64,000 nt of DNA from Anaerolineales bacterium (GTDB lineage Bacteria; Chloroflexota; Anaerolineae; JAAEKA01): assembly GCA_020634615.1 (NCBI GenBank), contig JACKBI010000019.1:52911-116910 (forward strand), in the 5' to 3' direction. Shown one piece after another: positions 1 through 64,000 of the stretch. The notes beneath the pieces are model-generated. The model did no database searches. It was not told where the DNA came from and saw nothing but the letters and a program-made list of their open reading frames with translations. The position numbers and the translations under genes were made by a program. Positions within the stretch are counted from its first letter, which is position 1, and each line of letters opens with the position of its first letter.

Positions 1-1602
1 AAAATTTCCCCGGAAATCACCGAAGTCTGCCTGACAGCAGGTGACACGGCAACAGCTCAGTTCACCGCGTACCTCGTTATTGGAGCAAGCACTCGCTACG
101 ACATGGGAATGTACGTTGCGACTGGAGCGCCAGGCACAGGAAACGCAGAGACCGGTAGTTCCTGTTACAAGGATGTGTTGCAGCCAGTTGCTGCCCTTAA
201 TGCAGCGGGCAATCCACTCAATCCTCTTGGCGTCGGTCCGTTCAAGAATGAGGACGGTGATCTCTGTGGCGAGGCCAACCAGGGCGATCCTGCGTTGAGC
301 ACTGGCGGCGCGATCTACAAGTTGCAGCAATCGGTTACCATCACCTGCAACGACGCCAACAACGACGGCGTTGTTGATCCGATCAGCACCTGCCTGAGTT
401 GGGCAAACAATGGGAACCAGTATGCCTGCAATGCCGTCTCCGCGCTGGTCCCTGGCCCTGGAACCGGTGCGAAGTGTAACTGCGAGGATACCGCGCCCAA
501 TCCGCCCATTCTGCTCTACAAGGGCTACGACTTCGGCGACCTGCCGCAGGGCGTGGTTGCAGGGTCCAATTGCCCCACCGACTTCAACTATCCGACGCTG
601 GATGCCAACGGCGGCCCGAAACATGCTATACAGGATGTGGACAACAACGGCATACCTAATTTACAGGGCGCCGTACCAGCCATCTGGCTGGGGACGAACG
701 TAGACCACTCACCCGCTCCAGGCGAGACCGATGGACAGCCCAGCTTTGGAGCCGACGGCGATAACGTCAACGACCTCAACGATGAGACCGGCGTCGCATT
801 CACGGCGCCCTGGTACACCGGCGCCAACGGCGGCAAAGCGACTATGCTCATCTCAGCCGACGGCGCAGGCGCATGCAGTGTGGCCAACCCCTGTCACGTA
901 GCCATGTGGATCGACTGGAACGGCGACGGAACCTTTACGAACACCGACTTCCCGGCTGGCGAGCGTTATACCTTCGATTTCACCAACGGCGCCGGCACAA
1001 AGAATGTGACCTTCGACACGCCGGTCAGCGACTGGGGCGGCTGCGGAAATCTGTATGCCCGTGTCCGCCTGTATGATGACGTCCCGGCAACAGGCTACGC
1101 CCCCGGCGGGCTGGCTCTGAATGGTGAGGTCGAAGACTACAATGTAGGTTTGTCACCGACCGGCGTCACACTGGCCGACTTCTCGGCAGCCTGCGTCGAT
1201 GGCACACCTCTGTTGACCTGGGAAACGGTTAGCGAGCTTCAAAACCAGGGCTTCAACCTCTACCGCGGCGTCGACTCCTCCAATCCTGACACACAGCTCA
1301 ACGCGACCATGATTCCTTCCCAGGGACCGGGCAGCGCTCAGGGCTTTATGTACACTTGGCCTGACGACACGGCCCAGCCAGACACCATGTACTATTACTG
1401 GCTGGAAGACGTGGACTTCGCCGGTGCGACTGCCATGCACGGGCCGATCTCGGCGATGTGCTCGGCGCCGACGGCTGTCACCTTCAGCAACCTGGATGCT
1501 GGCAGCACCTCCGCCGGTGTGCTCAGTGGCTGGATGGTAGCGCTGGCCCTCGGCGTCATGCTGGCCGGCTTCGTAGCCGTGCGACGGATGCGCACCACCT
1601 AG
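1..1602 (+). CDS. Secreted/surface protein, 5'-truncated: Cys-rich N-region, GEVED domain, Ig-like 'PTGVTLADFSA..TWETVSE..GFNLYR' domain, C-terminal PTAVT-TM-basic tail
   Basis: Frame 1 is open from base 1 (KISPEITEVC..) into the 103..1602 ORF. It has GYDFGDLP, WIDWNGDG and NGEVEDY (GEVED) motifs and ends PTAVTF..hydrophobic..RRMRTT. Confidence 0.85.
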   Translation, partial: KISPEITEVCLTAGDTATAQFTAYLVIGASTRYDMGMYVATGAPGTGNAETGSSCYKDVLQPVAALNAAGNPLNPLGVGPFKNEDGDLCGEANQGDPALSTGGAIYKLQQSVTITCNDANNDGVVDPISTCLSWANNGNQYACNAVSALVPGPGTGAKCNCEDTAPNPPILLYKGYDFGDLPQGVVAGSNCPTDFNYPTLDANGGPKHAIQDVDNNGIPNLQGAVPAIWLGTNVDHSPAPGETDGQPSFGADGDNVNDLNDETGVAFTAPWYTGANGGKATMLISADGAGACSVANPCHVAMWIDWNGDGTFTNTDFPAGERYTFDFTNGAGTKNVTFDTPVSDWGGCGNLYARVRLYDDVPATGYAPGGLALNGEVEDYNVGLSPTGVTLADFSAACVDGTPLLTWETVSELQNQGFNLYRGVDSSNPDTQLNATMIPSQGPGSAQGFMYTWPDDTAQPDTMYYYWLEDVDFAGATAMHGPISAMCSAPTAVTFSNLDAGSTSAGVLSGWMVALALGVMLAGFVAVRRMRTT

Positions 1603-1624
1603 CTTCATACAAGACTCACTGAAG

Positions 1625-1657
1625 AAACGCCGGATCTGTTCGCAGGTCCGGCGTTTT
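1625..1657 (+). terminator. Intrinsic terminator
   Basis: AAACGCCGGATCTG-TTCG-CAGGTCCGGCGTTTT hairpin with T tail, 22 nt after the stop. Confidence 0.75.
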
Positions 1658-1680
1658 GCGTTGGTGCTGAAACCTGCAAG

Positions 1681-1710
1681 AAGGCGGACTTTTTCGACAA
1701 AGTCGAACTG
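1681..1710. repeat. REP-like palindrome, GACTTTTT..AAAGTC family (degenerate copy)
   Basis: AAGGCGGACTTTTTCGACAAAGTCGAACTG resembles the copies at 4029 and 22782. Confidence 0.5.
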
Positions 1711-1914
1711 CGCGGACCGCTGACATTTCAATCGCAACCCACGTTGCTGCGCAAGCCTGGAAGTATTCATGCGACAATTCTTGACAACCAATGTCAAGCT
1801 TTCCCGGCAGACAACCTCGCATTTGTCGGTTACAATCATAAGAACTATTCGTTTGCCAACTGATGGTGGGCACAATCATAACGCCACAGCGGTCTGGGAT
1901 GGAAGGACCGTCAC

Positions 1915-2562
1915 ATGATTTCATTGTTCCTGGTCGATCATAGCCTACCGGTCAGCAAAAGTGTCAGGTCTTCCCTGGAAGCGTTGCCTGGATGCCGGCT
2001 GATTGGCCACGAATTAGCTGTTCCCGATGCACTGAACGGCATAAGGCAGCGGAGGCCAGACGTAGCGGTGATCAGCGTCGGTTCCGACTTCCCGACTGCG
2101 GTGGAAACAAGCCGTCGCGTTCGGACGGAAGAGCCGTCTGCCAGGGTGATGCTGATTGCTTCTACACCGACTTCAAAGCAACTCGTGCGTGCGTTGGAGG
2201 CGGGCGTTCACGGCATTGTTACCAATCCTGCCGATCTGATGGTATTGGCAGCGGCCGTTCGGGCGGTGTGCGCCGGTGTCACCTATCTTAGTCAGGAAGC
2301 GACCGAAATCATGGTCAACGACTATCTTCGGCGAAAGGCCCGCAACAGCCGGAAGACCCAGTTCGGCCGGCTGAGCGGCCGGGAAAGGGAGGTGCTCCAA
2401 CGATTGACCAGCGGCGCGTCGACGTCCGACATAGCACACGCGTTGAACCTGTCGCCCAAGACGGTCGATACCTACCGGCGACGGGCCATGGTCAAGCTCG
2501 AGGTGACAACCGTAGCGGCGCTCGTCAAGGTGGCGATTGCCAACGAAGTCACGGCGTCGTAA
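1915..2562 (+). CDS. NarL/FixJ-family response regulator (LuxR HTH) with a degenerate receiver domain
   Basis: C-terminal LSGREREVLQRL..GASTSDIA..LNLSPKTVDTYRRRAMVKL LuxR HTH. The N-terminal receiver-like region lacks the phospho-Asp and the Lys. Confidence 0.9.
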   Translation: MISLFLVDHSLPVSKSVRSSLEALPGCRLIGHELAVPDALNGIRQRRPDVAVISVGSDFPTAVETSRRVRTEEPSARVMLIASTPTSKQLVRALEAGVHGIVTNPADLMVLAAAVRAVCAGVTYLSQEATEIMVNDYLRRKARNSRKTQFGRLSGREREVLQRLTSGASTSDIAHALNLSPKTVDTYRRRAMVKLEVTTVAALVKVAIANEVTAS

Positions 2563-2671
2563 TGAGAGTTGGTAGCGACCAGCGCCCGGCACAGGGCGCT
2601 GCTGGTTGAACAGGCGGCACTGAAGTCGCAACTGAATTTTGGAGTTCACAGAATCAAGAAGGAGAGGGACC

Positions 2672-3952
2672 ATGTCATCCAAGAGACCTGTTCCGCGACG
2701 AACCACCAGGCTGGCGCTTGCGCTAGCTTCGGTTCTGGTGCTCGTCATAGTTTTCGCCGGCGTCGTCAGTGCGCTGACAGCCGGCAATGTCGATGGCGTC
2801 TGGGGAGATCCGCCCGGAACGAATCCCCAGGAGTTTCGCTGGTGCTACGCACCGGACAACACGGGCGCGCCGGCTGGCGATCCGACAAGCTGTAGCACCT
2901 CCAATGCCGGCATCCAGAACGGGCCTAATAGCACATTGACCGACGAAAACCAGGTTCGCTACGGTGACCCAGCAGTAGGCAGCGGCAGCGCCAACCGCAG
3001 CGGCTTCGGCTTCAACGGCAACAACTCCGTAGGCGTCGTGGCCGCCGACACGCCGTTCTATCTCGGCCGGTTCACGCACTACAATCGGCCGATTTACGCC
3101 GACCCCGTCCTGACTGACATTAGCATCGATGTTACGGTGGGTGGCATTCTGTGTGACGATAACAGCGTGCCGGCTGAAGGCTCGACCCAGACGTTCACGT
3201 ATGATGTGACGCTGGAGGAGACCAACAATAATCCTGACAACTGGCCAAATGATACCTGCCCATACGGCGAGACAGTGCCGTACAACAATCCCTACGGAGG
3301 GTGCAACGACCGCGTCACCATCAGCCAGGTGCCTGACACCGAGTTCACTTGTCCTGAGGGTGTGCGCACCGTCCAGATCCTGGGCTTCATCCCCGGCGCG
3401 GGCTGCCATCTGACATACAACCCGCCGACATCTTCTGCTTTCGTGACGGCCGAAAGCTCGCAGAACGAGGCATGCCTTTGGGCGCGCATCTCCGATCCCA
3501 CCACGCCATTGGCGGTGACGCTGGCGTCGTTCGAAGCGACCGGCCAGACCGACCGGGTGATGATCACATGGGAGACGGTCAGCGAATTGCAGAACGCCGG
3601 CTTCAACCTCTATCGTAGCGCGAACAACTACCAAGTTGGCGAGCGCGTCAACGCGGAGTTGATCCCGTCCCAGGCCCCCGGCAGCGCGCAAGGCTCTGCC
3701 TACCAGTTCGAAGATCTCGACGTAACGCCGGGCCAGACCTACTGGTACTCGCTGGAGGATGTCGATCTAAGCGGCGGCACGGCGTTGCATGGACCGGTCT
3801 CCGCAACCGTGTTGACGCCGACGGCGGTTACCCTCGGCGACCTAAGCGCGGCCAGTGCTGCGAGCCCCAGCCTGCTTATCGCGCTTGCTGCGGCTGTCTT
3901 GGGTGTCGTCGTCTTTGGGGCCTTTGCCCTGCGCCAGAGACGAAGCATCTGA
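2672..3952 (+). CDS. Secreted/surface protein with THxN (choice-of-anchor K-like) domain, Ig-like PLAVTL domain and PTAVT-TM-basic tail
   Basis: AAGGAGAGG SD before ATG 2672, N-terminal signal/TM, FYLGRFTHYNRPI motif. The last 148 aa are homologous to the end of the first gene. Confidence 0.85.
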   Translation: MSSKRPVPRRTTRLALALASVLVLVIVFAGVVSALTAGNVDGVWGDPPGTNPQEFRWCYAPDNTGAPAGDPTSCSTSNAGIQNGPNSTLTDENQVRYGDPAVGSGSANRSGFGFNGNNSVGVVAADTPFYLGRFTHYNRPIYADPVLTDISIDVTVGGILCDDNSVPAEGSTQTFTYDVTLEETNNNPDNWPNDTCPYGETVPYNNPYGGCNDRVTISQVPDTEFTCPEGVRTVQILGFIPGAGCHLTYNPPTSSAFVTAESSQNEACLWARISDPTTPLAVTLASFEATGQTDRVMITWETVSELQNAGFNLYRSANNYQVGERVNAELIPSQAPGSAQGSAYQFEDLDVTPGQTYWYSLEDVDLSGGTALHGPVSATVLTPTAVTLGDLSAASAASPSLLIALAAAVLGVVVFGAFALRQRRSI

Positions 3953-3970
3953 GACTTTGGTTAGATTCGC

Positions 3971-4004
3971 AAAGCGCCGGACCTGTCGACAGGTCCGGCG
4001 TTTT
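3971..4004 (+). terminator. Intrinsic terminator, near-identical to 1625..1657
   Basis: AAAGCGCCGGACCTG-TCGA-CAGGTCCGGCGTTTT. Confidence 0.75.
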
Positions 4005-4028
4005 GATTTTGATCCGGCAAACCGCCAA

Positions 4029-4070
4029 GCCAGGAAGTCCGACTTTTTCAGCAAAGCCAGACTTCCTGGC
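4029..4070. repeat. REP-like palindrome, GAAGTCCGACTTTTT family
   Basis: GCCAGGAAGTC..GACTTCCTGGC inverted arms. Confidence 0.6.
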
Positions 4071-4081
4071 TGGGTGCGCTC

Positions 4082-4110
4082 TTGTGAAGGGGTGCTGGCG
4101 GTGTTATAAT
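4082..4110 (+). promoter_or_regulatory. Sigma70-type promoter for the moxR operon
   Basis: TTGTGA-17 nt-TATAAT with TGn extended -10. Confidence 0.65.
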
Positions 4111-4197
4111 CCCCGCGCCGGCCCGCGTTGAACGAATCGGGCGTGTCGCCGGTGTCCTGTGTGTACCGCTCCATCTCCCCAAACGAAAGGCTCCCGC

Positions 4198-5133
4198 GTG
4201 ATACGAGATACCGCCCTCGCGCTGAAAGAGAACATCGGTAAGGTCATCATCGGCAAGGATGGCATGGTCGAGCTGCTGCTGGTGGCCATGCTCAGCGACG
4301 GCCATGTGCTGATCGAAGACGTGCCCGGCACCGGCAAGACGACGCTGGCCAAGGCGCTGGCCCGCTCGCTGGACCTGAGCTTCGCCCGCATTCAGTTTAC
4401 CCCCGACCTGCTGCCTTCGGACGTGACCGGCATCAACTTCTACAACCAGAAGACACAGGAGTTCGAGTTCCGCGCCGGCCCGGTGGTCAGCCAGATCCTG
4501 CTGGCCGACGAGATCAACCGGGCGACGCCGCGCACCCAGTCGGCGCTGCTGGAGGCGATGCAGGAGCGCCAGGTGACGGTGGACCGCGAGACCTATCGCC
4601 TGCCGCACCCCTTTCTGGTGCTGGCGACGCAGAACCCCATCGAGCTGGAGGGCACCTTCCCGCTGCCCGAGGCGCAGGTCGACCGCTTCCTGATGCAGAT
4701 CAGCCTGGGCTACCCCGACGAGGCGGAGGAGAACGACATCCTGCTGCGTTACCAGCAATCCGACCCGCTGGACAGTCTCACGCCAGTCGTGTCAGGTGAG
4801 CAGTTGCGAACCATGCAGGCCGAAGTGCGCAGCATACGCGTCGAGGAGTCGGTGCGTCAGTATCTGGTACGGGTGACGCGAGCCACGCGTGAGCACCAGG
4901 CCGTGGAGCTGGGCGTCAGCCCGCGCGGCACGCTGGCTCTGTATCGCGCCAGCCAGGCGCTGGCGGCGGTGCGCGGCCGCGGCTTCGTCATCCCCGACGA
5001 CGTCAAGCTGCTGGCGCCCTACGTCCTGACCCACCGCATCCACATCAGCCCGCAGACGCGCCTGCGCGGCCGCACGCCGCAGGAGGTCGTTGGGCAGATC
5101 GTGTCCGAAGTGCCGGTGCCGGTGGAAGCGTAG
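4198..5133 (+). CDS. moxR: MoxR-family AAA+ ATPase
   Basis: GHVLIEDVPGTGKT Walker A, RIQFTPDLLPSD, LLADEINRATPRTQSALLEAM, ATQNPIE..GTFPLPEAQVDRF. GTG start at 4198 is inferred. Confidence 0.95.
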   Translation: MIRDTALALKENIGKVIIGKDGMVELLLVAMLSDGHVLIEDVPGTGKTTLAKALARSLDLSFARIQFTPDLLPSDVTGINFYNQKTQEFEFRAGPVVSQILLADEINRATPRTQSALLEAMQERQVTVDRETYRLPHPFLVLATQNPIELEGTFPLPEAQVDRFLMQISLGYPDEAEENDILLRYQQSDPLDSLTPVVSGEQLRTMQAEVRSIRVEESVRQYLVRVTRATREHQAVELGVSPRGTLALYRASQALAAVRGRGFVIPDDVKLLAPYVLTHRIHISPQTRLRGRTPQEVVGQIVSEVPVPVEA

Positions 5134-5135
5134 CA

Positions 5136-6518
5136 ATGGCCGACGAGAAAGAGCGGATGCAATCAGCGCCGGTGCAGGCGCCCCTGGTCGTCCCGACCAT
5201 GATGGGCGGCGGCGTGGCCGCGTCGCAGGCGATCCCCGGCGCACGCGGCCTGCGCGGCCGGCTGGTCATCGACGCCAGCAAGGAGACCCAGTTCAGCGAC
5301 GCCTGGATCGCGATCGCCATCATCCTCTTCGTGGCCGGGCTGATCTTCCGCCAGGGCAGCCTGATCCTGATCGCCGGGCTGCTGGCGCTGGTATCGGTCG
5401 TGGCGTGGGCGTGGGACCGGCTGGCGCTGGGCGCGCTGGAATACCGGCGCGACTTCAGCGAGCGGCGCGCCTTCGTCGGCGAGACGGTCGAACTGGACCT
5501 GACGGTCAGCAACCGCAAGCTGCTGCCGGTGAGCTGGCTGCGCATCGACGACCGCGTGCCGATGGCGCTGCCGCTGGAAGGGATCGAGGTGCTGCCCACC
5601 AACGTGCCCACCGTCGGGCTGGTGCGCATGGTCTACGCGCTGCGCTGGTACGAGCGGGTGCATCGCCGCTACCGCATCCAGTGCGACCAGCGCGGCTTCT
5701 TCCCCTTCGGCCCGGCCGATCTGGAAGCGGGCGACCTGTTCGGGCTTTTCAGCCGCAAGCGCCGCCTGGATAAGCGCCAGTGGTTCATCGTCTACCCGCG
5801 CGTCGAGAGCTTGACTGACCTCGGCCTGCCGCCCAAGGAGCCCTTCGGCCCGGTCAAGGCGCAGCGCCAACTCTTCGACGATCCGATCCGCACCGTGGGC
5901 GTGCGCGACCATCACCCCGAGGACGACTTTCGCCGCATCCACTGGAAGGCCACCGCGCGCCGCCAGGCGTTGCAAAGCCGCGTCTACGAGCCATCCACCG
6001 CGCAGAACCTGGTCATCATCCTCAACGTGGCGACCATGGCCAAGCACTGGCAGGGCTACATCCCCGAACGCATGGAGCGGGTGGTCAGCGTGGCCGCCTC
6101 GGCTGCGACCCATGCCGTGGAACAACGCTGGCCGGTGGGCATCCTCACCAACGGCGCGCTGCCCGAGTCGGACCAGGCGGTCAAGGTGCTGCCGGGCCGC
6201 AGCCCCGGCCAGTTGACGCACATCATGGAGGCGCTGGCTGCTGTCAGCCCGGTGGCGACCCGCCAGATCGAGGATCTGCTGCGCGAGGAAAGCCCCAAGC
6301 TGCCCTGGGGCAGCACGCTGGTGGTCGTCACCGCCATCGTCACCGACCCACTGAAGGCCACGCTGGCCGATCTGCGCGCACGTGGCCGGCGCATCGTGCT
6401 GGCGACGCTGGACGAGGTGGATGAAGCGGATCCGCTGCTGGCCGGGATTCTGGTGCGCAACATCGCCGGCGGGTTGCCGGCCGGCGAAACCGTCACGCTG
6501 CCGGGAGGCGGGCCATGA
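5136..6518 (+). CDS. DUF58 domain protein (MoxR-associated)
   Basis: N-terminal TM pair, GVRDHHPEDDFRRIHWKATAR motif, immediately after moxR. Confidence 0.9.
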   Translation: MADEKERMQSAPVQAPLVVPTMMGGGVAASQAIPGARGLRGRLVIDASKETQFSDAWIAIAIILFVAGLIFRQGSLILIAGLLALVSVVAWAWDRLALGALEYRRDFSERRAFVGETVELDLTVSNRKLLPVSWLRIDDRVPMALPLEGIEVLPTNVPTVGLVRMVYALRWYERVHRRYRIQCDQRGFFPFGPADLEAGDLFGLFSRKRRLDKRQWFIVYPRVESLTDLGLPPKEPFGPVKAQRQLFDDPIRTVGVRDHHPEDDFRRIHWKATARRQALQSRVYEPSTAQNLVIILNVATMAKHWQGYIPERMERVVSVAASAATHAVEQRWPVGILTNGALPESDQAVKVLPGRSPGQLTHIMEALAAVSPVATRQIEDLLREESPKLPWGSTLVVVTAIVTDPLKATLADLRARGRRIVLATLDEVDEADPLLAGILVRNIAGGLPAGETVTLPGGGP

Positions 6519-7984
6519 GCCAACTTGCCGCGGGCGCAGCCCGGCCGGCCGGCGGCCGCACGCGCTGGCGCTATCACACGCTGCGCATCGCCTTTGCCGG
6601 CACGGAGATGAGCTGGTTCACGCCTTTCTTCATCGTCTTCGTCCCGGCCGCGCGCGCCTGGCCGCCGCTGGCGCTGGGTGGGCTGCTGTTGCTGGTGGAG
6701 TTGGGCTTCTACTTCTGGTCGGAGTTCGCCGAGCGGCGCCAACTGAGCGGCGGAGTCGAGCGGCTGACGGCGCTGCTGGCGCTGCCGGTGCTGATCCTGC
6801 TGGGCTGGCGCCTCTTCCTCTTCCCCGGCCTGCCGGCGGGCGATATGCGCTGGATACCGGCCGCGTTCTCCGGCCTGGTCACGTCGGAGGGAGCCGGCTT
6901 CTGGGCGATCATGGCGACCGTGCTCTTCCTCTGGTGGCGCGGCCTGTCGCTCAGCCGGCGTGAGTTCGACTTCGAGTCGGTGTCCTTTTCCTTCCGCGTC
7001 GGCCTGCTGTTACTGGTGGTCGGCACGCTGCTGCTGACCGTAACGTCGAGCCGTGAGGTGCTGGCCTTCATCTTCCCCTTCTTCTTCTTCAGCCTGATCG
7101 CGGTGTCGCTGGCGCGGCTGGAGGAGGTGGGCCGGATCAAGGGCGAGGTCGGCACGCTGTTCGACCTGACCTGGCTGGGCATCCTGCTGGGAACCATCGT
7201 CCTGGTGCTGGGCGCGGGCCTGCTGCTGGTGCTGCTGGCCCGCCCCGAGAGCATCGACGCGATCCGGGCCGCCTGGGCGCCGGTGGGCGGCTGGCTGCTG
7301 GACGTCTTTGCCAAGATAATTACCATCGTGCTGTGGCCGTTCGAGCCGCTGATGCGCTGGCTGTCCAATATCTTCGCCGAGGGTTTCCGGTTGATGGAGG
7401 AGTCGGGCGCATTGCAGACATTCCTGGCTGTCGGCCCCATCGAGGTCGAGCAGAACGACCCGGAGACCGTGTCGCGTGTCTTTGAAATGATCCTGACCGC
7501 CGTGCGCATGCTGTGCGGGCTGGGCGTGCTGGCGGCACTTTTGGGCGGCGGACTGTGGGCGCTGCAGCGCGAACGTAAGCGACAGCGCGAGGAAGCCGAG
7601 GTCCACGAAGACATAGAGGCAGGGCTGGGCGATGCGCTGGCCGGGCTGCTGCGCGGCGTGCGCGACCGGCTGCGCGGCGCGGCCAATCTGGTGGGCCAGT
7701 TCGGCATGGGCAGTGATCTGTTGGCAGCGCTGTCGGTGCGCAACATCTACGCCAACACGGCCCGACTGGCCAAGAAGCGCGGCTATCCCCGCCACAAGGC
7801 ACGCACCGCCTACGAATATCTCCCCGACCTGCAAGCCGCCTTCCCCGCCGCCCGCGAAGAAGCGCGCCAGATCACCGATGCCTACGTCAGCGTCGCCTAC
7901 GGCGATCTACCCACCAGCAAGGAAGATCTGGCCAATCTGCGCGCTGCGTACGAGCGGTTGAAGGACAGTCCACCGCAGAACTGA
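6515..7984 (+). CDS. Polytopic membrane protein with C-terminal DUF4129-like domain
   Basis: Many TM segments. The C-terminus (IYANTARLAKKRGYPR..TAYEY..ITDAYVSVAYG) fits DUF4129. ATGA overlap with the DUF58 gene. Confidence 0.8.
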   Translation: MSQLAAGAARPAGGRTRWRYHTLRIAFAGTEMSWFTPFFIVFVPAARAWPPLALGGLLLLVELGFYFWSEFAERRQLSGGVERLTALLALPVLILLGWRLFLFPGLPAGDMRWIPAAFSGLVTSEGAGFWAIMATVLFLWWRGLSLSRREFDFESVSFSFRVGLLLLVVGTLLLTVTSSREVLAFIFPFFFFSLIAVSLARLEEVGRIKGEVGTLFDLTWLGILLGTIVLVLGAGLLLVLLARPESIDAIRAAWAPVGGWLLDVFAKIITIVLWPFEPLMRWLSNIFAEGFRLMEESGALQTFLAVGPIEVEQNDPETVSRVFEMILTAVRMLCGLGVLAALLGGGLWALQRERKRQREEAEVHEDIEAGLGDALAGLLRGVRDRLRGAANLVGQFGMGSDLLAALSVRNIYANTARLAKKRGYPRHKARTAYEYLPDLQAAFPAAREEARQITDAYVSVAYGDLPTSKEDLANLRAAYERLKDSPPQN

Positions 7985-8049
7985 CTGCCCTGTTGGTCGC
8001 TAAAGGAGGCTTCAATGCGAGCATCGGCCCCGTCGGCGAGCCAGAGGCG

Positions 8050-9411
8050 TCATTCCTTCGTCAGCAGCGGCAGATAGGTCCGCCGACGCACCTGGGGCTT
8101 CTCCATGCACTGCCACGTTGCCCCGCCGTCGTCGGAGCGATACATGTAAGCATCAATGGTACCCGCCACGTAAGCCCGCATGAACAAGCTGTACGGCCGG
8201 ACAGGCGTTGGCGATCCCGGCGCACCAACCCGCGGCAGGAAGACCTGGTGGAGCAGGGTGCTGCTGTTCACCGCTGCCATCGCATCGCTTACCGGCTCGC
8301 TGGCGCCGGCCACCTCTATCGTTGATGCCTCTGCCTGTGCGGCTACCTCCAGGCTGAACACCGTCCCCGACACTGTCAACCGCCGCCAGCTCTGCCCATC
8401 ATCGTAGCTGGCATACAGCCCCGCTCTTGTAGCAGCGACATAGATGGTGGGGTCGTCCGGATAACCGGGCGCAAAGCGTGGATAATATCTTCCCAGCTCC
8501 GTCAGTGACGAGTCGCACACAGCGGTCGTGCCGCGCGGGAAGATGGCCTGCCAGGTCAAACCGCCGTCCTTGCTCTGAAACAATGAGTTTTGGTAGAGCC
8601 CCATGAGCAGGGCGCCGTTGCGCGTGTAGCCGGGTGATACGACGAAGTCGCTGTACAAAAACATATCGTCGCACATGCCTTGCCCGGCTGCCTGCCACGT
8701 CGCGCCACCGTCGCGTGACAGAATGAAGGCAGTGCCCAACGTGGGACTGTTGCTCATCAACGTGGCCCACAAGGTCTGGTCGTTATCGTAGTCCGGCGAC
8801 ACTGCCACTTTCCAGACGTGGGTTTCCTCCCAAACCATCTGCCAGGTCATGCCGCCGTCATCAGAGCGAGCGACACCAAAGGGCAACGGGCTCCAGCCGT
8901 ACATCCACCAGCGCGGCTGAAACAGGATCGGCGTTTGTCCCGCTGCTCGCAGACTGTACGAAATGCAATCATCATCAAATGAACTGCAACTTGCAACTCG
9001 CTCTTCCCATCCATCCCCTGTTTGCTCGCTGCGATACAGGTGATACTGGCGATGGAAGATGTCGTTTACGCCGAGATAGAGGGTTAGCCCCCTATCGGCG
9101 CTGTGCGGAGTCATCTGGAACTGCTCTATTTTGGCAGGGTACAGCGGACTGGACGTGAATTTGAAGACCTGCAACCATGTTTCGCCGTTGTCCTGGCTGC
9201 GCCACAACGAATTCTCGGACTGATTGATCCAGAATATCGTATCATCCTCATTGTATTGAGGCGACGGGAATACCAAGTCCAGGCCCAACTCTTGTTGGCA
9301 CGCTGGCAAGGGCGTCTGTGCCTGGGCAGTTTGGCTGTTCCCCAGAACCAGGAACACCAGCAACAGGAATGCTGAAGTTATGGTCGTCCTGAAGAGGGTT
9401 GCTCGTCTCAT
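8050..9411 (-). CDS. Secreted Asp-box/BNR beta-propeller protein with C-terminal YLPLL motif
   Basis: Signal peptide from ATG 9411 (MRRATLFR..AQA), six SxDxGxTW-type Asp boxes, ends RRRTYLPLLTKE. Confidence 0.8.
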   Translation of the reverse strand: MRRATLFRTTITSAFLLLVFLVLGNSQTAQAQTPLPACQQELGLDLVFPSPQYNEDDTIFWINQSENSLWRSQDNGETWLQVFKFTSSPLYPAKIEQFQMTPHSADRGLTLYLGVNDIFHRQYHLYRSEQTGDGWEERVASCSSFDDDCISYSLRAAGQTPILFQPRWWMYGWSPLPFGVARSDDGGMTWQMVWEETHVWKVAVSPDYDNDQTLWATLMSNSPTLGTAFILSRDGGATWQAAGQGMCDDMFLYSDFVVSPGYTRNGALLMGLYQNSLFQSKDGGLTWQAIFPRGTTAVCDSSLTELGRYYPRFAPGYPDDPTIYVAATRAGLYASYDDGQSWRRLTVSGTVFSLEVAAQAEASTIEVAGASEPVSDAMAAVNSSTLLHQVFLPRVGAPGSPTPVRPYSLFMRAYVAGTIDAYMYRSDDGGATWQCMEKPQVRRRTYLPLLTKE

Positions 9412-9422
9412 AATGCATACCC

Positions 9423-10898
9423 CTAGGGGGCCGACGTTGCCGTCGCGGGAACAACCCCTGCCCATGTAGTTCCGGCTGGTGTTGTAAGGGCATAGGTTCC
9501 AGAGGAAGTCACGTAGAACAGATTGGTCCCCTCAGGTGTATAGGCAGATTGGTCAATGGTGACATACCACGCCACAGCCTGGTAGCCTGATGGACCAGTT
9601 TGGAACCAGTTAACCATAGGCATCATCACATAATTGACGATTTGATCAGCTGTCGGCGTTCCCGGTGTGGCAGTCGGCCCGTTATAATTTAGATAACCGT
9701 ATTCGGTGATCCAAAGTGGCGCTCCAGACGCAAGTACCGAATCGGTGCGAGCCAACTCGGCTGCATGGGCTGCGGTAAACCCCTCTAAATCACCCTGTAG
9801 ACATCCCCAAATTTCTGAAACGTCATAATTATAGTTGCAGTTAGTGCTCCTGGTCCAGGGATAGACGTGGATCGCCACACCGTCGATCTTCACGCCGGAA
9901 TGCTGTGTGCGAAGTTGTTCTTTAAAATCCTCCCACCAGTCTGTGTTGTGATCAAAGAAGTTGCCGCAACAAAAAAGCCTGGCGCTGGGATCCGCGGTCT
10001 TGATGATATCGCTGACCTCGGCGAAACGATCAGCCGCTAATTCCGCCATTTTTGCTTGCAAGGTCGCTTGAACCGTTGGATTGGGCGTTGGAGTGCCGCT
10101 GTTTCCTCCCCATGCGCACGGATACTGCGGGTTCTGCTGGCGCACGATCTTACACAGCCACTCAGCGCATTGGCCATAGGAATACACTCCCGAGTTTAAC
10201 GTGGCCGGATGATCCGGTTCGTTGAAGACCAGCCAAACGCGGCCAGGATAGGCTGCTGCCAGCTCTTGTAGTTTGGCTGTGTCGATATGGTTGGCGCCGA
10301 CGCCGTCGCTGGGCTTCCCAGCACACCACACCATGGGCACAAATGACCTTGTCTCCAGAGGAGAAGGCGTGACTTTGTAGCTCCAGTTGTAATACCAGTT
10401 GAGATTCAGGGGCGACACGTCTGGTCCTGGTGTAGGGATCAACGGCGGCGTCGCGTTGGGAACGTGCTTGCCCACTCCCTTGCCCCAGCTTGTCCAATGC
10501 GTATGTACCAGCGGCAGGTAGAGATGAAGCGACGAGTCCACATTCTTGACCTGGCTATTCGGAATGTGAGTGACTACAGATGCTGCGGTAGCATCCGCAC
10601 CTGCATCGGACCGGCCCGAGAAACCAGGGCGGTGGATAAGTACCCAGGCTTCTGTCGCGTCAGTTATCCATATCAAAGATTGAGGTGTCTGGGTTGGCCG
10701 GCGGGTCGCGATGGGTATTCCGGTCACAGTGGGCGGCTGAAGTGGGGAGATGACCGTCAGCGACGGCGTCGAACGGACGGTCTGTCCCACCTGCATGGCC
10801 ACGGCGTCAGGAATGCGAAGGTCAGGAGCAGCGAGAAGGCGGCGATGAGGAGCAGGATGGCTGCCCCCCCCCCGACGGTTGTTGCGATGGTCGTTCAT
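9423..10898 (-). CDS. Glycoside hydrolase, GH128/Glyco_hydro_cc-like (putative beta-glucanase), P/T-rich; N-terminus apparently frame-scrambled
   Basis: WYYNWS, FVPMVW, VFNEPD, IDGVAIHVY and PLWITEYG motifs. GGAGG SD before ATG 10898. Confidence 0.75.
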   Translation of the reverse strand: MNDHRNNRRGGGSHPAPHRRLLAAPDLRIPDAVAMQVGQTVRSTPSLTVISPLQPPTVTGIPIATRRPTQTPQSLIWITDATEAWVLIHRPGFSGRSDAGADATAASVVTHIPNSQVKNVDSSLHLYLPLVHTHWTSWGKGVGKHVPNATPPLIPTPGPDVSPLNLNWYYNWSYKVTPSPLETRSFVPMVWCAGKPSDGVGANHIDTAKLQELAAAYPGRVWLVFNEPDHPATLNSGVYSYGQCAEWLCKIVRQQNPQYPCAWGGNSGTPTPNPTVQATLQAKMAELAADRFAEVSDIIKTADPSARLFCCGNFFDHNTDWWEDFKEQLRTQHSGVKIDGVAIHVYPWTRSTNCNYNYDVSEIWGCLQGDLEGFTAAHAAELARTDSVLASGAPLWITEYGYLNYNGPTATPGTPTADQIVNYVMMPMVNWFQTGPSGYQAVAWYVTIDQSAYTPEGTNLFYVTSSGTYALTTPAGTTWAGVVPATATSAP

Positions 10899-11014
10899 GA
10901 GCTTCCTCCATGTGATAGCCAGCATTGATGCAGGCGATTTCATCATCAACGAACTGACCCGATGATAGCACCTGTGCTTGTTGGTGTCAATGGGAAGTTT
11001 GGGCCAGTTCGCTG

Positions 11015-11020
11015 TATAAT
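11015..11020 (+). promoter_or_regulatory. -10 box of a probable leaderless transcript
   Basis: TATAAT 6 nt upstream of ATG 11027, with no SD between. Confidence 0.5.
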
Positions 11021-11026
11021 GCGGGC

Positions 11027-12391
11027 ATGAGCGCATACACGAATCTCCTGCGCACGGTCGCACTGCCGGCCGGATCGATGCTGGCCGGCTACCGGGACGT
11101 GATGCCGTATCTGCGCGGGTTGGAGGAGTCGCAGTGGTGGTCGCCGGCCGAGATCCGCGCCCTGCAGGACCGCAAGCTGCGCCGCCTGGTCAGCCATGTC
11201 TACCGCAATGTCCCGTTCTACCGCCGCTGGATGGACGAGCACAGCGTGCGCCCCAAGGACATCCGCTCGTTGGACGATCTGCACTTATTACCCATCGTGG
11301 ACAAACACGTCCTGGTAGCCAACTACCCGGATGACATGCGCGACCACTCGATCCCGCAGGACGAGCTCATCCAGGCCGCCTCCAGCGGCTCCACCGGCGA
11401 GCGGTTGCACTACTGGACCACCAAAGCGCAGAAAGCTAAGAAGTGGGCCGGGCTGTTCCGCTGGTGGGAGCTGACCGGCTGGCAGTTCGGCCAGCCCTAT
11501 GCCACCTTCCAGCTTGCGCCCAACCAGGGGCTGCGCGGCGTGCCGCTGCTGGGCAACCTGGAGTGGCTGATGCTGCGCCACCGCTGGCTCTCCGCCGCGC
11601 AGATGACCGATGATGTGCTGGCCGGCTACGTCGAACGGCTGCGCGCCGACCAGCCGGTGTTGTTCCGTTCCTACACCTCCACGGTCTACTATCTGGCCGA
11701 GGCCATGTTGCGCGCCGGCCTCCAAGTGGCGATTCCGGCGATCCTGACCACCGGCGAGACCCTCAGCGACTACCAGCGCGAGACCATCGAGCGTGCCTTC
11801 GAGCCCGGACGTGTCTTCAACGAGTACGGCGGTGACGGGATGCAGATCGCCTGCGAGTGCGAGCGCCACGACGGTCTGCACATCAACGCCGAGACGCACA
11901 TCGTCGAGATCGTGCGCGACGGGGAGCCGGTGCCCGACGGCGAGCTGGGCGAAATCGTTCTGACCAATCTGGAAGCCACCGCGACTCCTTTCATCCGCTA
12001 CAACATCCACGATGTCGGCGCGCTGAACCGGACGCCCTGCGCCTGCGGCCGCGGGCTGCCCCGCCTTAGCCGGCTGGAAGGCAGGCTCACCGACCTTTTC
12101 GTGACGGCCGACGGCCATTGGCTAACCGTCCACCAGTTCACCGCCTTCTTTGCCCGCCAGGTTCCATCGGTGCAGGCGTTCCAGGTCATCCAGCGCACCG
12201 CGGACGACGTGCTGATCAAGCTGGTGGTGGACAACAGCTTCAATGACGCCGACCGCCAGCGCATCGTGGACACCTTCCGCGGCTACCTCGGTCCCGATAA
12301 CACCTTCACCCTGGAACTGGTGGATGAGATTCCGACCACGCCCAGCGGCAAGCGGCGCTTCTTCATCTCCGAAGTGATCGGTAACGCCTGA
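11027..12391 (+). CDS. Phenylacetate-CoA ligase/CapK-family adenylate-forming enzyme
   Basis: SSGSTG P-loop, LTTGETL, PFIRYNIHD, LEGRLTD, C-terminal IPTTPSGKRR. Confidence 0.85.
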   Translation: MSAYTNLLRTVALPAGSMLAGYRDVMPYLRGLEESQWWSPAEIRALQDRKLRRLVSHVYRNVPFYRRWMDEHSVRPKDIRSLDDLHLLPIVDKHVLVANYPDDMRDHSIPQDELIQAASSGSTGERLHYWTTKAQKAKKWAGLFRWWELTGWQFGQPYATFQLAPNQGLRGVPLLGNLEWLMLRHRWLSAAQMTDDVLAGYVERLRADQPVLFRSYTSTVYYLAEAMLRAGLQVAIPAILTTGETLSDYQRETIERAFEPGRVFNEYGGDGMQIACECERHDGLHINAETHIVEIVRDGEPVPDGELGEIVLTNLEATATPFIRYNIHDVGALNRTPCACGRGLPRLSRLEGRLTDLFVTADGHWLTVHQFTAFFARQVPSVQAFQVIQRTADDVLIKLVVDNSFNDADRQRIVDTFRGYLGPDNTFTLELVDEIPTTPSGKRRFFISEVIGNA

Positions 12392-12396
12392 CCGCG

Positions 12397-12756
12397 ATGC
12401 ACGAGCTGCCGATCACTCAGGGCATCCTTGACACCGCGGTAGCTGCTGCGCAGCAGGCCGACGCCCGCCGCATCCTGGCCATCGATCTGGTCATCGGCGG
12501 GTTGAGCGGCGTGGTGGACGACTCGGTCCAGTTCTATTTCGACATCCTCAGCCAGAATACGCTGGCCGAAGGCGCGACCCTACGCTTCCGACGCGTGCCG
12601 GCCAGCGCTGCCTGCCTCGACTGTGGGTTCACGTTCGAGACGACACCGCCCCTCTCACCGGCCTGCCCGGCCTGCCAAAGCGCGCTGGTGCGGGTCGAGG
12701 GCGGGCGCGAGTTCTTCGTGGAAAGCATTGAGATCGATGACGACGATAGCAGTTGA
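12397..12756 (+). CDS. hypA: Hydrogenase maturation Ni metallochaperone HypA
   Basis: MHELPI N-terminus, two CxxC (CLDC, CPAC), GREF..ESIEI. Confidence 0.95.
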   Translation: MHELPITQGILDTAVAAAQQADARRILAIDLVIGGLSGVVDDSVQFYFDILSQNTLAEGATLRFRRVPASAACLDCGFTFETTPPLSPACPACQSALVRVEGGREFFVESIEIDDDDSS

Positions 12757-13390
12757 ACAACGCATCCTGAACGCCAACGACCAGATCGCGGCCGAGAATC
12801 GCGCCGCGCTGGACGCCGCCGGCACGCTGGCGATCAACGTCATGGCGTCGCCCGGCGCGGGGAAGACCAGCCTGATCCTGGCGACCGCCGCGCGTCTGCC
12901 CGCCGACGTGCGCCCGGCGGTCATCGAGGGCGACCTGGCGTCGCGCATCGACGCCGACACGATGACCGCGGCCGGCATCGACGTGGTGCAGATCAACACC
13001 GGCGGGAGCTGTCACCTGGATGCGCCGATGGTGCGCACGGCGCTGCCGGAGTTGCTGGCCGGCCGGCCCGACCTGCTCTTCATCGAAAACGTCGGCAATC
13101 TGATCTGCACGGCCGAGTTCGCGCTGGGGTCACACCTCAACGTGGTGGTTGCCAGTTCGCCCGAAGGTCACGACAAACCGTACAAATACCCGGGGATGTT
13201 CGCCGCGGCCGACGCGGTGGTGCTGAACAAGGCCGACGTGATGGCGGTGTTCGACTTCGACGTAGACTTCTTCCAGCGCGGGCTGGCGATGGTCAACGCG
13301 CACGCGCCGCTGTTTGTGGTTTCCTGTCGCACCGGGGACGGACTGGATGCGTGGGTGGCGTGGCTGCTGGCCCAGCGCGCTCAGTCGTGA
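12737..13390 (+). CDS. hypB: Hydrogenase Ni-incorporation GTPase HypB
   Basis: SPGAGKTSL, IEGD, QINTGGSCHLDA, IENVGNLIC, KPYKYP. ATG 12737 overlaps the end of hypA. Confidence 0.95.
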   Translation: MTTIAVEQRILNANDQIAAENRAALDAAGTLAINVMASPGAGKTSLILATAARLPADVRPAVIEGDLASRIDADTMTAAGIDVVQINTGGSCHLDAPMVRTALPELLAGRPDLLFIENVGNLICTAEFALGSHLNVVVASSPEGHDKPYKYPGMFAAADAVVLNKADVMAVFDFDVDFFQRGLAMVNAHAPLFVVSCRTGDGLDAWVAWLLAQRAQS

Positions 13391-13397
13391 AACGCTG

Positions 13398-15881
13398 ATG
13401 TCCGCGAGCAACGATGCTCCCTCGACCGACCCGACCCGCCGGCTGCGGCTGGAAATCCACGGCGCGGTGCAAGGGGTCGGCTTTCGCCCGTTCGTCTACC
13501 GACTGGCCACGGAGCTGGCGCTCGCCGGCTGGGTGATCAACAACAGCCAGGGGGTGTTCATCGAGGTGGAAGGATCGGAGCAGCGCGTGCAGAGGTTTCT
13601 GGAACGTCTGCCGCTCGAGACACCGCCGCGCGCCATCGTCCACTCGCTGGACAAAGAATGGCTGGAACCGGTCAGCTACGACCGTTTTGAGATCCGTCAC
13701 AGCGAGGAAGCAGGCCAAAAGACAGCGCTGGTTCTTCCCGACATCGCCACTTGCCCTGACTGCCTGGCCGAGGTGCTGGACTCCACCGACCGCCGTCATG
13801 GCTACCCGTTCACCAACTGCACCAACTGCGGGCCACGCTTTAGCATCATCCAGGCGCTGCCCTACGACCGCCCCAACACCACCATGCGCCAGTTCGTCAT
13901 GTGCCCGGTCTGTCAGGCTGAATATGACGATCCGCGCGACCGCCGCTTCCATGCTCAGCCGAGCGCGTGCCCGGTGTGTGGGCCGCGGGTTGTGGGGTGG
14001 GGGGTGGGGCGTGGGGCGTGGGGGCTGGGGGTTGGAGAGAACGATCCGATCCGTACGGCGGCTGATGCTTTGCTTGCCGGACAGATTGTAGCGGTCAAGG
14101 GATTGGGTGGATTTCATTTGATGGTGGATGCGGGGAACACCGACGCTATCGAACGACTACGGGGGCGCAAACCGCGGCGGGATAAGCCGTTTGCGCTCAT
14201 GGTGCGCGATTTGGATGCGGCGCAAAGGCTGTGCGTGGCGTCAGCGGAGGCGGAAGCGCTGCTGACATCTGCGGAGGCGCCGATTGTGTTGCTGCCTCGC
14301 CGGGATGACGCACCGGTGGCCGATGCCGTCGCGCCGGGAAATCCAACGCTGGGTGTGATGCTGCCTTACACGCCGTTGCATCATTTACTGTTGCAAGAAG
14401 TGGCACGGTCCGATACCGGCCACAACGGTGGGGAGATCGGCCACAGCATCGAGGCATTGGTGGCGACCAGCGGCAACCTGAGCGACGAGCCGATCTGCAC
14501 CGACGAGCACGAGGCGGTTGAGCGGCTGGGGCACATCGCCGACCTGTTCCTGGTACACGACCGGCCCATCGAGCGCCACGTGGATGACAGCGTGGCCTGG
14601 ATCGTGGAGGGCAAGGCGAGGCTGTTGCGGCGGGCGCGCGGTTTCGCGCCGCTGCCGGTGCTGCTGCACCAGCCTGCGCCGGTGATCCTGGCAGTCGGGG
14701 CGCACTTGAAGAACACGGTCGCGTTGAGCGTCGGCCGCCAGGTCTTCATCAGTCAGCACATCGGCGACCTCGAAACGCCCGAATCGCTGGCCGCCTTCGA
14801 ACGTGTCATCGCCGACTTCCTACGGCTGTACGAGGCAGAACCGGTCGTTATCGCGCACGATATGCACCCGGAGTATCTGTCGACGAACTGGGCGGAGGAG
14901 AGAGAAGGAAGGGAAAAGAGGGAAAGAAGGGAAAGAGCGGAAAGTCAACTAGTTCAGATGCAGAAACACCCGGATGGCGAAACCGCCTCGCCAGTTTTTC
15001 CCTCTTTTCCTTCCTTTCCCTTATTTCCTTCTCTGCTCCCCGTCCAGCACCACCACGCGCATTTGGCCGCCTGCCTTGCCGAGCATGGCGTTGACGGGCC
15101 GGCGCTGGGGGTGACCTGGGACGGGACAGGCTACGGGCTGGATGGGACGATCTGGGGCGGCGAGTTTTTGCTGGGTGACGCGCGCGAGTTTCAACGGGTG
15201 GCGCACCTGCGGCCCTTCCGACTGCCCGGCGGCGATGCAGCTGTCAAGGAGCCGCGGCGGGTGGCGTTTGCCATGCTGTGGGAGTTGTACGGCGACGAGG
15301 TGTTGGACTGGGACTTCGTGGCGCCGGTGCGTGCGCTGCGCCGCGATGAGCGCACCCTGCTGTCGCAGATGCTGGCGCGTGGCCTGAACGCGCCGATCAC
15401 TACCAGCGCAGGACGTCTGTTCGACGGCGTAGCCGCGCTGATCGGTTTGCACCAGCAGGTGACGTTTGAAGGCCAGGCCGCGATGGCGCTGGAGTTCGCC
15501 GCCGATGCCCGCGAAAACAGCGCCTATAACATCCATCTTGCCGCCTCAGCCAGTCAACCCTCAACGTTGACCCTCGACTGGCAACCGATGGTCGAGGAGA
15601 TCCTGAGCGACTTGCGGCGCGGTGTGTCCTCTGGTATGATGGCTGCACGCTTCCACAACGCGTTGGTGCGGGCGATTGTCGCCACAGCGCAAGAGATCGG
15701 CGAAGAGCGCGTCGCCCTGACCGGTGGATGCTTCCAGAATCGCCTGCTGGTCGAACGCACTGCCCGACGGCTGCGTACTGCCGGCTTTGAAGTTCTGCTC
15801 CACCGCCAGGTTCCACCCAACGACGGCGGCATCAGTCTTGGGCAGATCGCGGTGGCGGCGGCGCAGTTCAGCGAACAGTAA
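13398..15881 (+). CDS. hypF: Carbamoyltransferase HypF, with low-complexity in-frame insertions
   Basis: Acylphosphatase VQGVGFRPFVY, zinc fingers CPDC/CTNCGPR/CPVC, VKGLGGFHL, VQHHHAH, PPNDGGISLGQ. Confidence 0.95.
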   Translation: MSASNDAPSTDPTRRLRLEIHGAVQGVGFRPFVYRLATELALAGWVINNSQGVFIEVEGSEQRVQRFLERLPLETPPRAIVHSLDKEWLEPVSYDRFEIRHSEEAGQKTALVLPDIATCPDCLAEVLDSTDRRHGYPFTNCTNCGPRFSIIQALPYDRPNTTMRQFVMCPVCQAEYDDPRDRRFHAQPSACPVCGPRVVGWGVGRGAWGLGVGENDPIRTAADALLAGQIVAVKGLGGFHLMVDAGNTDAIERLRGRKPRRDKPFALMVRDLDAAQRLCVASAEAEALLTSAEAPIVLLPRRDDAPVADAVAPGNPTLGVMLPYTPLHHLLLQEVARSDTGHNGGEIGHSIEALVATSGNLSDEPICTDEHEAVERLGHIADLFLVHDRPIERHVDDSVAWIVEGKARLLRRARGFAPLPVLLHQPAPVILAVGAHLKNTVALSVGRQVFISQHIGDLETPESLAAFERVIADFLRLYEAEPVVIAHDMHPEYLSTNWAEEREGREKRERRERAESQLVQMQKHPDGETASPVFPSFPSFPLFPSLLPVQHHHAHLAACLAEHGVDGPALGVTWDGTGYGLDGTIWGGEFLLGDAREFQRVAHLRPFRLPGGDAAVKEPRRVAFAMLWELYGDEVLDWDFVAPVRALRRDERTLLSQMLARGLNAPITTSAGRLFDGVAALIGLHQQVTFEGQAAMALEFAADARENSAYNIHLAASASQPSTLTLDWQPMVEEILSDLRRGVSSGMMAARFHNALVRAIVATAQEIGEERVALTGGCFQNRLLVERTARRLRTAGFEVLLHRQVPPNDGGISLGQIAVAAAQFSEQ

Positions 15882-15974
15882 TCAGTTGTCAGTCATCAGT
15901 AATCAGTACACGGTGCTCCCATCGCCGATTACTGGAAACTGATTACTGACTACTGGAAACCGATTACCGATAAC
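15876..15974. repeat. Inverted array of heptamer-like repeats (TAATCAG / CTGATTA)
   Basis: The left arm CAGTAATCAGT.. pairs with the right arm ACTGATTACTG..; a related element lies at 23701..23765. Confidence 0.6.
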
Positions 15975-15986
15975 GAGGTCTGGAAA

Positions 15987-16241
15987 ATGTGTCTCGGTGT
16001 TCCCGGAAAAGTAGTTGAGATCAGCGAAGACCCGCTGGGCATGACCATGGGCAAGGTCGATTTCAGCGGCATCGTCAAGGAGGTCTGCCTGGCGTACGTG
16101 CCGGAGGTGACGCTGGGCGACTACGTGGTGGTGCACGTCGGCTTTGCCATCAGCGTCGTGGACGAGGACGAAGCGCAGGAGGTGTTCGAGTTTCTGCGCC
16201 AAATGGATGAACTGGCAGAGCTGGAGATCGCGCAGAATTAG
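15987..16241 (+). CDS. hypC: Hydrogenase assembly chaperone HypC
   Basis: MCLGVPGKV, VGDYV-like LGDYVVVHVGFAI. Confidence 0.95.
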   Translation: MCLGVPGKVVEISEDPLGMTMGKVDFSGIVKEVCLAYVPEVTLGDYVVVHVGFAISVVDEDEAQEVFEFLRQMDELAELEIAQN

Positions 16242-16283
16242 ACATCTGGCGTCTGTATTGTTGATTTGAACTGGAGAACAGGC

Positions 16284-16556
16284 ATGGCAACACGATTTGT
16301 CCTCAGTGACTATCTTGAAAGCGCGATGGCCCAGGCATCCTATGACAAACTGGAAGACGAGTCCTATTTTGGACGTGTTCCTTCATGCACAGGCGTAGTT
16401 GCATTCGGCGCTACGTTGCGTGAGTGCGAGCAAGAGTTGCAATCCACACTTGAAGACTGGGTCCTCCTCGGTCTCAAACTAAGACACGCGCTCCCTGTCA
16501 TTGACGAAATCGATCTGAACACGGAACCTGAATATGAGCCGCTGGGCGCCGTGTAA
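16284..16556 (+). CDS. hicB: HicB-family antitoxin
   Basis: YDKLEDESYFGRVPSCTGVVAFGATLRECEQELQSTLEDW pattern; GGAG SD. Confidence 0.8.
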   Translation: MATRFVLSDYLESAMAQASYDKLEDESYFGRVPSCTGVVAFGATLRECEQELQSTLEDWVLLGLKLRHALPVIDEIDLNTEPEYEPLGAV

Positions 16557-16764
16557 ACGACGGGAATTCATCAGACGGTTGCACAGCCTCGGCTTTGAAG
16601 GACCGTTTGCGGGTTCCAGACATCAATTTATGACGATGGGTCAACACAGACTCGCGGTCCCATCCAACGCCGAGTTCTCGGTTCCGCAGCTCAAGATGTT
16701 GCTCAAAGAAGTTGAATACATCATCGGACGCGAGATATCAAGTGATGAATGGAACAGATTATGA
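16534..16764 (+). CDS. hicA: HicA-family toxin
   Basis: RREFIRRLHSLGFEGP.AGSRHQFM..VP pattern; overlaps hicB. Confidence 0.8.
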   Translation: MSRWAPCKRREFIRRLHSLGFEGPFAGSRHQFMTMGQHRLAVPSNAEFSVPQLKMLLKEVEYIIGREISSDEWNRL

Positions 16765-16794
16765 TCGCCGTTTACCGACTCCAGGAACGGTTCG

Positions 16795-17898
16795 ATGAAA
16801 TACGTTGACGAGTACCGCGGCGAGGCGGAAGCGCAGAGATTCGTGCGTGCGATTCACGACACCGTGACCCGGCCGTGGACATTGATGGAGGTCTGCGGCG
16901 GTCAGACGCACACGCTGATCAAGTTCGGCATCGACGCAATGCTGCCGAAGCAGGTGACGCTGGTGCATGGTCCCGGCTGCCCAGTCTGCGTCACGCCGCT
17001 GGAGCTGATCGACAAGGCGATCGCCATCGCGCGCCGGCCGGAGGTCATTTTCACCTCCTTCGGTGACATGCTGCGGGTGCCCGGCTCCTCGACCGACCTG
17101 CTGAGCGTCAAGGCTGGCGGCGGGGACGTGCGCATGGTCTACTCGCCGCTGGATGCCGTCAAGCTGGCGCAGAAGCATCTCGACCGGCAGGTGGTGTTCT
17201 TTGCCGTCGGCTTCGAGACCACCGCGCCCGCCAACGCGATGGCCGTCTGGCAGGCAAAGCAGCTCGGTCTAGACAACTTCTCGATCCTCTGTTCGCACGT
17301 CCTGGTGCCGCCGGCCATGGAGGCGATCCTCGGCTCGCCTGACAGCCTGGTGCAGGGCTTCCTGGCGGCCGGCCACGTCTGCGCGATCATGGGCTACTGG
17401 GAATACGAACCGATCGCTGCCCGCTACCGCGTGCCGATTGTGGTCACCGGCTTCGAGCCGCTGGACCTGCTGCAAGGGATCTACATGACGCTGCGCGCGC
17501 TGGAAGAAGGGCGCTGGGGCGTCGAGAACCAGTATGCGCGCGCCGTCACGCGTGACGGCAACCAGGCGGCGCAGCGGCTGGTCGGCCAGGTGTTCGCCAC
17601 CGGCGACCGCCAATGGCGCGGCATCGGGCTGATCCCCAACAGCGGCTACAGGCTGCGACCCGAATACGCCCGCTACGATGCCGAGCAACGTTTCGAAGTT
17701 GCCGGCATCGCCGCCCAGGAATCGCCGCTCTGCATCGCCGGCCAGATCATGCAGGGATTGAAGAAGCCGCACCAGTGCAGCGCGTTCGCGACGCTGTGCA
17801 CGCCGGAACGGCCGCTGGGCGCGCCGATGGTGTCTTCCGAGGGCGCGTGTGCGGCCTACTATGCCTATCACCGGACGGCCGTCGATGTGCCGGTCTGA
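16795..17898 (+). CDS. hypD: Hydrogenase formation protein HypD
   Basis: [29 protein letters not shown]-terminal [22 protein letters not shown]. Confidence 0.95.
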
Positions 17899-17904
17899 CC
17901 TGCC

Positions 17905-18993
17905 GTGAAACTTCCTTTGCGCTCCCTGCCTGCCCTGCTGGCGCTGGCTCTGCTGGTCGCCTGTGTTCCGCCGCAACCTTTTCCCTCCGACCCCAGCGGT
18001 GAGTTGTTCTTCCCGGCCGACAACGGCGCACGCGTGGATGTGATGCCGGCTGACTGCCTGGTGACCGGCAATCCCTGTCCAGCACCGATCACCCTTTCCC
18101 TGTATCCTGAAGAGTGGAACGTCATTGGTCTTGACTGGGCGGCGGATGCCAGCACCGCCGCCGTCCTGGCCGCGGACGAACCGAAGGACCACCTGGCGTT
18201 GTTCTCCCCGCCCAGCCGCCAGTTGCGCCGCTTTGCCTCGCTGGCTTTCGTCCGCGAGACTGCCTGGTCGCCGGATGGCAAGCAGCTCGCCGTGGCCGGC
18301 GTGGCTGAGCAGGGACAGAAGAACGCGGCGACAAACGAAGGGCAAATGGAAGGTTCGAACATTTTGCTGTATTCCGTCGCCGGCAAGGAACTGGGCAATC
18401 TGACTGCTGGCATGCCGGGCAGGAAGAGCAATCTGGGCTGGCTGTCAGCCGACACGCTGCTATTTCAGAATTTCCTTTCCGAGCAGGACTGCAACGTCTA
18501 CACGGTCACGGTCGGCAGCGGCTCGACGGCGCCGTGGACCGAGCCACAGTTGTGCCACGCAAACCCGGCCATCTCGCCGGACGGTGCACAGGTCGCGTTT
18601 GTCCGCGATGGCAACCTGTATCTGGCCGATGGCGACGGCAGCGATGCCACGCTGATCCTCGATCTGCCCGCCTCCATTGACCGGCCGGCGTGGTCGCCCG
18701 ACGGCCAATGGATCGCCTTCGACGAGACCGAGCCATCCGCGATCGGCGTCGTGCATCCCGACGGAACCGGCAATCGGCAGGTCGGCGAAAGCGGCGAAAA
18801 TACCGGCTTTGCGCCGTTGCCTGACAAAGCATTGCTGCTCGCGCGCACCGTGCATGGTCAAGACGCCAGCAATGCGACCGCCAGTTGGTTTGTGATCCCA
18901 ATCCCTGACGGACAGCCCGCGGCGGTTGTCGTCCCCGGTATTCCGCCCGACCAGATGCCACTCAATCTCTCATGGCGTCCGCCGCAACAATAG
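17905..18993 (+). CDS. Lipoprotein with PD40/TolB-like repeats
   Basis: Lipobox LLVAC and repeats AWSPDG, AISPDG, PAWSPDG. Confidence 0.8.
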   Translation: MKLPLRSLPALLALALLVACVPPQPFPSDPSGELFFPADNGARVDVMPADCLVTGNPCPAPITLSLYPEEWNVIGLDWAADASTAAVLAADEPKDHLALFSPPSRQLRRFASLAFVRETAWSPDGKQLAVAGVAEQGQKNAATNEGQMEGSNILLYSVAGKELGNLTAGMPGRKSNLGWLSADTLLFQNFLSEQDCNVYTVTVGSGSTAPWTEPQLCHANPAISPDGAQVAFVRDGNLYLADGDGSDATLILDLPASIDRPAWSPDGQWIAFDETEPSAIGVVHPDGTGNRQVGESGENTGFAPLPDKALLLARTVHGQDASNATASWFVIPIPDGQPAAVVVPGIPPDQMPLNLSWRPPQQ

Positions 18994-19014
18994 AAGTATC
19001 GCACCAAACCAACC

Positions 19015-20070
19015 ATGACTGATCCTTTGACCAACCTCCAGTGCCCGATCCCGATCAGCGACTACCCGACCGTCACGCTGGCTCATGGCGGCGGCGGGCG
19101 ACTGACACAGATGCTGATCGAGCGCATGTTCCTGCCGGCGTTCGACAACCCGCAGCTTGTCCAGCAGCACGACGGCGCGCTGCTGGAGGTCAACGGCGCG
19201 CGGCTGGCCTTTTCCACCGACTCGTTTGTCATCAGCCCGCTGTTTTTCCCCGGCGGCGACATCGGCTCCCTGGCAGTGCACGGCACGGTCAACGACCTGG
19301 CGATGTGCGGCGCACAGCCGCTGGCCCTTTCGACGGGACTGATCTTGGAGGAAGGGCTGCCGATGGAGGATCTTTGGCGGGTGGTGCAGTCGATGCAAGG
19401 CGCAGCACAAGCCGTGGGCGTCTCTGTGGTTACCGGTGACACAAAAGTGGTGGACCGCGGCAAGGGCGACGGCGTCTACATCAACACCACCGGCATCGGA
19501 CTGATCCCGGCTGGCGTCCAGATTTCACCGACGCGCGCGCGGCGCGGCGATCTGGTGCTGGTCAGCGGTGCGATCGCCGTCCACGGGATCGCCATCATGT
19601 CGGTGCGCGAGGGACTGGCGTTCGAGACGACGCTGGCCAGCGACTCGGCGCCGCTGCACGAGATGGTGCGGGAGATGCTGGCGGTTGGCGGCGACCATGT
19701 GCATGTGCTGCGCGATCCGACGCGCGGTGGTGTCGCCAGCGCGTTGAACGAGATCGCCGGATCGGCACGGATCGGCATCCGGCTGAACGAAGCAGCGATA
19801 CCGATCTGGGATCAGGTGCGTGGGGCGTGCGAGATTCTCGGGCTGGACCCCTTGTATGTGGCCAACGAAGGCAAGCTGCTGGCGATCGTGGCCCCAGAAG
19901 CGGCCGACGCGGTGCTGGCCGCCATGCAGGCGCATTCACTGGGCAGAGAAGCAGCCATTATCGGCGAGGTCACAGAGGAACACCGCGGCCGCGTGGTGCT
20001 GCGCAGCCGCATCGGCGGCTCGCGTGTCGTAGACATGATCAGCGGCGAGCAGTTGCCGCGCATCTGCTGA
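19015..20070 (+). CDS. hypE: Hydrogenase maturation protein HypE
   Basis: [38 protein letters not shown]-terminal QLPRIC. Confidence 0.95.
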
Positions 20071-20157
20071 AAACTCACCACAGAGACGCAGAGAGCGCAC
20101 AGGGGAACTAGTAACCCGCTTTCTGGACTGGCCCCCCCCCCCGCACCAATCACTCTC

Positions 20158-21006
20158 CTACTGCGCCAGAGCAGCTTCGATCCGCCGGCTTAACTCCGCG
20201 TACGATTGGGCGCCGGGTATCAACTCGCCATTGATCGAGAAGGTGGGGCGTAGTCGAATGCTCTCCGCGCGACGGGCGCGGTCCAGTTCGTTGGCTTTGT
20301 CGGCATACTGGCCGTTGTCCAGGCACTGGCGGAACTGATCAAGGTTCGAAACGCCAGCGCGCCCGGCAAACTCAACAAACAAATCGGTGTCTGCGCTCCA
20401 CAACTGGCCCTGCTCCTCATAGAACAGATCGTGAATCGCCCAGAAGAACTGGGGATCCTGCTCGCCGGCGCATTCCGCTGCCTGGTAAGCTTTAGGCGTC
20501 GGCGCTAAGTCCAAAATCGGGTAGTACACGTAGCGAATCTTGCCGCTGTCTGCGTAGTCGGCGATCACTTGCGGCTCGGTGGATAGCACGTATCCACGGC
20601 ACGCGCTTCAGAGGAAATCCGAGTAGTCGATCACCGTCACAGCGGCAGCCGGATTACCGCGGAAGTAAAGACCGTCCTCGGTTTGGCCGAAGGTGCTGGT
20701 CACTTCTGGCGCCGGCTCGGGTGTATCCGTAGGAGGGATTGGGGTGTCGGTGGAAGGCAGCGCAGTAGCCGTCGCCGATGCGACCTCTGCTGCAGCCGGC
20801 GCAGGCGTGTCCGTTGGCTGTTGTGGTGTGTCCTCAGGCGCCACCGTGGGTAGGTTGGTTGCGGTCGCGACGGCTTGTGCCACCTCTTTGACCGGCGTCG
20901 CAGATGACGCAGTCTGCTCCGCTCCGCCGCAGGCTGCCGCCAAAATGCTGACCAACAACAAAAGCGCCAACAATTTCCACTGGCTCGCGCGTCGATCTCG
21001 TTTCAT
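20158..21006 (-). CDS. DsbA/thioredoxin-family lipoprotein, probable selenoprotein (U-S-A-C via TGA at 20608..20610)
   Basis: ORFs 20608..21006 and 20158..20589 are in one frame separated by TGA, giving VTVIDYSDFL-U-SAC. Lipobox LAAAC; cis-Pro loop LRPTFSING. Confidence 0.8.
20579..20597 (-). promoter_or_regulatory. Candidate bacterial SECIS hairpin
   Basis: GUGGAUA-CGUGC-UAUCCAC perfect 7-bp stem starting 10 nt after the in-frame UGA. Confidence 0.6.
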
Positions 21007-21053
21007 ATCTCTCGTTCCTCTGTGTGTCTGAATCGAAGCCGGTGATGCACTCC

Positions 21054-21257
21054 GTCACTCCCGCGCGGGCGGGAGTCCACAACGCACTCAATGCGAAGCG
21101 ATGATTCTGCACAACTGCGCTCTGGATGCCCGCCTTCGCGGGCATGACACATGTTCAAGTCCATCACTCCCGCGCAGGCGGGAGTCTACAACGCACTCAA
21201 GGCGAAGTGATGATTCTGCACAACCATGCTCTGGATGCCCGCTTTCGCGGCCATGAC
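21054..21257. repeat. Two tandem ~95-bp REP-like palindromic units (TCACTCCCGCG..GCGGGAGTC / GGATGCCCGC..GCGGGCATGAC)
   Basis: Near-identical units at 21054..21148 and 21162..21257, including the internal spacer. Confidence 0.8.
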
Positions 21258-21368
21258 GATGCAACCGGACGTTGTTGGGATTGTATTCGCACAACGCCAT
21301 ATATGACGTAGGATGTCTTGCATTCCACAGAGCCGTAACAAACGTGTAAGAACTGGCGCGGGACGCGA

Positions 21369-21400
21369 AAAGCCCGGCTTTGTGAAGAAAACCGGGCTTT
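21369..21400 (-). terminator. Probable terminator downstream of the acyl-CoA dehydrogenase
   Basis: AAAGCCCGG..CCGGGCTTT inverted repeat followed by a T run on the minus strand. Confidence 0.5.
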
Positions 21401-21422
21401 GGAAAACATCAACCGGGGTAGA

Positions 21423-22565
<1,143 letters not shown>

Positions 22566-22626
22566 CGTGGTTTCTCCTGTTGTGACTGCCGCAGGCAGGT
22601 TATGACGCAGTGTGTCAATTAGGCCA

Positions 22627-22655
22627 ATTGTAACACGGCAACGGGCAAAGCACAA
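22627..22655 (-). promoter_or_regulatory. Sigma70-type promoter of the acyl-CoA dehydrogenase
   Basis: TTGTGC-17 nt-TACAAT with TGn extended -10 on the minus strand. Confidence 0.5.
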
Positions 22656-22781
22656 AGGAGGAATCGCGGATTGGCAGAACTTCGCGGATTCCTTGGCCGC
22701 TGGTCCGCGGCTTCCTGGTTATCTGCGGTTCTGGAACGCCCACAGTTGCCGCGGGCGCGGTTGACTTCCCAACAAGCTCCC

Positions 22782-22815
22782 AGAAGTTCGACTTAGCGGA
22801 AAAAGTCGAACCTCT
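22782..22815. repeat. REP-like palindrome, AGAAGTTCGACTT..AAGTCGAACCTCT
   Basis: Same family as 1681 and 4029. Confidence 0.6.
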
Positions 22816-22839
22816 CACGCGCACACAGTGCAGGTCAAT

Positions 22840-23676
22840 CTATTCTCCCCAGCCGCGTGTCTTTTCGTAATCGTTGAATGCCGCCATAAGCTGCCGCGTC
22901 ACCGATCCCGGACTGGCGCGCAAAGGCGTGTCATCGATCTGGCGCACGGGCATGATGCGGCGGTTGGTGCTGGTGATGAATGACTCGTCCCAGCTTGCCA
23001 GCTCAGCCAGCGGCAGAGCCGTCCGCTGCACGGGGATGCCGGCCGCCTCGGCCAACTCGACCGTGATGTTTTCCGTGACACCTTCCAACGCGGTGCCCTC
23101 CAGCGGGCGCAGGAGAACCCCATCGCGCACGGCCAGCAGATTGCACGTGCTGCCCTCGGTGACGTGACCGTGCCGGTCCACGATCAGCCCTTCGTAGGCG
23201 CCTGCACGCTGCGCCTTGAAGCGGGCCAAGGCCTGTGCCAGGCAGTTGGTCGATTTCGCCAGCGGCCAGATTCGCTCCCCTTCACTGCTGACCAGCCAGA
23301 CGCCGGGATCGAACAACGCAGGAGCCAGCTTCGGCTGCGGTTTCATGTACAGACCACATTGCGGCCCGTGGACGCCGTCGCTGCCGTAGGAAACGATGCG
23401 CAGCAGCCCGAAACCGGACGACGTGCCTGCCAGCTTGCGGCACCACTCTCCGATCTCCTCCAGCGAGGCGGGAAACTCCAGGTTGAGGATGCGGGCCGAC
23501 TCGCCCAGCCGCTGCAAGTGCCAGTCGAGGTGGAAAAATCGCCCGTCCTCGAGTTTGATCGTCTCGTAAATGCCAAAACTGTCCACCAGCGACTGGTTGG
23601 CAACGTTGAAACCGGCCTGATCGGCCGGCAGCAGCTCGCCGTTGAGAATGGCGTACGGCGTGGGGGAGTTGTCCAT
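22840..23676 (-). CDS. Class IV aminotransferase (BCAT/PabC-like)
   Basis: GIYETIK, AKSTN (PLP Lys), EGSTCNL, LEGVT, ESFITST. Confidence 0.9.
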   Translation of the reverse strand: MDNSPTPYAILNGELLPADQAGFNVANQSLVDSFGIYETIKLEDGRFFHLDWHLQRLGESARILNLEFPASLEEIGEWCRKLAGTSSGFGLLRIVSYGSDGVHGPQCGLYMKPQPKLAPALFDPGVWLVSSEGERIWPLAKSTNCLAQALARFKAQRAGAYEGLIVDRHGHVTEGSTCNLLAVRDGVLLRPLEGTALEGVTENITVELAEAAGIPVQRTALPLAELASWDESFITSTNRRIMPVRQIDDTPLRASPGSVTRQLMAAFNDYEKTRGWGE

Positions 23677-23700
23677 GGATGCTCCGCGTTGGGAACTGTG

Positions 23701-23765
23701 AGCGGTAATCAGTGATCAGTAAACAGTCAGAGGTCAGGGATCAGAAGTCCGATTACCGATCACTG
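23701..23765. repeat. Inverted heptamer-repeat element related to 15876..15974
   Basis: GGTAATCAGTGATCAGTAAACAG..CCGATTACCGATCACTG. Confidence 0.5.
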
Positions 23766-24491
23766 GGGCACCAGCTTGTCGGCCACCAGACCGGCAAGGA
23801 AGGTGCGCTGGGTGTCGTCGGCGAAGTGGACGGTGACCTGGGCGTCGGGCCCTGCGCCGTTGACGGCGATCACGGCGCCCTTGCCGAAACGTTCATGTTG
23901 CACAACCTGTCCAGGCTCAAAGACAGGCACTGGGCCACTGGACCGGGTGGGACCAACCTGGCGGGCTGCGGCGAACACGTCCGCTTCGCGATCGCGCCAG
24001 AGATCGGCAAACAACGCGAGATCCTCCGGACTGCGTACCCGCCGGCTGATGTCGTCCAGCCGGGTGCGTGCATCGGCCAGTTGCGGCATGAAGGTCAGCT
24101 TGTCAGCCTCCGGACGGTCGCTCTGCGCCAGAGTGCGCGACAGGCGGCTCAGTGTACTGCGCAGGCGCTGAAACTGCTCCGGCGGATGTGGGTAGTCGGG
24201 ATCGATCAGCAGCAGTTCGGTATCGTTCTGGCGACACAACTCGGCGCGGATCTCGTCGCGCTCAGCCTCGGTTTGTGCCTCGTCATCGCTTTGCCGCGGC
24301 TGGCCTTTGGCAGTCAGCCCCACAAAACGAATGGCCAAACCAACCTGAGGATAGAGCTGGTTCAGCTTCAGGGGACGATTGGTAGCCGGGTTGACCAGCC
24401 ATGCCGGGCTGACGTCTTCCTGACATTGGAAGCCATCCATCACCCGAGCCAATATTTCCCGCCAGCCTAAAATGTTGTTTGCACTGCTCAC
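23760..24491 (-). CDS. Hypothetical protein: degenerate Vsr/DUF559-like fold plus PcrA/UvrD-type C-terminal Tudor domain
   Basis: PAWLVNPATNRPLKLN..GLAIRF..ERDEIRAELC and FEPGQVVQHERFGKGAVIAV..VTVHF. Confidence 0.7.
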   Translation of the reverse strand: MSSANNILGWREILARVMDGFQCQEDVSPAWLVNPATNRPLKLNQLYPQVGLAIRFVGLTAKGQPRQSDDEAQTEAERDEIRAELCRQNDTELLLIDPDYPHPPEQFQRLRSTLSRLSRTLAQSDRPEADKLTFMPQLADARTRLDDISRRVRSPEDLALFADLWRDREADVFAAARQVGPTRSSGPVPVFEPGQVVQHERFGKGAVIAVNGAGPDAQVTVHFADDTQRTFLAGLVADKLVPQ

Positions 24492-24588
24492 AAATGCCTC
24501 CGCAAGGGATCTCGAGGTCGGTCACAAGGTTGGCCGTCGAAGGGTCGTGCAAGGATAGCACGGCCAGACCGCTGACGTCAAGTATGAC

Positions 24589-25896
24589 TCAGCGGTAACG
24601 CAACAGCGTGTGCTGCCGAATGCGCAGATCCAGATCCGCCGTGAACGGATACCAACCGGCATGTACTGCGCCCCACAGCGAGACCGCCACGCCGAACAAA
24701 ATCAGCGCCTTGACCGGCCATCTGACCACACGCAGGCCAGCCAGCGCCATCGCGAGGATCAGAAAAGGCAAGAAGTCGGCGGCATAGCGATAGCCATACT
24801 GGACCAGGCCGGTGTTGGCGTACATCAGCGCCGTCAGAAAGATCAGCCCGCTGCTCAGCAGCGCCGCCCATGCCGTCCACGTCCAGCCGCGCAGGAAAGG
24901 CAGCATGACCAGCACCGGCGTCGTGATCAGCAGGCTCAGCCCCTCGGGGTTGAAAGTGACGAAAGGAAATGCGGGCAGCAGCACCGGCAGGCTGGTCAAC
25001 GCGGCGTGCAGATTGCGTTCGAGGTAGGCGTAGCTGAACAGCCCCCAGCGCACGATCTCAGGGTCAGTGCGCCAGCCAAGAAAGCCATAGCCCAACTCCA
25101 AAGGATTGCCAAAACGCAGCCAGTTGTACAGGCCCGACAGCGCCAACAGTGCGCCCAACCCTAGCGCGAAACGCAACAGCGCGCTGGATCGGCTGGTCCG
25201 AAACGAACCGCCGGCCGGCCGTGTGCGCCAGATCTCAGCCAGAACAATGGGGAAGGCGAGGATTACCGCGCCGCGTGACAGGTAGGCCGCGCCCAGCGCC
25301 AGTCCTGCCCAGACCGGCTGACGGCCGCGCCAGGCCGCCGCCAGATAGAGACAAGAAAACACGACTGCTGCGATCTGGCCGGTGTAGTAGACGTTGCTGT
25401 TGACTGCCAGCGCTGCGATGGGGGTACCGAAAGCCAGCAACGCGACCAGCCACAGCCGCTCGTGCTCGCTGTGTTCGGTCTCCGAGGTGAAGCGGCGCAA
25501 AGCCAGGTAAAAAGCAGGCAGGATGGCCGCAGCCAGCGCGACGTGCAGAACGCCGTGGTAGATAGTGCGCCCGAAAACCGCGACCGCAGGCAGGAACAGG
25601 GCAGCCGGCGCCGGCGGGTAAGGAACAAACCAGCGTCCGTCGAACTCCGCCAGGTCGAGGAACGACGCGAGGGGCTGGGCAATGTCCAGCCGGCCGTGCA
25701 GCAGCGCCTCGGCCAGCGCGATATGTTCGTGAGGGGGACGGGCGACCAAACGCGGCCCGGCCAGCAGCCCATAGACAGCCAGACCGGCCAGGTAAAGAAG
25801 CAGAAGGGTTCGGTATGGTCGGGAGGTCAAGCGGTGTTTTGCAGGACGTAAGGAATGAGCAAACGGACGGATTGCAGGTTGCTGCGCACGCGTCAC
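24589..25896 (-). CDS. Polytopic membrane protein, GT-C-like glycosyltransferase (start uncertain)
   Basis: About 10 TM segments; LAEALLHGRL..DGRWFVPYPPAPA loop motif; GYRYAADFLP. Confidence 0.65.
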   Translation of the reverse strand: MTRAQQPAIRPFAHSLRPAKHRLTSRPYRTLLLLYLAGLAVYGLLAGPRLVARPPHEHIALAEALLHGRLDIAQPLASFLDLAEFDGRWFVPYPPAPAALFLPAVAVFGRTIYHGVLHVALAAAILPAFYLALRRFTSETEHSEHERLWLVALLAFGTPIAALAVNSNVYYTGQIAAVVFSCLYLAAAWRGRQPVWAGLALGAAYLSRGAVILAFPIVLAEIWRTRPAGGSFRTSRSSALLRFALGLGALLALSGLYNWLRFGNPLELGYGFLGWRTDPEIVRWGLFSYAYLERNLHAALTSLPVLLPAFPFVTFNPEGLSLLITTPVLVMLPFLRGWTWTAWAALLSSGLIFLTALMYANTGLVQYGYRYAADFLPFLILAMALAGLRVVRWPVKALILFGVAVSLWGAVHAGWYPFTADLDLRIRQHTLLRYR

Positions 25897-25958
25897 TCCC
25901 GCGAAAGCAAGAGTCTGAACTGCACGAGCGCTAGACTCCCGCCTCCGCGGGAGTGACG
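25891..25958. repeat. REP-like palindrome of the 21054 family
   Basis: CGTCACTCCCGCG..CGCGGGAGTGACG inverted arms. Confidence 0.75.
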
Positions 25959-25971
25959 CAACGATGACGAC

Positions 25972-26280
25972 CTAGAAGATGCCCAACTCTTCCTTGGCCC
26001 ACTCGCTCATCATCTCCGGCGACCAGAACGGCTGCCAGACGATGTTCACGGCGACCTCACTGGCCTCGGGGAACTTGCGTTTGACGGTGTTTTTCACATC
26101 GTAGATGATCTGTGGGCCGGCCGGACAGCCGGGGCTGGTCAGCGTCATGTCGATGAGAATGGAGCTCTCATCGACTTCCACGCCGTAGACCAGACCCAGA
26201 TCTACGATGTTGAGTCCAATCTCCGGGTCGATCACACTGGCACGAATCGCTTCGCGGACGTCTCGATCGCTAATAGTCAT
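25972..26280 (-). CDS. DUF59/SufT-like metal-sulfur cluster assembly factor
   Basis: VIDPEIGLNIVDLGLVY, MTLTSPGCP, VWQPFWSPEMMS. Confidence 0.9.
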   Translation of the reverse strand: MTISDRDVREAIRASVIDPEIGLNIVDLGLVYGVEVDESSILIDMTLTSPGCPAGPQIIYDVKNTVKRKFPEASEVAVNIVWQPFWSPEMMSEWAKEELGIF

Positions 26281-26298
26281 GTCGTTCTCTCCTCGTGT

Positions 26299-26619
26299 TT
26301 ACCAGTCAATCTCGATATAGATCTTGCCGTCCTTGCAGACAACGGGATAAGCTTCAATCGGCTCGAAGGCCGGCATACAAAGCGCCTTGCCGGTGCGTAT
26401 GTCGAAACGGGCGCCGTGCCGGGGACATTCGACCTCATAGGTGTTGATGATTTCGCCCTCACCCAGCGGTCCGCTGTCGTGGCTACAGACATCTTCCACC
26501 GCGTAGAACTGTTCGTCATCGACGTTGAAGATAGCGATCTCCAGATCATCGATGTTGGTGCTCTTTCTGCCGCCCACGGGTATCTCGCCCGCGGTAGCAA
26601 CTTCCACTAACCTTGCCAT
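26299..26619 (-). CDS. Rieske-type ferredoxin
   Basis: CSHD..ECPRHGARFD Rieske ligands. Confidence 0.9.
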   Translation of the reverse strand: MARLVEVATAGEIPVGGRKSTNIDDLEIAIFNVDDEQFYAVEDVCSHDSGPLGEGEIINTYEVECPRHGARFDIRTGKALCMPAFEPIEAYPVVCKDGKIYIEIDW

Positions 26620-26643
26620 GCGTATTGGTTGTCCTTGCTTTTG

Positions 26644-27030
26644 TTATTCATCGTGCGGCCAGTCCTCGACACCCCAAACGCCAGCCTTCAACGCTTTCAG
26701 CGGCAGCAGCGCGCACTTCAGACGCACCGGACCAATTTCGATGCCCAGCAGATCCAGGATGTCCTCCTTGGTCCAGCTGCGCAGCTCTTCCAGTGGCTTG
26801 CCGATGATCTCTTCAGTCATCATCGACGCCGAAGCCTGGCTGATAGCGCAGCCGCGGCCGTCGAATGCAGCGTCAGTCACGATACCATCCACGATCTGCA
26901 GCTCCAGCGTGATCTCGTCGCCGCAAAACGGGTTGTGGTCGTGATACGACACATCGGGCTCATCGAGATGCCCCTTGTGACGCGGGTATTTGTAGTGATC
27001 GAGGATTGCCTCGCGATAGAGTTGGTCCAT
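26644..27030 (-). CDS. sufU: SufU/IscU-family protein
   Basis: ILDHYKYPRHKG, NPFCGDEI, GCAISQASASMM, RLKCALLP. Confidence 0.9.
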   Translation of the reverse strand: MDQLYREAILDHYKYPRHKGHLDEPDVSYHDHNPFCGDEITLELQIVDGIVTDAAFDGRGCAISQASASMMTEEIIGKPLEELRSWTKEDILDLLGIEIGPVRLKCALLPLKALKAGVWGVEDWPHDE

Positions 27031-27032
27031 AA

Positions 27033-28256
27033 TTAGAAACTAAACACCGATTGTACTTTTTCCAGCGCCGCCGCCAGCCGATCCACTTCTTCGAATGTAT
27101 TGTAAAAGTAAAAGCTGGCGCGCGCCGTGGCGGCAATTCCGAAATGGTCGTGAATGGGTTGGGCGCAGTGGTGACCGGCGCGAATCGCGATACCTTCGGA
27201 GTCTAGGATCGCGGCGATGTCGTGCGGATGGATATCGGCCAGCGTGAACGCTGCCACACCGCTGCGCTGCTCGCCGCTCGGGCCGATGATGCGCAGCCCC
27301 TCGACCTGAGTGAGCTTCTCCACGGCGTAACTGACCAGCGCGTGTTCCTGTTCGCGCACCCAGCCCATCCCCAGGTTGCTCAGGTAATCCACCGCCGCGC
27401 CAAGGCCGATCACCTCGGCGATGGCAGGCGTGCCGGCTTCGAACTTCCAGGGCAGCGAGTTCCAGCGCGAGCCGTCCATGTGCACCTCGCGGATCATATC
27501 ACCGCCGCCCATGAACGGCGACATCTCCTCAAGCGCGGCGCGGCGGCCGTAGAGTACGCCGACGCCGGTCGGTCCGCACATCTTGTGGCTGCTGAAGACC
27601 AGGAAGTCGCAATCCAGCGCCTGCACGTCCACGGGCATGTGCGGCACGCTTTGCGCCGCGTCCACCAACGCCAGCGCGCCGACCGCGTGCGCCCTGGCCA
27701 CCAATTCCGCGGCCGGGTTGATGGCGCCCAGCACATTGGACATGGCGACGAATGCGAACAGCCGGGTGCGCTCTGTCAACAGTTCATCCAGCAAATCGAG
27801 ACGCAGACTGCCCTGCGCGTCGATGGGTACATAGCGCAGGGTCGCCCCGGTACGCTGGCAGATCAGCTGCCAGGGCACGATGTTGGCGTGGTGTTCCATC
27901 TCGGTGATCAACACCTCGTCGCCCGGACCAAGATTGTCCAACCCCCAGCTATACGCGACCAGATTGATGGCCTCAGTGGCGTTGCGGGTGAAGATGATTT
28001 CCTTGCTGCTGCCGGCATTGATGAAGCGGCCAATTCGTCCGCGCGCGCCTTCATACTGCGCCGTCGCCTCTTCGCTCAGCGTATGCACGCCGCGGTGAAC
28101 ATTGGCGTTGGTGTTGCGGTAATAGTCGTCCATCGCCTGCAGGACGGCCAGCGGCTTTTGCGAGGTGGCAGCGTTGTCCAAATACGCCAGTTGGTGGCCG
28201 TTGACCACACGCTGCAGGATGGGGAAATCCTTGCGAATCGTCTCAATGCTCGTCAT
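27033..28256 (-). CDS. sufS: Cysteine desulfurase, SufS type
   Basis: YLDNAATSQKP, NVHRGVH, EHHANIVPW, FSSHKMCGPTG, IRAGHHCAQP. Start could be 28256 or 28265. Confidence 0.95.
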   Translation of the reverse strand: MTSIETIRKDFPILQRVVNGHQLAYLDNAATSQKPLAVLQAMDDYYRNTNANVHRGVHTLSEEATAQYEGARGRIGRFINAGSSKEIIFTRNATEAINLVAYSWGLDNLGPGDEVLITEMEHHANIVPWQLICQRTGATLRYVPIDAQGSLRLDLLDELLTERTRLFAFVAMSNVLGAINPAAELVARAHAVGALALVDAAQSVPHMPVDVQALDCDFLVFSSHKMCGPTGVGVLYGRRAALEEMSPFMGGGDMIREVHMDGSRWNSLPWKFEAGTPAIAEVIGLGAAVDYLSNLGMGWVREQEHALVSYAVEKLTQVEGLRIIGPSGEQRSGVAAFTLADIHPHDIAAILDSEGIAIRAGHHCAQPIHDHFGIAATARASFYFYNTFEEVDRLAAALEKVQSVFSF

Positions 28257-28277
28257 CACTATCATCCATTCAATCAC

Positions 28278-28338
28278 GTTCGTAGTAGCGACTTCAGTCG
28301 CCTCCGGGCCGGAAGCGACTGAAGTCGCTACTACGAAC
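28278..28338. repeat. Perfect 24-bp inverted repeat (REPIN-like, GTAG-headed REP pair)
   Basis: GTTCGTAGTAGCGACTTCAGTCGC-13 nt-GCGACTGAAGTCGCTACTACGAAC. Confidence 0.85.
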
Positions 28339-28341
28339 CGT

Positions 28342-28743
28342 TTATCTCGTCATCTGCTGCTGCTGAAGCTGGCGGCCGGCCTCTTTGACTGCGTTGAAGG
28401 CCAGCAGCGAGCAATTGCGGCGCGCCGCGGCGATGTCCGGTCCGATCATCTCCAGCAGCGGCTCTGCCGTCGCCTCGTCGATCTGACGCAGCGTGCGCCC
28501 CTGCATCATCTGCATTACCATGGACGCAGCCGCCTGGCTGACCGTACAGCCTTCGCCTTCAAAAGCAATCTCTACAGAATCGCTCGACTCCGCGACGGTC
28601 ATATATACCGTCACCGTATCACCGCAGCCGGGATTGCCCCCGGTAACAGCCGTGCCAGGTACGTCCAGACGCCCATGGAAACGCGGGTGCTCGAAGTGGT
28701 CCAGGATCAGATCGATGCGCTCTTGCCGGTTCATTGTGTTCAA
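28342..28743 (-). CDS. Second SufU/IscU-family protein
   Basis: ILDHFEHPRFHG, NPGCGDTV, GCTVSQAAAS, RRNCSLLA. Confidence 0.85.
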   Translation of the reverse strand: MNTMNRQERIDLILDHFEHPRFHGRLDVPGTAVTGGNPGCGDTVTVYMTVAESSDSVEIAFEGEGCTVSQAAASMVMQMMQGRTLRQIDEATAEPLLEMIGPDIAAARRNCSLLAFNAVKEAGRQLQQQQMTR

Positions 28744-28935
28744 AAAGGGCGAGACAAGCTCGCCCGGTCAGAGTCTGTCGCATTATCGCGCCTGTAGGCA
28801 CGAAGGGCAAATCAATCGCCTGCTGTCGTCACGCGCGCGCTTTGACGCCGCGGCTGGGACATGATACGATGCCATGCGACGGTCACCTCAAGTCACACTT
28901 GCTACCTGAAAGGTAACTATTCAGTCTGCCTCCGC

Positions 28936-29048
28936 CCAGGGATTGAAATCCCCCGGCTGAAAGCACGAAGCGGCCTCAGTCGCTGGGAGTCGGTCGGCCA
29001 GGCCCTGAGGGGCCTTCGTACTTTCAGCCAGTGAATTTCATTCACTGG
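28936..29048. repeat. REPIN-like composite palindrome
   Basis: Outer hairpins CCAGGGATTGAAATCCCCCGG and CCAGTGAATTTCATTCACTGG; inner arms GGCTGAAAGCACGAAG / CTTCGTACTTTCAGCC. Confidence 0.65.
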
Positions 29049-29094
29049 TTTGGTGTAGGCTGAATAGTTACCCTGAACGAAGAAAGGCCCATCC

Positions 29095-30384
29095 ATGGAT
29101 GCTGACCTGCTGATTCTCAATGCCGCTCACCTGCTCACCTGCGCCAGCCCCGACGGACCGAAGCGGGGCGCTGCCCTGGCCGATCCTGGCTTGATACACG
29201 ATGGCGCGGTGGCTTGTCTGGCCGGCCAAATCGTCGCCGTCGGACCGACATCTGAAGTGCTGGCCCAGATCGACGAACCAGACGCAGCCGTGATCATCGA
29301 TGCGCGCGGCAAGGTGGTGACGCCCGGCTTCGTCGATCCGCACACCCACGCGCTGTGGGCCGGCGACCGGGCCAGTGAGTTCGAATTGCGCATCGCCGGC
29401 GCGACCTATCTGGAGATCATGCATGCCGGCGGCGGCATCATGAACACCGTGCGCGCCACCCGCGCCGCCTCGCTGGACGACCTGATCGACGAAACCCTGC
29501 TGCGGCTGGACATGATGCTGATGCACGGCACCACCACGGCCGAGATCAAGACTGGCTACGGGCTGGATACCGCCACCGAGTTGAAAATGCTGGATGCGAT
29601 CCGCGTGCTGGACGAGCAGCATCCCATGGATCTGGTCCCCACCTTTCTCGGTGCCCACGCCGTGCCGGCAGAATATACCGGCCGCACCGACGACTATGTC
29701 GATCTGGTGGTGAATGAAATGCTGCCGGCCATCGGCGACCTGCGCTACATTGTCGAGACCCCCGACGGCGAATACAACATCCGCGCCGCCGATTTTTGCG
29801 ACGTCTTCTGCGAGGTCGGTGCGTTCGACGTGGCGCAAAGCCGCCGAATCCTGGAAGCCGCGAAGGAAATGGGGCTCAGCCTCAAGATCCACGCTGACGA
29901 ATTCGAACCGCTGGGCGGGACATCGCTGGCCGTTGAGTTGGGCGCTGTCAGCGCGGATCACCTGGTTTGCACGACGGATGAACAACTGCAGGCGCTGGCC
30001 GCGTCGGACACCATCGCTGTGTCGCTGCCCGGCACCCCCTTCGGTCTCGCCCATAGCCACTACACCAACGCGCGCCGGCTGATCGATCTGGGCGGCGCGC
30101 TGGCGCTGGCCAGTGACCTCAATCCCGGCACGTCCTGGTGCGAGTCGATGCAGTTCATCATCGCGCTGGCGTGCCGCGCCCTCAAGCTGACGCCCGCCGA
30201 GGCGATCAATGCCGCGACCATCAACGCCGCATATGCGCTCAGCCTCGGTGAGTACCTTGGCAGCCTGGAAGTTGGCAAGCAGGCTGACATCATCGTTCTG
30301 GACATCCCCGACTACCGCCACCTGGGATATCGCTACGGCACCAATCTCGTTGAGACGGTGGTCAAGCGCGGGCAGGTAGTGTAA
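29095..30384 (+). CDS. hutI: Imidazolonepropionase
   Basis: PGFVDPHTH, GGGIMNTVRATR, EIKTGYGL, FLGAHAVP, DVFCE, KIHADE, SDLNPGTS. Confidence 0.93.
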   Translation: MDADLLILNAAHLLTCASPDGPKRGAALADPGLIHDGAVACLAGQIVAVGPTSEVLAQIDEPDAAVIIDARGKVVTPGFVDPHTHALWAGDRASEFELRIAGATYLEIMHAGGGIMNTVRATRAASLDDLIDETLLRLDMMLMHGTTTAEIKTGYGLDTATELKMLDAIRVLDEQHPMDLVPTFLGAHAVPAEYTGRTDDYVDLVVNEMLPAIGDLRYIVETPDGEYNIRAADFCDVFCEVGAFDVAQSRRILEAAKEMGLSLKIHADEFEPLGGTSLAVELGAVSADHLVCTTDEQLQALAASDTIAVSLPGTPFGLAHSHYTNARRLIDLGGALALASDLNPGTSWCESMQFIIALACRALKLTPAEAINAATINAAYALSLGEYLGSLEVGKQADIIVLDIPDYRHLGYRYGTNLVETVVKRGQVV

Positions 30385-30435
30385 TCTCCCTGCCACGGGA
30401 TCAAGGCCGTCGTCATAATCCGGGCTGCCGGCCCG

Positions 30436-30464
30436 TTGTCCGCAGGCTGTTACTGTGCTATAAT
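30436..30464 (+). promoter_or_regulatory. Sigma70-type promoter
   Basis: TTGTCC-17 nt-TATAAT with TGn. Confidence 0.6.
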
Positions 30465-30535
30465 CCCTTTAGCGCAGAGCACCCGCACCCTGGTTCTCCC
30501 TTCCCTTTGCAACAAAATACGTTTGAGGTTCTCCC

Positions 30536-31627
30536 GTGATCAATCAAGATCGCCTTATCGACACATTCCTGGAACTGGTTCGCATCGACAGCCCCAGCGG
30601 GCAGGAAGCGGAGATCGGCAGCCATCTTGCCGTGCGCTTGCAAGCACTGGGCTTCACCACCGAATTCGATGAGATCGGCAATCTGGTCGGCCGGCTGAAC
30701 GGCGCAGATGGCGACTGGTTACTGCTCAGCGCGCACATGGACACCGTCGGCACCGACATCGGTATCGAGCCGGTGATCCGTGACGGCGTAATCTACAGCG
30801 CCGGCGATACTATTCTGGGCGGCGACGACAAATCGGGCGTCGCCGCGATTCTGGAAGTACTGCAAACGCTGCAAGAGGAGGGGTTGCCACACCCACCGCT
30901 GGAAGTCGTTATCAGTGTCGGCGAGGAGTTAGGGTTGTACGGCGCGCGCCATCTGGATACCGGCAAGCTGCGCGCCCGCCAGGGTGTCGTCCTGGATTCG
31001 GGCGGACCAGCCGGGCATCTGGTGATCTCGGCGCCAGGCCAGGACAGCCTTGTGTTCACCGTTAACGGTGTCAGCTCACATGCCGGCGCCGAGCCGGAGC
31101 GCGGCATCAATGCGATTCGCGTCGCCGCGGAGGCCATCGCCGCTATGCCCATGGGCCGGATCGATTTCGAGACCACGTCAAATATCGGAATCATCGAGGG
31201 TGGTACGGCGCGCAACATCGTGCCCGATCGGGTGCGGGTGGTTGGCGAGGCGCGTAGCCGCGACGCGAAAAAGTTGGACAGCCTGACGCAATCGATCCTC
31301 GATGCGTTCAATGAGGCTGCGGCCAGGCACAATACCAGCGTCGATTGCAACGTGACGCGGGCTTATAACGCCTACAGGCTGTCAGACGAGACACCCATAG
31401 TACAGGCAGCAGCAGCCGCTGCACGCGCGCAGGGCCATGAGGTTGTGTTGTGCAACAGCGGCGGCGGCACTGATGGCAACATCTACAACGCGGCCGGCAT
31501 CGCCTGTGTGGTAATCAGCACCGGCATGGAAGATGTACATACACCCAGCGAGCATATTGCCATCGCAGACATGGTAGCTGGGACTGAGTTGCTAATGGAA
31601 ATCGTGAGTCGTTTGGCCACCGGTTAA
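30536..31627 (+). CDS. M20/M25/M40 metallopeptidase (PepT-like)
   Basis: SAHMDTV, LGGDDKSG, VGEELGL, HAGAEPERG, SGGGTDGN, HTPSE. Confidence 0.9.
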   Translation: MINQDRLIDTFLELVRIDSPSGQEAEIGSHLAVRLQALGFTTEFDEIGNLVGRLNGADGDWLLLSAHMDTVGTDIGIEPVIRDGVIYSAGDTILGGDDKSGVAAILEVLQTLQEEGLPHPPLEVVISVGEELGLYGARHLDTGKLRARQGVVLDSGGPAGHLVISAPGQDSLVFTVNGVSSHAGAEPERGINAIRVAAEAIAAMPMGRIDFETTSNIGIIEGGTARNIVPDRVRVVGEARSRDAKKLDSLTQSILDAFNEAAARHNTSVDCNVTRAYNAYRLSDETPIVQAAAAAARAQGHEVVLCNSGGGTDGNIYNAAGIACVVISTGMEDVHTPSEHIAIADMVAGTELLMEIVSRLATG

Positions 31628-31653
31628 CCTGCAACAGCCGTAAAGACGCCATC

Positions 31654-32583
31654 ATGGAACAACTTCTCGGATTGCAGACCTGGGGCACGGAAATCATCCT
31701 TTGGATTCAGTCGGTCAGCAGTGGACCGCTGGATGGGTTTTTCCAGGCTATCACCTGGCTTGGCAACGCGGAAGCGTACATGGTGATCCTGACGCTGATC
31801 TTCTGGTGCATCAACCGGCGCTGGGGAATCCGCCTGCTGGTGTTGATGATGCTGTCTTCATGGATCAACGAATTTGTAAAGTCGCTGCTCAAACTACCGC
31901 GACCTGATCCCGCCCGGGTGCGACAACTGGTTCAGGAACCAACCTATGGCCTGCCCAGCAATCACGCCCAGACCACCGGCATCGTGTTGTGGGGCTATCT
32001 GGCGGTGAAGGTGCGACGCAACTGGTTCACCGTGCTGGCGGTGATAATGGCTTTGCTGATCAGCCTGTCACGGCTGTATCTGGGCGCACACTTTCCGCAG
32101 GATGTGTTGGCCGGCTGGCTGCTGGGCGGAATCGTGCTGGTGCTGTGGCTGCGCTACGAAGAACAACTGGCAACGCGCTGGGGCAGCCTTTCCACTGGTG
32201 GCAAGCTGGCGATCAGCGTGCTGGGCCCGGTCGTCCTGCTGCTGTTGCTGCCACCTGATCGTGACGGCCAATATCCCAATATGTTTGGCGCAGTAGCTGG
32301 CGGCATTCTGATGGGCGCGGGCCTTGGCTACGTCATCGAGGAACGCTGGGTTCGCTTCCGCGTCGAGGGATCCATCGGGCGGCGCGTGCTGCGCTACATC
32401 GTCGGCATTGTGCTGGTCGGGCTGGTCTTCTTCGGCGGCAGATTTGTACCCGATTTGGAGCCGTGGGCGCTCGATCAGTCCGTGCGACTGGTGCGCTACG
32501 CACTGGTCGGGCTGACGGCCATTGGGCTGGCGCCTTGGCTCTTTGTAAAATTACGGCTGGCTGACAGCGAGCTGGCCGATTGA
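31654..32583 (+). CDS. PAP2-family membrane phosphatase
   Basis: KSLLKLPRP, GLPSNHA, SRLYLGAHFPQDV. Confidence 0.9.
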   Translation: MEQLLGLQTWGTEIILWIQSVSSGPLDGFFQAITWLGNAEAYMVILTLIFWCINRRWGIRLLVLMMLSSWINEFVKSLLKLPRPDPARVRQLVQEPTYGLPSNHAQTTGIVLWGYLAVKVRRNWFTVLAVIMALLISLSRLYLGAHFPQDVLAGWLLGGIVLVLWLRYEEQLATRWGSLSTGGKLAISVLGPVVLLLLLPPDRDGQYPNMFGAVAGGILMGAGLGYVIEERWVRFRVEGSIGRRVLRYIVGIVLVGLVFFGGRFVPDLEPWALDQSVRLVRYALVGLTAIGLAPWLFVKLRLADSELAD

Positions 32584-32674
32584 CAATCGAATGAAAACAC
32601 GCTACCTGGCTGACAGTCACTCTCAAAAGTGTCCGCCAGCTGACAGGTAGCGAAAAATTAAGGAAAAAAACAGA

Positions 32675-34330
32675 ATGACTACAAGCTTAAGAATCATACC
32701 TTTGGGCGGTCTTGGCGAAATCGGCAAAAACATGACCCTGTTTGAATACGATGACCAGATTTTGATCGTCGATGTGGGAGTCATGTTTCCCGACAACGAC
32801 ATGCTGGGCGTGGATCTGGTATTGCCCGATTGGAGCTACCTGAAAGACAAGGTTGATCGCATTATCGGTATTGTGATCACCCATGGCCACGAGGACCACA
32901 CAGGTGGCCTGCCCTTTTTGTTGAAGGACCTCAATCTGGCGGTTCCGATCTACGCATCCCGGCTGGTCCAGGGCATGATCGAGCTAAAGCTCAAAGAAGC
33001 GGGGCTTCAAAAGGCATGCGAGCGGGTCACTGTGAGCGAAGGCGAGCAGGTGACCATCGGTCCGTTCCAGGTCGAATTCATCGCGGTCACCCATTCCATC
33101 CCAGATGGCATGGCGGTTGCGATCCGCACGCCCGTTGGGCTGGCGCTGCATACCGGCGACTTCAAGTTCGACTACACTCCCGTGCAAGGCTACGGCCCGG
33201 ACTTCGGCAGGCTGGCTGAGCTGGGACGCGAGGGCATCATGGTGCTGCTGGCCGACTCGACTGGCGCCGAACGGCCAGGCTGGACCCCGCCGGAGTCCAG
33301 CATCACCAGCGCGTTCGACACGATCTTCCGCGACGCCCCCGGACGAATCATCATTTCCAGTTTCTCCTCGTCGCTGGGTCGCGTGCAGCTCATCGTCAAT
33401 ATGGCGCACCAGCATCGTCGTAAAGTCGCGCTGGCTGGCTTCAGCATGCGCAAGAATGTCGAAACGGCCCGCAAGCTGGGCTATCTCGACATCCCGCGCG
33501 GCACGCTGGTTGACATCGACAAGATCAAGGGAGTTGCGGCTGACAAGCAGGTGATCATCACAACCGGCGCGCAGGGGCAGCCGGAGGCCGCGCTGGCGCG
33601 TATGGCCAGCGGGCGACACCGCGACATCGACGTCGTGCCGGGCGACACCGTGATCCTCAGTTCGACTCCGATTCCCGGCAACGAGGAAGTCGTCTCGGCG
33701 ATGATCAACCGGCTGATCCGCCGCGGCGCCGACGTGATCTATCCGCCGCTGGCCGCAGTGCACGTCAGCGGCCATGCCAGCCAGGAGGAAATGAAGCTGC
33801 TGCTGGCGCTCACCAAACCAGAGTACTTTGTGCCGATCCACGGCGAACTGCGCCACCTGCACGCACATGCTCGTCTGGCGCGCGGCCTGGGGATCCCTGA
33901 AGAGTACATCCTGAACATCGAAAACGGCGTCGTGTTGGAGTTCGATGAGGCGGGTGCGGTGGTCGGTGAACGGCTGCCCGGTGGATATGTCTTTGTAGCC
34001 GGCAGCGGCATCGGCGACGTCGGACCGTCGGTGCTGCGCGACCGCGAGATACTGTCCAGCTACGGCTTTGTCAGCGTAGCGTTTGCCTGGAGCTTTGCGA
34101 CCCGCGAGCTGACCAGCGAGCCAGAGATCGTGTCGCGCGGCTTCGTCTACGAGAAAGAAGCGGGTGAACTGTTGCGAGCCGCGCAGGAGAAGCTGACGGC
34201 TGCGCTGCGCGGAACCAGCCGCGTCAGCAAGCGCGGACTGGACGAGGTAACGCGGGAGACGCTATCGCGCTACTTCTACGACCGCACAGGCCGCAAGCCG
34301 CTGATTGTGACGACGATTCTGGAAGCGTAG
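32675..34330 (+). CDS. rnj: Ribonuclease J
   Basis: IPLGGLGEIGKNM, ITHGHEDHTG, THSIPD, HTGDFK, HVSGHA, PIHGELRH. Confidence 0.96.
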   Translation: MTTSLRIIPLGGLGEIGKNMTLFEYDDQILIVDVGVMFPDNDMLGVDLVLPDWSYLKDKVDRIIGIVITHGHEDHTGGLPFLLKDLNLAVPIYASRLVQGMIELKLKEAGLQKACERVTVSEGEQVTIGPFQVEFIAVTHSIPDGMAVAIRTPVGLALHTGDFKFDYTPVQGYGPDFGRLAELGREGIMVLLADSTGAERPGWTPPESSITSAFDTIFRDAPGRIIISSFSSSLGRVQLIVNMAHQHRRKVALAGFSMRKNVETARKLGYLDIPRGTLVDIDKIKGVAADKQVIITTGAQGQPEAALARMASGRHRDIDVVPGDTVILSSTPIPGNEEVVSAMINRLIRRGADVIYPPLAAVHVSGHASQEEMKLLLALTKPEYFVPIHGELRHLHAHARLARGLGIPEEYILNIENGVVLEFDEAGAVVGERLPGGYVFVAGSGIGDVGPSVLRDREILSSYGFVSVAFAWSFATRELTSEPEIVSRGFVYEKEAGELLRAAQEKLTAALRGTSRVSKRGLDEVTRETLSRYFYDRTGRKPLIVTTILEA

Positions 34331-34392
34331 ACAGAGTCTCACCGAACCGGAGACAGATTCGGTATCTTCGAAGGTAAAGTCGGAACATAAAA

Positions 34393-34423
34393 CGAGGCCC
34401 CGATCAGGTTGATCGGGGCCTCG
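34393..34423. terminator. Probable bidirectional terminator between convergent rnj and C25 genes
   Basis: CGAGGCCCCGATCA-GGT-TGATCGGGGCCTCG. Confidence 0.75.
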
Positions 34424-34444
34424 CATTTCAAGCAACTGAGGTTA

Positions 34445-37400
34445 TCAGTTCCACTGGTTGGCGGCAAGGATGATATCGGTGACGTCGATCTCATCGTTGC
34501 CGTTCAGATCGTAATTGTAGAGATATTGCGGCTGGCCAAGAGTCGCTCCCCAGCGGCCGGCGACAAGCTGGACGTCAACGATGTTGACGCTGCCCGTGCA
34601 GTTGACATCAGGCACTGCAAGGTTGACGACCACCTCGAGCGGCGTCAGCACGCCCAATGTGTCGGTCACTTCTCCTGTCACCATGATTGTTCCACAGGCC
34701 GTCAGCGTAGGTGACACGACGCTGCTGAAAGATACTGTTTCGTTGCTCCCAATGGTCACGTCGCCGGACCAAAGAACCTGGCGGGAGTCGGGATCGTAGA
34801 TTGGGCCCGACCCGGTTGAGGCGGCCATCCAGGTCGGCGCGCCGAGTTCGGATGGCAGGGTAAGCGTAACCTGGGTTCCCACGTAGGGAGAGGTGGCATA
34901 GTTCGAGAGGGTTGCGGTTACCGTGATCGGCATCCCAGGTGGAATCCAGTACCGTTGGGCATCCAGAGTCGCGTTGATATTCAACGGTGAAACGTTCACC
35001 TCAGTATTCACTTCAAGCTGTAAAGCAGACGACAGATCACTGGTGATCGCCGCTGGTACGGTCACGTTGTAAAGACCTGGCGCCAATCCCGTGTTGACGG
35101 CCAGAGAGAACGTCTTGACCACCGAGTCGGCTTCCGGGCTTCGCACATCGTTCAACTGCCAGGTCAAGGTATCGCCGTTATCGACAGCACCATTGGGGTC
35201 GACGACTGTCACCAGATCCTGCGGATAATCGGCAGTCAGAATCACATTAGGTGCGATGAATATGCTGGTGTTGGAAACAGTGACGGTGTAGTCAAGAGTT
35301 TCGCCCGGATCTGCGGTGGTTTCGCTAACTTCCATGGTCGAATCTGAGAAGTCAGCAGTGGGCAACCGCAGTTTCAGCGCCGGATCACCGAAGAAGATCA
35401 TCGAGTCGATCAAATCGTGATAGGCGATGCTATTGTCAAAAAAGTAATACTTGCTGGCATTGATCACGTCGCCCGCCCGCGGCACTCGATCCTGGAACAT
35501 CGCCTTATGCAGGCCCTGATCGAGCGTCGACAACGCTGCGCCGATGTGCAAACCACTGGGCGAGTAATCGGCGATGGCACCTCGCCCCGGTGTCAGTAAC
35601 ATGGTCTCCCCCAAGCTTTGCCAATTGTTGGCCCAAAGCACAAAGTATCCCGTCCAGCACGCGTTGTGCATCACCAATGGCATTTGACTGGATGGTGCCA
35701 GTGTAGCCGGGTCATTGATATTGAACATGGATACCGATCCCCAGCGGGCAGTGGATCCGTGGCCAAACCATTGCAGGAAGATCGCTCCATTGTTGAATTC
35801 GTTTTTGATGGCTGTTCGCACATCACCGCCCGAAGGATAGCTCGGATCGGGACAATTGGCCGGTGGCGCATCGTAATAAACCGTGTCGCTGGTGTAAGTT
35901 CCAGGCAGCCAGTTTTGACGAATGTTGTTGGACAACGCATGAAAATTGCCTGCCGGGTCCGTGCAGTTGTCGGCAACATATACAGACCGGGTTTGCCAGT
36001 CGCCGTCAGGCGTCGTTGCCGGATTCTCATAGGCAAGAATCTTGTTGACAACCGCAGTTACGTCAGCAGCATTATTGGCCGAAATACGGCCAATAGCCAT
36101 CTCAGGCAGGATATCGCTGTCACCGTCGACGCTGACGAATCGCGAGTCGGCCGGGACCTCTCCGATCCACGGATCAACATGAACCAGATAAGGCGGGATC
36201 AATATCCGCAGTGTCGTCGCAATCTCACCGCGGTAAGCTGGATACCCATCACCGACCAGCAGAACATAGCCTGGTTGGCCTTGCCAGTTGTGATATGCGT
36301 TGCTCAGAAAACTGCGAATAGCCTCCGGATCGATAAACCCGTAGCTGAACTCGTCGTAAACATCTTGTAACTTGACTTTTGCAACGTTAAACCCTTCAGC
36401 CGTACGATGATCAAGCAATGGTTGAATCGCTACTCCTAATTCGTCGCCCACAGAGGTTGTGCCTGCCGCCGTGCGCTCAGTGCCAATGATTGCGATGTAG
36501 TCGAAACTGTTGCTTGGCGCTGCCCAGTCGGACGGTGTATCGACCTCGATAGCACTGGGTGCCAGATAAGCGTCTTCCGAGGCCATGAAATAGGAGGATG
36601 AAGCGGTTGGCTCGCGCCAATACAACTTGTACATCCCGCCCGCGTCTTGCGAGCCGACTCCAGTTAAGAGGACTGGTGCTTCCGGAGCGGCTACATCTAG
36701 CACTGTGACAAGGCCAGTCGTAAAATCAGTGGCGATGATGTCAGTAGTGCTGGTGGTTAAACCGGCGATGTAGAGCGAATCATTGTCGGCGCGCGCGAGG
36801 GCCGGATAGGTCAGATCCACCCAGTCGGGAGACACCCAGTACGCAGAGATACCCGGCAATGCAGACTTGTCGGCAATCAGATGAATCTTGTTGACTGGAG
36901 CATCCAGCCAGGATGCCGGCAGCGTCTCGGCGATGCTGTAATCAACGCTGCCGTCCCATTGATAGCGATTCACGAAATGGTTGTTGAGTTGGACGTCAAC
37001 TGACTGATCGGGATTGAAGCCCGGATCGTTGTTTCCGCCGTGAACGAGAACAGACAGGTCAATGGAGCCTGTCGAAGTAACCGGATCGTTCAATGTCAAG
37101 TCATAAGTCCGGGTAACCAACGGCGTGCTGGTGTTCGCGTAAAGTTGCGTGTCAAAGAAATGATCCGCGCTTTTTGGGCGTTCATACAGCGTTCGATAAT
37201 CTACGTTCACTTCCACGTGAGTCGTCTGCGAAATCGTCGATGCAGCTGCTGGCGTAAACGGAGCGGTTACGTTACGCGTCTCCATACGGGCAGCGAATGC
37301 CGGAGCGCTCTCGACAAAGTAGTACACGTTGTAGTCCTGAAACCGCCCCAAGTCGTAAGGAACTGCATAGAAGACTACAAGGTCTCCCGGGTCGAAGCTG

Positions 37401-38227
37401 TTGTCACCAGCGCCAGTGACCAGGATATCGATCGGCTGGCCCTTATAGAAGACTGCAAAGTCGTTGGGATCCGAGCCTCCAGGGCCCAGGTTCACGCCGC
37501 CGGCTGCGAGATCAGCGTAGGTCAAGCGATAGACGCCTCGCTGCGTTGTATGCAGACGCAACCGTGCGCCCGTCGCGCCTTCGGGAACAGCCTGCGCTGT
37601 CAAATCGGGACTGACGACCGGCTGATCGGCTTGGCCAGCGTTGGGATGTAGCTGAACCGTGATGTTCAGCACCGGGTGATAGCGCAACTGGTGGGTGACA
37701 GGGTTATATTGGAAGGGATAGACACGAATCGGCAGCAGGCGCTGGTTACCCTGCTGCACCGGCTCGCCGGCAACGACTGGCGATGATGGATAAAAAGCAT
37801 TGACCGAGTAAATGTCGGAACTGGGCTGGTCCACCAGTGGCACGGAGGTTGGAAGATTAGCCGGATCATCCAGCCAATTCTGTGGCTGATTCAGATTCAG
37901 GTTGGCCACAGGCGCAGCTGAAATCAGCACTGTTTGCGGGAGCTGCTGTTGCTCTGGCGACTCATAGCTCAGTTCCCAAGTACTGTCAACAGGTATGAGA
38001 ACCGAATAACCCTTAACAGGCAACTGTGGCGCGCCGGGTACATCATTCAGTGCAGCATCCCCAACAGAAACCCCGGTGGCCGTGATTTCATAGTCCGGTG
38101 TCAGAATCTGGCGAAAGTCTGCCACGCCGTCCCCTTGTTCCGCGGATGCAGGAACAACGGTCGCCGTGACAATCACCACTACAATCAAGAGAAGACTTTT
38201 CCAAGCTCGTGTTCGCATCACTATCAC
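34445..38227 (-). CDS. Secreted C25 (gingipain/PorU-like) cysteine peptidase with propeptide, DUF11-like domains and C-terminal dockerin-like repeat
   Basis: Signal peptide; PGAPQLP..PFQYNP propeptide; YVLLVGDG, GRIS, FGHG and NAC catalytic motifs; DVNCTGSVNIVD..DLNGNDEIDVTD. Confidence 0.85.
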   Translation of the reverse strand: MIVMRTRAWKSLLLIVVVIVTATVVPASAEQGDGVADFRQILTPDYEITATGVSVGDAALNDVPGAPQLPVKGYSVLIPVDSTWELSYESPEQQQLPQTVLISAAPVANLNLNQPQNWLDDPANLPTSVPLVDQPSSDIYSVNAFYPSSPVVAGEPVQQGNQRLLPIRVYPFQYNPVTHQLRYHPVLNITVQLHPNAGQADQPVVSPDLTAQAVPEGATGARLRLHTTQRGVYRLTYADLAAGGVNLGPGGSDPNDFAVFYKGQPIDILVTGAGDNSFDPGDLVVFYAVPYDLGRFQDYNVYYFVESAPAFAARMETRNVTAPFTPAAASTISQTTHVEVNVDYRTLYERPKSADHFFDTQLYANTSTPLVTRTYDLTLNDPVTSTGSIDLSVLVHGGNNDPGFNPDQSVDVQLNNHFVNRYQWDGSVDYSIAETLPASWLDAPVNKIHLIADKSALPGISAYWVSPDWVDLTYPALARADNDSLYIAGLTTSTTDIIATDFTTGLVTVLDVAAPEAPVLLTGVGSQDAGGMYKLYWREPTASSSYFMASEDAYLAPSAIEVDTPSDWAAPSNSFDYIAIIGTERTAAGTTSVGDELGVAIQPLLDHRTAEGFNVAKVKLQDVYDEFSYGFIDPEAIRSFLSNAYHNWQGQPGYVLLVGDGYPAYRGEIATTLRILIPPYLVHVDPWIGEVPADSRFVSVDGDSDILPEMAIGRISANNAADVTAVVNKILAYENPATTPDGDWQTRSVYVADNCTDPAGNFHALSNNIRQNWLPGTYTSDTVYYDAPPANCPDPSYPSGGDVRTAIKNEFNNGAIFLQWFGHGSTARWGSVSMFNINDPATLAPSSQMPLVMHNACWTGYFVLWANNWQSLGETMLLTPGRGAIADYSPSGLHIGAALSTLDQGLHKAMFQDRVPRAGDVINASKYYFFDNSIAYHDLIDSMIFFGDPALKLRLPTADFSDSTMEVSETTADPGETLDYTVTVSNTSIFIAPNVILTADYPQDLVTVVDPNGAVDNGDTLTWQLNDVRSPEADSVVKTFSLAVNTGLAPGLYNVTVPAAITSDLSSALQLEVNTEVNVSPLNINATLDAQRYWIPPGMPITVTATLSNYATSPYVGTQVTLTLPSELGAPTWMAASTGSGPIYDPDSRQVLWSGDVTIGSNETVSFSSVVSPTLTACGTIMVTGEVTDTLGVLTPLEVVVNLAVPDVNCTGSVNIVDVQLVAGRWGATLGQPQYLYNYDLNGNDEIDVTDIILAANQWN

Positions 38228-38257
38228 CCTTCTCGGATCACATTATTCTTGTCCAAT

Positions 38258-38286
38258 ATCATACATTCGACGCAATTGTATCACAA
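38258..38286 (-). promoter_or_regulatory. Sigma70-type promoter of the C25 gene
   Basis: TTGTGA-17 nt-TATGAT on the minus strand. Confidence 0.55.
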
Positions 38287-38289
38287 ATC

Positions 38290-38310
38290 AATGTAACAAT
38301 AAGTTACATT
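38290..38310. promoter_or_regulatory. Palindromic transcription-factor site candidate
   Basis: AATGTAAC-AATAA-GTTACATT just upstream of the -35. Confidence 0.5.
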
Positions 38311-38336
38311 CGTATGAATTACATTCACAGCACGCG

Positions 38337-38376
38337 AAATTGCAGCGCTTCTTCGAGCGCTGCAATTTTCTTTTTC
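38337..38376. terminator. Terminator-like hairpin
   Basis: AAATTGCAGCGCT-TCTTCG-AGCGCTGCAATTT followed by TCTTTTT on the + strand. Confidence 0.65.
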
Positions 38377-38569
38377 AGGTCATCGGCAAATCACCAATCC
38401 TGGCCACAAACAAACCCTTGCAGCAACCACGGATTGTGGCCGGGCTTTAGATCACGCAAACCTACTGGATTCCATCACCAGAACGCCAACCAGATGTCCT
38501 GAGTTTTGGCAAAACACGCCCTTGCACTGAAAAACTCGTTTGCTGAAGGCTCCCGAGCGACTGAATGAC

Positions 38570-38764
38570 TTACAGACAAGTAGCGGTCGTGGTGCTTCCA
38601 GACGATGCAAGAGGACCAAGCAGTCCGGATGGTGAACCATGCGGCCCGGGGCCACCCTGCGCTTCAGCCATGAGCGGGCGTTCGAACGCTACCGAAGGTT
38701 CCTCCCAGGCCAAACGGGACGGCTGAACCGACTGTGTGGAACGATTGACATTAACGGTATTCAT
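38570..38764 (-). CDS. 64-aa putative RiPP precursor peptide
   Basis: AAGGAG SD before ATG 38764, 28 nt after the rSAM stop. Has a WEEPSV leader-like motif and a G/P/S/T-rich tail ending TCL. Confidence 0.7.
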   Translation of the reverse strand: MNTVNVNRSTQSVQPSRLAWEEPSVAFERPLMAEAQGGPGPHGSPSGLLGPLASSGSTTTATCL

Positions 38765-38792
38765 CTTGTACTCCTTGTGAAAGATTGCTTTG

Positions 38793-40004
38793 TCACGCAA
38801 CCAGGCTCATCTGCGGCCGTGGCTCAGCTACGAAACTATCGACCAACACGATCGGCTGCCCATTGGTCGGCTCTACTAAGGTGATCTCTCCGCGCCTCAA
38901 GCGAGCCTGCAACGGAGTTTCCGGTATCATTTGATTCGGGTGAATCTGAGCAAAGCGGGCCTGTGCTTGCGAACACGCCAGGGAATGTCCGCCATACAAG
39001 TCACCATGTTCCTTCCATGCCAGCCCCGAACACCGGCCCTCACAATAGCGGTTGATCGGACAGACATGGCACTCCGGCAGATTTTTCATCGTGTGCCGGC
39101 TGCGCAGTTGCTTGAAAATACCGCCGTTGTTCCAAATATCAATGAACCGGCGTTGACGAATATTGCCGCCGGGTATGCGCAGTTCAATGCACGGCAGCAC
39201 ATCACCATACGGGCTGATGAGGCAGGAACTCAAGCTCACCGAACATGTTCTGGTGGCCGGAGTCACGGTGCGCAAATCAAATGCCATTTGGTCCTGCCCA
39301 ATCAGGTCCGTGATTTGTTCGCGATCCAACTGATGCTCGGTCGCCTTGCTGCTGCCATCGTCGGCGGTTGAAATCTTGAACCCCTGCTCATAATCGACGC
39401 CCAACTCCGCAACCAGTTCAACCATCTGCTCGCGCTCAGCCAGGTTGAGGTCCATCATCAACGAAAACAGCTTGACACGCACACCGCGCTCTTGAAGCAA
39501 CTTGACGCCACGCACAACCCGACGCAGCGTGTCCTTGCTGCCGGCAATCGCATCGAAGGTCTTATCAGTTGCGCCCAGCAAGCTGATGTCCACTCGCAAC
39601 GGTGACAATGCCGCGATGCGATCGGCTTTCTCCGGTGTAATCAGGGTGCCGTTGGTCTTCAAGCTGAGGGCAAAGCCCAACGTGCGTGCTCGCTCAGCGA
39701 TCTCAAAAAAGTCGCGCCGCGACAGGATTTCGCCACCAGTCAACGACAAATACAGCGTGCCCGCCTCCGCAAGCTGATCCAGGACATCAAAACACTCAGC
39801 GGTGCTGAGTTCTGGTTGAGCAAGCGAGACATTGTAACACATTATGCAATCAAGGTTGCATTTATGCGTCAGTTCCCAAAGCACCGTAACCGGCAAAGCG
39901 TCCTGCTTGAAGCGCATCAATAGCGCTTCATAAGGATCGGCGGGCTGATCGGGCAGCGCACAACCGGCGAAATCCCGTACGAGAGGCTGCAATTCCTGTG
40001 TCAT
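38793..40004 (-). CDS. Radical SAM/SPASM domain maturase
   Basis: CNLDCIMC (CxxxCxxC), LTGGE, KTNG, and SPASM Cys set C..C..GDVLPC..CHVC..YCEGRC..C. Confidence 0.92.
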   Translation of the reverse strand: MTQELQPLVRDFAGCALPDQPADPYEALLMRFKQDALPVTVLWELTHKCNLDCIMCYNVSLAQPELSTAECFDVLDQLAEAGTLYLSLTGGEILSRRDFFEIAERARTLGFALSLKTNGTLITPEKADRIAALSPLRVDISLLGATDKTFDAIAGSKDTLRRVVRGVKLLQERGVRVKLFSLMMDLNLAEREQMVELVAELGVDYEQGFKISTADDGSSKATEHQLDREQITDLIGQDQMAFDLRTVTPATRTCSVSLSSCLISPYGDVLPCIELRIPGGNIRQRRFIDIWNNGGIFKQLRSRHTMKNLPECHVCPINRYCEGRCSGLAWKEHGDLYGGHSLACSQAQARFAQIHPNQMIPETPLQARLRRGEITLVEPTNGQPIVLVDSFVAEPRPQMSLVA

Positions 40005-40190
40005 CACCAGAGTCCGTTGTCAAATCCTGTCAATACAATAATGAGCTTTGCGGCATCGAATGCATTGGTGATCATAGCACTTTTGCCCATGTCCACTTCA
40101 ACCACCCAATGGCCCCTCGTAAAAATACGTGACCGCTTTGTCATCATGAAGGTTGTTGCCGAAACACCTGCCTTACCTATAGACCAAGGT

Positions 40191-40219
40191 ATTCTATCAT
40201 GAAGGTGTAACTGAGTCAA
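40191..40219 (-). promoter_or_regulatory. Strong internal sigma70 promoter upstream of the rSAM gene
   Basis: TTGACT-17 nt-TAGAAT with TGn extended -10. Confidence 0.65.
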
Positions 40220-40236
40220 TCTCCTGTCACCGATGT

Positions 40237-41964
40237 TCATTGGGTCACCTTTGGTGCTTGCCAGCGCTCCAGGTTGCCAGCTTCAACTGAATCATCGCGA
40301 ATGTACAGCGGTGCGTTCTGCAGCAAATAATCGATCTGGACTGGATTAGGCAGGTATCTCTGGCGGAAAACTTCATTCTTTACTACAGCAGTATTGTACG
40401 ACACGCCATACGTCCGTTCCTGATAGTCCAGCCACCAATCGAATTCGTTCAGTTCATGCGGCAGTAAGGGAGCGAAAATGTCTGGTTGCTTTGCAAGGCT
40501 GGTATCAACATCAAATTTATTGTGTCCAATCTGGTCGTTGCAGCACACCGGAGGACGTCTGGCGATGACAGGATCCGACTTACCCAACAGGTCGATGCTG
40601 TAGCGATGACTGAAATACGGGACGCCGCCGGCTGCAATAACTGCCACCCGGGCATCTGGTGCCGTGTAGCGATTGATCAACACACCAGCTACCGTTGTAT
40701 ACGCCAGGCCGCCGTTTTGTGAATATATCTTGCCGGGATAGAACACACCGGTACTGGCCAACGTTGCTATCGACAATGTCGCCAGGAGCAGAAACGAACT
40801 GGCCTGGTTCCAGCGGGCACCGAACTGAACTGCAGCGACGGCAGCAAGTACCAGAATCACCGGTACCTCGTGTGCAAGAAAGCGCGAGAATTCAAAAATG
40901 TCACCGCCAACCCGGAGGCTGTATCCCATAGCGATCACAACGCCCGCGAGCAGCAACCACCAGCGCCTTTGCGCTGCCAGGAGAGCGCCAATGCCTGCCA
41001 GGGTCAAAGCGGCAGCATAGTTGCCCACGAAAAAACGCACATATCCCACACCAATGCGGGGCAGCCCCTTGATGCCGTAGACCTTTAGATAGTACGTGTT
41101 CGGCAGCCAGTCGCCGTAATAACCGCGCCGCCACAGCAAATGAGCGAGCGGCAAGAGCAGGGAGATACCAAGAAACACCGCCGTCTTCTTGCGATCCTTG
41201 TTCACACCAATGGCCAGAAGCGCCGTACCAAACCAGATATGCAGAGCGTCGCTGCGCACCAGAGGAAGCAGTCCCATCAGCAGGTAGGTTGTCACCCGTG
41301 GCTGGCCGCTCTGCTCCTCGTCCAGCAATCGCACGACAACAGCCAGGAAGATGACCGTCAACAGAGTCGTTTCAAAGCCGTTGACCGACCAGAATAACAA
41401 GTCGCCACACAGGGCCAGAGTCAGCAGTACGGCCGGTAAAGCCAGGCCGGGCTTCGGCAGAAAGCGTCGCAGCAACCGTTCTGTCAGCAGCAACACCGCG
41501 AATGCCAGTCCGAGATTGATCAGCTTGACCGCCAGCGATGTCGTAGCATCTGGCAGCGGAAGCAGATGCACGCCAGCCATGACCAGTGTCCACAGGAAGT
41601 TACTGTATCCTTCAACGCGCTCGCCCGGGTTCCAGACCAGCCCGTGGCCCTCCGCCAGGTTGCGCGCGTAGCGCATCGAGATCATCTGGTCGTCGTCGAG
41701 CCAGAAGTAGCGCACGCCATCGATGCTGATGCTCGCTTGCCGAACGGCAAGGACTGTCATGGCAGCTACCAGACCAAAAGCCAGCAGCCGCCACAGAATC
41801 GGTGGACGATTCGCCAACCACTCCAGCACCGTTTCGAAGCGGCGGACCGATGCAATAGGAGTGACCAAACGCTGTTCTGTTGTCAAGGTGCTTTGCTCAG
41901 GCTCAGGACTCTGACCACTCCAACAGATCCCGCTCCACCAAGTCTTCGACAAAACCAGCGACAC
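40237..41964 (-). CDS. GT-C membrane glycosyltransferase, AftB-like (start uncertain)
   Basis: DDDQMISMRYARNLAEGHGLVWNPGERVEGYSNFLW motif and many TM segments. Confidence 0.8.
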   Translation of the reverse strand: MSLVLSKTWWSGICWSGQSPEPEQSTLTTEQRLVTPIASVRRFETVLEWLANRPPILWRLLAFGLVAAMTVLAVRQASISIDGVRYFWLDDDQMISMRYARNLAEGHGLVWNPGERVEGYSNFLWTLVMAGVHLLPLPDATTSLAVKLINLGLAFAVLLLTERLLRRFLPKPGLALPAVLLTLALCGDLLFWSVNGFETTLLTVIFLAVVVRLLDEEQSGQPRVTTYLLMGLLPLVRSDALHIWFGTALLAIGVNKDRKKTAVFLGISLLLPLAHLLWRRGYYGDWLPNTYYLKVYGIKGLPRIGVGYVRFFVGNYAAALTLAGIGALLAAQRRWWLLLAGVVIAMGYSLRVGGDIFEFSRFLAHEVPVILVLAAVAAVQFGARWNQASSFLLLATLSIATLASTGVFYPGKIYSQNGGLAYTTVAGVLINRYTAPDARVAVIAAGGVPYFSHRYSIDLLGKSDPVIARRPPVCCNDQIGHNKFDVDTSLAKQPDIFAPLLPHELNEFDWWLDYQERTYGVSYNTAVVKNEVFRQRYLPNPVQIDYLLQNAPLYIRDDSVEAGNLERWQAPKVTQ

Positions 41965-42187
41965 TCTGCCGGGCGTGCGGTAACTCCACTTCGAACTCCT
42001 GCGTCAGGATAACTGCGATATCCTCCAGCGAGTTTGTCCCGTTTGCCAGTTGCCAGATGCGCGAGCCGACAGGGTTGAGCATGCGCACCATGTTTTCCGC
42101 TGGACTGATGACCACCGCGTCGCTGCCGAAGACGCGCGAAGCGGTCGATGAGTGATGAACGGGTCTGCGAAGATCAATGTCATTCAT
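41903..42187 (-). CDS. Stand-alone PqqD-family RiPP recognition element (RRE)
   Basis: LNPVGSRIWQLANG..LEDIA..L..EFEV....ARQSV..FVEDL.ERDLL pattern, 94 aa. Confidence 0.88.
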   Translation of the reverse strand: MNDIDLRRPVHHSSTASRVFGSDAVVISPAENMVRMLNPVGSRIWQLANGTNSLEDIAVILTQEFEVELPHARQSVAGFVEDLVERDLLEWSES

Positions 42188-42192
42188 GCAAG

Positions 42193-43668
42193 TTACTGCC
42201 CCTTGAATGCAAGCATGACCTGGATGGTCCGTAGCATAATACGAATGTCCAGCAACGGGCTCATGTGGTTGACGTAGTACAGGTCATACTCCAACTTGAT
42301 TCGCGCATCATCGTCCGAGCTGCCGTAGCGGTAGCTCACCTGCGCCCAGCCGGTGATACCGGGCCGCACCGCATGGCGAGCCCGATAGAAAGGAATCGAC
42401 TGCGCCAGATGTTCGACAAATTCGGGACGCTCCGGTCGCGGTCCAATCAGACTCATCTCGCCCTTGAGAACGTTGATAAACTGAGGTAACTCATCCAGCC
42501 GCGTCTTACGCAGGAACCGCCCCACGGGAGTGATACGATCGTCGTTGGTAGTTGCCCAAACCGCGCCCGTCTCTGCTTCAGCATCCGGAATCATCGAGCG
42601 GAATTTGTAAACCAGGAAGGGTTTTCCGCCCTTTCCGACCCGATCCTGCTGATAGAACAATGGTCCGGGCGAGTTGAAATGATTGCCGATGGCAACAAAC
42701 ATCGCGACAACTGCCAGTACAATCATTCCAAATGCGGCAACGACTACGTCAAACAATCGCTTGACAGCAGTGTAAACGCGTTCTGATGGACGATCACCCG
42801 ACGGAAGCGCCAGATACAGGTCACGGCCAACGTGTTGAACGGGCACCCGGCCAGTGAGGTTTTCATACACGCTTGACATGGTCGTCACGTGGACGCCCAT
42901 TTCCCGGCAGCGCAACAATTCGTCGAACAGATCGTCGGCAATTGCATGCCGCTGCGTGATGGCCAGAATCAATTCATCGATATGCAGCGCGCTTGCCATC
43001 GGCACCAGCACATCGCGGCCACCCAATACCGGCACGCCGACAACCTGACCACCGGTCAATTCGGGGTTATCATCGATGAACCCCACCAGTTCGTAACCGG
43101 TGCCGCGGAAAGGGTTGGCATCGTGGGTAACATTGCCCAACGACTCGACCAATGTGCGCCCTGCCCAGCCAGCGCCGATAACCAGAGCCCGCTGGCGAAA
43201 CTGCGGCTGAACAAACAACTGGGCGTAGATAACACGCCACGAAACCAGTCCTCCGAGAACCAGCCCGGCAAAAGCAAACACCAGCGTTCGACTTTGAAGC
43301 GGTGGCGTCAGCCAGGGAATCAGCGTGTAGACCAGCACCGTGGTCAGCGCAGCCAGACCGATATTGCGAACGATATTTGTCGTGCTGGCAGAACGAGCCA
43401 GATTGTAGACGTCAAAAATGAAAGCGCTGACACACCAAACGATGGTCAGTGTAATATACCACTTGTAGGGGCTGACAATGGTCGCAAGACTGCGCCCTTC
43501 TTCTGTGGCCAGCAACCAAGGAATTGCCAACGCCAAATTGATAATCAGGACATCCACCAGGAAAAGAAATATCTTGCGCTCGGAGGTTCGTATCCTCAGT
43601 CGCGGCTTATTGAGCCAGTGTCGCTGGACCTGGCTACGCTGCTTGGCAGCGGTTGTTTCCAGTTTCAC
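42193..43668 (-). CDS. Polyprenyl-phosphate glycosylphosphotransferase (WcaJ-like priming sugar transferase)
   Basis: Four N-terminal TMs, Rossmann-like IGAGWAG, KRLFD, YKFRSM, RKTRLDELPQFINVLKGEMSLIGPRPERP, RPGITGWAQV. Confidence 0.93.
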   Translation of the reverse strand: MKLETTAAKQRSQVQRHWLNKPRLRIRTSERKIFLFLVDVLIINLALAIPWLLATEEGRSLATIVSPYKWYITLTIVWCVSAFIFDVYNLARSASTTNIVRNIGLAALTTVLVYTLIPWLTPPLQSRTLVFAFAGLVLGGLVSWRVIYAQLFVQPQFRQRALVIGAGWAGRTLVESLGNVTHDANPFRGTGYELVGFIDDNPELTGGQVVGVPVLGGRDVLVPMASALHIDELILAITQRHAIADDLFDELLRCREMGVHVTTMSSVYENLTGRVPVQHVGRDLYLALPSGDRPSERVYTAVKRLFDVVVAAFGMIVLAVVAMFVAIGNHFNSPGPLFYQQDRVGKGGKPFLVYKFRSMIPDAEAETGAVWATTNDDRITPVGRFLRKTRLDELPQFINVLKGEMSLIGPRPERPEFVEHLAQSIPFYRARHAVRPGITGWAQVSYRYGSSDDDARIKLEYDLYYVNHMSPLLDIRIMLRTIQVMLAFKGQ

Positions 43669-44765
43669 AGCAATCCCTCCGCCTTCCCCAGCCCAAGATA
43701 CATGGCGTTCAGCGATGCCTGCTCCAGTCCCCGTTGCTCATGGTACCAGCCTCTTCCTGCCTCACCCATCTGCTGGAGGCGCCCGCCATCAGAAAGTGCA
43801 GCTTGCCACGCGTCAGCCAGCGCGCGCGCATCGCCAGCGGGCACAACCCATCCGGTGACCCCATGTTGAACATACTCGCCCAACGCACCAACGTCTGTCA
43901 CGATAACCGGCTTTCCGAAGTAATAGGCGGATGCAATCAAAGCTGACTGGCTTGCATCGAGGTAAGGCAAGATAACTACGCCGCAACGACTAAACAGATC
44001 TATGGCCTCTGCATCATCGATACGGTGATTGCGGATTTCCACCGTTGCCGTATGTGGGGCTTCGGTGTCCAGGCCACCGGAGCCGGCCACGATGAGATTC
44101 ACGCCGATCTCACGCATTGGCAACATGCGCTCCGCATCGATCAATTGTGCAACACCCTTGTAGCGTTCGAGACGGCCAAAAAAGAGACCCCAGTTACCGT
44201 AGTCTACTTCAACTATACCAAGGCTGGCAAATCCCTCAAAACTGAGAAAAAGATGCAGCAAAGGCAGGTAACTGACGCGCCCTGCATCACAGCCGCCTGC
44301 AATCAATCGTCGGGCATAAACCTGTCCATGGACCAACAGATGATCGACTGATCGAATGATTGCGCGATTCCAAACTTTGATCAGTGAGCTGTAGCCCACG
44401 CCCAGGTGCGGGTCCAGATCGTGAAGCGTATGCACCACCGGAATGCCTTGCTTCCGCAGCCAGCGTACCAGCGGGACGTTCCACGCATGCACACCCGTGA
44501 TGTGAACCACATCGGGATCCAGCGAGCGGATCGATTTTGTCACCTGCCGGTAGCGGTCGCCGCGTAGTCCTTCGAACGAGAAGCCGGTGTTGTGTGTTGT
44601 GATCGGTGTGATGACTTGCACCGCCGGACTGTAGCGATCCCTGGCAAACGTCGTTGCGGTCACCAGCACCGTGTCATGCCCCTGCCCGGCCATGCGATTC
44701 GCCAGATCGGCGGTGTATTGGTGCATGCCAAAAGTGGGGGACAGCAGAACGTAGACGATACGCAT
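43665..44765 (-). CDS. GT4-family glycosyltransferase
   Basis: HTLHDLDPH, FFGRLERYKG, PYLDASQSA, GKPVIVTDVGALGE. GTGA overlap with the next gene. Confidence 0.9.
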   Translation of the reverse strand: MRIVYVLLSPTFGMHQYTADLANRMAGQGHDTVLVTATTFARDRYSPAVQVITPITTHNTGFSFEGLRGDRYRQVTKSIRSLDPDVVHITGVHAWNVPLVRWLRKQGIPVVHTLHDLDPHLGVGYSSLIKVWNRAIIRSVDHLLVHGQVYARRLIAGGCDAGRVSYLPLLHLFLSFEGFASLGIVEVDYGNWGLFFGRLERYKGVAQLIDAERMLPMREIGVNLIVAGSGGLDTEAPHTATVEIRNHRIDDAEAIDLFSRCGVVILPYLDASQSALIASAYYFGKPVIVTDVGALGEYVQHGVTGWVVPAGDARALADAWQAALSDGGRLQQMGEAGRGWYHEQRGLEQASLNAMYLGLGKAEGLL

Positions 44766-44904
44766 GGTAACCAGAAACTGCCGATCGATGGAAGCGTCAC
44801 ATAGTCAGCTACCCAATCCGCGACACACTCAACATCATAGCACAAAATGCACCGGGCAGAGGTGACATTTTGGTGAAGATGCCGTGTGCAGACCGGCGCT
44901 GTGG

Positions 44905-45757
44905 TCAGGCGTCGATCAGGCCGCGCAGAACTTCGAAATTCTCCACGTCTTCATGCATGTCGTCGCTCTTGGGCGTCTCCAGAATCATTGGGACGTTGGC
45001 AAAGCGTGCGTCATTGAGGATGTGAGCGAATCCGCTGACGCCGATCGCACCCTGGCCGATATGTTCGTGGCGGTCTTTGTGGCTGCCCAACGCGCCTTTG
45101 CTGTCGTTGAAATGAAAACAGGTCAGCAGGTCCAGCCCGATCGCCCGGTCGAACTCATCCATCATCGCCGCGTAGCCTGCCGGCTCGCGGAAGTCATAGC
45201 CCGCGGCGAAGGCGTGGCAGGTGTCGAAGCAGACCGCCAACCGCTCCGGGTCGCTGGCCTGGGCGCGCATCGCTCCCAAATGCTCGAACTTGTAGCCCAA
45301 GGTCGTGCCCTGACCGGCCGTGATCTCCAGCAGCGTCAGGGTCTTGAATCCGCCCGTGGCCGCGTGAGCGCGATCCAGCCCGGCAGCCACGCGGGCTATG
45401 CCAGCTTCCTCGCCCTGCTCCATGTGGGCGCCGGGATGCAGCACCACACCCAGCAGTCCCAGCGCCTCGGCCTGTTGCAACTCATCCACCAGCGCATTGA
45501 TGGATTTTTCCCACAGCGCGTCGTCCGGTGAGCCGAGGTTGATCAGATACGAGGCATGTGCAACGGTCGGGCGATGCCGGTCTCGGCGGCCGCGGCGTGC
45601 CACTTCTCGATCTCGCCGGGTCCAGCGGCTTGCTGGCCCAGCGGTTCTGGTTGCGCGTAAAGATCTGCATCGTCTGGCAGCCGATAGACTGGCTGCGCCC
45701 GAACGCCTTGCTGACGCCGCCCGCCGCCGACACGTGTGAACCCAATAGCGGACTCAT
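44905..45757 (-). pseudogene. nfo: Endonuclease IV (Nfo) with two -1 frameshifts near the 5' end (pseudogene or sequencing error)
   Basis: LGSHVSAAGG..QIFTRN in frame 1, GEIEKW..TGIA in frame 2, HASYLINL..VLHPG..CFDTCH..HFNDSK..DRHE..LETP in frame 3. Confidence 0.85.
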
Positions 45758-46326
45758 GAACGACTCTCCAATCTGGCCAGCGTGAACTGCTCCACGCCGG
45801 CCGCTTTGTCCTCCAGACGTGACATCGCAAACAACAGCGAAGACAGCCGATTCAGATAGCGCAACGCTTCGATGTTGGACAACATAGCCTGGTGATGCAT
45901 CTTTGCCACGTGGCGCTCAGCCCGGCGGCACACGGTGCGCGCGAGATCTATCAGCGCGCCCGCGTAGCTATCTCCGCTGACGATGAAGGCGGGCGGAATC
46001 TCGACCTGCACACCCACATCGTCGATGATTCCCTCAAGCCAGGCGACACGGCTGGCCGGCAGCCAAGTACCGGTCTTCTGCGCTGCTTCCGGCGTGGTCG
46101 CCAGATCGGCCATTGCCCGATACAGGTCGCGCTGCACCTCGACGATGATGTCATTGCTGCACGGATGTTTGACCGCTGTGCGCGCCAGACCAAGCGCTGC
46201 CGACAGTTCGTCAAGTGTGCCGTATGCAACGGGTTGAAGATCGTATTTCGCAACACGCTCGCGGCCGAGGACTCCGGTGTACCCATCGTCGCCGACGCCG
46301 GTGTAGAGCGTTGTTTCAAGCGGCAT
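45754..46326 (-). CDS. PduO-type cob(I)alamin adenosyltransferase
   Basis: YTGVGDDGYT, YGTLDELSA, ARTVCRRAER, YLNRLSSLLF. Confidence 0.9.
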   Translation of the reverse strand: MPLETTLYTGVGDDGYTGVLGRERVAKYDLQPVAYGTLDELSAALGLARTAVKHPCSNDIIVEVQRDLYRAMADLATTPEAAQKTGTWLPASRVAWLEGIIDDVGVQVEIPPAFIVSGDSYAGALIDLARTVCRRAERHVAKMHHQAMLSNIEALRYLNRLSSLLFAMSRLEDKAAGVEQFTLARLESRS

Positions 46327-46459
46327 TTGCTGCACCTCGTAGCTTCTTGATTTTCCTCGCGACTACCAAACCGCCGGGAATGGTGCAATCGTAACCGCGA
46401 AGCGGTTCGCTTTCCGTGTGCCACCTTCCGCACCAGTCAAGACTGGCCAATTGGCCGGC

Positions 46460-47095
46460 CTATTCCGACACGCTGGAGAACAACCCGTCTTCCCAATCCT
46501 GTTGATACAGCGATTGCTCGTGAATGTAGCTCTCCACCTGCGGCAACACTTGATAGCGCAACGGGCGGCCCTGGCGAACGCGCTGTTGTAGTATGGTGCT
46601 GGAAATCTGTAGCTCCGGCATGGGCAGGAAGATCACCCGCCAACGTACACCGGGCAGCTTCTCTTCCAATGCGTCCCAGTCGAACCCCGAGTCCGGCCGG
46701 CTCAGCGCGACCAGATTGCACAGTTCCACCAGCTCCTGGGGCTTGTGCCAGTTGGGCAGGTCGGCCAGCGAATCGAGACCCATCAGGAAATACAGATCGG
46801 TGCCGTAACCGTACTGCTCCAGATGCAGGCGCACCATGTCGGTGGTGAAGTGAGGCCCGGGCCGGTCGACGTCGATCCGTGACAGCTCCAGGTGCGGGTT
46901 GCCGGCGATGGCCAGCTCAATCATGCGCACTCGATGCTCTACAGGCGAAAGCCGGCGGCCGCGTTTGTGCGGCGGATCACCGGCCGGCACAAGCAGCACT
47001 TTTTGCAGACCAAGCTGATACCAGGCCTCTTCAGCCAGGATGAGGTGGCCGATGTGAATCGGGTCAAACGTGCCGCCAAGGATTCCTAGTCGCAC
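46460..47095 (-). CDS. nadD: Nicotinate-nucleotide adenylyltransferase
   Basis: [31 protein letters not shown]. Confidence 0.95.
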
Positions 47096-47226
47096 AAGAG
47101 TTGCTTTCTTCGAGCAAGAGGCCGGCCGCGAACCGGTCAGCGCTCACCTCAGTCAGAGGCGACGCGCAGACAGATTCATTGTTCATGACGCCGACCGATG
47201 GCAGAAGTTACTGTCAGATCAGGCTG

Positions 47227-48630
47227 TCAGGCAACATCGTGACCGGTAATAAACTGGTAGCTGTAGTCGAGCAGGTGATCCGGGTCATACTGAGCCTTGA
47301 GCGCGGCCAACCGTTGCAGAGTTTCTGGCGGATAGGAATCGGCAGCCGCCTCACGCGCCTCTTGACCCTCAACAAAGTTGACATAGAGTCCGCTGATATG
47401 GGGCTGCAACGCGCGCTTGAAGGTGTTAGAGAATGCCACAACCCGGGCGTGCAGTTCGGGAGTGGGCGCCATGCCGACCGCCCCGAGAAGGAAGGACTGA
47501 TCGCGACCGGGAAAGGCGGCCGCGTTCCTGTCACCGGACGCCATAGCGCCGGCCACATGTCGGACCTCCGTCGATACCAGTGGCGACGAGCCGTTGTTCG
47601 AGACGCCGTATTCAACGAGGGTGTCGAGCACCGAATCGCTCAGGTCGCGCAGCCAGGCGCCGGTGGTATGGCCGGGAACGGGATCGTGCGGATCATTGCT
47701 GACTTGGGCCACGTCGCTGAAGGGCATCGGGTGGAAGAGATTGGCCACTGGCGCCTGCCAGTCCAGCCACGGCTGTAACAGCGCCTGGCCTTCCTCCGGC
47801 GCGCCGCAGTGGCAACCGCGCACCATGATTACCGATTTGCCGCGCAGGAATTCAGGAACCATCGGCAACGGCGGCAGGTTCATTAACGCAACTGACGTTG
47901 TGAACTCCAATGGCAGCGAGCCGATCCATTCGCGGTAGCGCCGCAACACCTCGCCTGCCAGCGCCGCCGGGTACACCAGGTTGCCGCCAAAGATCGTTGT
48001 GACCGGGAACAGATCGATCTCCATGGCGGTCACGAGGGCAAAGCCACCGCCGCCGCCCCGCAATCCCCAGAAAAGATCCGCGTTCTCGTTCTGGCTGACG
48101 TGCAAGGTGCGTCCGTCGGCGGTAACAACTTCAAATGAGCGCGCTGTGTCGGCTGCCAAGCCATATTTGCGCGCCAGCCAGCCGAGCCCACCGCCCAGCG
48201 TGTAGGCGACCGCGCCGACGCCCGGGGAGGATCCCAGCAGCGGCGCCAGTCCGGCGGCCTGCGTCTTTGCCAACACTGCGCCCCATTGCGCACCGGCTTC
48301 GATGCGCGCGGTTCGAGCAGCTGCGTCGACGCTCACACCGGCCATCTGCGACGTGTTGATCAGCAGACTGCCATCGGCCGGGCGGATCACATTGTGTCCT
48401 GTGGCCTGAACGCCAACCTTCAAGCCCGCCTGCCGTGCAAAGCGTACAGCTTCGGCGACGTCAGCCGTATCCGCTGCCATGATCACTGCCGCCGGAAACT
48501 GCTGGACCGACAGATTCCACGCCATGCGTGCGCTGTCATACCCCGGGTCGCCGGGCGCGATGATAGCCCCTTGAAGCCTGGCTTGCAGAGCGTTCAACGA
48601 TTCGCGCGAGATTTGTTTCGAAGTAGTCAT
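47227..48630 (-). CDS. FAD-binding oxidoreductase (PCMH/BBE-like)
   Basis: YDSARMAWN, ATGHN, EAGAQW, TLGGGLGWLARKYG, LFWGLRGGG, YVNF..KAQYDP. AAGGAGG SD before ATG 48630. Confidence 0.9.
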   Translation of the reverse strand: MTTSKQISRESLNALQARLQGAIIAPGDPGYDSARMAWNLSVQQFPAAVIMAADTADVAEAVRFARQAGLKVGVQATGHNVIRPADGSLLINTSQMAGVSVDAAARTARIEAGAQWGAVLAKTQAAGLAPLLGSSPGVGAVAYTLGGGLGWLARKYGLAADTARSFEVVTADGRTLHVSQNENADLFWGLRGGGGGFALVTAMEIDLFPVTTIFGGNLVYPAALAGEVLRRYREWIGSLPLEFTTSVALMNLPPLPMVPEFLRGKSVIMVRGCHCGAPEEGQALLQPWLDWQAPVANLFHPMPFSDVAQVSNDPHDPVPGHTTGAWLRDLSDSVLDTLVEYGVSNNGSSPLVSTEVRHVAGAMASGDRNAAAFPGRDQSFLLGAVGMAPTPELHARVVAFSNTFKRALQPHISGLYVNFVEGQEAREAAADSYPPETLQRLAALKAQYDPDHLLDYSYQFITGHDVA

Positions 48631-48856
48631 GGTAGGTTGGCCTCCTTTGTATGATTTGTGATCGTGGCTGCGACCCTCGCACACACTCTGTGGTGCTCGC
48701 ATTACTCCTCTGTCTCATCGCAGACAGCTAACAACGCTGCCTTTTTCTGCTGGCCAGCAGGGCTGTCAGGAAATACTAACGGGAACGCGCCCAGAATATG
48801 CGCGAATTCGTCGCGCAGCCGCTGACGCTCAGTCCGGTCCGTCTTCAAACAGCTTC

Positions 48857-49231
48857 TTAACGACGTGTCTTCAGGTCGTATGGCTGAATCAGCACATCGG
48901 CAGAGATGCCAAGACCTGCCTGAAGACTACGTATCATCTCGATGGAAAGTGGACGCCTGCGGTTGAGGATCTCGGACACCCGCCCTCTTGAACCTAGAAA
49001 CGGCTCCAGATCACGACGTTCCAGACCCTGGCTTTCCATTTGATGCAAGATTGCCTCGATGGGATCCGGCGGCATGATGGGATGATGCTTTTCTTCATAG
49101 GCTTCAACCAGTGTCACCAACACATCCAGACGATCCCCTTCACTAGAGCCATAAGGCGAACCCCATAGACTCTCGATCTCCGTCAATGCAGCGTCGTAAT
49201 CAAATTCTGTGCGGATTGGTTTGATTTCCAT
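48857..49231 (-). CDS. higA: HigA-family antitoxin (HTH)
   Basis: IKPIRTEFDYDAAL, LVEAYEEKH..PDPIEAI, GSRGRVSEILNRRRPLS. Confidence 0.88.
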   Translation of the reverse strand: MEIKPIRTEFDYDAALTEIESLWGSPYGSSEGDRLDVLVTLVEAYEEKHHPIMPPDPIEAILHQMESQGLERRDLEPFLGSRGRVSEILNRRRPLSIEMIRSLQAGLGISADVLIQPYDLKTRR

Positions 49232-49239
49232 AGCTCGCC

Positions 49240-49533
49240 TCAGATGGTTTTTGCATCTATCCTGTCATAGTCACGGTGTGTACCGACAAAACGAACATAG
49301 ATCACTTCATAAGAGTAATCTATCGCCACCACTAAGCGATAATCGTTGCCTTTGATGTTGAAAACGACACGATCCGCCGAGACAATACTGGCGTTGCGAT
49401 ACGACGTTTTGACGTCTGCCGGTGATTTCCAAACTGAGCGTTTGGCGTTGGCATACCATGCACGCAACGGCTGCTCTACATCAGGATGTTGCTGCCAGTA
49501 CTCTCGCAATGTCCGTATGGCGATGATCCGCAT
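49240..49533 (-). CDS. higB: HigB-family toxin
   Basis: MRIIAIRTLREYW, W..PADVK..Y..AS, VFNIKGNDYRLV, RFVGTH..YD. Confidence 0.9.
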   Translation of the reverse strand: MRIIAIRTLREYWQQHPDVEQPLRAWYANAKRSVWKSPADVKTSYRNASIVSADRVVFNIKGNDYRLVVAIDYSYEVIYVRFVGTHRDYDRIDAKTI

Positions 49534-49538
49534 CACTT

Positions 49539-49547
49539 ATTCTAGCA
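49539..49547 (-). promoter_or_regulatory. Extended -10, probable leaderless higB promoter
   Basis: TGC-TAGAAT 5 nt before ATG. Confidence 0.5.
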
Positions 49548-49626
49548 CGATCCCATTTTGGGATCAATTTCCAATTTTGCTCGCCGCTTCACCAGCGCCT
49601 ACCCGGCGCGCTTCCGGCCGCTGTTC

Positions 49627-50910
49627 TTACTGCTCGCCCCAGATAAGCTCTGCGTTGCCAATAACCACCGTTTCCCCGTCTTCGACGCCGGCTTCTTCCA
49701 GCGCCCTGCTGATGCCCATGGCGTCGAGGATACGCTGGAAACGCATTTCCGCCTCGTAGTAGTCCCAGTTGGTCATGGCCGCGGCGCGCTCGATGCGGAT
49801 GCCGGTAACCCGCCAGTGGTCATCCGCTTGCTCGATGTCGAAGTAGTCCTCGTCCATCTCGGGGCGGAAGATAACCGGCTGCACAGCAGTCGGCGCCGGT
49901 TTGGGCAATGCCTCCAGCGCTGTCACCACCCGGCGCAGCAGCGTCTGGACGTTCTCGCCCGTGATGGCAGAAATTGCCAGCGGCTCCGGCACACCCTGAG
50001 CCACCAGCGCGTCCCGCACGTCCGGCCACAGCGACTGCACATCGGGCAGGTCCATCTTGTTGAACACGACGATCTGCGGCTTGTCGGCCAACGCTGGATT
50101 GAAAAGCTCCAACTCAGTGTTGATCGCCTCGAAGTCGCCCAGCGGGTCTGGACTCAACCCGTTGAGCAGGTGAACCACCATCCGGGTGCGTTCAATGTGG
50201 CGCAGGAAGCGATGTCCCAGGCCACTGCCGCTGTGCGCACCCTCGATCAAACCGGGGATGTCGGCCATCACGAAGTCTTTGTGATCGATCACCACCACGC
50301 CGAGATTAGGGACCAGGGTCGTAAACGGATAGTCGGCGATCTTCGGCGTGGCGCGGCTGACGACCGACAGCAGCGTCGATTTGCCAGCGTTGGGCACGCC
50401 TACGATGCCCACATCCGCGATCAACTTCAGTTCCAGCCGCAGCCAGCGTTCCTCGCCCGGCTCACCAAGTTCGGCCAGGCGCGGCGCCTGGTTGATCGAA
50501 CTCTTGAATACGGCGTTGCCGCGCCCGCCCCGCCCGCCGCGTGCAACGATAGCCTCCTGGCCGTTTTCGACCAGATCGGCCACCAGTTCACCCGTATCAC
50601 GCAAATAGACCAGCGTTCCCATGGGCACAGGGACGACAACATTCTCGCCGGTTCTGCCCTGTTTGTTCTTGCCGCCGCCATGGCCGCCGCGCCCGGCCTT
50701 GTGATGCACCTTGTATTTGAAGGGGATGAGCGTATTCAGCCCCTCGTCGGCGCGCAGGATGACGTCGCCGCCCTTGCCGCCGTTGCCGCCGACTGGTCCA
50801 CCGCGCGGCGAATATTTCTCGCGTCGAAAGGCGACGACGCCATTGCCGCCATCGCCTGCCTGAACATTGATCGTTATCTCATCGAATAGCAAATCGTTTT
50901 CTTTTGTCAT
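49627..50910 (-). CDS. obgE: GTPase ObgE/CgtA
   Basis: [55 protein letters not shown]-terminal DUF1967. Confidence 0.97.
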
Positions 50911-50918
50911 TGGCTGGG

Positions 50919-50927
50919 ATTATATCA
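50919..50927 (-). promoter_or_regulatory. Extended -10, probable leaderless obgE promoter
   Basis: TGA-TATAAT 8 nt before ATG, no SD. Confidence 0.5.
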
Positions 50928-51050
50928 TAGCCAACACCTCACACAAAGCCTAACCGGAGACAGGTTGCGGAATTTGTGACCGCGGGCGTATAATCTTGGT
51001 TCATTAGACTACTACCATGAACGGCTGATTGCCGGCAGAAAAGGTGACCC

Positions 51051-51971
51051 ATGATACGACGATTGATGCTCGCTGGCCTGACAGCAGGGCTGATCCTGGC
51101 GGGCTGTAGCGGCGTTGGAACCAGGCAGCCAACGGGCCGGCTGGCTTTCGAGCGCAAAGAAAACGACAACAGCGATGTCTACGTGATGAACCCCGACGGA
51201 ACGGGACTTACCCGCCTTACCGATGATCCCGGCTGGGACGGCACGCCGGCCTGGTCGCCCGATGGCACGCAGATCGCGTTCTCGTCAGAGCGGCTGGGAT
51301 CGCCGGTGATCATGCTGATGAACGCAGATGGCAGCGATCAGCGCGCGCTGACAGATGCGTCTTATGCCAGCCTCATGCCAACGTGGTCGCCTGACGGCAC
51401 ACAGATCGCCTTCGCGTCGACTCGCACCTACGAAGTACAACAGCAAGGCGGGCATCAGGAGGTCGATGGCGGCTTCGAGCTCTGGATCATGAATGCCGAC
51501 GGCAGCGACCAGCAACGCATCACCGGCAACCCGGAAGACCAGTCGCTCTATCCCTCCTGGTCGCCAGACGGCAAGCAACTGGCGTTCGTGGAGGTAACCG
51601 ACAAACTGCGCATCATGGCACAAGAACCGGTTCAAGATGCGCAGGCGACGAACCTCACCGACTCCGTGGAAGGCCGGCACTTCACCCCTGCCTGGTCGCC
51701 AGATGGCCGCAAGATCGCGTTCATGAGTCAACAGAACAACCTGGCCGATCTCTGGATGCTGGATGTCAAGAGCGGTGAAACGACGCATTTCAGCCAGCCA
51801 AACTCGGACGACAGCGAGCCAGCCTGGTCACCGGATGGCAAGGAACTCGTCTTCATGTCAAACCGGGACGGCCCACAGAGTCTTTACATCATGGACGCGG
51901 ACGGCCAGAACGTTCGTCGCGTGACCACGGACGGCGCAGAATATGCCCATCCGGCGTGGGGTGGCAAATAA
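51051..51971 (+). CDS. Lipoprotein with PD40/TolB-like beta-propeller
   Basis: Lipobox LAGC; five WSPDG repeats. Confidence 0.88.
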   Translation: MIRRLMLAGLTAGLILAGCSGVGTRQPTGRLAFERKENDNSDVYVMNPDGTGLTRLTDDPGWDGTPAWSPDGTQIAFSSERLGSPVIMLMNADGSDQRALTDASYASLMPTWSPDGTQIAFASTRTYEVQQQGGHQEVDGGFELWIMNADGSDQQRITGNPEDQSLYPSWSPDGKQLAFVEVTDKLRIMAQEPVQDAQATNLTDSVEGRHFTPAWSPDGRKIAFMSQQNNLADLWMLDVKSGETTHFSQPNSDDSEPAWSPDGKELVFMSNRDGPQSLYIMDADGQNVRRVTTDGAEYAHPAWGGK

Positions 51972-52040
51972 AACTCGATCGGCCGGCAAGTTAGTCCCCG
52001 TCGGCGCCCGGCTTGAAATCCTAAGGAGCAATGGAGCAAG

Positions 52041-53750
52041 ATGGAAACATCGGACCTGATACGAGCGGCACGCGGTGACGCAGCGGCTGATTTGCTGCTG
52101 CGCAACGGGCAGGTGGTCAATGTCTTTTCCGGTGAGATTGAGCGCGCCGACATCGCAATTGCCGGCGGCGTGATCGTCGGATTAGGCGCTGGCTACACGG
52201 CTGTCCAGGAGCATGATCTGGCTGGCGCGCTGGTAGCACCCGGTTTCATCGATGCTCACGTACACATCGAAAGTTCCATGTGTACCACGCCTCAGTTCGC
52301 CCGCGCCGTCCTGCCCAGGGGCACCACAACTGTCATCACCGATCCGCACGAGATCGCCAACGTCCACGGCCTGGCGGGCATCCGCTACATGCTGCACGCG
52401 GCGCGCCACACCCCGCTGAACGTCTGGGTCAACGTTCCCTCCTGCGTGCCGGCCACGGCGATGGAGACGTCCGGCGCGACGCTGCCGGCTGAGGCGCTGC
52501 TGACCCTGCTGGATGATCCGGGCGTGCTGGGGTTGGCCGAGATGATGAACTACCCCGGCGTGGTCTTCGGCGATGCCGAGGTGCTGGCCAAGATCGCCGG
52601 CTTTCGCGGCCGTCCGCTGGATGGCCACGCGCCCGGATTGACCGGCCAACAACTCAACGCCTACGTCGCGACCGGCATCGGCTCTGACCACGAGTGCACC
52701 ACGGTGGAGGAAGCGGCGGAAAAGCTGGCGCGCGGTCTGTACATCCTGATCCGTGAGGCCACCAACGCCCACAACCTGGAAACGCTGCTGCCGCTGGTCA
52801 CCCCGCGCAACAGCCGGCGCATTTGCTTCTGCACCGACGACCGCCAGCCAGCCGACCTGCTGGACCAGGGCGGTATCGACTACATGGTCCGCACGGCCAT
52901 CCGCCACGGCGTCGATCCCGTGACCGCGATCCAGATGGCGACGCTGAACACCACTGAATGGTTCGGTCTGCACGATCGCGGCGCAGTGGCGCCGGGCCGC
53001 CGCGCCGATCTGGTTGTCTTCGACAGCTTCAGCGACCTGCGCGCACGCCAGGTTTACGTCGCCGGCCAGCTTGTGGCGCGCGATGGACAGATGCAGGTCG
53101 CGGCGCAGGCCGCGCCTGAATTCCTGCTGCCGTCGTGCATGAACGTCGCCTGGGAGCTCGTGGATCTGGCCATCCCCGCCGCGGGCACGAAGGTCCGTGT
53201 CATCGGCACGATCGAGAATCAACTGGTCACCGAGCACCTGATCCTTGAACCGCGGCTTGCAGACGGCATGGCTGTGGCAGACGTGTCGCGCGATCTGCTA
53301 AAGATGGCGGTCATCGAACGGCACCACGCCACCGGCAACGTCGGCAAGGGGTTCATCAAGAACATCGGGCTGAAACGGGGCGCGCTGGCGTCGTCGGTGG
53401 CCCACGACCACCACAACATTGTCGTCGTTGGCGCGGACGACACCAGCATGATGACCGCAGCGCGTGCCGTGGCTGATATGGGAGGCGGGCTGGCGGCCGC
53501 GGATGGCGACCACGTGTTGGCCGGCCTGTCGCTGCCAGTAGCCGGGTTGATGTGTGAGGAACCCATCGGGCAGGTGCGCGCCCAGTTCGATGAGGTGCTG
53601 CGCGCGGCGCACGGACTGGGTTCGACTCTGCACGACCCTTTCATGGCCATGAGCTTCAGCGCGCTGGAGGTCATCCCCCACCTCAAGCTGACCGACGTGG
53701 GGCTGGTGGATGTGGACCGGTTCGAGATCGTGCCGCTGTTTGTGGAGTAG
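52041..53750 (+). CDS. ade: Adenine deaminase
   Basis: PGFIDAHVHIESS, DPHEIANV, EMMNYPG, DGHAPG, DHEC, CTDD, SSVAHDHHN. Confidence 0.95.
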   Translation: METSDLIRAARGDAAADLLLRNGQVVNVFSGEIERADIAIAGGVIVGLGAGYTAVQEHDLAGALVAPGFIDAHVHIESSMCTTPQFARAVLPRGTTTVITDPHEIANVHGLAGIRYMLHAARHTPLNVWVNVPSCVPATAMETSGATLPAEALLTLLDDPGVLGLAEMMNYPGVVFGDAEVLAKIAGFRGRPLDGHAPGLTGQQLNAYVATGIGSDHECTTVEEAAEKLARGLYILIREATNAHNLETLLPLVTPRNSRRICFCTDDRQPADLLDQGGIDYMVRTAIRHGVDPVTAIQMATLNTTEWFGLHDRGAVAPGRRADLVVFDSFSDLRARQVYVAGQLVARDGQMQVAAQAAPEFLLPSCMNVAWELVDLAIPAAGTKVRVIGTIENQLVTEHLILEPRLADGMAVADVSRDLLKMAVIERHHATGNVGKGFIKNIGLKRGALASSVAHDHHNIVVVGADDTSMMTAARAVADMGGGLAAADGDHVLAGLSLPVAGLMCEEPIGQVRAQFDEVLRAAHGLGSTLHDPFMAMSFSALEVIPHLKLTDVGLVDVDRFEIVPLFVE

Positions 53751-53782
53751 GCGCGGTTGAGATTTGGTTGAAAAACACAATA

Positions 53783-53819
53783 GATGCACTTAATAAACAT
53801 TTATGCTTGTTAAGTGCAT
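53783..53819. other. AT-rich hairpin downstream of ade
   Basis: GATGCACTTA..TAAGTGCATC inverted repeat. Confidence 0.45.
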
Positions 53820-53907
53820 CTTCAATTTGTGATGAAGCCGCTTGACAGTCATTGGGCGCCTGGTTTATTGTGGTCATGGTCCCTTATCGAGAGGAGTGAA
53901 CCAAGCT

Positions 53908-55083
53908 ATGCGACTCATCAACCAACGAACACCAACGGTCCGCCTTTTTGCTGTCATGACCCTGGCGTTGCTGCTTGCGGCCGGCTGCGGCGGCCAGCCG
54001 CAGGGCAGCCTGCCCGCCGCGACGCCGCAAGCCTCACCGGCCGCGGCGACCATGACGCCAACCTCGCTGTCGGCAACCGTCGCGCCAACCTTACCGCCGC
54101 CAGCCGCGACCCCGCCGCCGCCCGCAACGCCCGATCCCACCGCCACGCCCACGGAACCAGTCCCCACAGCCGAACCGACTGCAACCCGCGCGCCATCAGT
54201 GCAGGAATACCCGGTGCCGTCGGGCGCGCATCCGCACGATGTCGCGCCCGCGCTCGATGGCGGTGTCTGGTACACGGCGCAGCAACAGGGCGCGCTGGGC
54301 TGGCTCGACCCCGTCAGCGGTGAGACGCGCCAGATTCCCCTCGGCGCAGGGTCGGCGCCTCACGGCGTCATCGTCGGCCCTGACGGCGCGCCGTGGATCA
54401 CCGACGGCGGCCTTAACGCCATCGTGCGCGTCGATCCGGGGAGCGAACGGGTGCAGACCTACCCACTGCCGCCCGACACCGGCTATGCCAACCTGAACAC
54501 CGCAGCGTTCGACGGAAACGGCGTCCTCTGGTTCACCGGGCAGAGCGGCATCTACGGCCGGCTGAACCCCGGGACAGGCGTGGTCGAGGTGTTCAACGCG
54601 CCGAGGGGCCGGGGGCCATACGGCATCGCCACCACGCCGGACGGCGACGTCTACTATGCCTCGCTGGCCGGCAGCCACATCGCCCGCATCGACACGGCGA
54701 GCGGCGCGGCGACGGTGCTGGAGCCGCCGACGGCAGGCCAGGGCGCGCGCCGCGTCTGGTCGGACTCGACAGGGCGTATCTGGGTCAGCGAGTGGAACGC
54801 GGGGCAGGTCGCGGTCTACGACCCGACCGACGACTCGTGGCGCGAGTGGCGGCTGCCCGGCGACCGTCCACAGGCCTACGCGGTCTTTGTCGATGAGTTA
54901 GACAAAGTATGGCTGACCGACTTTGGCAGCAATTCGATCGTGCGCTTCGACCCGGACAGCGAGAGCTTCGACGTGTTCGAGTTGCCCAGTGCCGGCGCGG
55001 CCGTGCGCCAGATACTGGGCCGGCCGGGCGAGCTGTGGGGCGCGGAGTCGGGGACGGATAAGCTGGTGGTGGTGCGCTACTGA
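53908..55083 (+). CDS. Vgb-family (virginiamycin B lyase-like) beta-propeller lipoprotein with P/T-rich linker
   Basis: Lipobox LAAGC, PHDVAPA.DG.VWYT, PHGVIVGPDGAPWITD, PYGI.TTPDG repeats; GAGGAG SD. Confidence 0.85.
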   Translation: MRLINQRTPTVRLFAVMTLALLLAAGCGGQPQGSLPAATPQASPAAATMTPTSLSATVAPTLPPPAATPPPPATPDPTATPTEPVPTAEPTATRAPSVQEYPVPSGAHPHDVAPALDGGVWYTAQQQGALGWLDPVSGETRQIPLGAGSAPHGVIVGPDGAPWITDGGLNAIVRVDPGSERVQTYPLPPDTGYANLNTAAFDGNGVLWFTGQSGIYGRLNPGTGVVEVFNAPRGRGPYGIATTPDGDVYYASLAGSHIARIDTASGAATVLEPPTAGQGARRVWSDSTGRIWVSEWNAGQVAVYDPTDDSWREWRLPGDRPQAYAVFVDELDKVWLTDFGSNSIVRFDPDSESFDVFELPSAGAAVRQILGRPGELWGAESGTDKLVVVRY

Positions 55084-55088
55084 CATGA

Positions 55089-56435
55089 TCAGAACCAGGT
55101 CAAAACGTCGAGCGTTTCGGTTTCTTCGAGTGTCGCAGTAGGCCGCGGTGTCTCTGTGGCTTCGGGAGTGTGCGTGGCTTCTTCTGTCTCGGTTGGCTCT
55201 GTTGTGAGTGTTGGTGTGGGGGTGACAAGGCGCGGCGTCGCGCTCGGTGTGGCGGTGCGGGTTGCAACCGGTGTGTAGGTGGCGCTGGGCGTGTATGTCG
55301 CCGTCGGCGATGGCGTAGCCGAGGCTGGCTGTTGGGTTGCCGTCCGCGATGGCGTGGCGTTGACCGGTAGCGGGGTCGCAGTTGCTGCCGGCTGCGTTGT
55401 CCCGGTTGGTTCGACCGGCTTGCCAGTGGGTTGAGACACACCTGACGATATCGATGTTGCAGTTGCTGTCGGCGGCAACGACTCTGGCGTCGGTGTTGGC
55501 GGCGAGAAGGTCGGCGTTTTAGTTGGTGTTGGTCGTGATGGAGGCGTTGCCGTGGTGAGTTCCGTTGCGGTGGCCTCGCTCTGGACTGTTGTGGTAGTGG
55601 CCGATGGCTGGCGCGTCGGCGCAGCTTTGGTGGCGGTGGGTGTCGACGTCGCCGGCAGAGTTGGCAGCGCGGGCGGCTCGCCGTCGGAACGGTAGCCGCG
55701 CAACGTGGACGGATCGAGCAGACCGGCCTGCGCCCACTGTTCCAGATCCGCCAGTTGCCGGGTGATCTGTGACACGGAAGCTTGCTGCCCGGCTGGCAAC
55801 CGGCCGGCGATGCTCAGCAGCCAGGCGCGGCCCTCATAGGCGATGCTGACCAGGCCCTGCAACGTGACCGACGATGCGGACTCAGGGTTGACCGCCAATT
55901 CAGCCAGCGCGCGATCTATCTCCCCGCCGAACCGTGTGACATCGTCCAGCACAACGGTTTGACTGTCGGTCCAGCCGGCTTGCAGTTCAGCCAGTTGCTG
56001 CTCTGCCAGAAGCAGGTGCTGGCCGGCGCGAAAATTGGCATCCGGGGACACGCGTATCGCTGCCGTCTGGGCCAGACGTCGCAACGGGTACAGGGTTTCA
56101 CCCGGCGCGCTGCTCCAGGCGGCTCCGATGACCAGGATTACCACCAACGCGGCCGCAGCCAGCCCCAGCGGAACGATCAATCCGCGCAGCGTGTCGCCCA
56201 GTCGCTGCCCCCAGCTCGCTGAATGGTCTGCCAGCGCCGCGTCGCGCAGAATAACGCGGCCGCGACTGAAGGCGTCGGCGGACAGGGCCGGCGGCGCTGA
56301 GCGCAGCATCTGGCCAACCTGCAACAGCGGGGCCAGATCGGCCGCATGTTGCGGAAAGCGCGCCAGGCAGGATTGCAGCGATTCGCCGCGCCGCATCCGC
56401 TCCAGACAATCGTTCAACGCCTCTTCAAACGTCAT
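55089..56435 (-). CDS. DUF5667-containing anti-sigma-like membrane protein with long P/T-rich tail
   Basis: EEALNDCLERM..CLARFP N-terminus, one TM, SAPGETLYPLRR motif; overlaps the sigma gene stop. Confidence 0.78.
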   Translation of the reverse strand: MTFEEALNDCLERMRRGESLQSCLARFPQHAADLAPLLQVGQMLRSAPPALSADAFSRGRVILRDAALADHSASWGQRLGDTLRGLIVPLGLAAAALVVILVIGAAWSSAPGETLYPLRRLAQTAAIRVSPDANFRAGQHLLLAEQQLAELQAGWTDSQTVVLDDVTRFGGEIDRALAELAVNPESASSVTLQGLVSIAYEGRAWLLSIAGRLPAGQQASVSQITRQLADLEQWAQAGLLDPSTLRGYRSDGEPPALPTLPATSTPTATKAAPTRQPSATTTTVQSEATATELTTATPPSRPTPTKTPTFSPPTPTPESLPPTATATSISSGVSQPTGKPVEPTGTTQPAATATPLPVNATPSRTATQQPASATPSPTATYTPSATYTPVATRTATPSATPRLVTPTPTLTTEPTETEEATHTPEATETPRPTATLEETETLDVLTWF

Positions 56436-57031
56436 ACCTCTGATCCCTGGCCTTCTCTTGAGTTGCTCAGCACCCGCCGGAGGTTTTCCAGCGCCCGGTG
56501 CTGCAGCGCTTTGACCGCGCCTTCACTCTTCTTCATCGCTCTCGCCGTCTGCGCACTGCTCAGGTCGGCAACGAACCGGTAGTAGAGCACCTGGCGCTGG
56601 CTGTCGTTGAGCGAAGCCATAGCCTGCCGCAGCTCATCCTGGGTCGCCATGCGATCCAGCCTGCTACTTCCCGATGAGGACTGGTCGCTTCCTGCCAGCT
56701 CTTGCATCTTGTTCTCCGTGAAACGGTCTGAGCGCGCCTGCCTGCGAAAGTAGTCGGTAATCCGGTTGCCGGCAATGCGAAAAATCCATGCTGAAAAGGC
56801 CGCGACCTGCTGCTCGGACGGGATACGAAAGCTGGAGATATGCTCCACCAGCCGTACAAACACGTCCATGGCCAGATCCTCAGCCAGTGCCTGTTCGCCA
56901 ACGCGAAACCAGATATAGCGATAAACTTTGTCGACGTAGAGAAGGTACAGCCGGTCGAGCGCGGCGGCATCTCGCCGTTTGGCGCGCTCTAGCAATTGAG
57001 CCATCTCTAGATCGGTGCAGACGTCTTGCAT
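56432..57031 (-). CDS. ECF RNA polymerase sigma factor
   Basis: LYVDKVYRYI, AEDLAMDVF, WIFRIAGNRITDYFR, QRQVLYYRF..SAQTA..M.KSEGAVKALQHRAL. Confidence 0.92.
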   Translation of the reverse strand: MQDVCTDLEMAQLLERAKRRDAAALDRLYLLYVDKVYRYIWFRVGEQALAEDLAMDVFVRLVEHISSFRIPSEQQVAAFSAWIFRIAGNRITDYFRRQARSDRFTENKMQELAGSDQSSSGSSRLDRMATQDELRQAMASLNDSQRQVLYYRFVADLSSAQTARAMKKSEGAVKALQHRALENLRRVLSNSREGQGSEV

Positions 57032-57243
57032 CGGTTGCCTGTATCAACAAACGCACGGCGGGTCGAAAACGTTGCGCAATTCGCGCCAAGTTCCGCTTCT
57101 ATTCTCGACAGGTCAGGCTGCCGGGCAAATCTGCGGATTGCCCGTATCGTTTTTGGTTGACCGCCCGTTTGCCCCCAGTAGTTGTCATCTGGCGATTCGT
57201 CCCGTTTTTCACTCGCGACAACAAGCATGGAGGCAAACTCACA

Positions 57244-59076
57244 ATGTCCCGACTTTCACTCACACCCGACAGAAAACGCTGGTCCTGGATTGCGATCGTA
57301 CTTGCGGCGGCTTTGCTGGTAGCGTTGGCAGCGTTGGTATTGCGCAAGCCCGAGCCGGTGCAGGCCACCAGCAACTTCATGACCGTGTTCGCTGAGACCT
57401 ACCCGGACGCAGCCGGCACCCGCCTCAACGCGTGCCAGCTCTGCCACACATCCGAGGCGATGCCGGCTCTCAACGCCTACGGCAGCGCCTACCAGACTCA
57501 CGGCCACAACCTGACCGCGATCGAGCCGCTGGACTCGGACGGCGACGGCTGGTCGAATATCACTGAAATCATGGCCGCAACCTGGCCTGGCGACCCGGTC
57601 GATCATCCGGCAGGCGAGCCGGCGGCTGCCGTGGCAGCGCCAGTAGAAGCTGAATCGCCTGCGGTCGTGTCTGGCGAATACAAGCTGATTGGCTGGAACG
57701 ACCTCGGCATGCACTGCGTGGACGACGACTTCAGCGTGTTCTCGATTCTGCCGCCCTACAACAACATCTGGGCGCAACTGGTGCGCCAGCCGGTCGGCGG
57801 CGGCGTTCCCGAGGTTGTCACGCAGGGCGTCACTGTCGAGTACAGCTTCGTCGACAACAGCGAGTCGGCCAGCAAGATCAACTTCTGGGACAACGTCGAT
57901 CTGCTGTTTGGCGTCAACCCGCCGCCCAACATCGGGCTGACCGGCAACGGTCTGACGGGCGCAATGGCTGCCGCGGGCGATCACTTTTTCGCCGAGGGCG
58001 TACCGCTGACGCCGTACACGGACAGCCAGCCGACTCTGCGCCAGCCGTATCAACTGGCGCGGTTGGTGGCGCGCAGCGATGCAACCGGTGAGGTACTGGC
58101 GGAAACGACTTTCGTTGCGCCGGTGTCCGACGAGATCAACTGCGCCAACTGCCATCACGACGGCGGTGTGGGCGGCTTCAACACCGGCAGTTGGCGGCGC
58201 AACATTCTGCTCTACCACGACGAAGAGGAGCATACGCATCTTGCCAGCAATCAGCCGGTGCTGTGCGCCAGTTGTCACGCTTCGGCTGCGCTGGGCGCGC
58301 CCGGTGTGCCCGGCGTGCCCAACCTCTCGCGCGCCATGCACCACAAGCACGCACCCGACGATCGCGCGGCTGAGGCGTCGTCAGGCAGTGGTGACCAACT
58401 CAACATTCTGGACGTCGAAAACATGGTGGCCTGGGCAACGGGCAACGTCACATCAACGGTTGCGCTGGATCGCAGTCCCAGCGACGAGGGCACCAACGAC
58501 TGCTACCAGTGCCATCCCGGCCCGGAAACCCGCTGCTTGCGCGATACCATGTCGGCGCAGGGGATGTGGTGTACCGACTGCCACGGCGACATGAACGCGG
58601 TCGCCAATCCAAACCGCCGTCCCTGGATCGACGAGCCGCGCTGTGGCGACTGTCACGGTTCCGTATACGCTGAGAATCCCGGCAAGCTGTTCCGCCAGTC
58701 CACCGGCCACGGCGGGCTATACTGCGAAGCCTGCCACAACAGCACGCACGCCATCCTGCCCAGCACGCAGCCGGAGGACAACATCCAGGTCATCGCGCTG
58801 CAAGGCTTCGCCGGCACGTTGAGCGACTGCACGGTGTGTCACGGCAACAACGTGCCGCCCGGCCCCGGTCCGCACGGCTTGCCGAATCCCAACCCAACGC
58901 CGACCGGTACGGCCTCTCCAACAGCGACGCCGACCAGTACGCCCACCGGGCAAGGCACGCCTACGCCAACCGTGACCCGCACGACAACGCCGACTCGCAC
59001 CGCCACACCGACGCGGACAGAAACGCCTGAACCGAATGATCGCTGGAAGCTCTACGTCCCGCTGATCATGAAATAG
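57244..59076 (+). CDS. Secreted multiheme (8 CxxCH) cytochrome c with P/T-rich tail and C-terminal LYVPLI motif
   Basis: GGAGG SD before ATG 57244, signal peptide, motifs CQLCH, CANCH, CASCH, CYQCH, CTDCH, CGDCH, CEACH, CTVCH. Confidence 0.9.
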   Translation: MSRLSLTPDRKRWSWIAIVLAAALLVALAALVLRKPEPVQATSNFMTVFAETYPDAAGTRLNACQLCHTSEAMPALNAYGSAYQTHGHNLTAIEPLDSDGDGWSNITEIMAATWPGDPVDHPAGEPAAAVAAPVEAESPAVVSGEYKLIGWNDLGMHCVDDDFSVFSILPPYNNIWAQLVRQPVGGGVPEVVTQGVTVEYSFVDNSESASKINFWDNVDLLFGVNPPPNIGLTGNGLTGAMAAAGDHFFAEGVPLTPYTDSQPTLRQPYQLARLVARSDATGEVLAETTFVAPVSDEINCANCHHDGGVGGFNTGSWRRNILLYHDEEEHTHLASNQPVLCASCHASAALGAPGVPGVPNLSRAMHHKHAPDDRAAEASSGSGDQLNILDVENMVAWATGNVTSTVALDRSPSDEGTNDCYQCHPGPETRCLRDTMSAQGMWCTDCHGDMNAVANPNRRPWIDEPRCGDCHGSVYAENPGKLFRQSTGHGGLYCEACHNSTHAILPSTQPEDNIQVIALQGFAGTLSDCTVCHGNNVPPGPGPHGLPNPNPTPTGTASPTATPTSTPTGQGTPTPTVTRTTTPTRTATPTRTETPEPNDRWKLYVPLIMK

Positions 59077-59133
59077 TGGTTCGGTGTCCGCTGACACCTG
59101 GACGGCTGTAAGGGAGCAGTAACTGACAAGAAA

Positions 59134-59169
59134 AAGAGCGCCAATGCCTGTTACGGCATTGGCGCTCTT
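59134..59169. terminator. Bidirectional terminator between convergent cytochrome and META genes
   Basis: AAGAGCGCCAATGCC-TGTTAC-GGCATTGGCGCTCTT preceded by an A run. Confidence 0.75.
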
Positions 59170-59250
59170 GGTGTTTATAACGTGCCCCGCTTTGGCCGGT
59201 CTCCCGACCGTGCCAACACCGGCAAGTTGTTTATGGACGTGTCCTTTACG

Positions 59251-61620
59251 TCATCCGCCGTTGTAGCGCAGGATCTCCTGGCCGCCCGCGTCGAAGATGA
59301 CAAGCTGGCCGCCCGGCAGGTCGAAACTGGCTGCCCCCTGCAAGGCGCTCAGGTAGAGCTGTTCCTGGTCCATCACGTCCGGCTCGCAGGCCATCTGCGT
59401 CGAGATCAGCGGGCCGATGGAGAGCGACGTGCCGTTGACGGTGTAGTTGCCGCTGTAGCTGTTGCATCCGCTGTTGCCGCTGACCGCGCCCGAGTCGTCG
59501 AAGGCCAGCGTGATAGTCGTGTTGGGCAACGGCACGCGGCCCGGCTCGAAGGAGTTCAACGACCAGCCTGTGCCGGCCAGCGGGTTGCCGGGGTTCACCG
59601 TGACGGTGACTTGCTGCGTCTGCGTCGAACCGTCGCTGAGTTGCACGCGCATCTCGTAGGTTGTCGTTGTATCGATGCAGTGCACCTGTACGCCCTGACC
59701 GGTCACCGGATAGTCGGCGTAGTTCGCGCCCTGCGGGTAGACCCAGACAGCCTGCACGTTCTGCACGTTCCAGGCCAGCGTGGTGCACTGGCCCGCCTCG
59801 ACGGTGGTCGGGTTGGCGCTGAACTGCATGACCGGCTGCGCGGTAGCGGTGGGCTCTGGCGTCGCGGTCGGCGGGACCGGTGTGTTGGTCGGCGGGATCG
59901 GGATTACCGTGGCCGCGGGCGCCTTGGTCGCTGTCGCTTCAGGCGCTGGCGGGGCTGGCGCAACTGCCGGCGGCATGGCCGCAAACGCCTCCGCCGTCAT
60001 CATGATCAGCGAGCCGCCGCCGGCCGGCAGAACCAGTTCCATCGTACCGCCGCCGGCGCGCACCTTGTAGTTCTGCGCAGCCATCAGCGAGTTGATGAAG
60101 CTTTGCGAGTACGAGGCGGGGCCGCATGCGGCCAGGGTCACCGGGCCGGGCTGCGCCAGCATGCCGCCGGCCATGCCGGCCTGGCGCAGTTCGTAGCTCA
60201 TGCCGCCGCTGTTGCAGTCGGCGGTGAAGTTGATCGTACCGTCGGCGTTGTAGGTCACCTGATAGGCGGCGGGATCCGGGATCGCGACGATATCCTTGCT
60301 GCCCGGCTGCGATGGCCCTTCGGTCCACAACCAGGTCACGTCCTGCAGGCCGGCTGCCGGCACACCGCTGATCTCCAGCGAGGCGACCAGCGCGTCCAGC
60401 GTGTCGAGGTCCGGTTCCCAGTCAGAGGGAGCGAGCGCGTTCAACGCATCGGCGCTGGCGGCAATCGTACCCATGGGATCGCCGTTGAATGCATCCATCT
60501 CTTGCTGCGAAAGCTGGCCGGCCTCGTCAGGCAGAGCGCTGGTGGTGACCGGGTACCAGAACGACACCAGATACTGGCCGTCGTTGGTGAAGCCCTGATA
60601 GACGTAACGCAGCCCCTGGTTGGTCACCGGATTGGCGTCCTGCATCCAGCGGCCGACGAAGCGATAGCCGGTCTGGGCAGAGCTGATGAGGTTGAGTTCG
60701 TTGGCGGGAACGGCGCGGCCCACCTGCACTGCAAGATCGTTGTAGCCTGTTACCTGTTCGGATGGCAAAGCGGGCATGCCTGATGTGGGCGCTGGGCTGG
60801 GCAGCGCATAGGCGAGTTGCTCGATCGCGTCGATGGTCTTGCTGACCGAGGGGTTACCGGCCGCATCCCATTGGGCGCGATACGCGTTGACCGGGATGAT
60901 GTACATGATCGGATCGCCGGGCTGGCGGTCGGCAGGATCGGTCACGCCGAAGAGGATTTCGATGTGCTCAGGCAGTCCCACCGGACCGGGCGGCATGCTG
61001 GCATCGTAAGGTGTTTCGGGAACGACCACCGGCTGCCAGGAGTAAGGCAGGCCCTGGGTGTCGAGGCTGATGTCCTGGGGCCGGATGCCGAGGCTGTTGT
61101 AAGGCGTGAACGCCATCGCGCCCGCGTTGTCGGCCAGCAGCAGGTGCAGATCGCCCGTTTCGCTGATGATCGCGCCGCTCACCTGGCCCAGCAGGCCAAG
61201 ATACTGCCGATCCATCGACTGCTCGCCACAGAACGCCATCGTGGCCGGGCCAAGCTGGATCGTCAGCGACGCGCCATCCAGTGTGTAGCTGCCGGCAACC
61301 TGGTTGCAGTCAGCTTTGATCGCCAGCGTGTTGTCGTCGGCGAAGGCGATGGTGTAGTTCTGCGGATCAGGGACCACTGACTGGCTGGCCGGGGAGGTTT
61401 CGGTCAGCGCAGTCCACTGCCAGAGGTTGGCGGTCAGTTCGTCCTGCGTGGCCGGAGCGGCGACAGCAGTGGCAGGCTTCTCGTTGGGCTGTTCCGCGGG
61501 AGTCACGCTCGCGGAAACCGCCCCAGGCGTCGATACTTCTGGAATAGCTGCCGGCTGGCAGGCTGCAAAAAGCAGCATGCTCACCATCAACAGCAATGCG
61601 ATAGATGTAAATCTTTTCAT
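59251..61620 (-). CDS. Lipoprotein with multiple META/HslJ-like domains
   Basis: Lipobox LFAAC; META-like segments (KADCNQVAGSY..ATMAFC, TADCNSGGMSY..TLAAC, NSGCNSYSGNY..STQMAC). Confidence 0.82.
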   Translation of the reverse strand: MKRFTSIALLLMVSMLLFAACQPAAIPEVSTPGAVSASVTPAEQPNEKPATAVAAPATQDELTANLWQWTALTETSPASQSVVPDPQNYTIAFADDNTLAIKADCNQVAGSYTLDGASLTIQLGPATMAFCGEQSMDRQYLGLLGQVSGAIISETGDLHLLLADNAGAMAFTPYNSLGIRPQDISLDTQGLPYSWQPVVVPETPYDASMPPGPVGLPEHIEILFGVTDPADRQPGDPIMYIIPVNAYRAQWDAAGNPSVSKTIDAIEQLAYALPSPAPTSGMPALPSEQVTGYNDLAVQVGRAVPANELNLISSAQTGYRFVGRWMQDANPVTNQGLRYVYQGFTNDGQYLVSFWYPVTTSALPDEAGQLSQQEMDAFNGDPMGTIAASADALNALAPSDWEPDLDTLDALVASLEISGVPAAGLQDVTWLWTEGPSQPGSKDIVAIPDPAAYQVTYNADGTINFTADCNSGGMSYELRQAGMAGGMLAQPGPVTLAACGPASYSQSFINSLMAAQNYKVRAGGGTMELVLPAGGGSLIMMTAEAFAAMPPAVAPAPPAPEATATKAPAATVIPIPPTNTPVPPTATPEPTATAQPVMQFSANPTTVEAGQCTTLAWNVQNVQAVWVYPQGANYADYPVTGQGVQVHCIDTTTTYEMRVQLSDGSTQTQQVTVTVNPGNPLAGTGWSLNSFEPGRVPLPNTTITLAFDDSGAVSGNSGCNSYSGNYTVNGTSLSIGPLISTQMACEPDVMDQEQLYLSALQGAASFDLPGGQLVIFDAGGQEILRYNGG

Positions 61621-62336
61621 GGGTTTGGTGCCTTTCTTGGGGAAGTTGAGCCCGGAGGATAGAAACCGGGTCTATTTATTGGCGAAACGATTTTTCCAGC
61701 AGATGCGCTTTCTTTGGTGCCATGATGCTGGATTACAGGACAAAACCCGGTTTCGAATGGCGCGCCTGAACAGTTACCATTTCTTTGCAAACACTTGGGT
61801 GTTGGCTTGGGGGTGTTGTCCGTCTATTCCATGCGCAACAGACGCAGAAAGTTTACTTCTTCTGCAAGGTAATTGGAAATCACCCGTATATTGCATCCAT
61901 AGACGACAGGTCACGCCGCTGCCAAAGCGCATCGGTGAGCGATGCGGTAGTTGCGTGGCGTATGAGACGACTCAGCGGTCCTCGTTGCCAAGAAGGCCAT
62001 CAGCCACCCGGCAATGAAGGCTGCCTGGAGCCGCTGGCACGTAAATTCGGGTCACGTTGTCGCCTCCTGACATACACCGGTCTGCCAACACTGCCGACAA
62101 CCGTCCGTGCCTGTCGTCAGCATCTGAAGCGAAGATTCAGCCGTAGCGTTCCGCCGCAGGATAACATGGAACCAACACAACGAGCCAATCTTATGCCCCA
62201 ACCGCCGCAAGTTGCACATAATGCCTCAGTTGGGGCATGATCCGGACCGTCGGGAAATTACTGTCTTTGCCGGCAACATTTTCAATCGCACGTCGCGATG
62301 ATCCTCAGATCGTCGCTTTCAGCCAGGAGAACACCA

Positions 62337-64000
62337 ATGGCTTTGACACTGGAATGGCGTCACCGCATCGACCAGTGGCGTCAGGAGCTGGCACGCCAGT
62401 TCTACCGTCCGCTGGGTGCCCTGTCCGTCAGCGGTTTCATGACACAGGATCACCTTTCGCTGGCAGAAGCCCTGACCCGGGACTTTTCACCCATGCCGGC
62501 CGGAACTCGCTGGGGCGCCAAATGGGACTATGGCTGGTTCAAGGGAGAAATCCTGGTTCCCGACGAAGCTCACGGGAACGCGCTGGTGCTGCGGATGGAT
62601 CTAGGTGGCGAAAGTCTCGTCTTTCTTGACGGCCAGTTCGCGGGCGCGGTGGACCATCAACACAAGGAAATCGCGCTGCCGCGTGAGGCTCAGCCAGGCG
62701 CCCGCATTTCCGTTATCGCCGAGGTCTACGCGGGACACGGCCCGCGGGTGGTCCATGCCGGTCCCATCCCTCCCGGCCGCGAGACCGTCCCCGAACCGCC
62801 GCTCACCCAGGTCCAGGTAGGCGACAGCACCTTTGGGATCTGGCAGGAGGAAGTCTATCAGCTCTGGCTGGATGTGGAGACCCTCTACGAAATCAGCGAG
62901 CATATCGACCCCGACTCGCTGCGGGTTGCCGAGATCGACCGGGGGCTGCGCGATTTCACCCTGCTGGTCGACTTCGAGCTGCCCCAGGCGGAGATGCTGG
63001 CCGGCGTGCGGGCCGCCCGCGAGCGCCTGCAACCCTTGCTGGCCTGCGTCAATGGCTCTACAACCCCGACCATGGTCGCCTTCGGCCACGCCCACATCGA
63101 CACTGCCTGGCTGTGGCCGCTGGCTGAGACCGAGCGCAAATGCGCCCGAACCTTCTCCACAACGCTGGCGCTGATGGACCAGTACCCTGAATATCGCTTT
63201 CTGCAGAGCCAGCCACACCTTTACCAGATGGTGAAGGATCGCTACCCGGCGCTTTACGGGCGCATCAAGCAGGCGATTGCGCGCGGCCAGTGGATCCCGG
63301 AGGGCGGCGCGTGGGTGGAGCCAGACACCAACGTTCCCAGCGGCGAGAGCCTGATCCGTCAGTTCGTCCACGGCAAACGCTTCTTCCGCGAGGAGTTCGG
63401 TGTGGAGAGCGAGTTGCTCTGGCTGCCGGATGTTTTCGGCTACACCGCAGCGTTGCCACAAATCATGCGCGGCTGCGGCATTCGATACTTCTCCACGCAA
63501 AAGCTGCTCTGGATCTATTACGACGGCGATCCGTTTCCCTACAACACCTTCACCTGGGAAGGGATCGACGGCTCGCAGGTGTATGCTCACATCCACAACG
63601 ACTACAATGCCCGCACTAACCCGGCCGTCACGATCAAACGCTGGCGGGAGCGCAGGCAGAAGGACGGCATCTCCTCCCGCATGTTCCCCTTTGGCTATGG
63701 CGACGGCGGCGGCGGTCCAACCCGTGACCATCTGGAATTCGTACGCCGGCAGGCTGATCTGGAGGGCGCTCCCAAGGTCGTGATGGGATCACCGGCAGAC
63801 TTTTTCCGAGGCCAGCAGGCAGCCGGCTGGCCGGACGCCCGTTACGTCGGCGAACTCTACCTCCAGGGTCACCGCGGCACCCTGACCTCCCAGGCGCGCA
63901 CCAAGCGGACCAACCGCCAGTGCGAATTCGCGCTGCGGGAAGCCGAAATGTGGAGCGTTGCTGCTGCCCAAAACGGGTTTGTCGTTCCCGGTGATCGCCT
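62337..64000 (+). CDS. Alpha-mannosidase (GH38), 3'-truncated by the window end
   Basis: AGGAGA SD, ATG 62337, open to the end. GHAHIDTAWLWP, GGAWVEPDTNVPSGESLIRQF, WLPDVFGY, FGYGDGGGGPT, GELYLQGHRGT. It is missing from the ORF track because it has no stop. Confidence 0.93.
   Translation, partial: MALTLEWRHRIDQWRQELARQFYRPLGALSVSGFMTQDHLSLAEALTRDFSPMPAGTRWGAKWDYGWFKGEILVPDEAHGNALVLRMDLGGESLVFLDGQFAGAVDHQHKEIALPREAQPGARISVIAEVYAGHGPRVVHAGPIPPGRETVPEPPLTQVQVGDSTFGIWQEEVYQLWLDVETLYEISEHIDPDSLRVAEIDRGLRDFTLLVDFELPQAEMLAGVRAARERLQPLLACVNGSTTPTMVAFGHAHIDTAWLWPLAETERKCARTFSTTLALMDQYPEYRFLQSQPHLYQMVKDRYPALYGRIKQAIARGQWIPEGGAWVEPDTNVPSGESLIRQFVHGKRFFREEFGVESELLWLPDVFGYTAALPQIMRGCGIRYFSTQKLLWIYYDGDPFPYNTFTWEGIDGSQVYAHIHNDYNARTNPAVTIKRWRERRQKDGISSRMFPFGYGDGGGGPTRDHLEFVRRQADLEGAPKVVMGSPADFFRGQQAAGWPDARYVGELYLQGHRGTLTSQARTKRTNRQCEFALREAEMWSVAAAQNGFVVPGDR

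Follow-up and report, generated by a model that had tools for sequence, protein, structure and literature searches.

The minus-strand segment 20158..21006 of the window (the whole 64,000-nucleotide stretch of contig JACKBI010000019.1 analyzed here, from an Anaerolineales bacterium) very probably holds, as judged from its sequence, a single gene for a selenocysteine (Sec)-containing thioredoxin-like lipoprotein of NCBIfam family NF041057, the Rcas_1661 family, which appears as 'DsbG-like' in the Gladyshev catalogue. The computed basis for this assignment comprises one continuous reading frame, membership of the family, conservation of an in-frame TGA, covariation in the SECIS hairpin that follows it, a complete Sec machinery in the genome, and the predicted fold of the catalytic domain.

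Gene structure, family assignment and the conserved TGA

The ORF listing of the window divides the gene in two, with a 132-aa ORF at 20608..21006 (minus strand) that ends ...VTVIDYSDFL-TGA and a 143-aa ORF at 20158..20589 (minus strand). Read from 21006 to 20158 with TGA translated as Sec (U), the minus strand gives one frame of 282 codons that runs from an ATG at 21006..21004 to a TAG and contains exactly one in-frame TGA, the terminal TAG being the only other stop; the active-site stretch of the fused frame is ...IDYSDFL-U133-S-A-C136-RGYVLSTEP.... A Shine-Dalgarno-like AGAGGAA, read from the sequence, lies 8 nt upstream of the ATG (21015..21021, minus strand), and translation would start at this ATG. 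An earlier sequence-only reading had described the two ORFs and a 7-bp hairpin at +10, all of which lie in the sequence where it had placed them, and had taken the ORFs to be one protein. In agreement with this proposal, a Pfam search of the fused protein identified a Thioredoxin_4 (DsbA/BdbD-type) catalytic domain that covers residues 115-277 (20176..20664, minus strand; PF13462, 1.9e-26, 93.6 bits) and bridges the TGA.

The predicted lipoprotein signal peptide comprises residues 1-25, which together with the lipobox Cys26 span 20929..21006 (minus strand), and its basic n-region, with four Lys or Arg within the first seven residues, is followed by the hydrophobic LLALLLLVSILAAA. The segment LLLVSILAAAC, which ends in Cys26, matches a PS51257-like lipobox rule, and the equivalent Cys is kept in all 10 orthologues, consistent with the lipoprotein status that had been proposed. 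Residues 27-107 (20686..20928, minus strand) form a low-complexity stalk rich in Ala, Thr, and Pro (17, 16, and 14 of 81 residues, respectively), the length and sequence of which differ between orthologues. The preprotein would be exported, lipidated on Cys26, and cleaved, and the lipid and the 81-residue stalk would tether the mature protein to the outer face of the cytoplasmic membrane. Within the catalytic domain, the UGA at 20608..20610 (minus strand) is the predicted Sec codon for U133, with which the redox motif U-S-A-C opens; it falls in a conserved TGA column that is occupied by Cys in other homologues. The putative resolving cysteine of the UxxC motif, C136 (20599..20601, minus strand; C29 in the numbering of alignment A1), occupies a near-invariant column (at least 90% of the 33 aligned sequences). 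Pro254 (20245..20247, minus strand), the presumed cis-Pro of the thioredoxin fold, is part of RLRPTF and corresponds to the invariant column P147 of alignment A1, just before a β-strand at model residues 148-151.

The fused protein scored 243.2 bits against NF041057.1, for which the curated cut-off is 190 bits, with residues 16-278 aligned to profile positions 2-246 of 247; in the six-frame search of the genome the score was 235.5 bits. NF041057 is an equivalog model entitled 'Rcas_1661 family thioredoxin-like (seleno)lipoprotein', and the gene is an ordinary member of this already curated selenoprotein family. In a 2026 review (PMC13188914), NF041057 appears among the selenoprotein families under the name 'DsbG-like protein', with the motif UxxC and the grade 'predicted with high confidence', and the 2005 Sargasso Sea paper assigned DsbG-like to COG1651, with a UXXC motif, as a previously reported candidate selenoprotein (PMC1088965). 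'DsbA-like' in the naming of Zhang and Gladyshev is a separate family, PF01323/COG2761. Our protein resembles the 'DsbA-like protein form 1' of the 2005 Sargasso Sea paper in its thioredoxin fold, its UxxC motif, and a bacterial SECIS that directly follows the UGA, but it belongs to another subfamily: PF01323 matched the fused protein weakly (31.5 bits, residues 170-276 only), and membership of 'DsbA-like form 1' was rejected, with PF13462 and NF041057 as the proper models. The label 'DsbA-like' given by the sequence-only reading is refined accordingly, the family being 'DsbG-like' (COG1651, equivalent to NF041057) in that naming. A literature search for 'Rcas_1661' returned no match.

A survey of 301 Chloroflexota genomes with NF041057 yielded 25 matches above the cut-off in 21 genomes, 11 of them with TGA and 14 with Cys, and a Cys member (P0004, CPTC) bears the family name in NCBI. 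With the family the protein shares the lipoprotein signal, the thioredoxin-like domain, a [U/C]xxC motif with Sec in first position, and the phylum Chloroflexota; with the Sec members it also shares a homologous SECIS with a CGUG loop. When we searched 41 genomes (the window's own and 40 relatives) for orthologues, all 10, the window's own included, had exactly one in-frame TGA in the same column, in the context YSDFL-U-[G/S]-[A/S]-C-RGYVLSTE. The nine others are 56-77% identical and come from several genera of a single family, the named relatives among their carriers being Caldilineales/Anaerolineae MAGs. Unlike other members of NF041057, which have U-T-x-C or C-P-T-C, this Caldilineales/Anaerolineae clade has U-[G/S]-A-C; its Ala/Thr/Pro stalk is longer, and in contrast to the mixture of Sec and Cys in the family as a whole the 10 orthologues found in it are Sec forms without exception. 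Beyond the clade, TGA stands in the same column in 10 additional NF041057 members across Chloroflexota, and in 18 of 18 further TGA-bearing homologues of the class, some of them lipoproteins and some membrane-anchored, it stands at the first Cys of CxxC. Cys homologues have C-P-[Y/F/T]-C at the Sec position, and the column that reads YSDFQ-C-PYC or YSDFI-C-PTC in them confirms the earlier placement of the TGA at the first catalytic Cys. An alignment of homologues had been suggested as a check, with Cys or TGA expected at the site; both were seen, and only TGA among the 10 orthologues.

The main value of these assignments lies in annotation, in that plain callers yield a 132-aa "hypothetical lipoprotein" and a 143-aa "thioredoxin domain protein". 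The claim that standard pipelines split the gene is correct for such plain ORF callers; in NCBI, on the other hand, an equivalog model already gives the family the name (seleno)lipoprotein. Because plain gene callers split the gene, exported selenoproteins of Chloroflexota are probably under-counted in metagenome protein catalogues. A search of 5.8 billion proteins found no close full-length relative, with the best matches 31-35% identical, and such a gap in the protein catalogue would be expected if the entries for the orthologues were split fragments. These findings point to no new biology; what they add is descriptive, namely a family-specific SECIS (7 bp of covarying stem and the loop CGUGY, placed 10 nt behind the UGA), a Cys member in which the hairpin persists, and a genome with at least three selenoproteins.

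Predicted fold and direction of catalysis

We modeled residues 108-282 with AlphaFold using a 33-sequence alignment, which gave a pLDDT of 97.2 and a pTM of 0.92. U133 (model residue 26) immediately precedes the helix formed by model residues 27-35, and is thus at the N-terminus of α1; Pro254 is model residue 147. Foldseek identified Bacillus subtilis BdbD (PDB 3eu4) as the top match to the model, with a TM-score of 0.90 and E = 2.8e-12, followed by DsbA/TsdA of Corynebacterium diphtheriae (TM 0.83-0.86 for DsbA), the DsbA proteins of Chlamydia and Wolbachia, and DsbA of Mycobacterium tuberculosis; these matches of the model define a thioredoxin fold with an inserted helical domain. A phmmer search of the PDB sequences also found BdbD (6.4e-12).

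Like BdbD (PDB 3eu3 and 3eu4) and the actinobacterial DsbA/MdbA proteins (4pwo, 4jr4, and 4z7x), the modeled domain consists of a thioredoxin core and a helical insert, places its redox motif at the start of helix α1, across from a conserved Pro loop, and is predicted to be extracytoplasmic and membrane-tethered in a monoderm-type envelope. It differs from them in sequence (about 21-22% identity), in having Sec for the nucleophilic Cys, and in the lack of an adjacent BdbC/VKOR partner gene. On the strength of the model, we predict the protein to be an extracytoplasmic thiol-disulfide oxidoreductase of the BdbD/DsbA type in which a selenol makes the attack. A selenylsulfide/selenol-thiol couple formed by U133-x-x-C136 would serve the domain in thiol-disulfide exchange with exported proteins, and the attacking Sec at the start of α1 would face the Pro254 loop.

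As for the direction of catalysis, analogy inclines us slightly toward an oxidase or isomerase resembling DsbA and BdbD rather than a reductase, because the closest solved relatives are oxidases and the genome encodes VKOR. Of its two VKOR genes, one immediately follows a Cys paralogue and neither lies near the selenoprotein gene, and CcdA is encoded as well; the gene-context search found no redox partner adjacent to the selenoprotein gene. A tentative but credible reading is that the selenoprotein is real and serves as an extracytoplasmic reductase, fed by CcdA in the manner of ResA/CcmG/DsbE, or as a selenium/metalloid handler, rather than as a DsbA/BdbD-type oxidase. The canonical Cys paralogue that adjoins a VKOR gene (C23:229840-230765) probably covers the oxidase role, CcdA is at hand in the genome, and the dipeptide of the orthologue clade, U-[G/S]-A-C without the usual Pro, is unusual. 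In glutaredoxin, a Cys-to-Sec replacement is reported by Metanis et al. (2006) to make the redox potential about 70 mV lower, which would also suit a reductase. Against this reading, the nearest solved relatives by structure and by sequence, namely BdbD, DsbA/MdbA of C. diphtheriae, and DsbA of M. tuberculosis, are all oxidases, and the selenoprotein gene is unlinked to CcdA or cytochrome-maturation genes.

We consider it improbable that the always-Sec clade, defined by Sec in 10 of 10 members, U-[G/S]-A-C, RLRP[T/S]F, and the lack of a link to VKOR or CcdA, is functionally distinct, for example as a surface reductase/isomerase or a selenium/metalloid handler; the CGUG pentaloop would then be an undescribed SelB signal specific to Chloroflexota. 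Why Sec serves in an extracytoplasmic disulfide catalyst is a biochemical question for the whole NF041057 family.

The SECIS hairpin and the proposed decoding of UGA

The putative SECIS upper stem-loop (20579..20597, minus strand) is separated from the UGA by a 10-nt spacer and consists of a 7-bp stem, with the 5' arm GUGGAUA at 20597..20591 and the 3' arm UAUCCAC at 20585..20579, closed by the loop CGUGC at 20590..20586. The folding energy of the surrounding 86-nt stretch was not significant relative to shuffled sequences (z = -0.20), so that energy alone gives no evidence, and tests of conservation and covariation were used in its place. Among the 10 orthologues, a single codon is used in 6 of the 9 conserved degenerate columns at codons +3 to +9, compared with 4 of 57 elsewhere in the gene (Fisher p = 1.6e-4), and of 30 nucleotides around the hairpin 25 do not vary, compared with a median of 11 across the gene.

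For covariation, we aligned 20 Sec forms, made up of the 10 orthologues and 10 NF041057 Sec members of other Chloroflexota. The register of the hairpin is constant across this alignment while the stems differ (CCGUCA/UGACGG, CUUCCA/UGGAAG, CCGCUA/UAGCGG, and others). Pairing was found in 95.7% of the stem cells of the alignment, versus 27-61% when the partner was slid by 1-3 columns, and five of the seven stem pairs show compensatory change on both sides. The covariation score was 0.766 compared with 0.252 for shuffled alignments, none of 500 shuffles scoring equally high. These results establish as real the SECIS-like hairpin that the sequence-only reading had proposed. All 20 Sec forms have CGUG in the loop, with C or U as the next base, a constancy that is partly forced by the conserved [Y/H]-V residues. 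RNAalifold retained the 7-bp upper stem only, and we make no claim for a lower SECIS stem, which is absent from this consensus and for which the folds of individual sequences disagree. An Rfam scan of the window at gathering thresholds returned no matching family.

Like the bacterial SECIS of the Escherichia coli fdhF type, the hairpin lies within the coding sequence directly 3' of the UGA and has a small apical loop that contains G-U; the spacer is 11 nt in E. coli fdhF and 10 nt here. It is unlike the fdhF element in sequence, in an upper stem that lacks the bulged U, and in the family-specific pentaloop CGUGY. The 7-bp/CGUGC hairpin would recruit SelB with Sec-tRNA(Sec) to the UGA at 20610..20608, resulting in insertion of Sec and no termination. 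Among the other members of NF041057, a Cys form (L070; G174:C147:8495-9450) has the active site DFL-C-SVC, with TGT as the Cys codon, and an intact hairpin, CGCCGUCA-CGUGU-UGACGG, which is also found in its Sec-form close relatives L059 and L061; this hairpin may be left over from a recent Sec-to-Cys conversion.

The source genome is a 5.49-Mb draft in 24 contigs with about 90% completeness. Genome searches identified selA (568 bits), selB (343 bits), and selD (353 bits), and ARAGORN located a single-copy tRNA-SeC(tca) at C23:56474-56571, which scores 71.7 bits against Rfam RF01852 (threshold 47). The sequence-only reading had pointed to selA, selB, selC, and selD as a check and to missing Sec machinery as a ground for refutation; with all four genes found, that ground falls away. 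An ARAGORN scan of the window itself detected no tRNA, the tRNA-Sec being located elsewhere in the genome. TGA also serves as a normal stop: the hypE-like neighbor terminates PRIC-TGA (20068..20070), and TGA is the terminal stop in four orthologues of the selenoprotein gene. Reassignment of the code was rejected on these grounds.

Were the UGA to terminate translation, the products would be a 132-aa lipoprotein stalk and a separate, truncated thioredoxin-fold protein of 143 aa initiated at GTG 20589. We regard this as very unlikely, even though a plain ORF caller gives exactly these two ORFs, because the 143-aa product would have neither β1 nor any part of the UxxC active site and would carry no signal peptide, the GTG falls inside the loop of the hairpin with no Shine-Dalgarno-like sequence seen upstream of it, and the Pfam and NF041057 profiles continue uninterrupted across the TGA, with residues 108-132 on its N-terminal side conserved as part of the domain. 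A sequencing or assembly error in a genome of draft quality, with TGA in place of TGC or TGT, or a recent nonsense mutation in a dead gene is effectively excluded, since the same TGA column recurs in 10 independent orthologue assemblies and 28 further homologues, the downstream frame is conserved at the protein level, and selection acts on the hairpin, whose synonymous sites are frozen and whose stem changes are compensatory.

Other selenoproteins and the gene neighborhood

The evidence indicates that the genome encodes at least three selenoproteins, namely the product of the present gene, a paralogue on contig C18, and SelD, the gene for which (L001; G000:C6:77000-77962, plus strand) has its own in-frame TGA at the canonical catalytic G-U-A-S-K site. 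The TGA-bearing paralogue (L043; G000:C18:297746-298510, plus strand) is a predicted lipoprotein (LLLLAC) with the active site IIDFSDFQ-U-PYC and a GTPTF cis-Pro loop. It scored 174.5 bits against NF041057 in the six-frame genome search and 150.9 bits with the domain only, both below the cut-off of 190, and is probably another Sec oxidoreductase that the curated model leaves unnamed. In other families of the class, Sec DsbA-like domains with U-P-[A/Y]-C (L046, L050, L052, and L053) are fused at the C-terminus to an apparent cyclophilin-type PPIase (...IELYAD.AP.TVNNFVFLA...).

Cys-type relatives also occur in the genome of the window. At C23:229840-230765 (plus strand) there is a Cys DsbA-like gene with a VKOR gene immediately behind it, and the two look like the canonical oxidative pair of the genome. 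A 650-aa ORF at G000:C12:62825-64537 (minus strand) has three tandem Cys-type Thioredoxin_4 domains, and a CcdA/DsbD_TM gene lies a few kb away at C12:56507-57460 (minus strand).

The neighbors of the selenoprotein gene encode a PD40 β-propeller lipoprotein, a HypE-like protein, an acyl-CoA dehydrogenase, a class IV aminotransferase, and a Tudor-domain protein. The acyl-CoA dehydrogenase gene is upstream in 8 of the 10 orthologous loci and hypE is downstream in 5, which we read as plain synteny, setting aside a functional link to either. The downstream neighbor, at 19015-20070 of the window (plus strand), encodes an AIR-synthase-fold protein that ends ...PRIC, which we take to be the C-terminal signature of HypE, and it is convergent with the selenoprotein gene, as in 5 of the 10 orthologous loci. 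The short convergent gap between its stop at 20070 and the selenoprotein stop at 20158 contains a run of about 11 C (ggcccccccccccgc, 20133-20145); homopolymers of about 11 nt are error-prone in assemblies. Upstream of the selenoprotein gene, the intergenic positions 21051-21257 contain two tandem copies of an element of about 98 nt, 90% identical and spaced 109 nt apart, with GC-rich palindromic ends (TCACTCCCGCGCGGGCGGGAGT ... GGATGCCCGCCTTCGCGGGCATGAC). The element is a dispersed REP/MITE-like repeat, for which blastn found 27 full or partial matches, including both copies in the window, on 12 contigs of the genome.

Follow-up and report, generated by a model that had tools for sequence, protein, structure and literature searches.

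The locus analyzed here is probably a rearranged member of a widespread, uncharacterized, multi-phylum cassette of the RiPP type, a radical SAM (rSAM)-bearing relative of the kinase-tailored lasso and linear polyphosphorylated peptide (LPP) systems. As judged by comparison of gene neighborhoods, the conserved unit is a PqqD-family RRE, an rSAM/SPASM enzyme, a short cysteine-containing peptide, and a secreted C25 (PorU-like) peptidase, and the sugar-transfer genes are an add-on of some lineages only. Our analyses directly show which genes the locus contains, that the cassette is conserved, and that its glycosyltransferase has a GT-C fold.

We analyzed a stretch of 64,000 nucleotides, referred to as the window. 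Six genes had been predicted at this locus from the letters alone (the sequence-only reading), and ORF and domain scans showed that all six are real, lie on the minus strand, and have the predicted domains. They encode a 366-aa GT4 glycosyltransferase (43665-44765; Glycos_transf_1 and Glyco_transf_4, E about 1e-19); a 491-aa polyprenyl-phosphate glycosyl-1-phosphate (priming) transferase, or PGT (42193-43668; Bac_transf, 231 bits; TIGR03025, 388.9 bits, above the cut-off of 295.55); a 94-aa stand-alone PqqD-family RRE (41903-42187; PF05402, 54.9 bits); an AftB-like GT-C membrane glycosyltransferase (40237-41886); a 404-aa rSAM/SPASM maturase (38793-40007; Radical_SAM, 89 bits; SPASM, 37.6 bits); and a 64-aa precursor peptide (38570-38764). 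A further co-directional gene had been overlooked. It encodes a secreted 1260-aa C25 (PorU/gingipain-like) cysteine peptidase (34445-38227, minus strand; Peptidase_C25, 249 bits), and no other partner of the cassette is as well conserved.

Of the junctions described previously, the coordinates bore out the GTGA overlap and the gaps of 5 nt and 28 nt. An overlap between the PqqD and GT-C genes, in contrast, was an artifact of choosing the longest ORF (575 aa, extending to 41964). Because orthologs begin with MTTEQ, we placed the GT-C start at the TTG at 41886, which gives a protein of 549 aa and a 16-nt gap to PqqD; in the AlphaFold model, the first 21 residues of the long form are disordered. 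A 229-nt gap between the GT-C and rSAM genes, absent from the earlier description, holds a non-conserved ORF and a site on the minus strand (40191-40219; TTGACT-17-TAGAAT, with TG preceding the second hexamer) that is promoter-like by consensus match only (10 of 12 positions). Between the peptide and C25 genes is a palindromic hairpin with a 15-bp stem (38336-38369). It lacks a T-run on the minus strand and is possibly an attenuator or RNA-stabilizing element. A terminator-like hairpin on the minus strand (34392-34424; a 15-pair stem with 10 GC pairs, then TTTAT) lies 3' of the C25 gene. The block does have a lower GC content than its flanks (0.52-0.59 vs 0.60-0.65), and the genes flanking this island are housekeeping genes. 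All of the genes are under purifying selection, with dN/dS ranging from 0.04 for PqqD to 0.15 for GT4 (compared with genome G003). As the sequence-only reading had warned, domain scans detected no exporter in the island, although the C25 peptidase and GT-C both act outside the cell; a flippase was likewise absent from the island.

The cassette recurs in a comparison set of 58 (about 60) loci from Chloroflexota, Acidobacteriota, Nitrospirota, Omnitrophota, and others. PqqD was found in 55 of these loci, a kinase in 46, a C25 gene of any kind in 31 (usually just downstream), a nucleotidyltransferase in 22, and a SipW-like peptidase in 16, counts that are not phylogenetically independent because the loci were collected through rSAM homology. 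The rSAM gene is trailed by a cysteine-containing peptide in nearly every locus, and the gene order PqqD-rSAM-peptide-C25 is kept across Caldilineae-like genomes. Most relatives additionally encode an HprK/ScmC-like kinase, a PF14907 nucleotidyltransferase, and a SipW-like peptidase, conserved partners that, like the C25 peptidase, had all been missed. Most related genomes have rSAM and PqqD homologs without the glycosyltransferases, so the six genes, previously proposed to combine peptide modification with glycosylation, are not one conserved system; this pattern is one that the sequence-only reading had itself listed as refuting it. The proposed logic of RRE, rSAM/SPASM enzyme, and peptide holds, with the peptide conserved in at least 18 loci; the proposed glycosylation is supported in part.

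The precursor gene has a Shine-Dalgarno sequence (AAGGAG) 6 nt before its ATG, as noted before, and is the only such ORF in the whole genome. Its product contains a WEEP leader motif, an LGPL motif, and a Thr-rich tail. Residues W20, P23, E28, R29, L31, and C63 are invariant among the orthologs, and Cys63 is the single invariant cysteine in the core. The leader motif is WxxP in this branch and YxxP elsewhere among the relatives; discrete RREs bind a [Y/W]xxP leader motif (PMC13381572). In the rSAM enzyme, the CxxxCxxC motif begins at C50 and therefore leaves no space for a fused RRE, as had been observed. The invariant cysteines of this enzyme are C50/C54/C57 together with C255, C273, C313, C316, C322, and C326. 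Its nearest full-length match in the PDB was PqqE (6c8v), and no NCBIfam model reached its cut-off.

The C25 protein has a signal peptide, DUF11, and a dockerin, and its link to the cassette is drawn solely from gene neighborhood. In relatives, the kinase, nucleotidyltransferase, and leader peptidase adjoin the cassette; they are absent from this island. In this genome they are encoded on a second contig (C4), beside a C25 paralog, where we detected PF14907 (166 bits), an S24/S26-like (SipW-like) peptidase (S24-like, 20 bits, below the cut-off), and, through homology, a kinase-like protein. For the partner families, the scans gave PF14907 at E 2e-46 and ScmC/HprK-like matches. That the genes on C4 act in trans is proposed on the sole basis that a single precursor of this type is encoded in the genome.

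We propose a pathway in which every step is inferred from relatives. The stand-alone PqqD protein would bind the WxxP leader motif of the 64-residue precursor and hand the precursor to the rSAM/SPASM enzyme. This enzyme would modify the core, the most likely product being a cross-link, probably a thioether, at Cys63. The kinase, PF14907 nucleotidyltransferase, and SipW-like peptidase encoded on C4 would then act in trans, probably adding a phosphate, possibly adding a sugar, and removing the leader. Finally, the secreted PorU-like C25 peptidase would process the product or use it outside the cell.

The 575-aa membrane protein is a GT-C enzyme by its predicted structure, with AftB as the nearest solved fold. 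The best PDB match was AftB 9dlf (E 3e-5), and in a Foldseek search with the AlphaFold model (pLDDT 92.3) the best 40 matches were all GT-C enzymes, AftB being first at E 7.6e-9. The earlier call of an AftB-like GT-C thus stands. An L-D-D-D motif, in which D91 and D92 are at least 90% conserved, aligns with the A-D-D of AftB in the first outer loop. The match to NF041481 was below the cut-off (E 8e-9; 34 bits vs 1050).

It is possible, though on balance unlikely, that all six genes form one pathway, in which the PGT and GT4 would make a polyprenyl-linked sugar and GT-C would move this sugar onto the exported rSAM-modified peptide (e.g., onto its Thr-rich tail) or join the peptide to a glycan. 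The genes are co-directional and interleaved, in the order PGT-PqqD-GT-C-rSAM, and the dN/dS of GT-C (0.09) indicates purifying selection. An SG(S/T)T(T/I)T tail ahead of the cysteine is found in all GT-C-bearing lineages and is missing in other genera, and a sister lineage has an SGNH/AlgX-like gene added in the same slot. On two unrelated contigs, GT-C homologs (51-54% identity) adjoin lasso clusters that contain a kinase and PqqD. However, the orthologs of GT-C are restricted to this genus-level clade and therefore reflect a single evolutionary event, GT-C, PGT, and GT4 are missing from most cassettes, and 7 of 10 contexts of GT-C homologs are without RiPP genes. In addition, AftB, the nearest solved relative, uses a glycan acceptor rather than a peptide, and the lack of a flippase and a peptide exporter in the island also counts against a single pathway. 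The opposite reading, in which a small glycan operon lies next to the RiPP cassette in one low-GC island by coincidence and the two have unrelated substrates, with GT-C, PGT, and GT4 making a surface polysaccharide and the peptide being a free secreted product, also strikes us as doubtful. It would fit with the mostly non-RiPP contexts of the GT-C homologs, with the differences between lineages in the glycan genes around the cassette, where GT4 and PGT flank it in some lineages only, and with the promoter-like site in the 229-nt gap, which could uncouple the rSAM, peptide, and C25 genes from those upstream. It would not readily explain the position of PqqD in the operon, flanked by PGT and GT-C, or the presence of polysaccharide genes (Wzz, PGT, or GT4) near the cassette in 23 of the 58 loci, from several phyla, often interleaved with cassette genes (e.g., in loci L038, L040, L046, L059, and L061). 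The PGT adjoins the cassette in 10 of the 58, and the rough chance rate for a PGT or Wzz gene is about 1-2% per locus, given that this 5.5-Mb genome has 3-6 copies. A link of the cassette to surface glycans is therefore plausible from the gene neighborhoods. Because the sugar-transfer genes occur in some lineages only, we regard a chemical link between peptide and glycan as a possibility. In the reading that we favor, GT4, PGT, and GT-C form a lineage-specific glycan module enclosing the cassette, comparable to the capsule loci that house LPP clusters. Paeninodin clusters also lie in capsule loci (PMC13381572), and the location of both kinds of cluster would be in keeping with a single pathway as well.

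The peptide might also work solely with the PorU-like C25 enzyme, as its substrate, adaptor, or small subunit, instead of being a released natural product, a reading that we regard as quite improbable. It would have a precedent in quinohemoprotein amine dehydrogenase, whose small subunit is modified by QhpD. The occurrence of C25 genes beside the cassette across phyla, including giant DUF11-C25 proteins in Acidobacteriota, would be expected of such a partnership, and in three loci of this genome a C25 gene stands together with genes of the cassette type (a kinase in two, a PqqD in two). In the PDB, the C25 domain was matched best by the type IX secretion system (T9SS) sortase PorU (6za2), with the catalytic GHG and AC motifs (His and Cys) aligned. 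However, the PorU models scored far below their cut-offs (NF033707, 175.9 vs 420 bits; NF052324, 185.8 vs 450 bits), and about half of the loci have no C25 gene within the sequence examined. A broader and still more speculative version, to which we give very little credence, makes the cassette the core of an unrecognized cell-surface assembly system. The cross-linked peptide, once exported, would be phospho-glycosylated or would, in this genus, receive a lipid-linked sugar through GT-C. The C25 enzyme, acting as a PorU-like transpeptidase, would then cleave or ligate the peptide, which as an adaptor would tie surface polysaccharide covalently to proteins. If so, Chloroflexota and other phyla would have a system comparable to PorU/A-LPS or sortase anchoring. 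We favor the rSAM-bearing relative of the kinase-tailored lasso and LPP systems.

The sequence-only reading did not recognize the combination from a characterized pathway, and the models for SynChlorMet, GeoRSP, HPr-rel-A, PQQ, and mycofactocin all scored below their cut-offs. PqqD fell short of ScmD (TIGR04248, 33.7 vs 100 bits), GeoRSP (TIGR04302, 28.7 vs 100), PQQ (TIGR03859, 31.7 vs 46), and lasso models. The rSAM enzyme fell short of ScmE and ScmF (TIGR04250 and TIGR04251, 91.1 and 71.3 vs 400 bits), the GeoRSP enzyme (TIGR04303, 97.7 vs 400), PqqE (TIGR02109, 113.8 vs 381), and MftC (TIGR03962, 127 vs 265). The kinase-like proteins of the relatives scored 34-35 bits against ScmC (TIGR04249, cut-off 125) and about 24 bits against the HPr-rel-A kinase (TIGR04352, cut-off 200). 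SynChlorMet also has an ScmC-like P-loop protein, a PqqD-like protein, and an rSAM/SPASM enzyme, but it has two rSAM enzymes where there is one here, and our cassette adds the C25, PF14907, and S26 genes. The sactipeptide and ranthipeptide systems (AlbA, SkfB, PapB) share an rSAM/SPASM enzyme with the full set of auxiliary-cluster cysteines, an RRE, and a cysteine-containing core. They differ in that their RRE is fused and ours stands alone, our core has one conserved cysteine, and the family models were below cut-off. GT-C resembles AftB (9dlf, 9dlh) more than any other protein in both sequence and fold and shares the DD-containing first-loop motif, but identity is 18-20% and arabinan is not known from this organism. 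The host differs from those of PorU in being a member of the Chloroflexota, and the architecture of the C25 protein (DUF11, dockerin) is unlike that of PorU. A search with TIGR04183 (T9SS C-terminal domain) gave zero matches in this genome and zero in the control genomes too.

The kinase-tailored lasso peptides (paeninodin, pseudomycoidin) are closer. They share the pairing of an HprK-like kinase with a PF14907-type nucleotidyltransferase, and a PqqD-type RRE; in pseudomycoidin, PsmK and PsmN phosphorylate and then hexosylate the peptide (PMC6993621). Precursors of the wider family have Gly-Ser as their last two residues, in line with the C-terminal Ser phosphorylated in lasso systems, and in most members of the Caldilineae branch this Ser is replaced by Cys or by Cys plus one residue. 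The lasso cyclase and B2 peptidase are absent here, and an rSAM/SPASM enzyme is present instead. The closest published system is the LPP family, described from clusters of Bacillota (Popov et al., Nat Commun 2026, PMC13381572), so the cassette is not wholly outside described systems. LPP clusters are confined to Bacillota, have unrelated precursor cores, and encode an MsbA-like exporter but neither an rSAM enzyme nor a C25 peptidase; their product is linear, whereas this island has an rSAM/SPASM enzyme and no exporter. The HprK-like kinase, uncharacterized NTP transferase, and SipW-like leader peptidase of LPP clusters have putative counterparts here on C4, from which they would act in trans. 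The two systems have in common a discrete PqqD-type RRE (here PF05402) with a [Y/W]xxP leader motif, here an invariant W20-x-x-P23, and a location within polysaccharide loci.

The sequence-only reading had described a row of genes in the window. We found this row to be present as a whole, on the minus strand, and each domain was verified with Pfam and NCBIfam. It consists of a GT4 gene (43665-44765), a gene for a Bac_transf priming transferase (PGT; 42193-43668), pqqD (41903-42187), a gene for an AftB-like polytopic membrane protein (GT-C; 40237-41964 as the longest ORF, assigned with NCBIfam), a gene for a radical SAM/SPASM enzyme (rSAM; 38793-40007), and an ORF for a 64-aa peptide whose ATG, at 38764, is preceded by AAGGAG. 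Directly 3' of the peptide gene, on the same strand, is a gene missing from that reading (34445-38227), encoding a secreted C25 cysteine peptidase of 1260 aa with a signal peptide, DUF11 and dockerin. A strong terminator-like hairpin lies 3' of the C25 gene. The spacer of 342 nt separating the peptide and C25 genes contains a perfect palindrome with a 15-bp stem (38336-38369), which may cause peptide mRNA to be more abundant than C25 mRNA.

Of the gene junctions reported, the GTGA overlap and the gaps of 5 and 28 nt were correct, as was the impression that the block is more AT-rich than its flanks: GC content is 0.52-0.59 over 34.5-44.5 kb versus 0.60-0.65 in the flanks. The flanks contain housekeeping genes, with Nfo, a cobalamin adenosyltransferase and a cytidylyltransferase-family protein on one side, and RNase J, PAP2 and an M20 peptidase on the other. 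The reported overlap of pqqD with the GT-C gene is probably an artefact of choosing the longest ORF. Orthologs start at MTTEQ, corresponding to a TTG at 41886, 16 nt past the pqqD stop codon, and the structure model shows disorder for residues 1-21 of the long form. The 229-nt gap between the GT-C and rSAM genes holds a promoter-like site and one non-conserved ORF (orf78, 40004-40240), which has no match in sister genomes and which we took to be spurious.

Orthologs of the rSAM (57-74% identity) are carried by the majority of genomes in the same family and, elsewhere in the class, are present in a few families; we compared their 20-kb neighbourhoods. The order PqqD, rSAM, peptide, C25 is fixed in these neighbourhoods, and we refer to this set as the cassette. 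GT4 and PGT genes are found immediately 5' of the cassette in some genera only; in other genera, a PF14907 nucleotidyltransferase (E 2e-46) and a ScmC/HprK-like P-loop protein are encoded 5' of pqqD. Only in the genomes of the window's genus (G001-G003), and in one related contig from a metagenome, does a GT-C gene separate pqqD from the rSAM gene. In that contig, an SGNH/GDSL (AlgX-like) gene (L152:2135-3322) lies between the GT-C and rSAM genes, so the interval between pqqD and the rSAM gene serves as a slot for genes related to glycans. For all seven genes, a comparison of the window with G003 gave dN/dS of 0.04-0.15, values that are rough since dS is saturated. In G002 (locus L042), a frameshift splits the rSAM gene, the C25 gene is in pieces, the peptide gene loses its frame in the tail and the GT-C gene is interrupted, giving a degraded-looking island in which assembly errors are possible.

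Peptides of the Caldilineae branch share a WExP leader, an LGPL motif and one invariant Cys near the C-terminus, and the invariant residues are W20, P23, E28, R29, L31 and C63. An SG(S/T)T(T/I)T tail precedes the Cys in all lineages with GT-C and is absent from other genera. Because the lineages with GT-C form one clade, GT-C and the tail count as a single evolutionary event. Residues 1-40 of the rSAM form an N-terminal extension in which Cys16 and a DPYEALL motif are invariant across orthologs; this extension could be a docking site for PqqD. With regard to a possible MftC-like decarboxylation of the peptide C-terminus, MftC was among the top matches of the rSAM but scored 127 bits where the cut-off is 265, and the peptide is not conserved past the Cys. 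Actinobacterial rSAM matches at about 30% identity were set aside, as all partner genes are missing there; our guess is that they are probably mycofactocin MftC.

The best match of the C25 peptidase in the PDB was the T9SS sortase PorU, with the catalytic motifs GHG and AC aligned, and the scores of PorU models on this protein were far under their cut-offs. A search for T9SS cargo domains gave zero matches in the source genome, but also zero in control genomes. In a tree, the C25 of the window forms a genus-specific lineage inside a clade shared with a paralog on another contig of the source genome (C4) and with the cassette-linked C25 of a different genus (g3), and the latter two are sisters.

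The C4 paralog (970 aa) is encoded together with PF14907, a dockerin protein, an S24/S26-like peptidase and an HprK/ScmC-like (kinase-like) protein (C4:35692-41883). We found no PqqD on C4, and a motif scan of ORFs starting with ATG detected no second precursor near this locus or near a third one. The only WxxP precursor detected in the source genome by such a scan is that of the window, which makes it plausible that the enzymes encoded on C4 work on it in trans. The third locus (C11:24312-34957) ends about 18 kb before the start of the window and encodes a B12-binding rSAM, an HprK-like protein (Hpr_kinase_C, 29 bits), a second PqqD and two C25 proteins, with a Wzz/BY-kinase gene about 11 kb further 5'. 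This third locus yielded neither a SPASM rSAM nor a WxxP/YxxP precursor.

In a scan of species genomes from GTDB, one sister genome proved to be a Caldilineae MAG. Cassettes related to that of the window were present in Thermoflexales, other Anaerolineae, Acidobacteriota, Nitrospirota, Omnitrophota, Kiritimatiellia, Aerophobetes and Binatia. We counted genes in 58 non-redundant loci with PqqD or a kinase-like gene: PqqD was present in 55, the kinase-like gene in 46, PF14907 in 22, a SipW-like S26 peptidase in 16 (TIGR02228, 68.6 bits, over the cut-off), Wzz/BY-kinase in 12, and PGT and GT4 in 10 each. A C25 domain was present in 31 of the 58, a count that includes giant DUF11-C25 proteins. In Acidobacteriota (L074-L087), the cassette is followed by such giants, of about 2100-2900 aa, which have a C25 domain at the C-terminus and many repeats of the DUF11 type. 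Almost everywhere a short Cys peptide is encoded 3' of the rSAM gene, commonly of the form KKPYxKPx...LRPEEAVLGxCK...C...C..GS, and no NCBIfam model matched the precursors of either the Caldilineae branch or the wider family. We also made the suggested comparison with the SynChlorMet, GeoRSP and HPr-rel-A models. No system-defining NCBIfam model reached its cut-off, indicating that the cassette is not SynChlorMet, GeoRSP, HPr-rel-A, PQQ or mycofactocin.

The assignment of a GT-C fold to the 575-aa protein stands. It matched NF041481 (AftB-type; E 8e-9) and AftB in the PDB (E 3e-5), with which it shares a DD loop motif. In a Foldseek search with its structure model (pLDDT 92.3, from an alignment of 55 sequences), AftB ranked first (E 7.6e-9, TM 0.57), followed by OST/PglB/AglB, ALG9/12, ArnT and PMT. 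Its family comprises more than 1500 homologs, and Pfam has no model for it. Ten gene contexts of homologs (48-55% identity) were inspected. Two of these (L145 and the P0017 contig, JGI 3300041966; 51-54% identity) are directly beside kinase-bearing lasso clusters with PqqD, Transglut_core3, Asn_synthase and an HprK/ScmC-like protein, and the P0017 contig further has PF14907, Wzz/BY-kinase and Wzy. One has a similar setting on a contig that ends early, and the remaining seven contexts contain no RiPP genes.

On the best-supported interpretation, the locus belongs, in rearranged form, to an uncharacterised family that carries an rSAM and is related to kinase-tailored RiPPs. PqqD would bind the WxxP leader, the rSAM/SPASM would modify the core around Cys63, a kinase, a nucleotidyltransferase and a peptidase would be supplied from C4, and the secreted C25 would act on the product or together with it. 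Specific to the locus in the window are an inserted GT-C gene, a Thr-rich peptide tail and a system divided between two contigs.

The sequence-only reading had instead proposed one six-gene pathway for a peptide and its glycosylation. This proposal stands in part. The glycan genes are lineage-specific and not a constant part of the system, and we consider a direct link between peptide and glycan rather unlikely. Polysaccharide genes near the cassette are far commoner than a rough chance rate of 1-2% per locus (PGT or Wzz) and are sometimes interleaved with cassette genes. Because of this recurrence and interleaving, we keep a functional link as a possibility, and it may be an indirect one. The genus of the window, with GT-C and PGT genes interleaved with those for the RRE and the rSAM and with a Thr-rich tail gained, is an unusually direct test case. 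If peptide and sugar are coupled, a ribosomal peptide would be tied covalently to surface-glycan assembly; if not, it would be wrong to count glycan genes in these loci towards the peptide pathway.

Our literature searches gave nothing relevant on C25 with rSAM and PqqD or on SynChlorMet, and no paper linking an rSAM or a C25 peptidase to such a gene set. The nearest known systems are kinase-tailored. Leaders of linear polyphosphorylated peptides (LPPs) bear a [Y/W]xxP motif that is bound by the RRE, and kinase-tailored peptides, including paeninodins and LPPs, recur in capsule loci (PMC13381572). For pseudomycoidin, PsmK is the kinase of the C-terminal Ser, and addition of hexose needs PsmN (PMC6993621); the Gly-Ser C-termini of the wider-family peptides fit this chemistry. 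The rSAM-bearing family widens the capsule-locus pattern to at least five phyla and adds to it a secreted PorU-like protease.

Follow-up and report, generated by a model that had tools for sequence, protein, structure and literature searches.

The leader-RRE logic of the lasso and LPP systems has only recently been shown to be common to two Bacillota RiPP families. In these systems, the motif [Y/W]xxPx[L/V/I/F/A] is the experimentally established ligand of the discrete RREs (Popov et al., Nat Commun 2026, PMC13381572), RRE-assisted presentation to the kinase and peptidase has been shown experimentally, and the clusters also sit in polysaccharide loci (PMC13381572). Neither a radical SAM/SPASM enzyme nor a C25 peptidase is mentioned in the LPP paper (PMC13381572). 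Our analysis of the window, by which we mean the whole 64,000-nucleotide stretch of DNA, points to a combination of this logic, in another phylum, with a radical SAM (rSAM) enzyme. Specifically, we consider it probable that a 64-aa open reading frame (ORF) encodes the precursor (A) peptide for a maturation pathway, so far undescribed, that depends on an RRE and a radical-SAM enzyme; literature searches returned no description of the peptide family or of a system composed of rSAM, PqqD, and C25.

LPP clusters (LppA/K/B/S/D/N, Bacillota; PMC13381572) resemble the window's locus in having a small precursor, a [Y/W]xxPx[aliphatic] leader, and a discrete PqqD-type RRE, in clustering in polysaccharide-biosynthesis loci, and in a linear product with no lasso cyclase, while their HprK-like kinase and PF14907-type NTP transferase are shared with most relatives of the locus. 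Unlike LPP, the window's locus has no HprK-like kinase, NTP transferase, SpI/S26-like leader peptidase, or MsbA-like exporter (domains of the latter two were absent from the locus), and it carries a radical SAM/SPASM enzyme whose presence goes with that of a C-terminal Cys, together with a giant secreted C25 peptidase. The leaders also differ, with W plus ERxLxxxAQ in the window's peptide and Y plus VLxHQxIxFET in LPP, as do the host phyla. Split B1/B2 lasso systems (paeninodin-type, TbiB1, TfuB1) are alike in their W/YxxPxL-type motif, in that the nearest solved relatives of the window's PqqD are B1 proteins and its best NCBIfam matches include lasso_PqqD_Bac, and in the kinase, nucleotidyltransferase, and sulfotransferase genes of related loci. 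They differ in that neither a cyclase (C) nor a transglutaminase-like B2 peptidase occurs in the window's locus or among the recurrent neighbor families, which likewise include no S26/SpI peptidase and no ABC exporter. Further, the peptide has no Thr at -2 and no conserved core Asp/Glu at position 7-9 for a macrolactam.

The peptide gene (38570..38764, minus strand; 64 aa plus stop) translates exactly to MNTVNVNRSTQSVQPSRLAWEEPSVAFERPLMAEAQGGPGPHGSPSGLLGPLASSGSTTTATCL, followed by a stop codon, as the initial annotation had quoted, and ends in ...TTATCL. Its ATG at 38764 lies 28 nt past the stop of the rSAM/SPASM gene on the same strand and is preceded by a Shine-Dalgarno-like AAGGAG (38771..38776) read from the sequence; that site had been placed 7 nt upstream, and it is present, with a spacer of 6 nt (a counting difference). 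Size alone is no proof of a gene, because 117 ORFs of at least 50 aa occur within 18 kb. This abundance of spurious ORFs of such size is what would favor a chance open frame in G+C-rich DNA, with the conserved sequence being non-coding or regulatory. We regard that reading as next to impossible, since more than 140 relatives, some of them only about 30% identical, keep the frame open and its length conserved, indels are whole codons, substitutions concentrate at third codon positions, the gene has a ribosome-binding site, and no Rfam match was obtained. Specifically, relative to the 66%-identical orthologue in one related locus (L001), differences fall at codon positions 1/2/3 as 19/8/44, with 34 synonymous and 20 non-synonymous codon changes. 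Homologues, this codon-position pattern, and synteny together indicate that the ORF is a conserved gene under purifying selection and not a chance ORF.

Sequence searches recovered 14 relatives of 62-70 aa among 5.8 billion proteins and about 78 clusters (at 50% identity), nearly all of 54-73 aa, among 1.84 billion representatives. A match was found in 46/401 genomes of the class, with the frame open every time, and in a sample of 400 genomes from the phylum, peptide matches were found only inside the class. Hence, at this level of similarity, the pathway appears confined to one Chloroflexota class (Caldilineae/Anaerolineae MAGs). The exact peptide sequence is present on 65 public contigs, on none of which it bears a functional name, and neither Pfam nor NCBIfam returned a match for it. 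A related-locus search with one alignment (A3) returned a single locus, in the MAG Caldilineae bacterium HK-STAS-CHLO-19, and a more diverse alignment (A2) held no sufficiently conserved stretch of 7-10 columns. A 929-aa repeat protein (P0020) with nine profile matches was discarded as an unrelated low-complexity match.

Alignments of the relatives revealed a family signature composed of an ungapped W-x-x-P-x-[IVL]-x-x-E-R-x-L-x3-A-Q followed by an island, [FL]GP[LF]xxS. The first element corresponds in the window to W20-E-E-P23-S-V25-A-F-E28-R29-P-L31-M-A-E-A35-Q36 (38657..38707, minus strand), which is ungapped in all relatives and is presumably the RRE-binding element. Its opening residues meet the LPP leader motif [Y/W]xxPx[L/V/I/F/A], and the initial annotation had read WEEPSV as an aromatic-x-x-P-x-aliphatic motif; among 143 non-redundant relatives, the first position is W in 136 and F in 7, the Pro is invariant (143/143), and I/V/L follows in 138/143. 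The remainder of the block is similarly constrained (E 136, R 132, L 139, A 136, Q 126 of the same 143). The invariant block ends at A35-Q36, in agreement with the earlier placement of the core start near AQ/GG and consistent with a leader that ends there; a cut after Q36 would place the Trp at -17, close to Y-16 and W-15 of LppA and PbaA. The second island, G47-L-L-G-P-L-A-S-S55 (38600..38626, minus strand), is common to peptides with and without the Cys considered below and may serve for recognition by a kinase or protease.

The candidate reader of the leader is a stand-alone PqqD-family RRE of 94 aa (41903..42187, minus strand; PF05402 at E 1e-14), which lies upstream of the peptide in 38/49 related loci with room for it. 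It matches ScmD (33.7 against a cut-off of 100), lasso_PqqD_Bac, PqqD, and GeoRSP PqqD weakly among NCBIfam models, while its nearest solved (PDB) relatives are the lasso/LPP RREs TbiB1, 9x8z_B, TfuB1, and 9x90_B. These relatives and the conserved motif bear out the earlier proposal of an RRE-dependent precursor and support a peptide whose WxxP motif would be read by a small PqqD chaperone.

The most informative feature of the core is its Cys, Cys63 (codon 38576..38578, minus strand), the presumed site of rSAM-dependent modification, which is the last or penultimate residue in 88/117 peptides (75%) and lies 1 to 15 residues beyond the GPL island across relatives. The gene immediately upstream encodes a radical SAM/SPASM enzyme of 404 aa with no fused RRE (38793..40007, minus strand; Pfam PF04055 and PF13186), a CX3CX2C motif at C50/C54/C57, and, across the 33 orthologues compared, eight conserved Cys in the SPASM region (residues 255-345). 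An equivalent ORF accompanies orthologous rSAM genes in 34 related loci, and all 34 of these rSAM-adjacent peptides carry the C-terminal Cys. Conversely, 0/15 Cys-less peptides have an adjacent rSAM gene. The ten Cys-containing peptides that lack one are all in genomes with an rSAM gene elsewhere, and at the genome level, 37/37 genomes with Cys-peptides have an rSAM orthologue (exactly one each), while 9/9 genomes with only Cys-less peptides have none. Eight genomes hold both locus types, and in each, the Cys occurs only in the rSAM-adjacent peptide. This co-variation without exception indicates a Cys-centered modification, and the rSAM enzyme most likely acts on Cys63.

What the enzyme makes can be stated with less confidence. 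A thioether from the near-terminal Cys was one of three chemistries proposed at the outset, of which the Cys-centered one alone gains support, through the co-variation; the thioether itself is plausible. Since Cys is the only residue specific to rSAM-linked peptides, the cross-link partner cannot be named. All NCBIfam matches of the enzyme fall below the family cut-offs, and the best are to heme and cofactor enzymes, not thioether synthases; similarity to the sactisynthase StsB is full-length but weak (E 6.6e-33, score 114 against 625), that to SkfB is also weak, and scores for AlbA and ScmE are 71 against 850 and 91 against 400, respectively. In CteB-type enzymes, an open iron site binds the substrate thiolate, and the conservation of all eight SPASM-region Cys gives no sign of such a site here. 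Sactipeptide and ranthipeptide systems (AlbA, SkfB, CteB, PapB, NxxcB) likewise place an rSAM/SPASM maturase beside a small Cys-containing precursor, but they differ from the window's system in several respects. Its peptide has a single Cys at the extreme C terminus rather than several, its RRE is a separate protein instead of being fused to the maturase's N terminus, the full set of eight SPASM Cys is conserved, every known maturase model stays below cut-off, and the partner protease is a secreted C25 and not a C39, S8, or M16 enzyme.

The same comparative data bear on two other readings of the rSAM chemistry. First, the initial annotation had offered a His-Xaa-Ser cyclophane on H42-G-S44, and this or another three-residue cyclophane now has almost nothing left to recommend it. 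The sole support is the HGS found in the window's peptide and closely related ones, and the idea fails because His42 is not conserved: relatives with the rSAM gene carry R, Q, D, or N in its place or lack the residue altogether (for example, GIGPRNAPSG, GIGPQDMPSG, and GGPPDPGFAPQG). Further, the alignments of relatives show no conserved aromatic residue in the core and, unlike in three-residue cyclophane systems, no aromatic or His conserved in an Omega-x-x core motif; only the Cys tracks the rSAM enzyme, which contradicts the cyclophane. Second, the peptide could be the precursor of a peptide-derived redox cofactor, similar to PQQ or mycofactocin, with the C-terminal residue processed, trimmed, and glycosylated. 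Mycofactocin (MftA/B/C) and PQQ (PqqA/D/E) systems also pair a separate PqqD-family chaperone with an RRE-less rSAM/SPASM enzyme acting on a near-C-terminal residue; the window's enzyme, having no N-terminal RRE, would need a separate one as PqqE and MftC do, and it aligns over its full length with both MftC (E 9e-37) and PqqE (E 8e-33). The terminal or penultimate position of the target in 75% of the peptides and the glycosyltransferases nearby, reminiscent of MftF in mycofactocin clusters, point the same way. Nevertheless, the scores lie far below the equivalog cut-offs (127 against 265 for MftC; 113.8 against 381 for PqqE), the peptide has neither a GVY nor an E-x3-Y motif and its conserved motifs are others, the locus holds no dependent dehydrogenases, no MftD/E or PqqB/C homologues, and no cofactor-tailoring genes downstream, and the partner peptidase is secreted. 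Systems without the Cys and the rSAM enzyme persist with the same C25, which is a poor fit, and we therefore hold a cofactor precursor to be very improbable.

More generally, a co-directional adjacent precursor, a PqqD-like RRE, and a CX3CX2C motif with SPASM Cys, as expected of the generic class of RRE-dependent rSAM/SPASM RiPPs, are all found here. The uncharacterized bioinformatic families SynChlorMet (Scm) and HPr-rel-A/GeoRSP also combine a PqqD-like protein, an HprK-related kinase, and an rSAM/SPASM enzyme, and they supply weak best matches, far below cut-offs, for the PqqD (ScmD), the kinases of related loci (ScmC/HprK_rel_A/B), and the rSAM enzyme (ScmE/GeoRSP_rSAM). Coupling to a C25 peptidase is not known to be part of the definition of any of these families.

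Upstream of the rSAM gene, the apparent operon on the minus strand contains a polytopic GT-C-like membrane protein (40237..41964 as the longest ORF, with the true start probably a TTG at 41886; weakly similar to the AftB-type arabinofuranosyltransferase model NF041481, E 8e-9), the PqqD gene, a polyprenyl glycosylphosphotransferase or priming sugar transferase (42193..43668; PF02397; TIGR03025 at 388.9 bits against a cut-off of 295.6), and a GT4-family glycosyltransferase (43665..44765; PF00534, PF13692, PF13579). A 78-aa ORF between the GT-C and rSAM genes (40004..40240, minus strand) was considered as a second precursor or small subunit and rejected as probably not a gene: it has no family match, no tblastn match in any related locus, and no equivalent in the related locus L018, while L001 has a 395-aa SGNH/AlgX-like gene in its place. 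The order PqqD / (rSAM) / peptide / C25 is conserved across 63 loci, and these are embedded in polysaccharide gene sets in which the GT4 and priming transferase genes recur together with Wzz and SIS; many other apparent neighbor "families" are opposite-strand shadow ORFs. An HprK-like kinase is absent from the eight genes of the window's locus and present in 31 related loci, and most relatives have both this kinase and a PF14907 nucleotidyltransferase, with sulfotransferase genes also occurring in related loci.

For the window's species, this setting raises the question of whether O-glycosylation of S54-T62 by the GT-C-like protein with the GT4 and priming transferases, a chemistry also put forward by the initial annotation for the SSGSTTT run, could be the main modification, with the rSAM enzyme minor or unrelated. 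The apparent operon with the GT4, polyprenyl glycosylphosphotransferase, and GT-C-like genes favors it, as do the phospho(glyco)syl tailoring of the related LPP/paeninodin peptides and their location in polysaccharide loci. However, the GT-C gene (6 loci, all in the window's genus) and the long S/T run are genus-specific, with only one Ser, S55, retained family-wide, whereas conservation of the peptide, PqqD, rSAM, and C25 reaches well past this one genus. GT-C enzymes work on the outer side of the membrane, yet no export route for the peptide is evident, and ordinary exopolysaccharide synthesis explains the GT4 and priming-transferase genes equally well. Taken together, we consider glycosylation as the main modification unlikely.

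Downstream of the peptide gene lies the gene for a secreted, gingipain/PorU-like C25 cysteine peptidase of 1260 aa (34445..38227, minus strand; PF01364 at E 9e-74, PF08126, PF01345, PF00404) with a propeptide, a DUF11 domain, and a dockerin-like tail. It is directly downstream of the peptide in 54/57 loci, which makes it the peptide's most constant neighbor and the only peptidase among the conserved neighbors; the initial annotation had drawn no link between the two. The peptide gene's own place, between the rSAM and C25 genes, is likewise conserved in related loci. Catalytic His823 and Cys857 are invariant in 40/40 C25 sequences, and the N-termini look like signal peptides, although the locus has no conserved transporter. 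The nearest PDB entries are PorU (6za2) and RgpB; in comparison with the PorU/T9SS sortase, the enzyme scores below the model cut-offs (NF033707 at 175.9 against 420; NF052324 at 185.8 against 450), though the catalytic dyad is conserved.

These observations invite another reading, in which the matured peptide is a dedicated partner of the PorU-like C25 and not a free natural product. It could serve as a substrate that C25 cleaves and, in the manner of a sortase, passes on to an acceptor on the cell surface or in the exopolysaccharide, or else as a cognate regulator or inhibitor of the protease. Tailoring by the RRE, rSAM, and kinase would then only make the peptide ready for that role, so that this reading overlaps with an RRE-dependent rSAM maturation pathway and differs in the end use. 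We regard it as possible, if appreciably less probable than the maturation pathway as such. In its favor, the peptide and C25 form the tightest unit of the locus, and ten additional pairs have arisen by duplication with neither PqqD nor rSAM alongside, often immediately behind a Wzz/BY-kinase gene. Polysaccharide gene sets surround the loci, the C25 domain has its closest solved relative in PorU, the T9SS sortase, and neither an exporter nor a typical RiPP protease is present. On the other hand, the peptide shows neither a signal peptide nor a transmembrane segment or known sorting motif, C25 resembles PorU only weakly (E 1.5e-9) and does not reach the NCBIfam cut-offs, and the window's genome contains a C25 paralogue without a peptide. 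The locus of this paralogue also has an HprK-like kinase and a PF14907 gene, with no peptide or PqqD detectable there, which suggests that the kinase and nucleotidyltransferase may serve C25 or the polysaccharide machinery and not the peptide. Within the window's genus, a terminator-like palindromic hairpin (38336..38369, from a scan and fold) and a promoter-like element, TTGTGA-17-TATGAT (38258..38286, minus strand; a consensus match only, at 9/12 positions), separate the peptide gene from C25, which, like the second C25 locus, counts against the maturation pathway. A GC-rich hairpin with a T-run occurs at the aligned position in four related loci, the promoter-like element is partly conserved in relatives (TTGTAAC ... 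TATAAT), and an Rfam scan of this intergenic region gave only a chance-level match (E 0.59).

A more elaborate proposal, which we put forward as a long shot, is that the peptide, far from being an antibiotic-like product, is the small substrate dedicated to a secreted C25 transpeptidase of the PorU type. RRE-guided tailoring would come first, with an rSAM cross-link at the C-terminal Cys and, in other lineages, phosphorylation or glycosylation. The peptide would next leave the cell together with the lipid-linked polysaccharide that the neighboring GT4 and priming-transferase genes produce, or become attached to it, and C25 would cut it at one of the two invariant islands and join it to the surface or exopolysaccharide. 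If true, Chloroflexota would possess an equivalent of the PorU/A-LPS attachment step known from type IX secretion, with a RiPP-like peptide as linker or cap.

Returning to the maturation pathway that we favor, the existence, conservation, and neighborhood of the peptide are observations, from which we infer every step of the following scheme. The 64-aa peptide would be translated from the last gene of the GT4/priming transferase/PqqD/GT-C/rSAM/peptide operon, and PqqD would bind to W20-x-x-P23-x-V25 in its leader block, just as [Y/W]xxPx[LVI] is bound by lasso B1 and LppB. PqqD would then present the peptide to the RRE-less rSAM/SPASM enzyme for modification at or through Cys63, the likeliest product being an intramolecular thioether that ties the Cys to a carbon of some core residue further upstream, with another Cys-centered oxidation possible. 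Further tailoring would depend on lineage: the HprK-like kinase and PF14907 protein would phosphorylate Ser, by analogy with LppK and the paeninodin kinases, while in the window's genus, a GT-C-like membrane protein stands in place of the kinase and nucleotidyltransferase. Finally, the leader probably ends at the invariant A35-Q36, and the secreted C25 encoded directly downstream would be a dedicated processing or partner enzyme.

The results define more than 140 precursor peptides as a family that no Pfam or NCBIfam model covers, with cognate rSAM enzymes in about 1200 clusters, and suggest that the lasso/LPP type of leader-RRE logic can be joined to a radical-SAM enzyme outside the Bacillota. 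In this pathway, a giant secreted gingipain/PorU-type peptidase would replace any known RiPP leader peptidase, inside exopolysaccharide loci. The scheme yields a sharp prediction, namely that the rSAM enzyme acts on the single near-terminal Cys and that W20, P23, and V25 are needed for PqqD binding. Caldilineae and Anaerolineae are abundant in activated sludge, and a peptide tied to a surface protease and polysaccharide machinery could bear on how these bacteria form flocs and biofilms.

The candidate precursor gene (window 38570..38764, minus strand; translation MNTVNVNRSTQSVQPSRLAWEEPSVAFERPLMAEAQGGPGPHGSPSGLLGPLASSGSTTTATCL) sits within a locus of eight ORFs, all on the minus strand. These encode a GT4 glycosyltransferase (43665..44765), a polyprenyl glycosylphosphotransferase (42193..43668; TIGR03025, above cut-off), a stand-alone PqqD (41903..42187), a GT-C-like polytopic membrane protein (40237..41964, probably translated from the TTG at 41886), an unconserved 78-aa product (40004..40240), a radical SAM (rSAM)/SPASM enzyme of 404 aa (38793..40007), the peptide itself, and a C25 (gingipain/PorU-like) peptidase of 1260 aa (34445..38227) with a propeptide, DUF11 and a dockerin-like tail. 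Located between the GT-C and rSAM genes, the 78-aa ORF shares 4 nt with each of them, yet is not conserved; in its place, the metagenome relative L001 carries a 395-aa SGNH/AlgX-like (O-acetyltransferase-type) gene (2135..3322). The rSAM stop codon lies 28 nt before the peptide-gene ATG, and an AAGGAG (38776..38771) leaves 6 bases before that start. On the other side, 340 nt separate the peptide and C25 genes, a gap holding a strong palindromic hairpin of 13-15 bp (AAAATTGCAGCGCT..AGCGCTGCAATTT, 38336..38369) and, after it, an AT-rich promoter-like element (38258..38286). Four relatives have a GC-rich hairpin followed by a T-run at the aligned place. Together with the promoter-like element, this suggests that the operon of the window's genus probably ends, or is attenuated, after the peptide gene, as many RiPP operons do after the precursor gene. 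The gap between the peptide and C25 genes is 14-100 nt in other lineages.

Within 18 kb, the region has 117 ORFs that reach 50 aa, so an open frame alone is little proof; what argues for a gene here is conservation, which is clear. A word-indexed search of 5.8 billion proteins returned 14 relatives of 62-70 aa and one frameshifted copy, and a profile search of 1.84 billion cluster representatives gave 79 matches, all but one of 54-104 aa and most of 54-73 aa; one profile match, a spurious repeat protein, was set aside from the family. P0014, a called protein of 104 aa on a 51.8-kb ENA contig, matches the window's peptide exactly for 33 residues before going out of frame, and is a frameshifted or misassembled copy of the gene. 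By six-frame search, 19 of 61 related genomes contain a match, as do 46 of the 401 from the class (Caldilineae/Anaerolineae MAGs); in a 400-genome sample of the whole phylum, matches occurred only inside this class. Further, comparison with the 66%-identical L001 orthologue revealed 19/8/44 differences by codon position, with 34 synonymous and 20 nonsynonymous codon changes. The exact peptide sequence occurs on 65 public contigs, none with a functional name, and the peptide matched no curated model.

The signature of the family, an ungapped block of 17 residues (W-x-x-P-x-[IVL]-x-x-E-R-x-L-x-x-x-A-Q), runs from W20 to Q36 in the window. Among 143 relatives, its positions are occupied by W (136) or F (7), P (143), I/V/L (138), E (136), R (132), L (139), A (136) and Q (126). 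The initial annotation had read WEEPSV as an aromatic-x-x-P-x-aliphatic leader motif, a reading borne out by the retention of all three positions (W/F 143/143, P 143/143, I/V/L 138/143). Crystallography, pull-downs and NMR have established that [Y/W]xxPx[L/V/I/F/A] is bound by discrete RREs of lasso peptides and linear polyphosphorylated peptides (LPP), with specificity governed by the aromatic residue and the RRE presenting the leader both to a kinase and to a leader peptidase; an HprK-like kinase and an NTP transferase belong to these clusters, which are found within capsular-polysaccharide loci (Popov et al., Nat Commun 2026, PMC13381572). The nearest solved relatives of the window's PqqD are likewise lasso/LPP RREs (TbiB1 5v1u, 9x8z_B, TfuB1 6jx3, 9x90_B), with weak E-values of 0.001 to 0.3, and its NCBIfam matches (ScmD, lasso_PqqD_Bac, PqqD, GeoRSP PqqD) all fall below cut-off. 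The PqqD would be expected to bind the peptide leader. If the leader ends at A35-Q36, as seems likely and as the earlier guess of a core beginning near AQ/GG would agree with, W20 lies at -17, near Y-16 of LppA (LPP) and W-15 of PbaA (lasso). It is also close to the Y-17/P-14/L-12 spacing of canonical lasso leaders. About 17 of the 143 leaders (for example, L023, L024, L026, L032, L036, L066, L078, P0042 and P0047) carry a Cys at the x of W-E-D-P-C-[IL], inside the predicted RRE-binding motif and only in peptides that also have a C-terminal Cys; it could form a disulfide or serve as an iron ligand.

Neighbors were scored by tblastn across 63 loci with 66 peptide genes, and the rSAM gene was immediately upstream of the peptide gene in 34 cases. 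Of the 57 cases with room on the contig, 54 have a co-directional C25 gene directly downstream; PqqD lies upstream in 38 of the 49 that leave room for it. An HprK-related kinase (weak NCBIfam matches to HprK_rel_B, HprK_rel_A and ScmC) occurs in 31 loci; a PF14907 nucleotidyltransferase, a sulfotransferase, GT1/GT4 enzymes, a SIS-domain protein and Wzz/BY-kinase also recur, while the GT-C gene is limited to the genus of the window. Among these neighbors, exporters, S26/SpI peptidases, lasso cyclases and B2 peptidases did not recur. The orthologous locus of a genus-mate (L020; G002:C15 47001-67000) looks degraded, with the rSAM gene split by a frameshift, C25 in many fragments, the GT-C gene interrupted and the peptide C-terminus out of frame (…GPLCLVWEHRLHAVC), reflecting either pseudogenization or an indel-rich assembly. 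Four loci in genomes of family f42 (L074, L075, L079, L081) hold additional peptide-C25 pairs that lack PqqD and rSAM and immediately follow a Wzz/BY-kinase gene, and the spacer of these peptides is Arg-rich rather than Gly/Pro-rich as usual.

The peptides fall into two kinds, those with a Cys among the last few residues and those without, which end 3-9 residues past the GPL island. The Cys is present in every one of the 34 peptides encoded next to an rSAM gene, whereas the 15 Cys-less peptides for which sufficient upstream sequence is available all lack such a neighbor; these directly follow HprK-like/PqqD genes instead. Ten Cys-bearing peptides lacking an adjacent rSAM gene are extra peptide-C25 pairs in genomes that encode the enzyme elsewhere. 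When whole genomes were searched with the window's rSAM, the 37 genomes with a Cys-peptide each had exactly one orthologue (37/37) and the nine with only Cys-less peptides had none (0/9), and in each of eight genomes holding both locus types, only the rSAM-linked peptide has the Cys. Cys-less forms occur in four families of the class and are of several distinct sequence types, so a single inherited event does not account for the pattern. The Cys is present in 117 of 143 nonredundant relatives, last or penultimate in 88 of the 117; the preceding residue varies, the distance from the GPL island is 1-15 residues (mostly 7-12), and no other residue separates the two kinds. From this co-variation, we conclude that the rSAM enzyme probably acts on or through the near-terminal Cys.

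Of the chemistries initially suggested, the involvement of this Cys gains support, and a thioether there is favored, if indirectly. A His-x-Ser cyclophane was rejected, since His42 is replaced by R, Q, D or N, or is absent, in relatives that keep the rSAM gene, while O-glycosylation of the SSGSTTT run would be genus-specific at best. The sole family-wide Ser is S55 of the [FL]GP[LF]xxS island, a candidate kinase site in lineages with the HprK-like kinase. The enzyme itself has a CX3CX2C motif (C50/C54/C57), eight conserved SPASM-region Cys (C255, C262, C273, C313, C316, C322, C326, C345) and no N-terminal RRE. It falls below cut-off for every characterized family model (best AhbD/NirJ, over the N-terminal half only, then MftC, StsB and PqqE at full length), its nearest solved structures (BlsE, PqqE, SkfB, SuiB) are all distant, and its about 1200 clusters of orthologues bear generic or clearly transferred names. 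In CteB, an open iron site binds the substrate thiolate. Eight Cys could fully ligate both auxiliary clusters, leaving no sequence sign of such a site, and the pattern appears neutral toward a thioether, neither supporting nor excluding it.

The catalytic residues H823 and C857 are invariant in 40 aligned C25 homologues, whose N-termini are mostly signal-peptide-like; the peptide has no signal sequence, although its C25 partner is secreted. The synteny suggests C25 as the peptide's processing enzyme. A second C25 gene in the window's genome (contig C4, about 35700..41900; L105 9695..15892) lies downstream of a PF14907 nucleotidyltransferase gene and upstream of one for an HprK-like kinase, with no detectable PqqD or family peptide; both enzymes may therefore be linked to C25 itself and not to the peptide. 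In six loci (L033 14038..16179, L028, L084, L085, L088, L099), a gene of ~800 aa downstream of C25 encodes a secreted beta-helix-like protein ending …GPTAVTL…(hydrophobic tail). The same kind of PTAVT-plus-TM C-terminal tail has been noted at window 1156..3952, raising the question of whether C25 enzymes process it.

Taken together, the peptide is most likely the precursor of an undescribed RRE-dependent rSAM peptide pathway, with leader logic most likely of the lasso/LPP type. Its tailoring modules are most likely interchangeable (rSAM with Cys; HprK-like kinase with PF14907; sulfotransferase; and, in the window's genus, the GT-C-like protein), and the pathway most likely operates inside exopolysaccharide loci, coupled to the secreted C25 cysteine peptidase. 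The terms “radical”, “SPASM”, “C25” and “gingipain” never occur in the LPP paper (PMC13381572), and the combination of rSAM, PqqD and C25 is not described in the literature searched. What would be new here is an RRE-dependent rSAM RiPP pathway with an unusual coupling to protease and polysaccharide genes.
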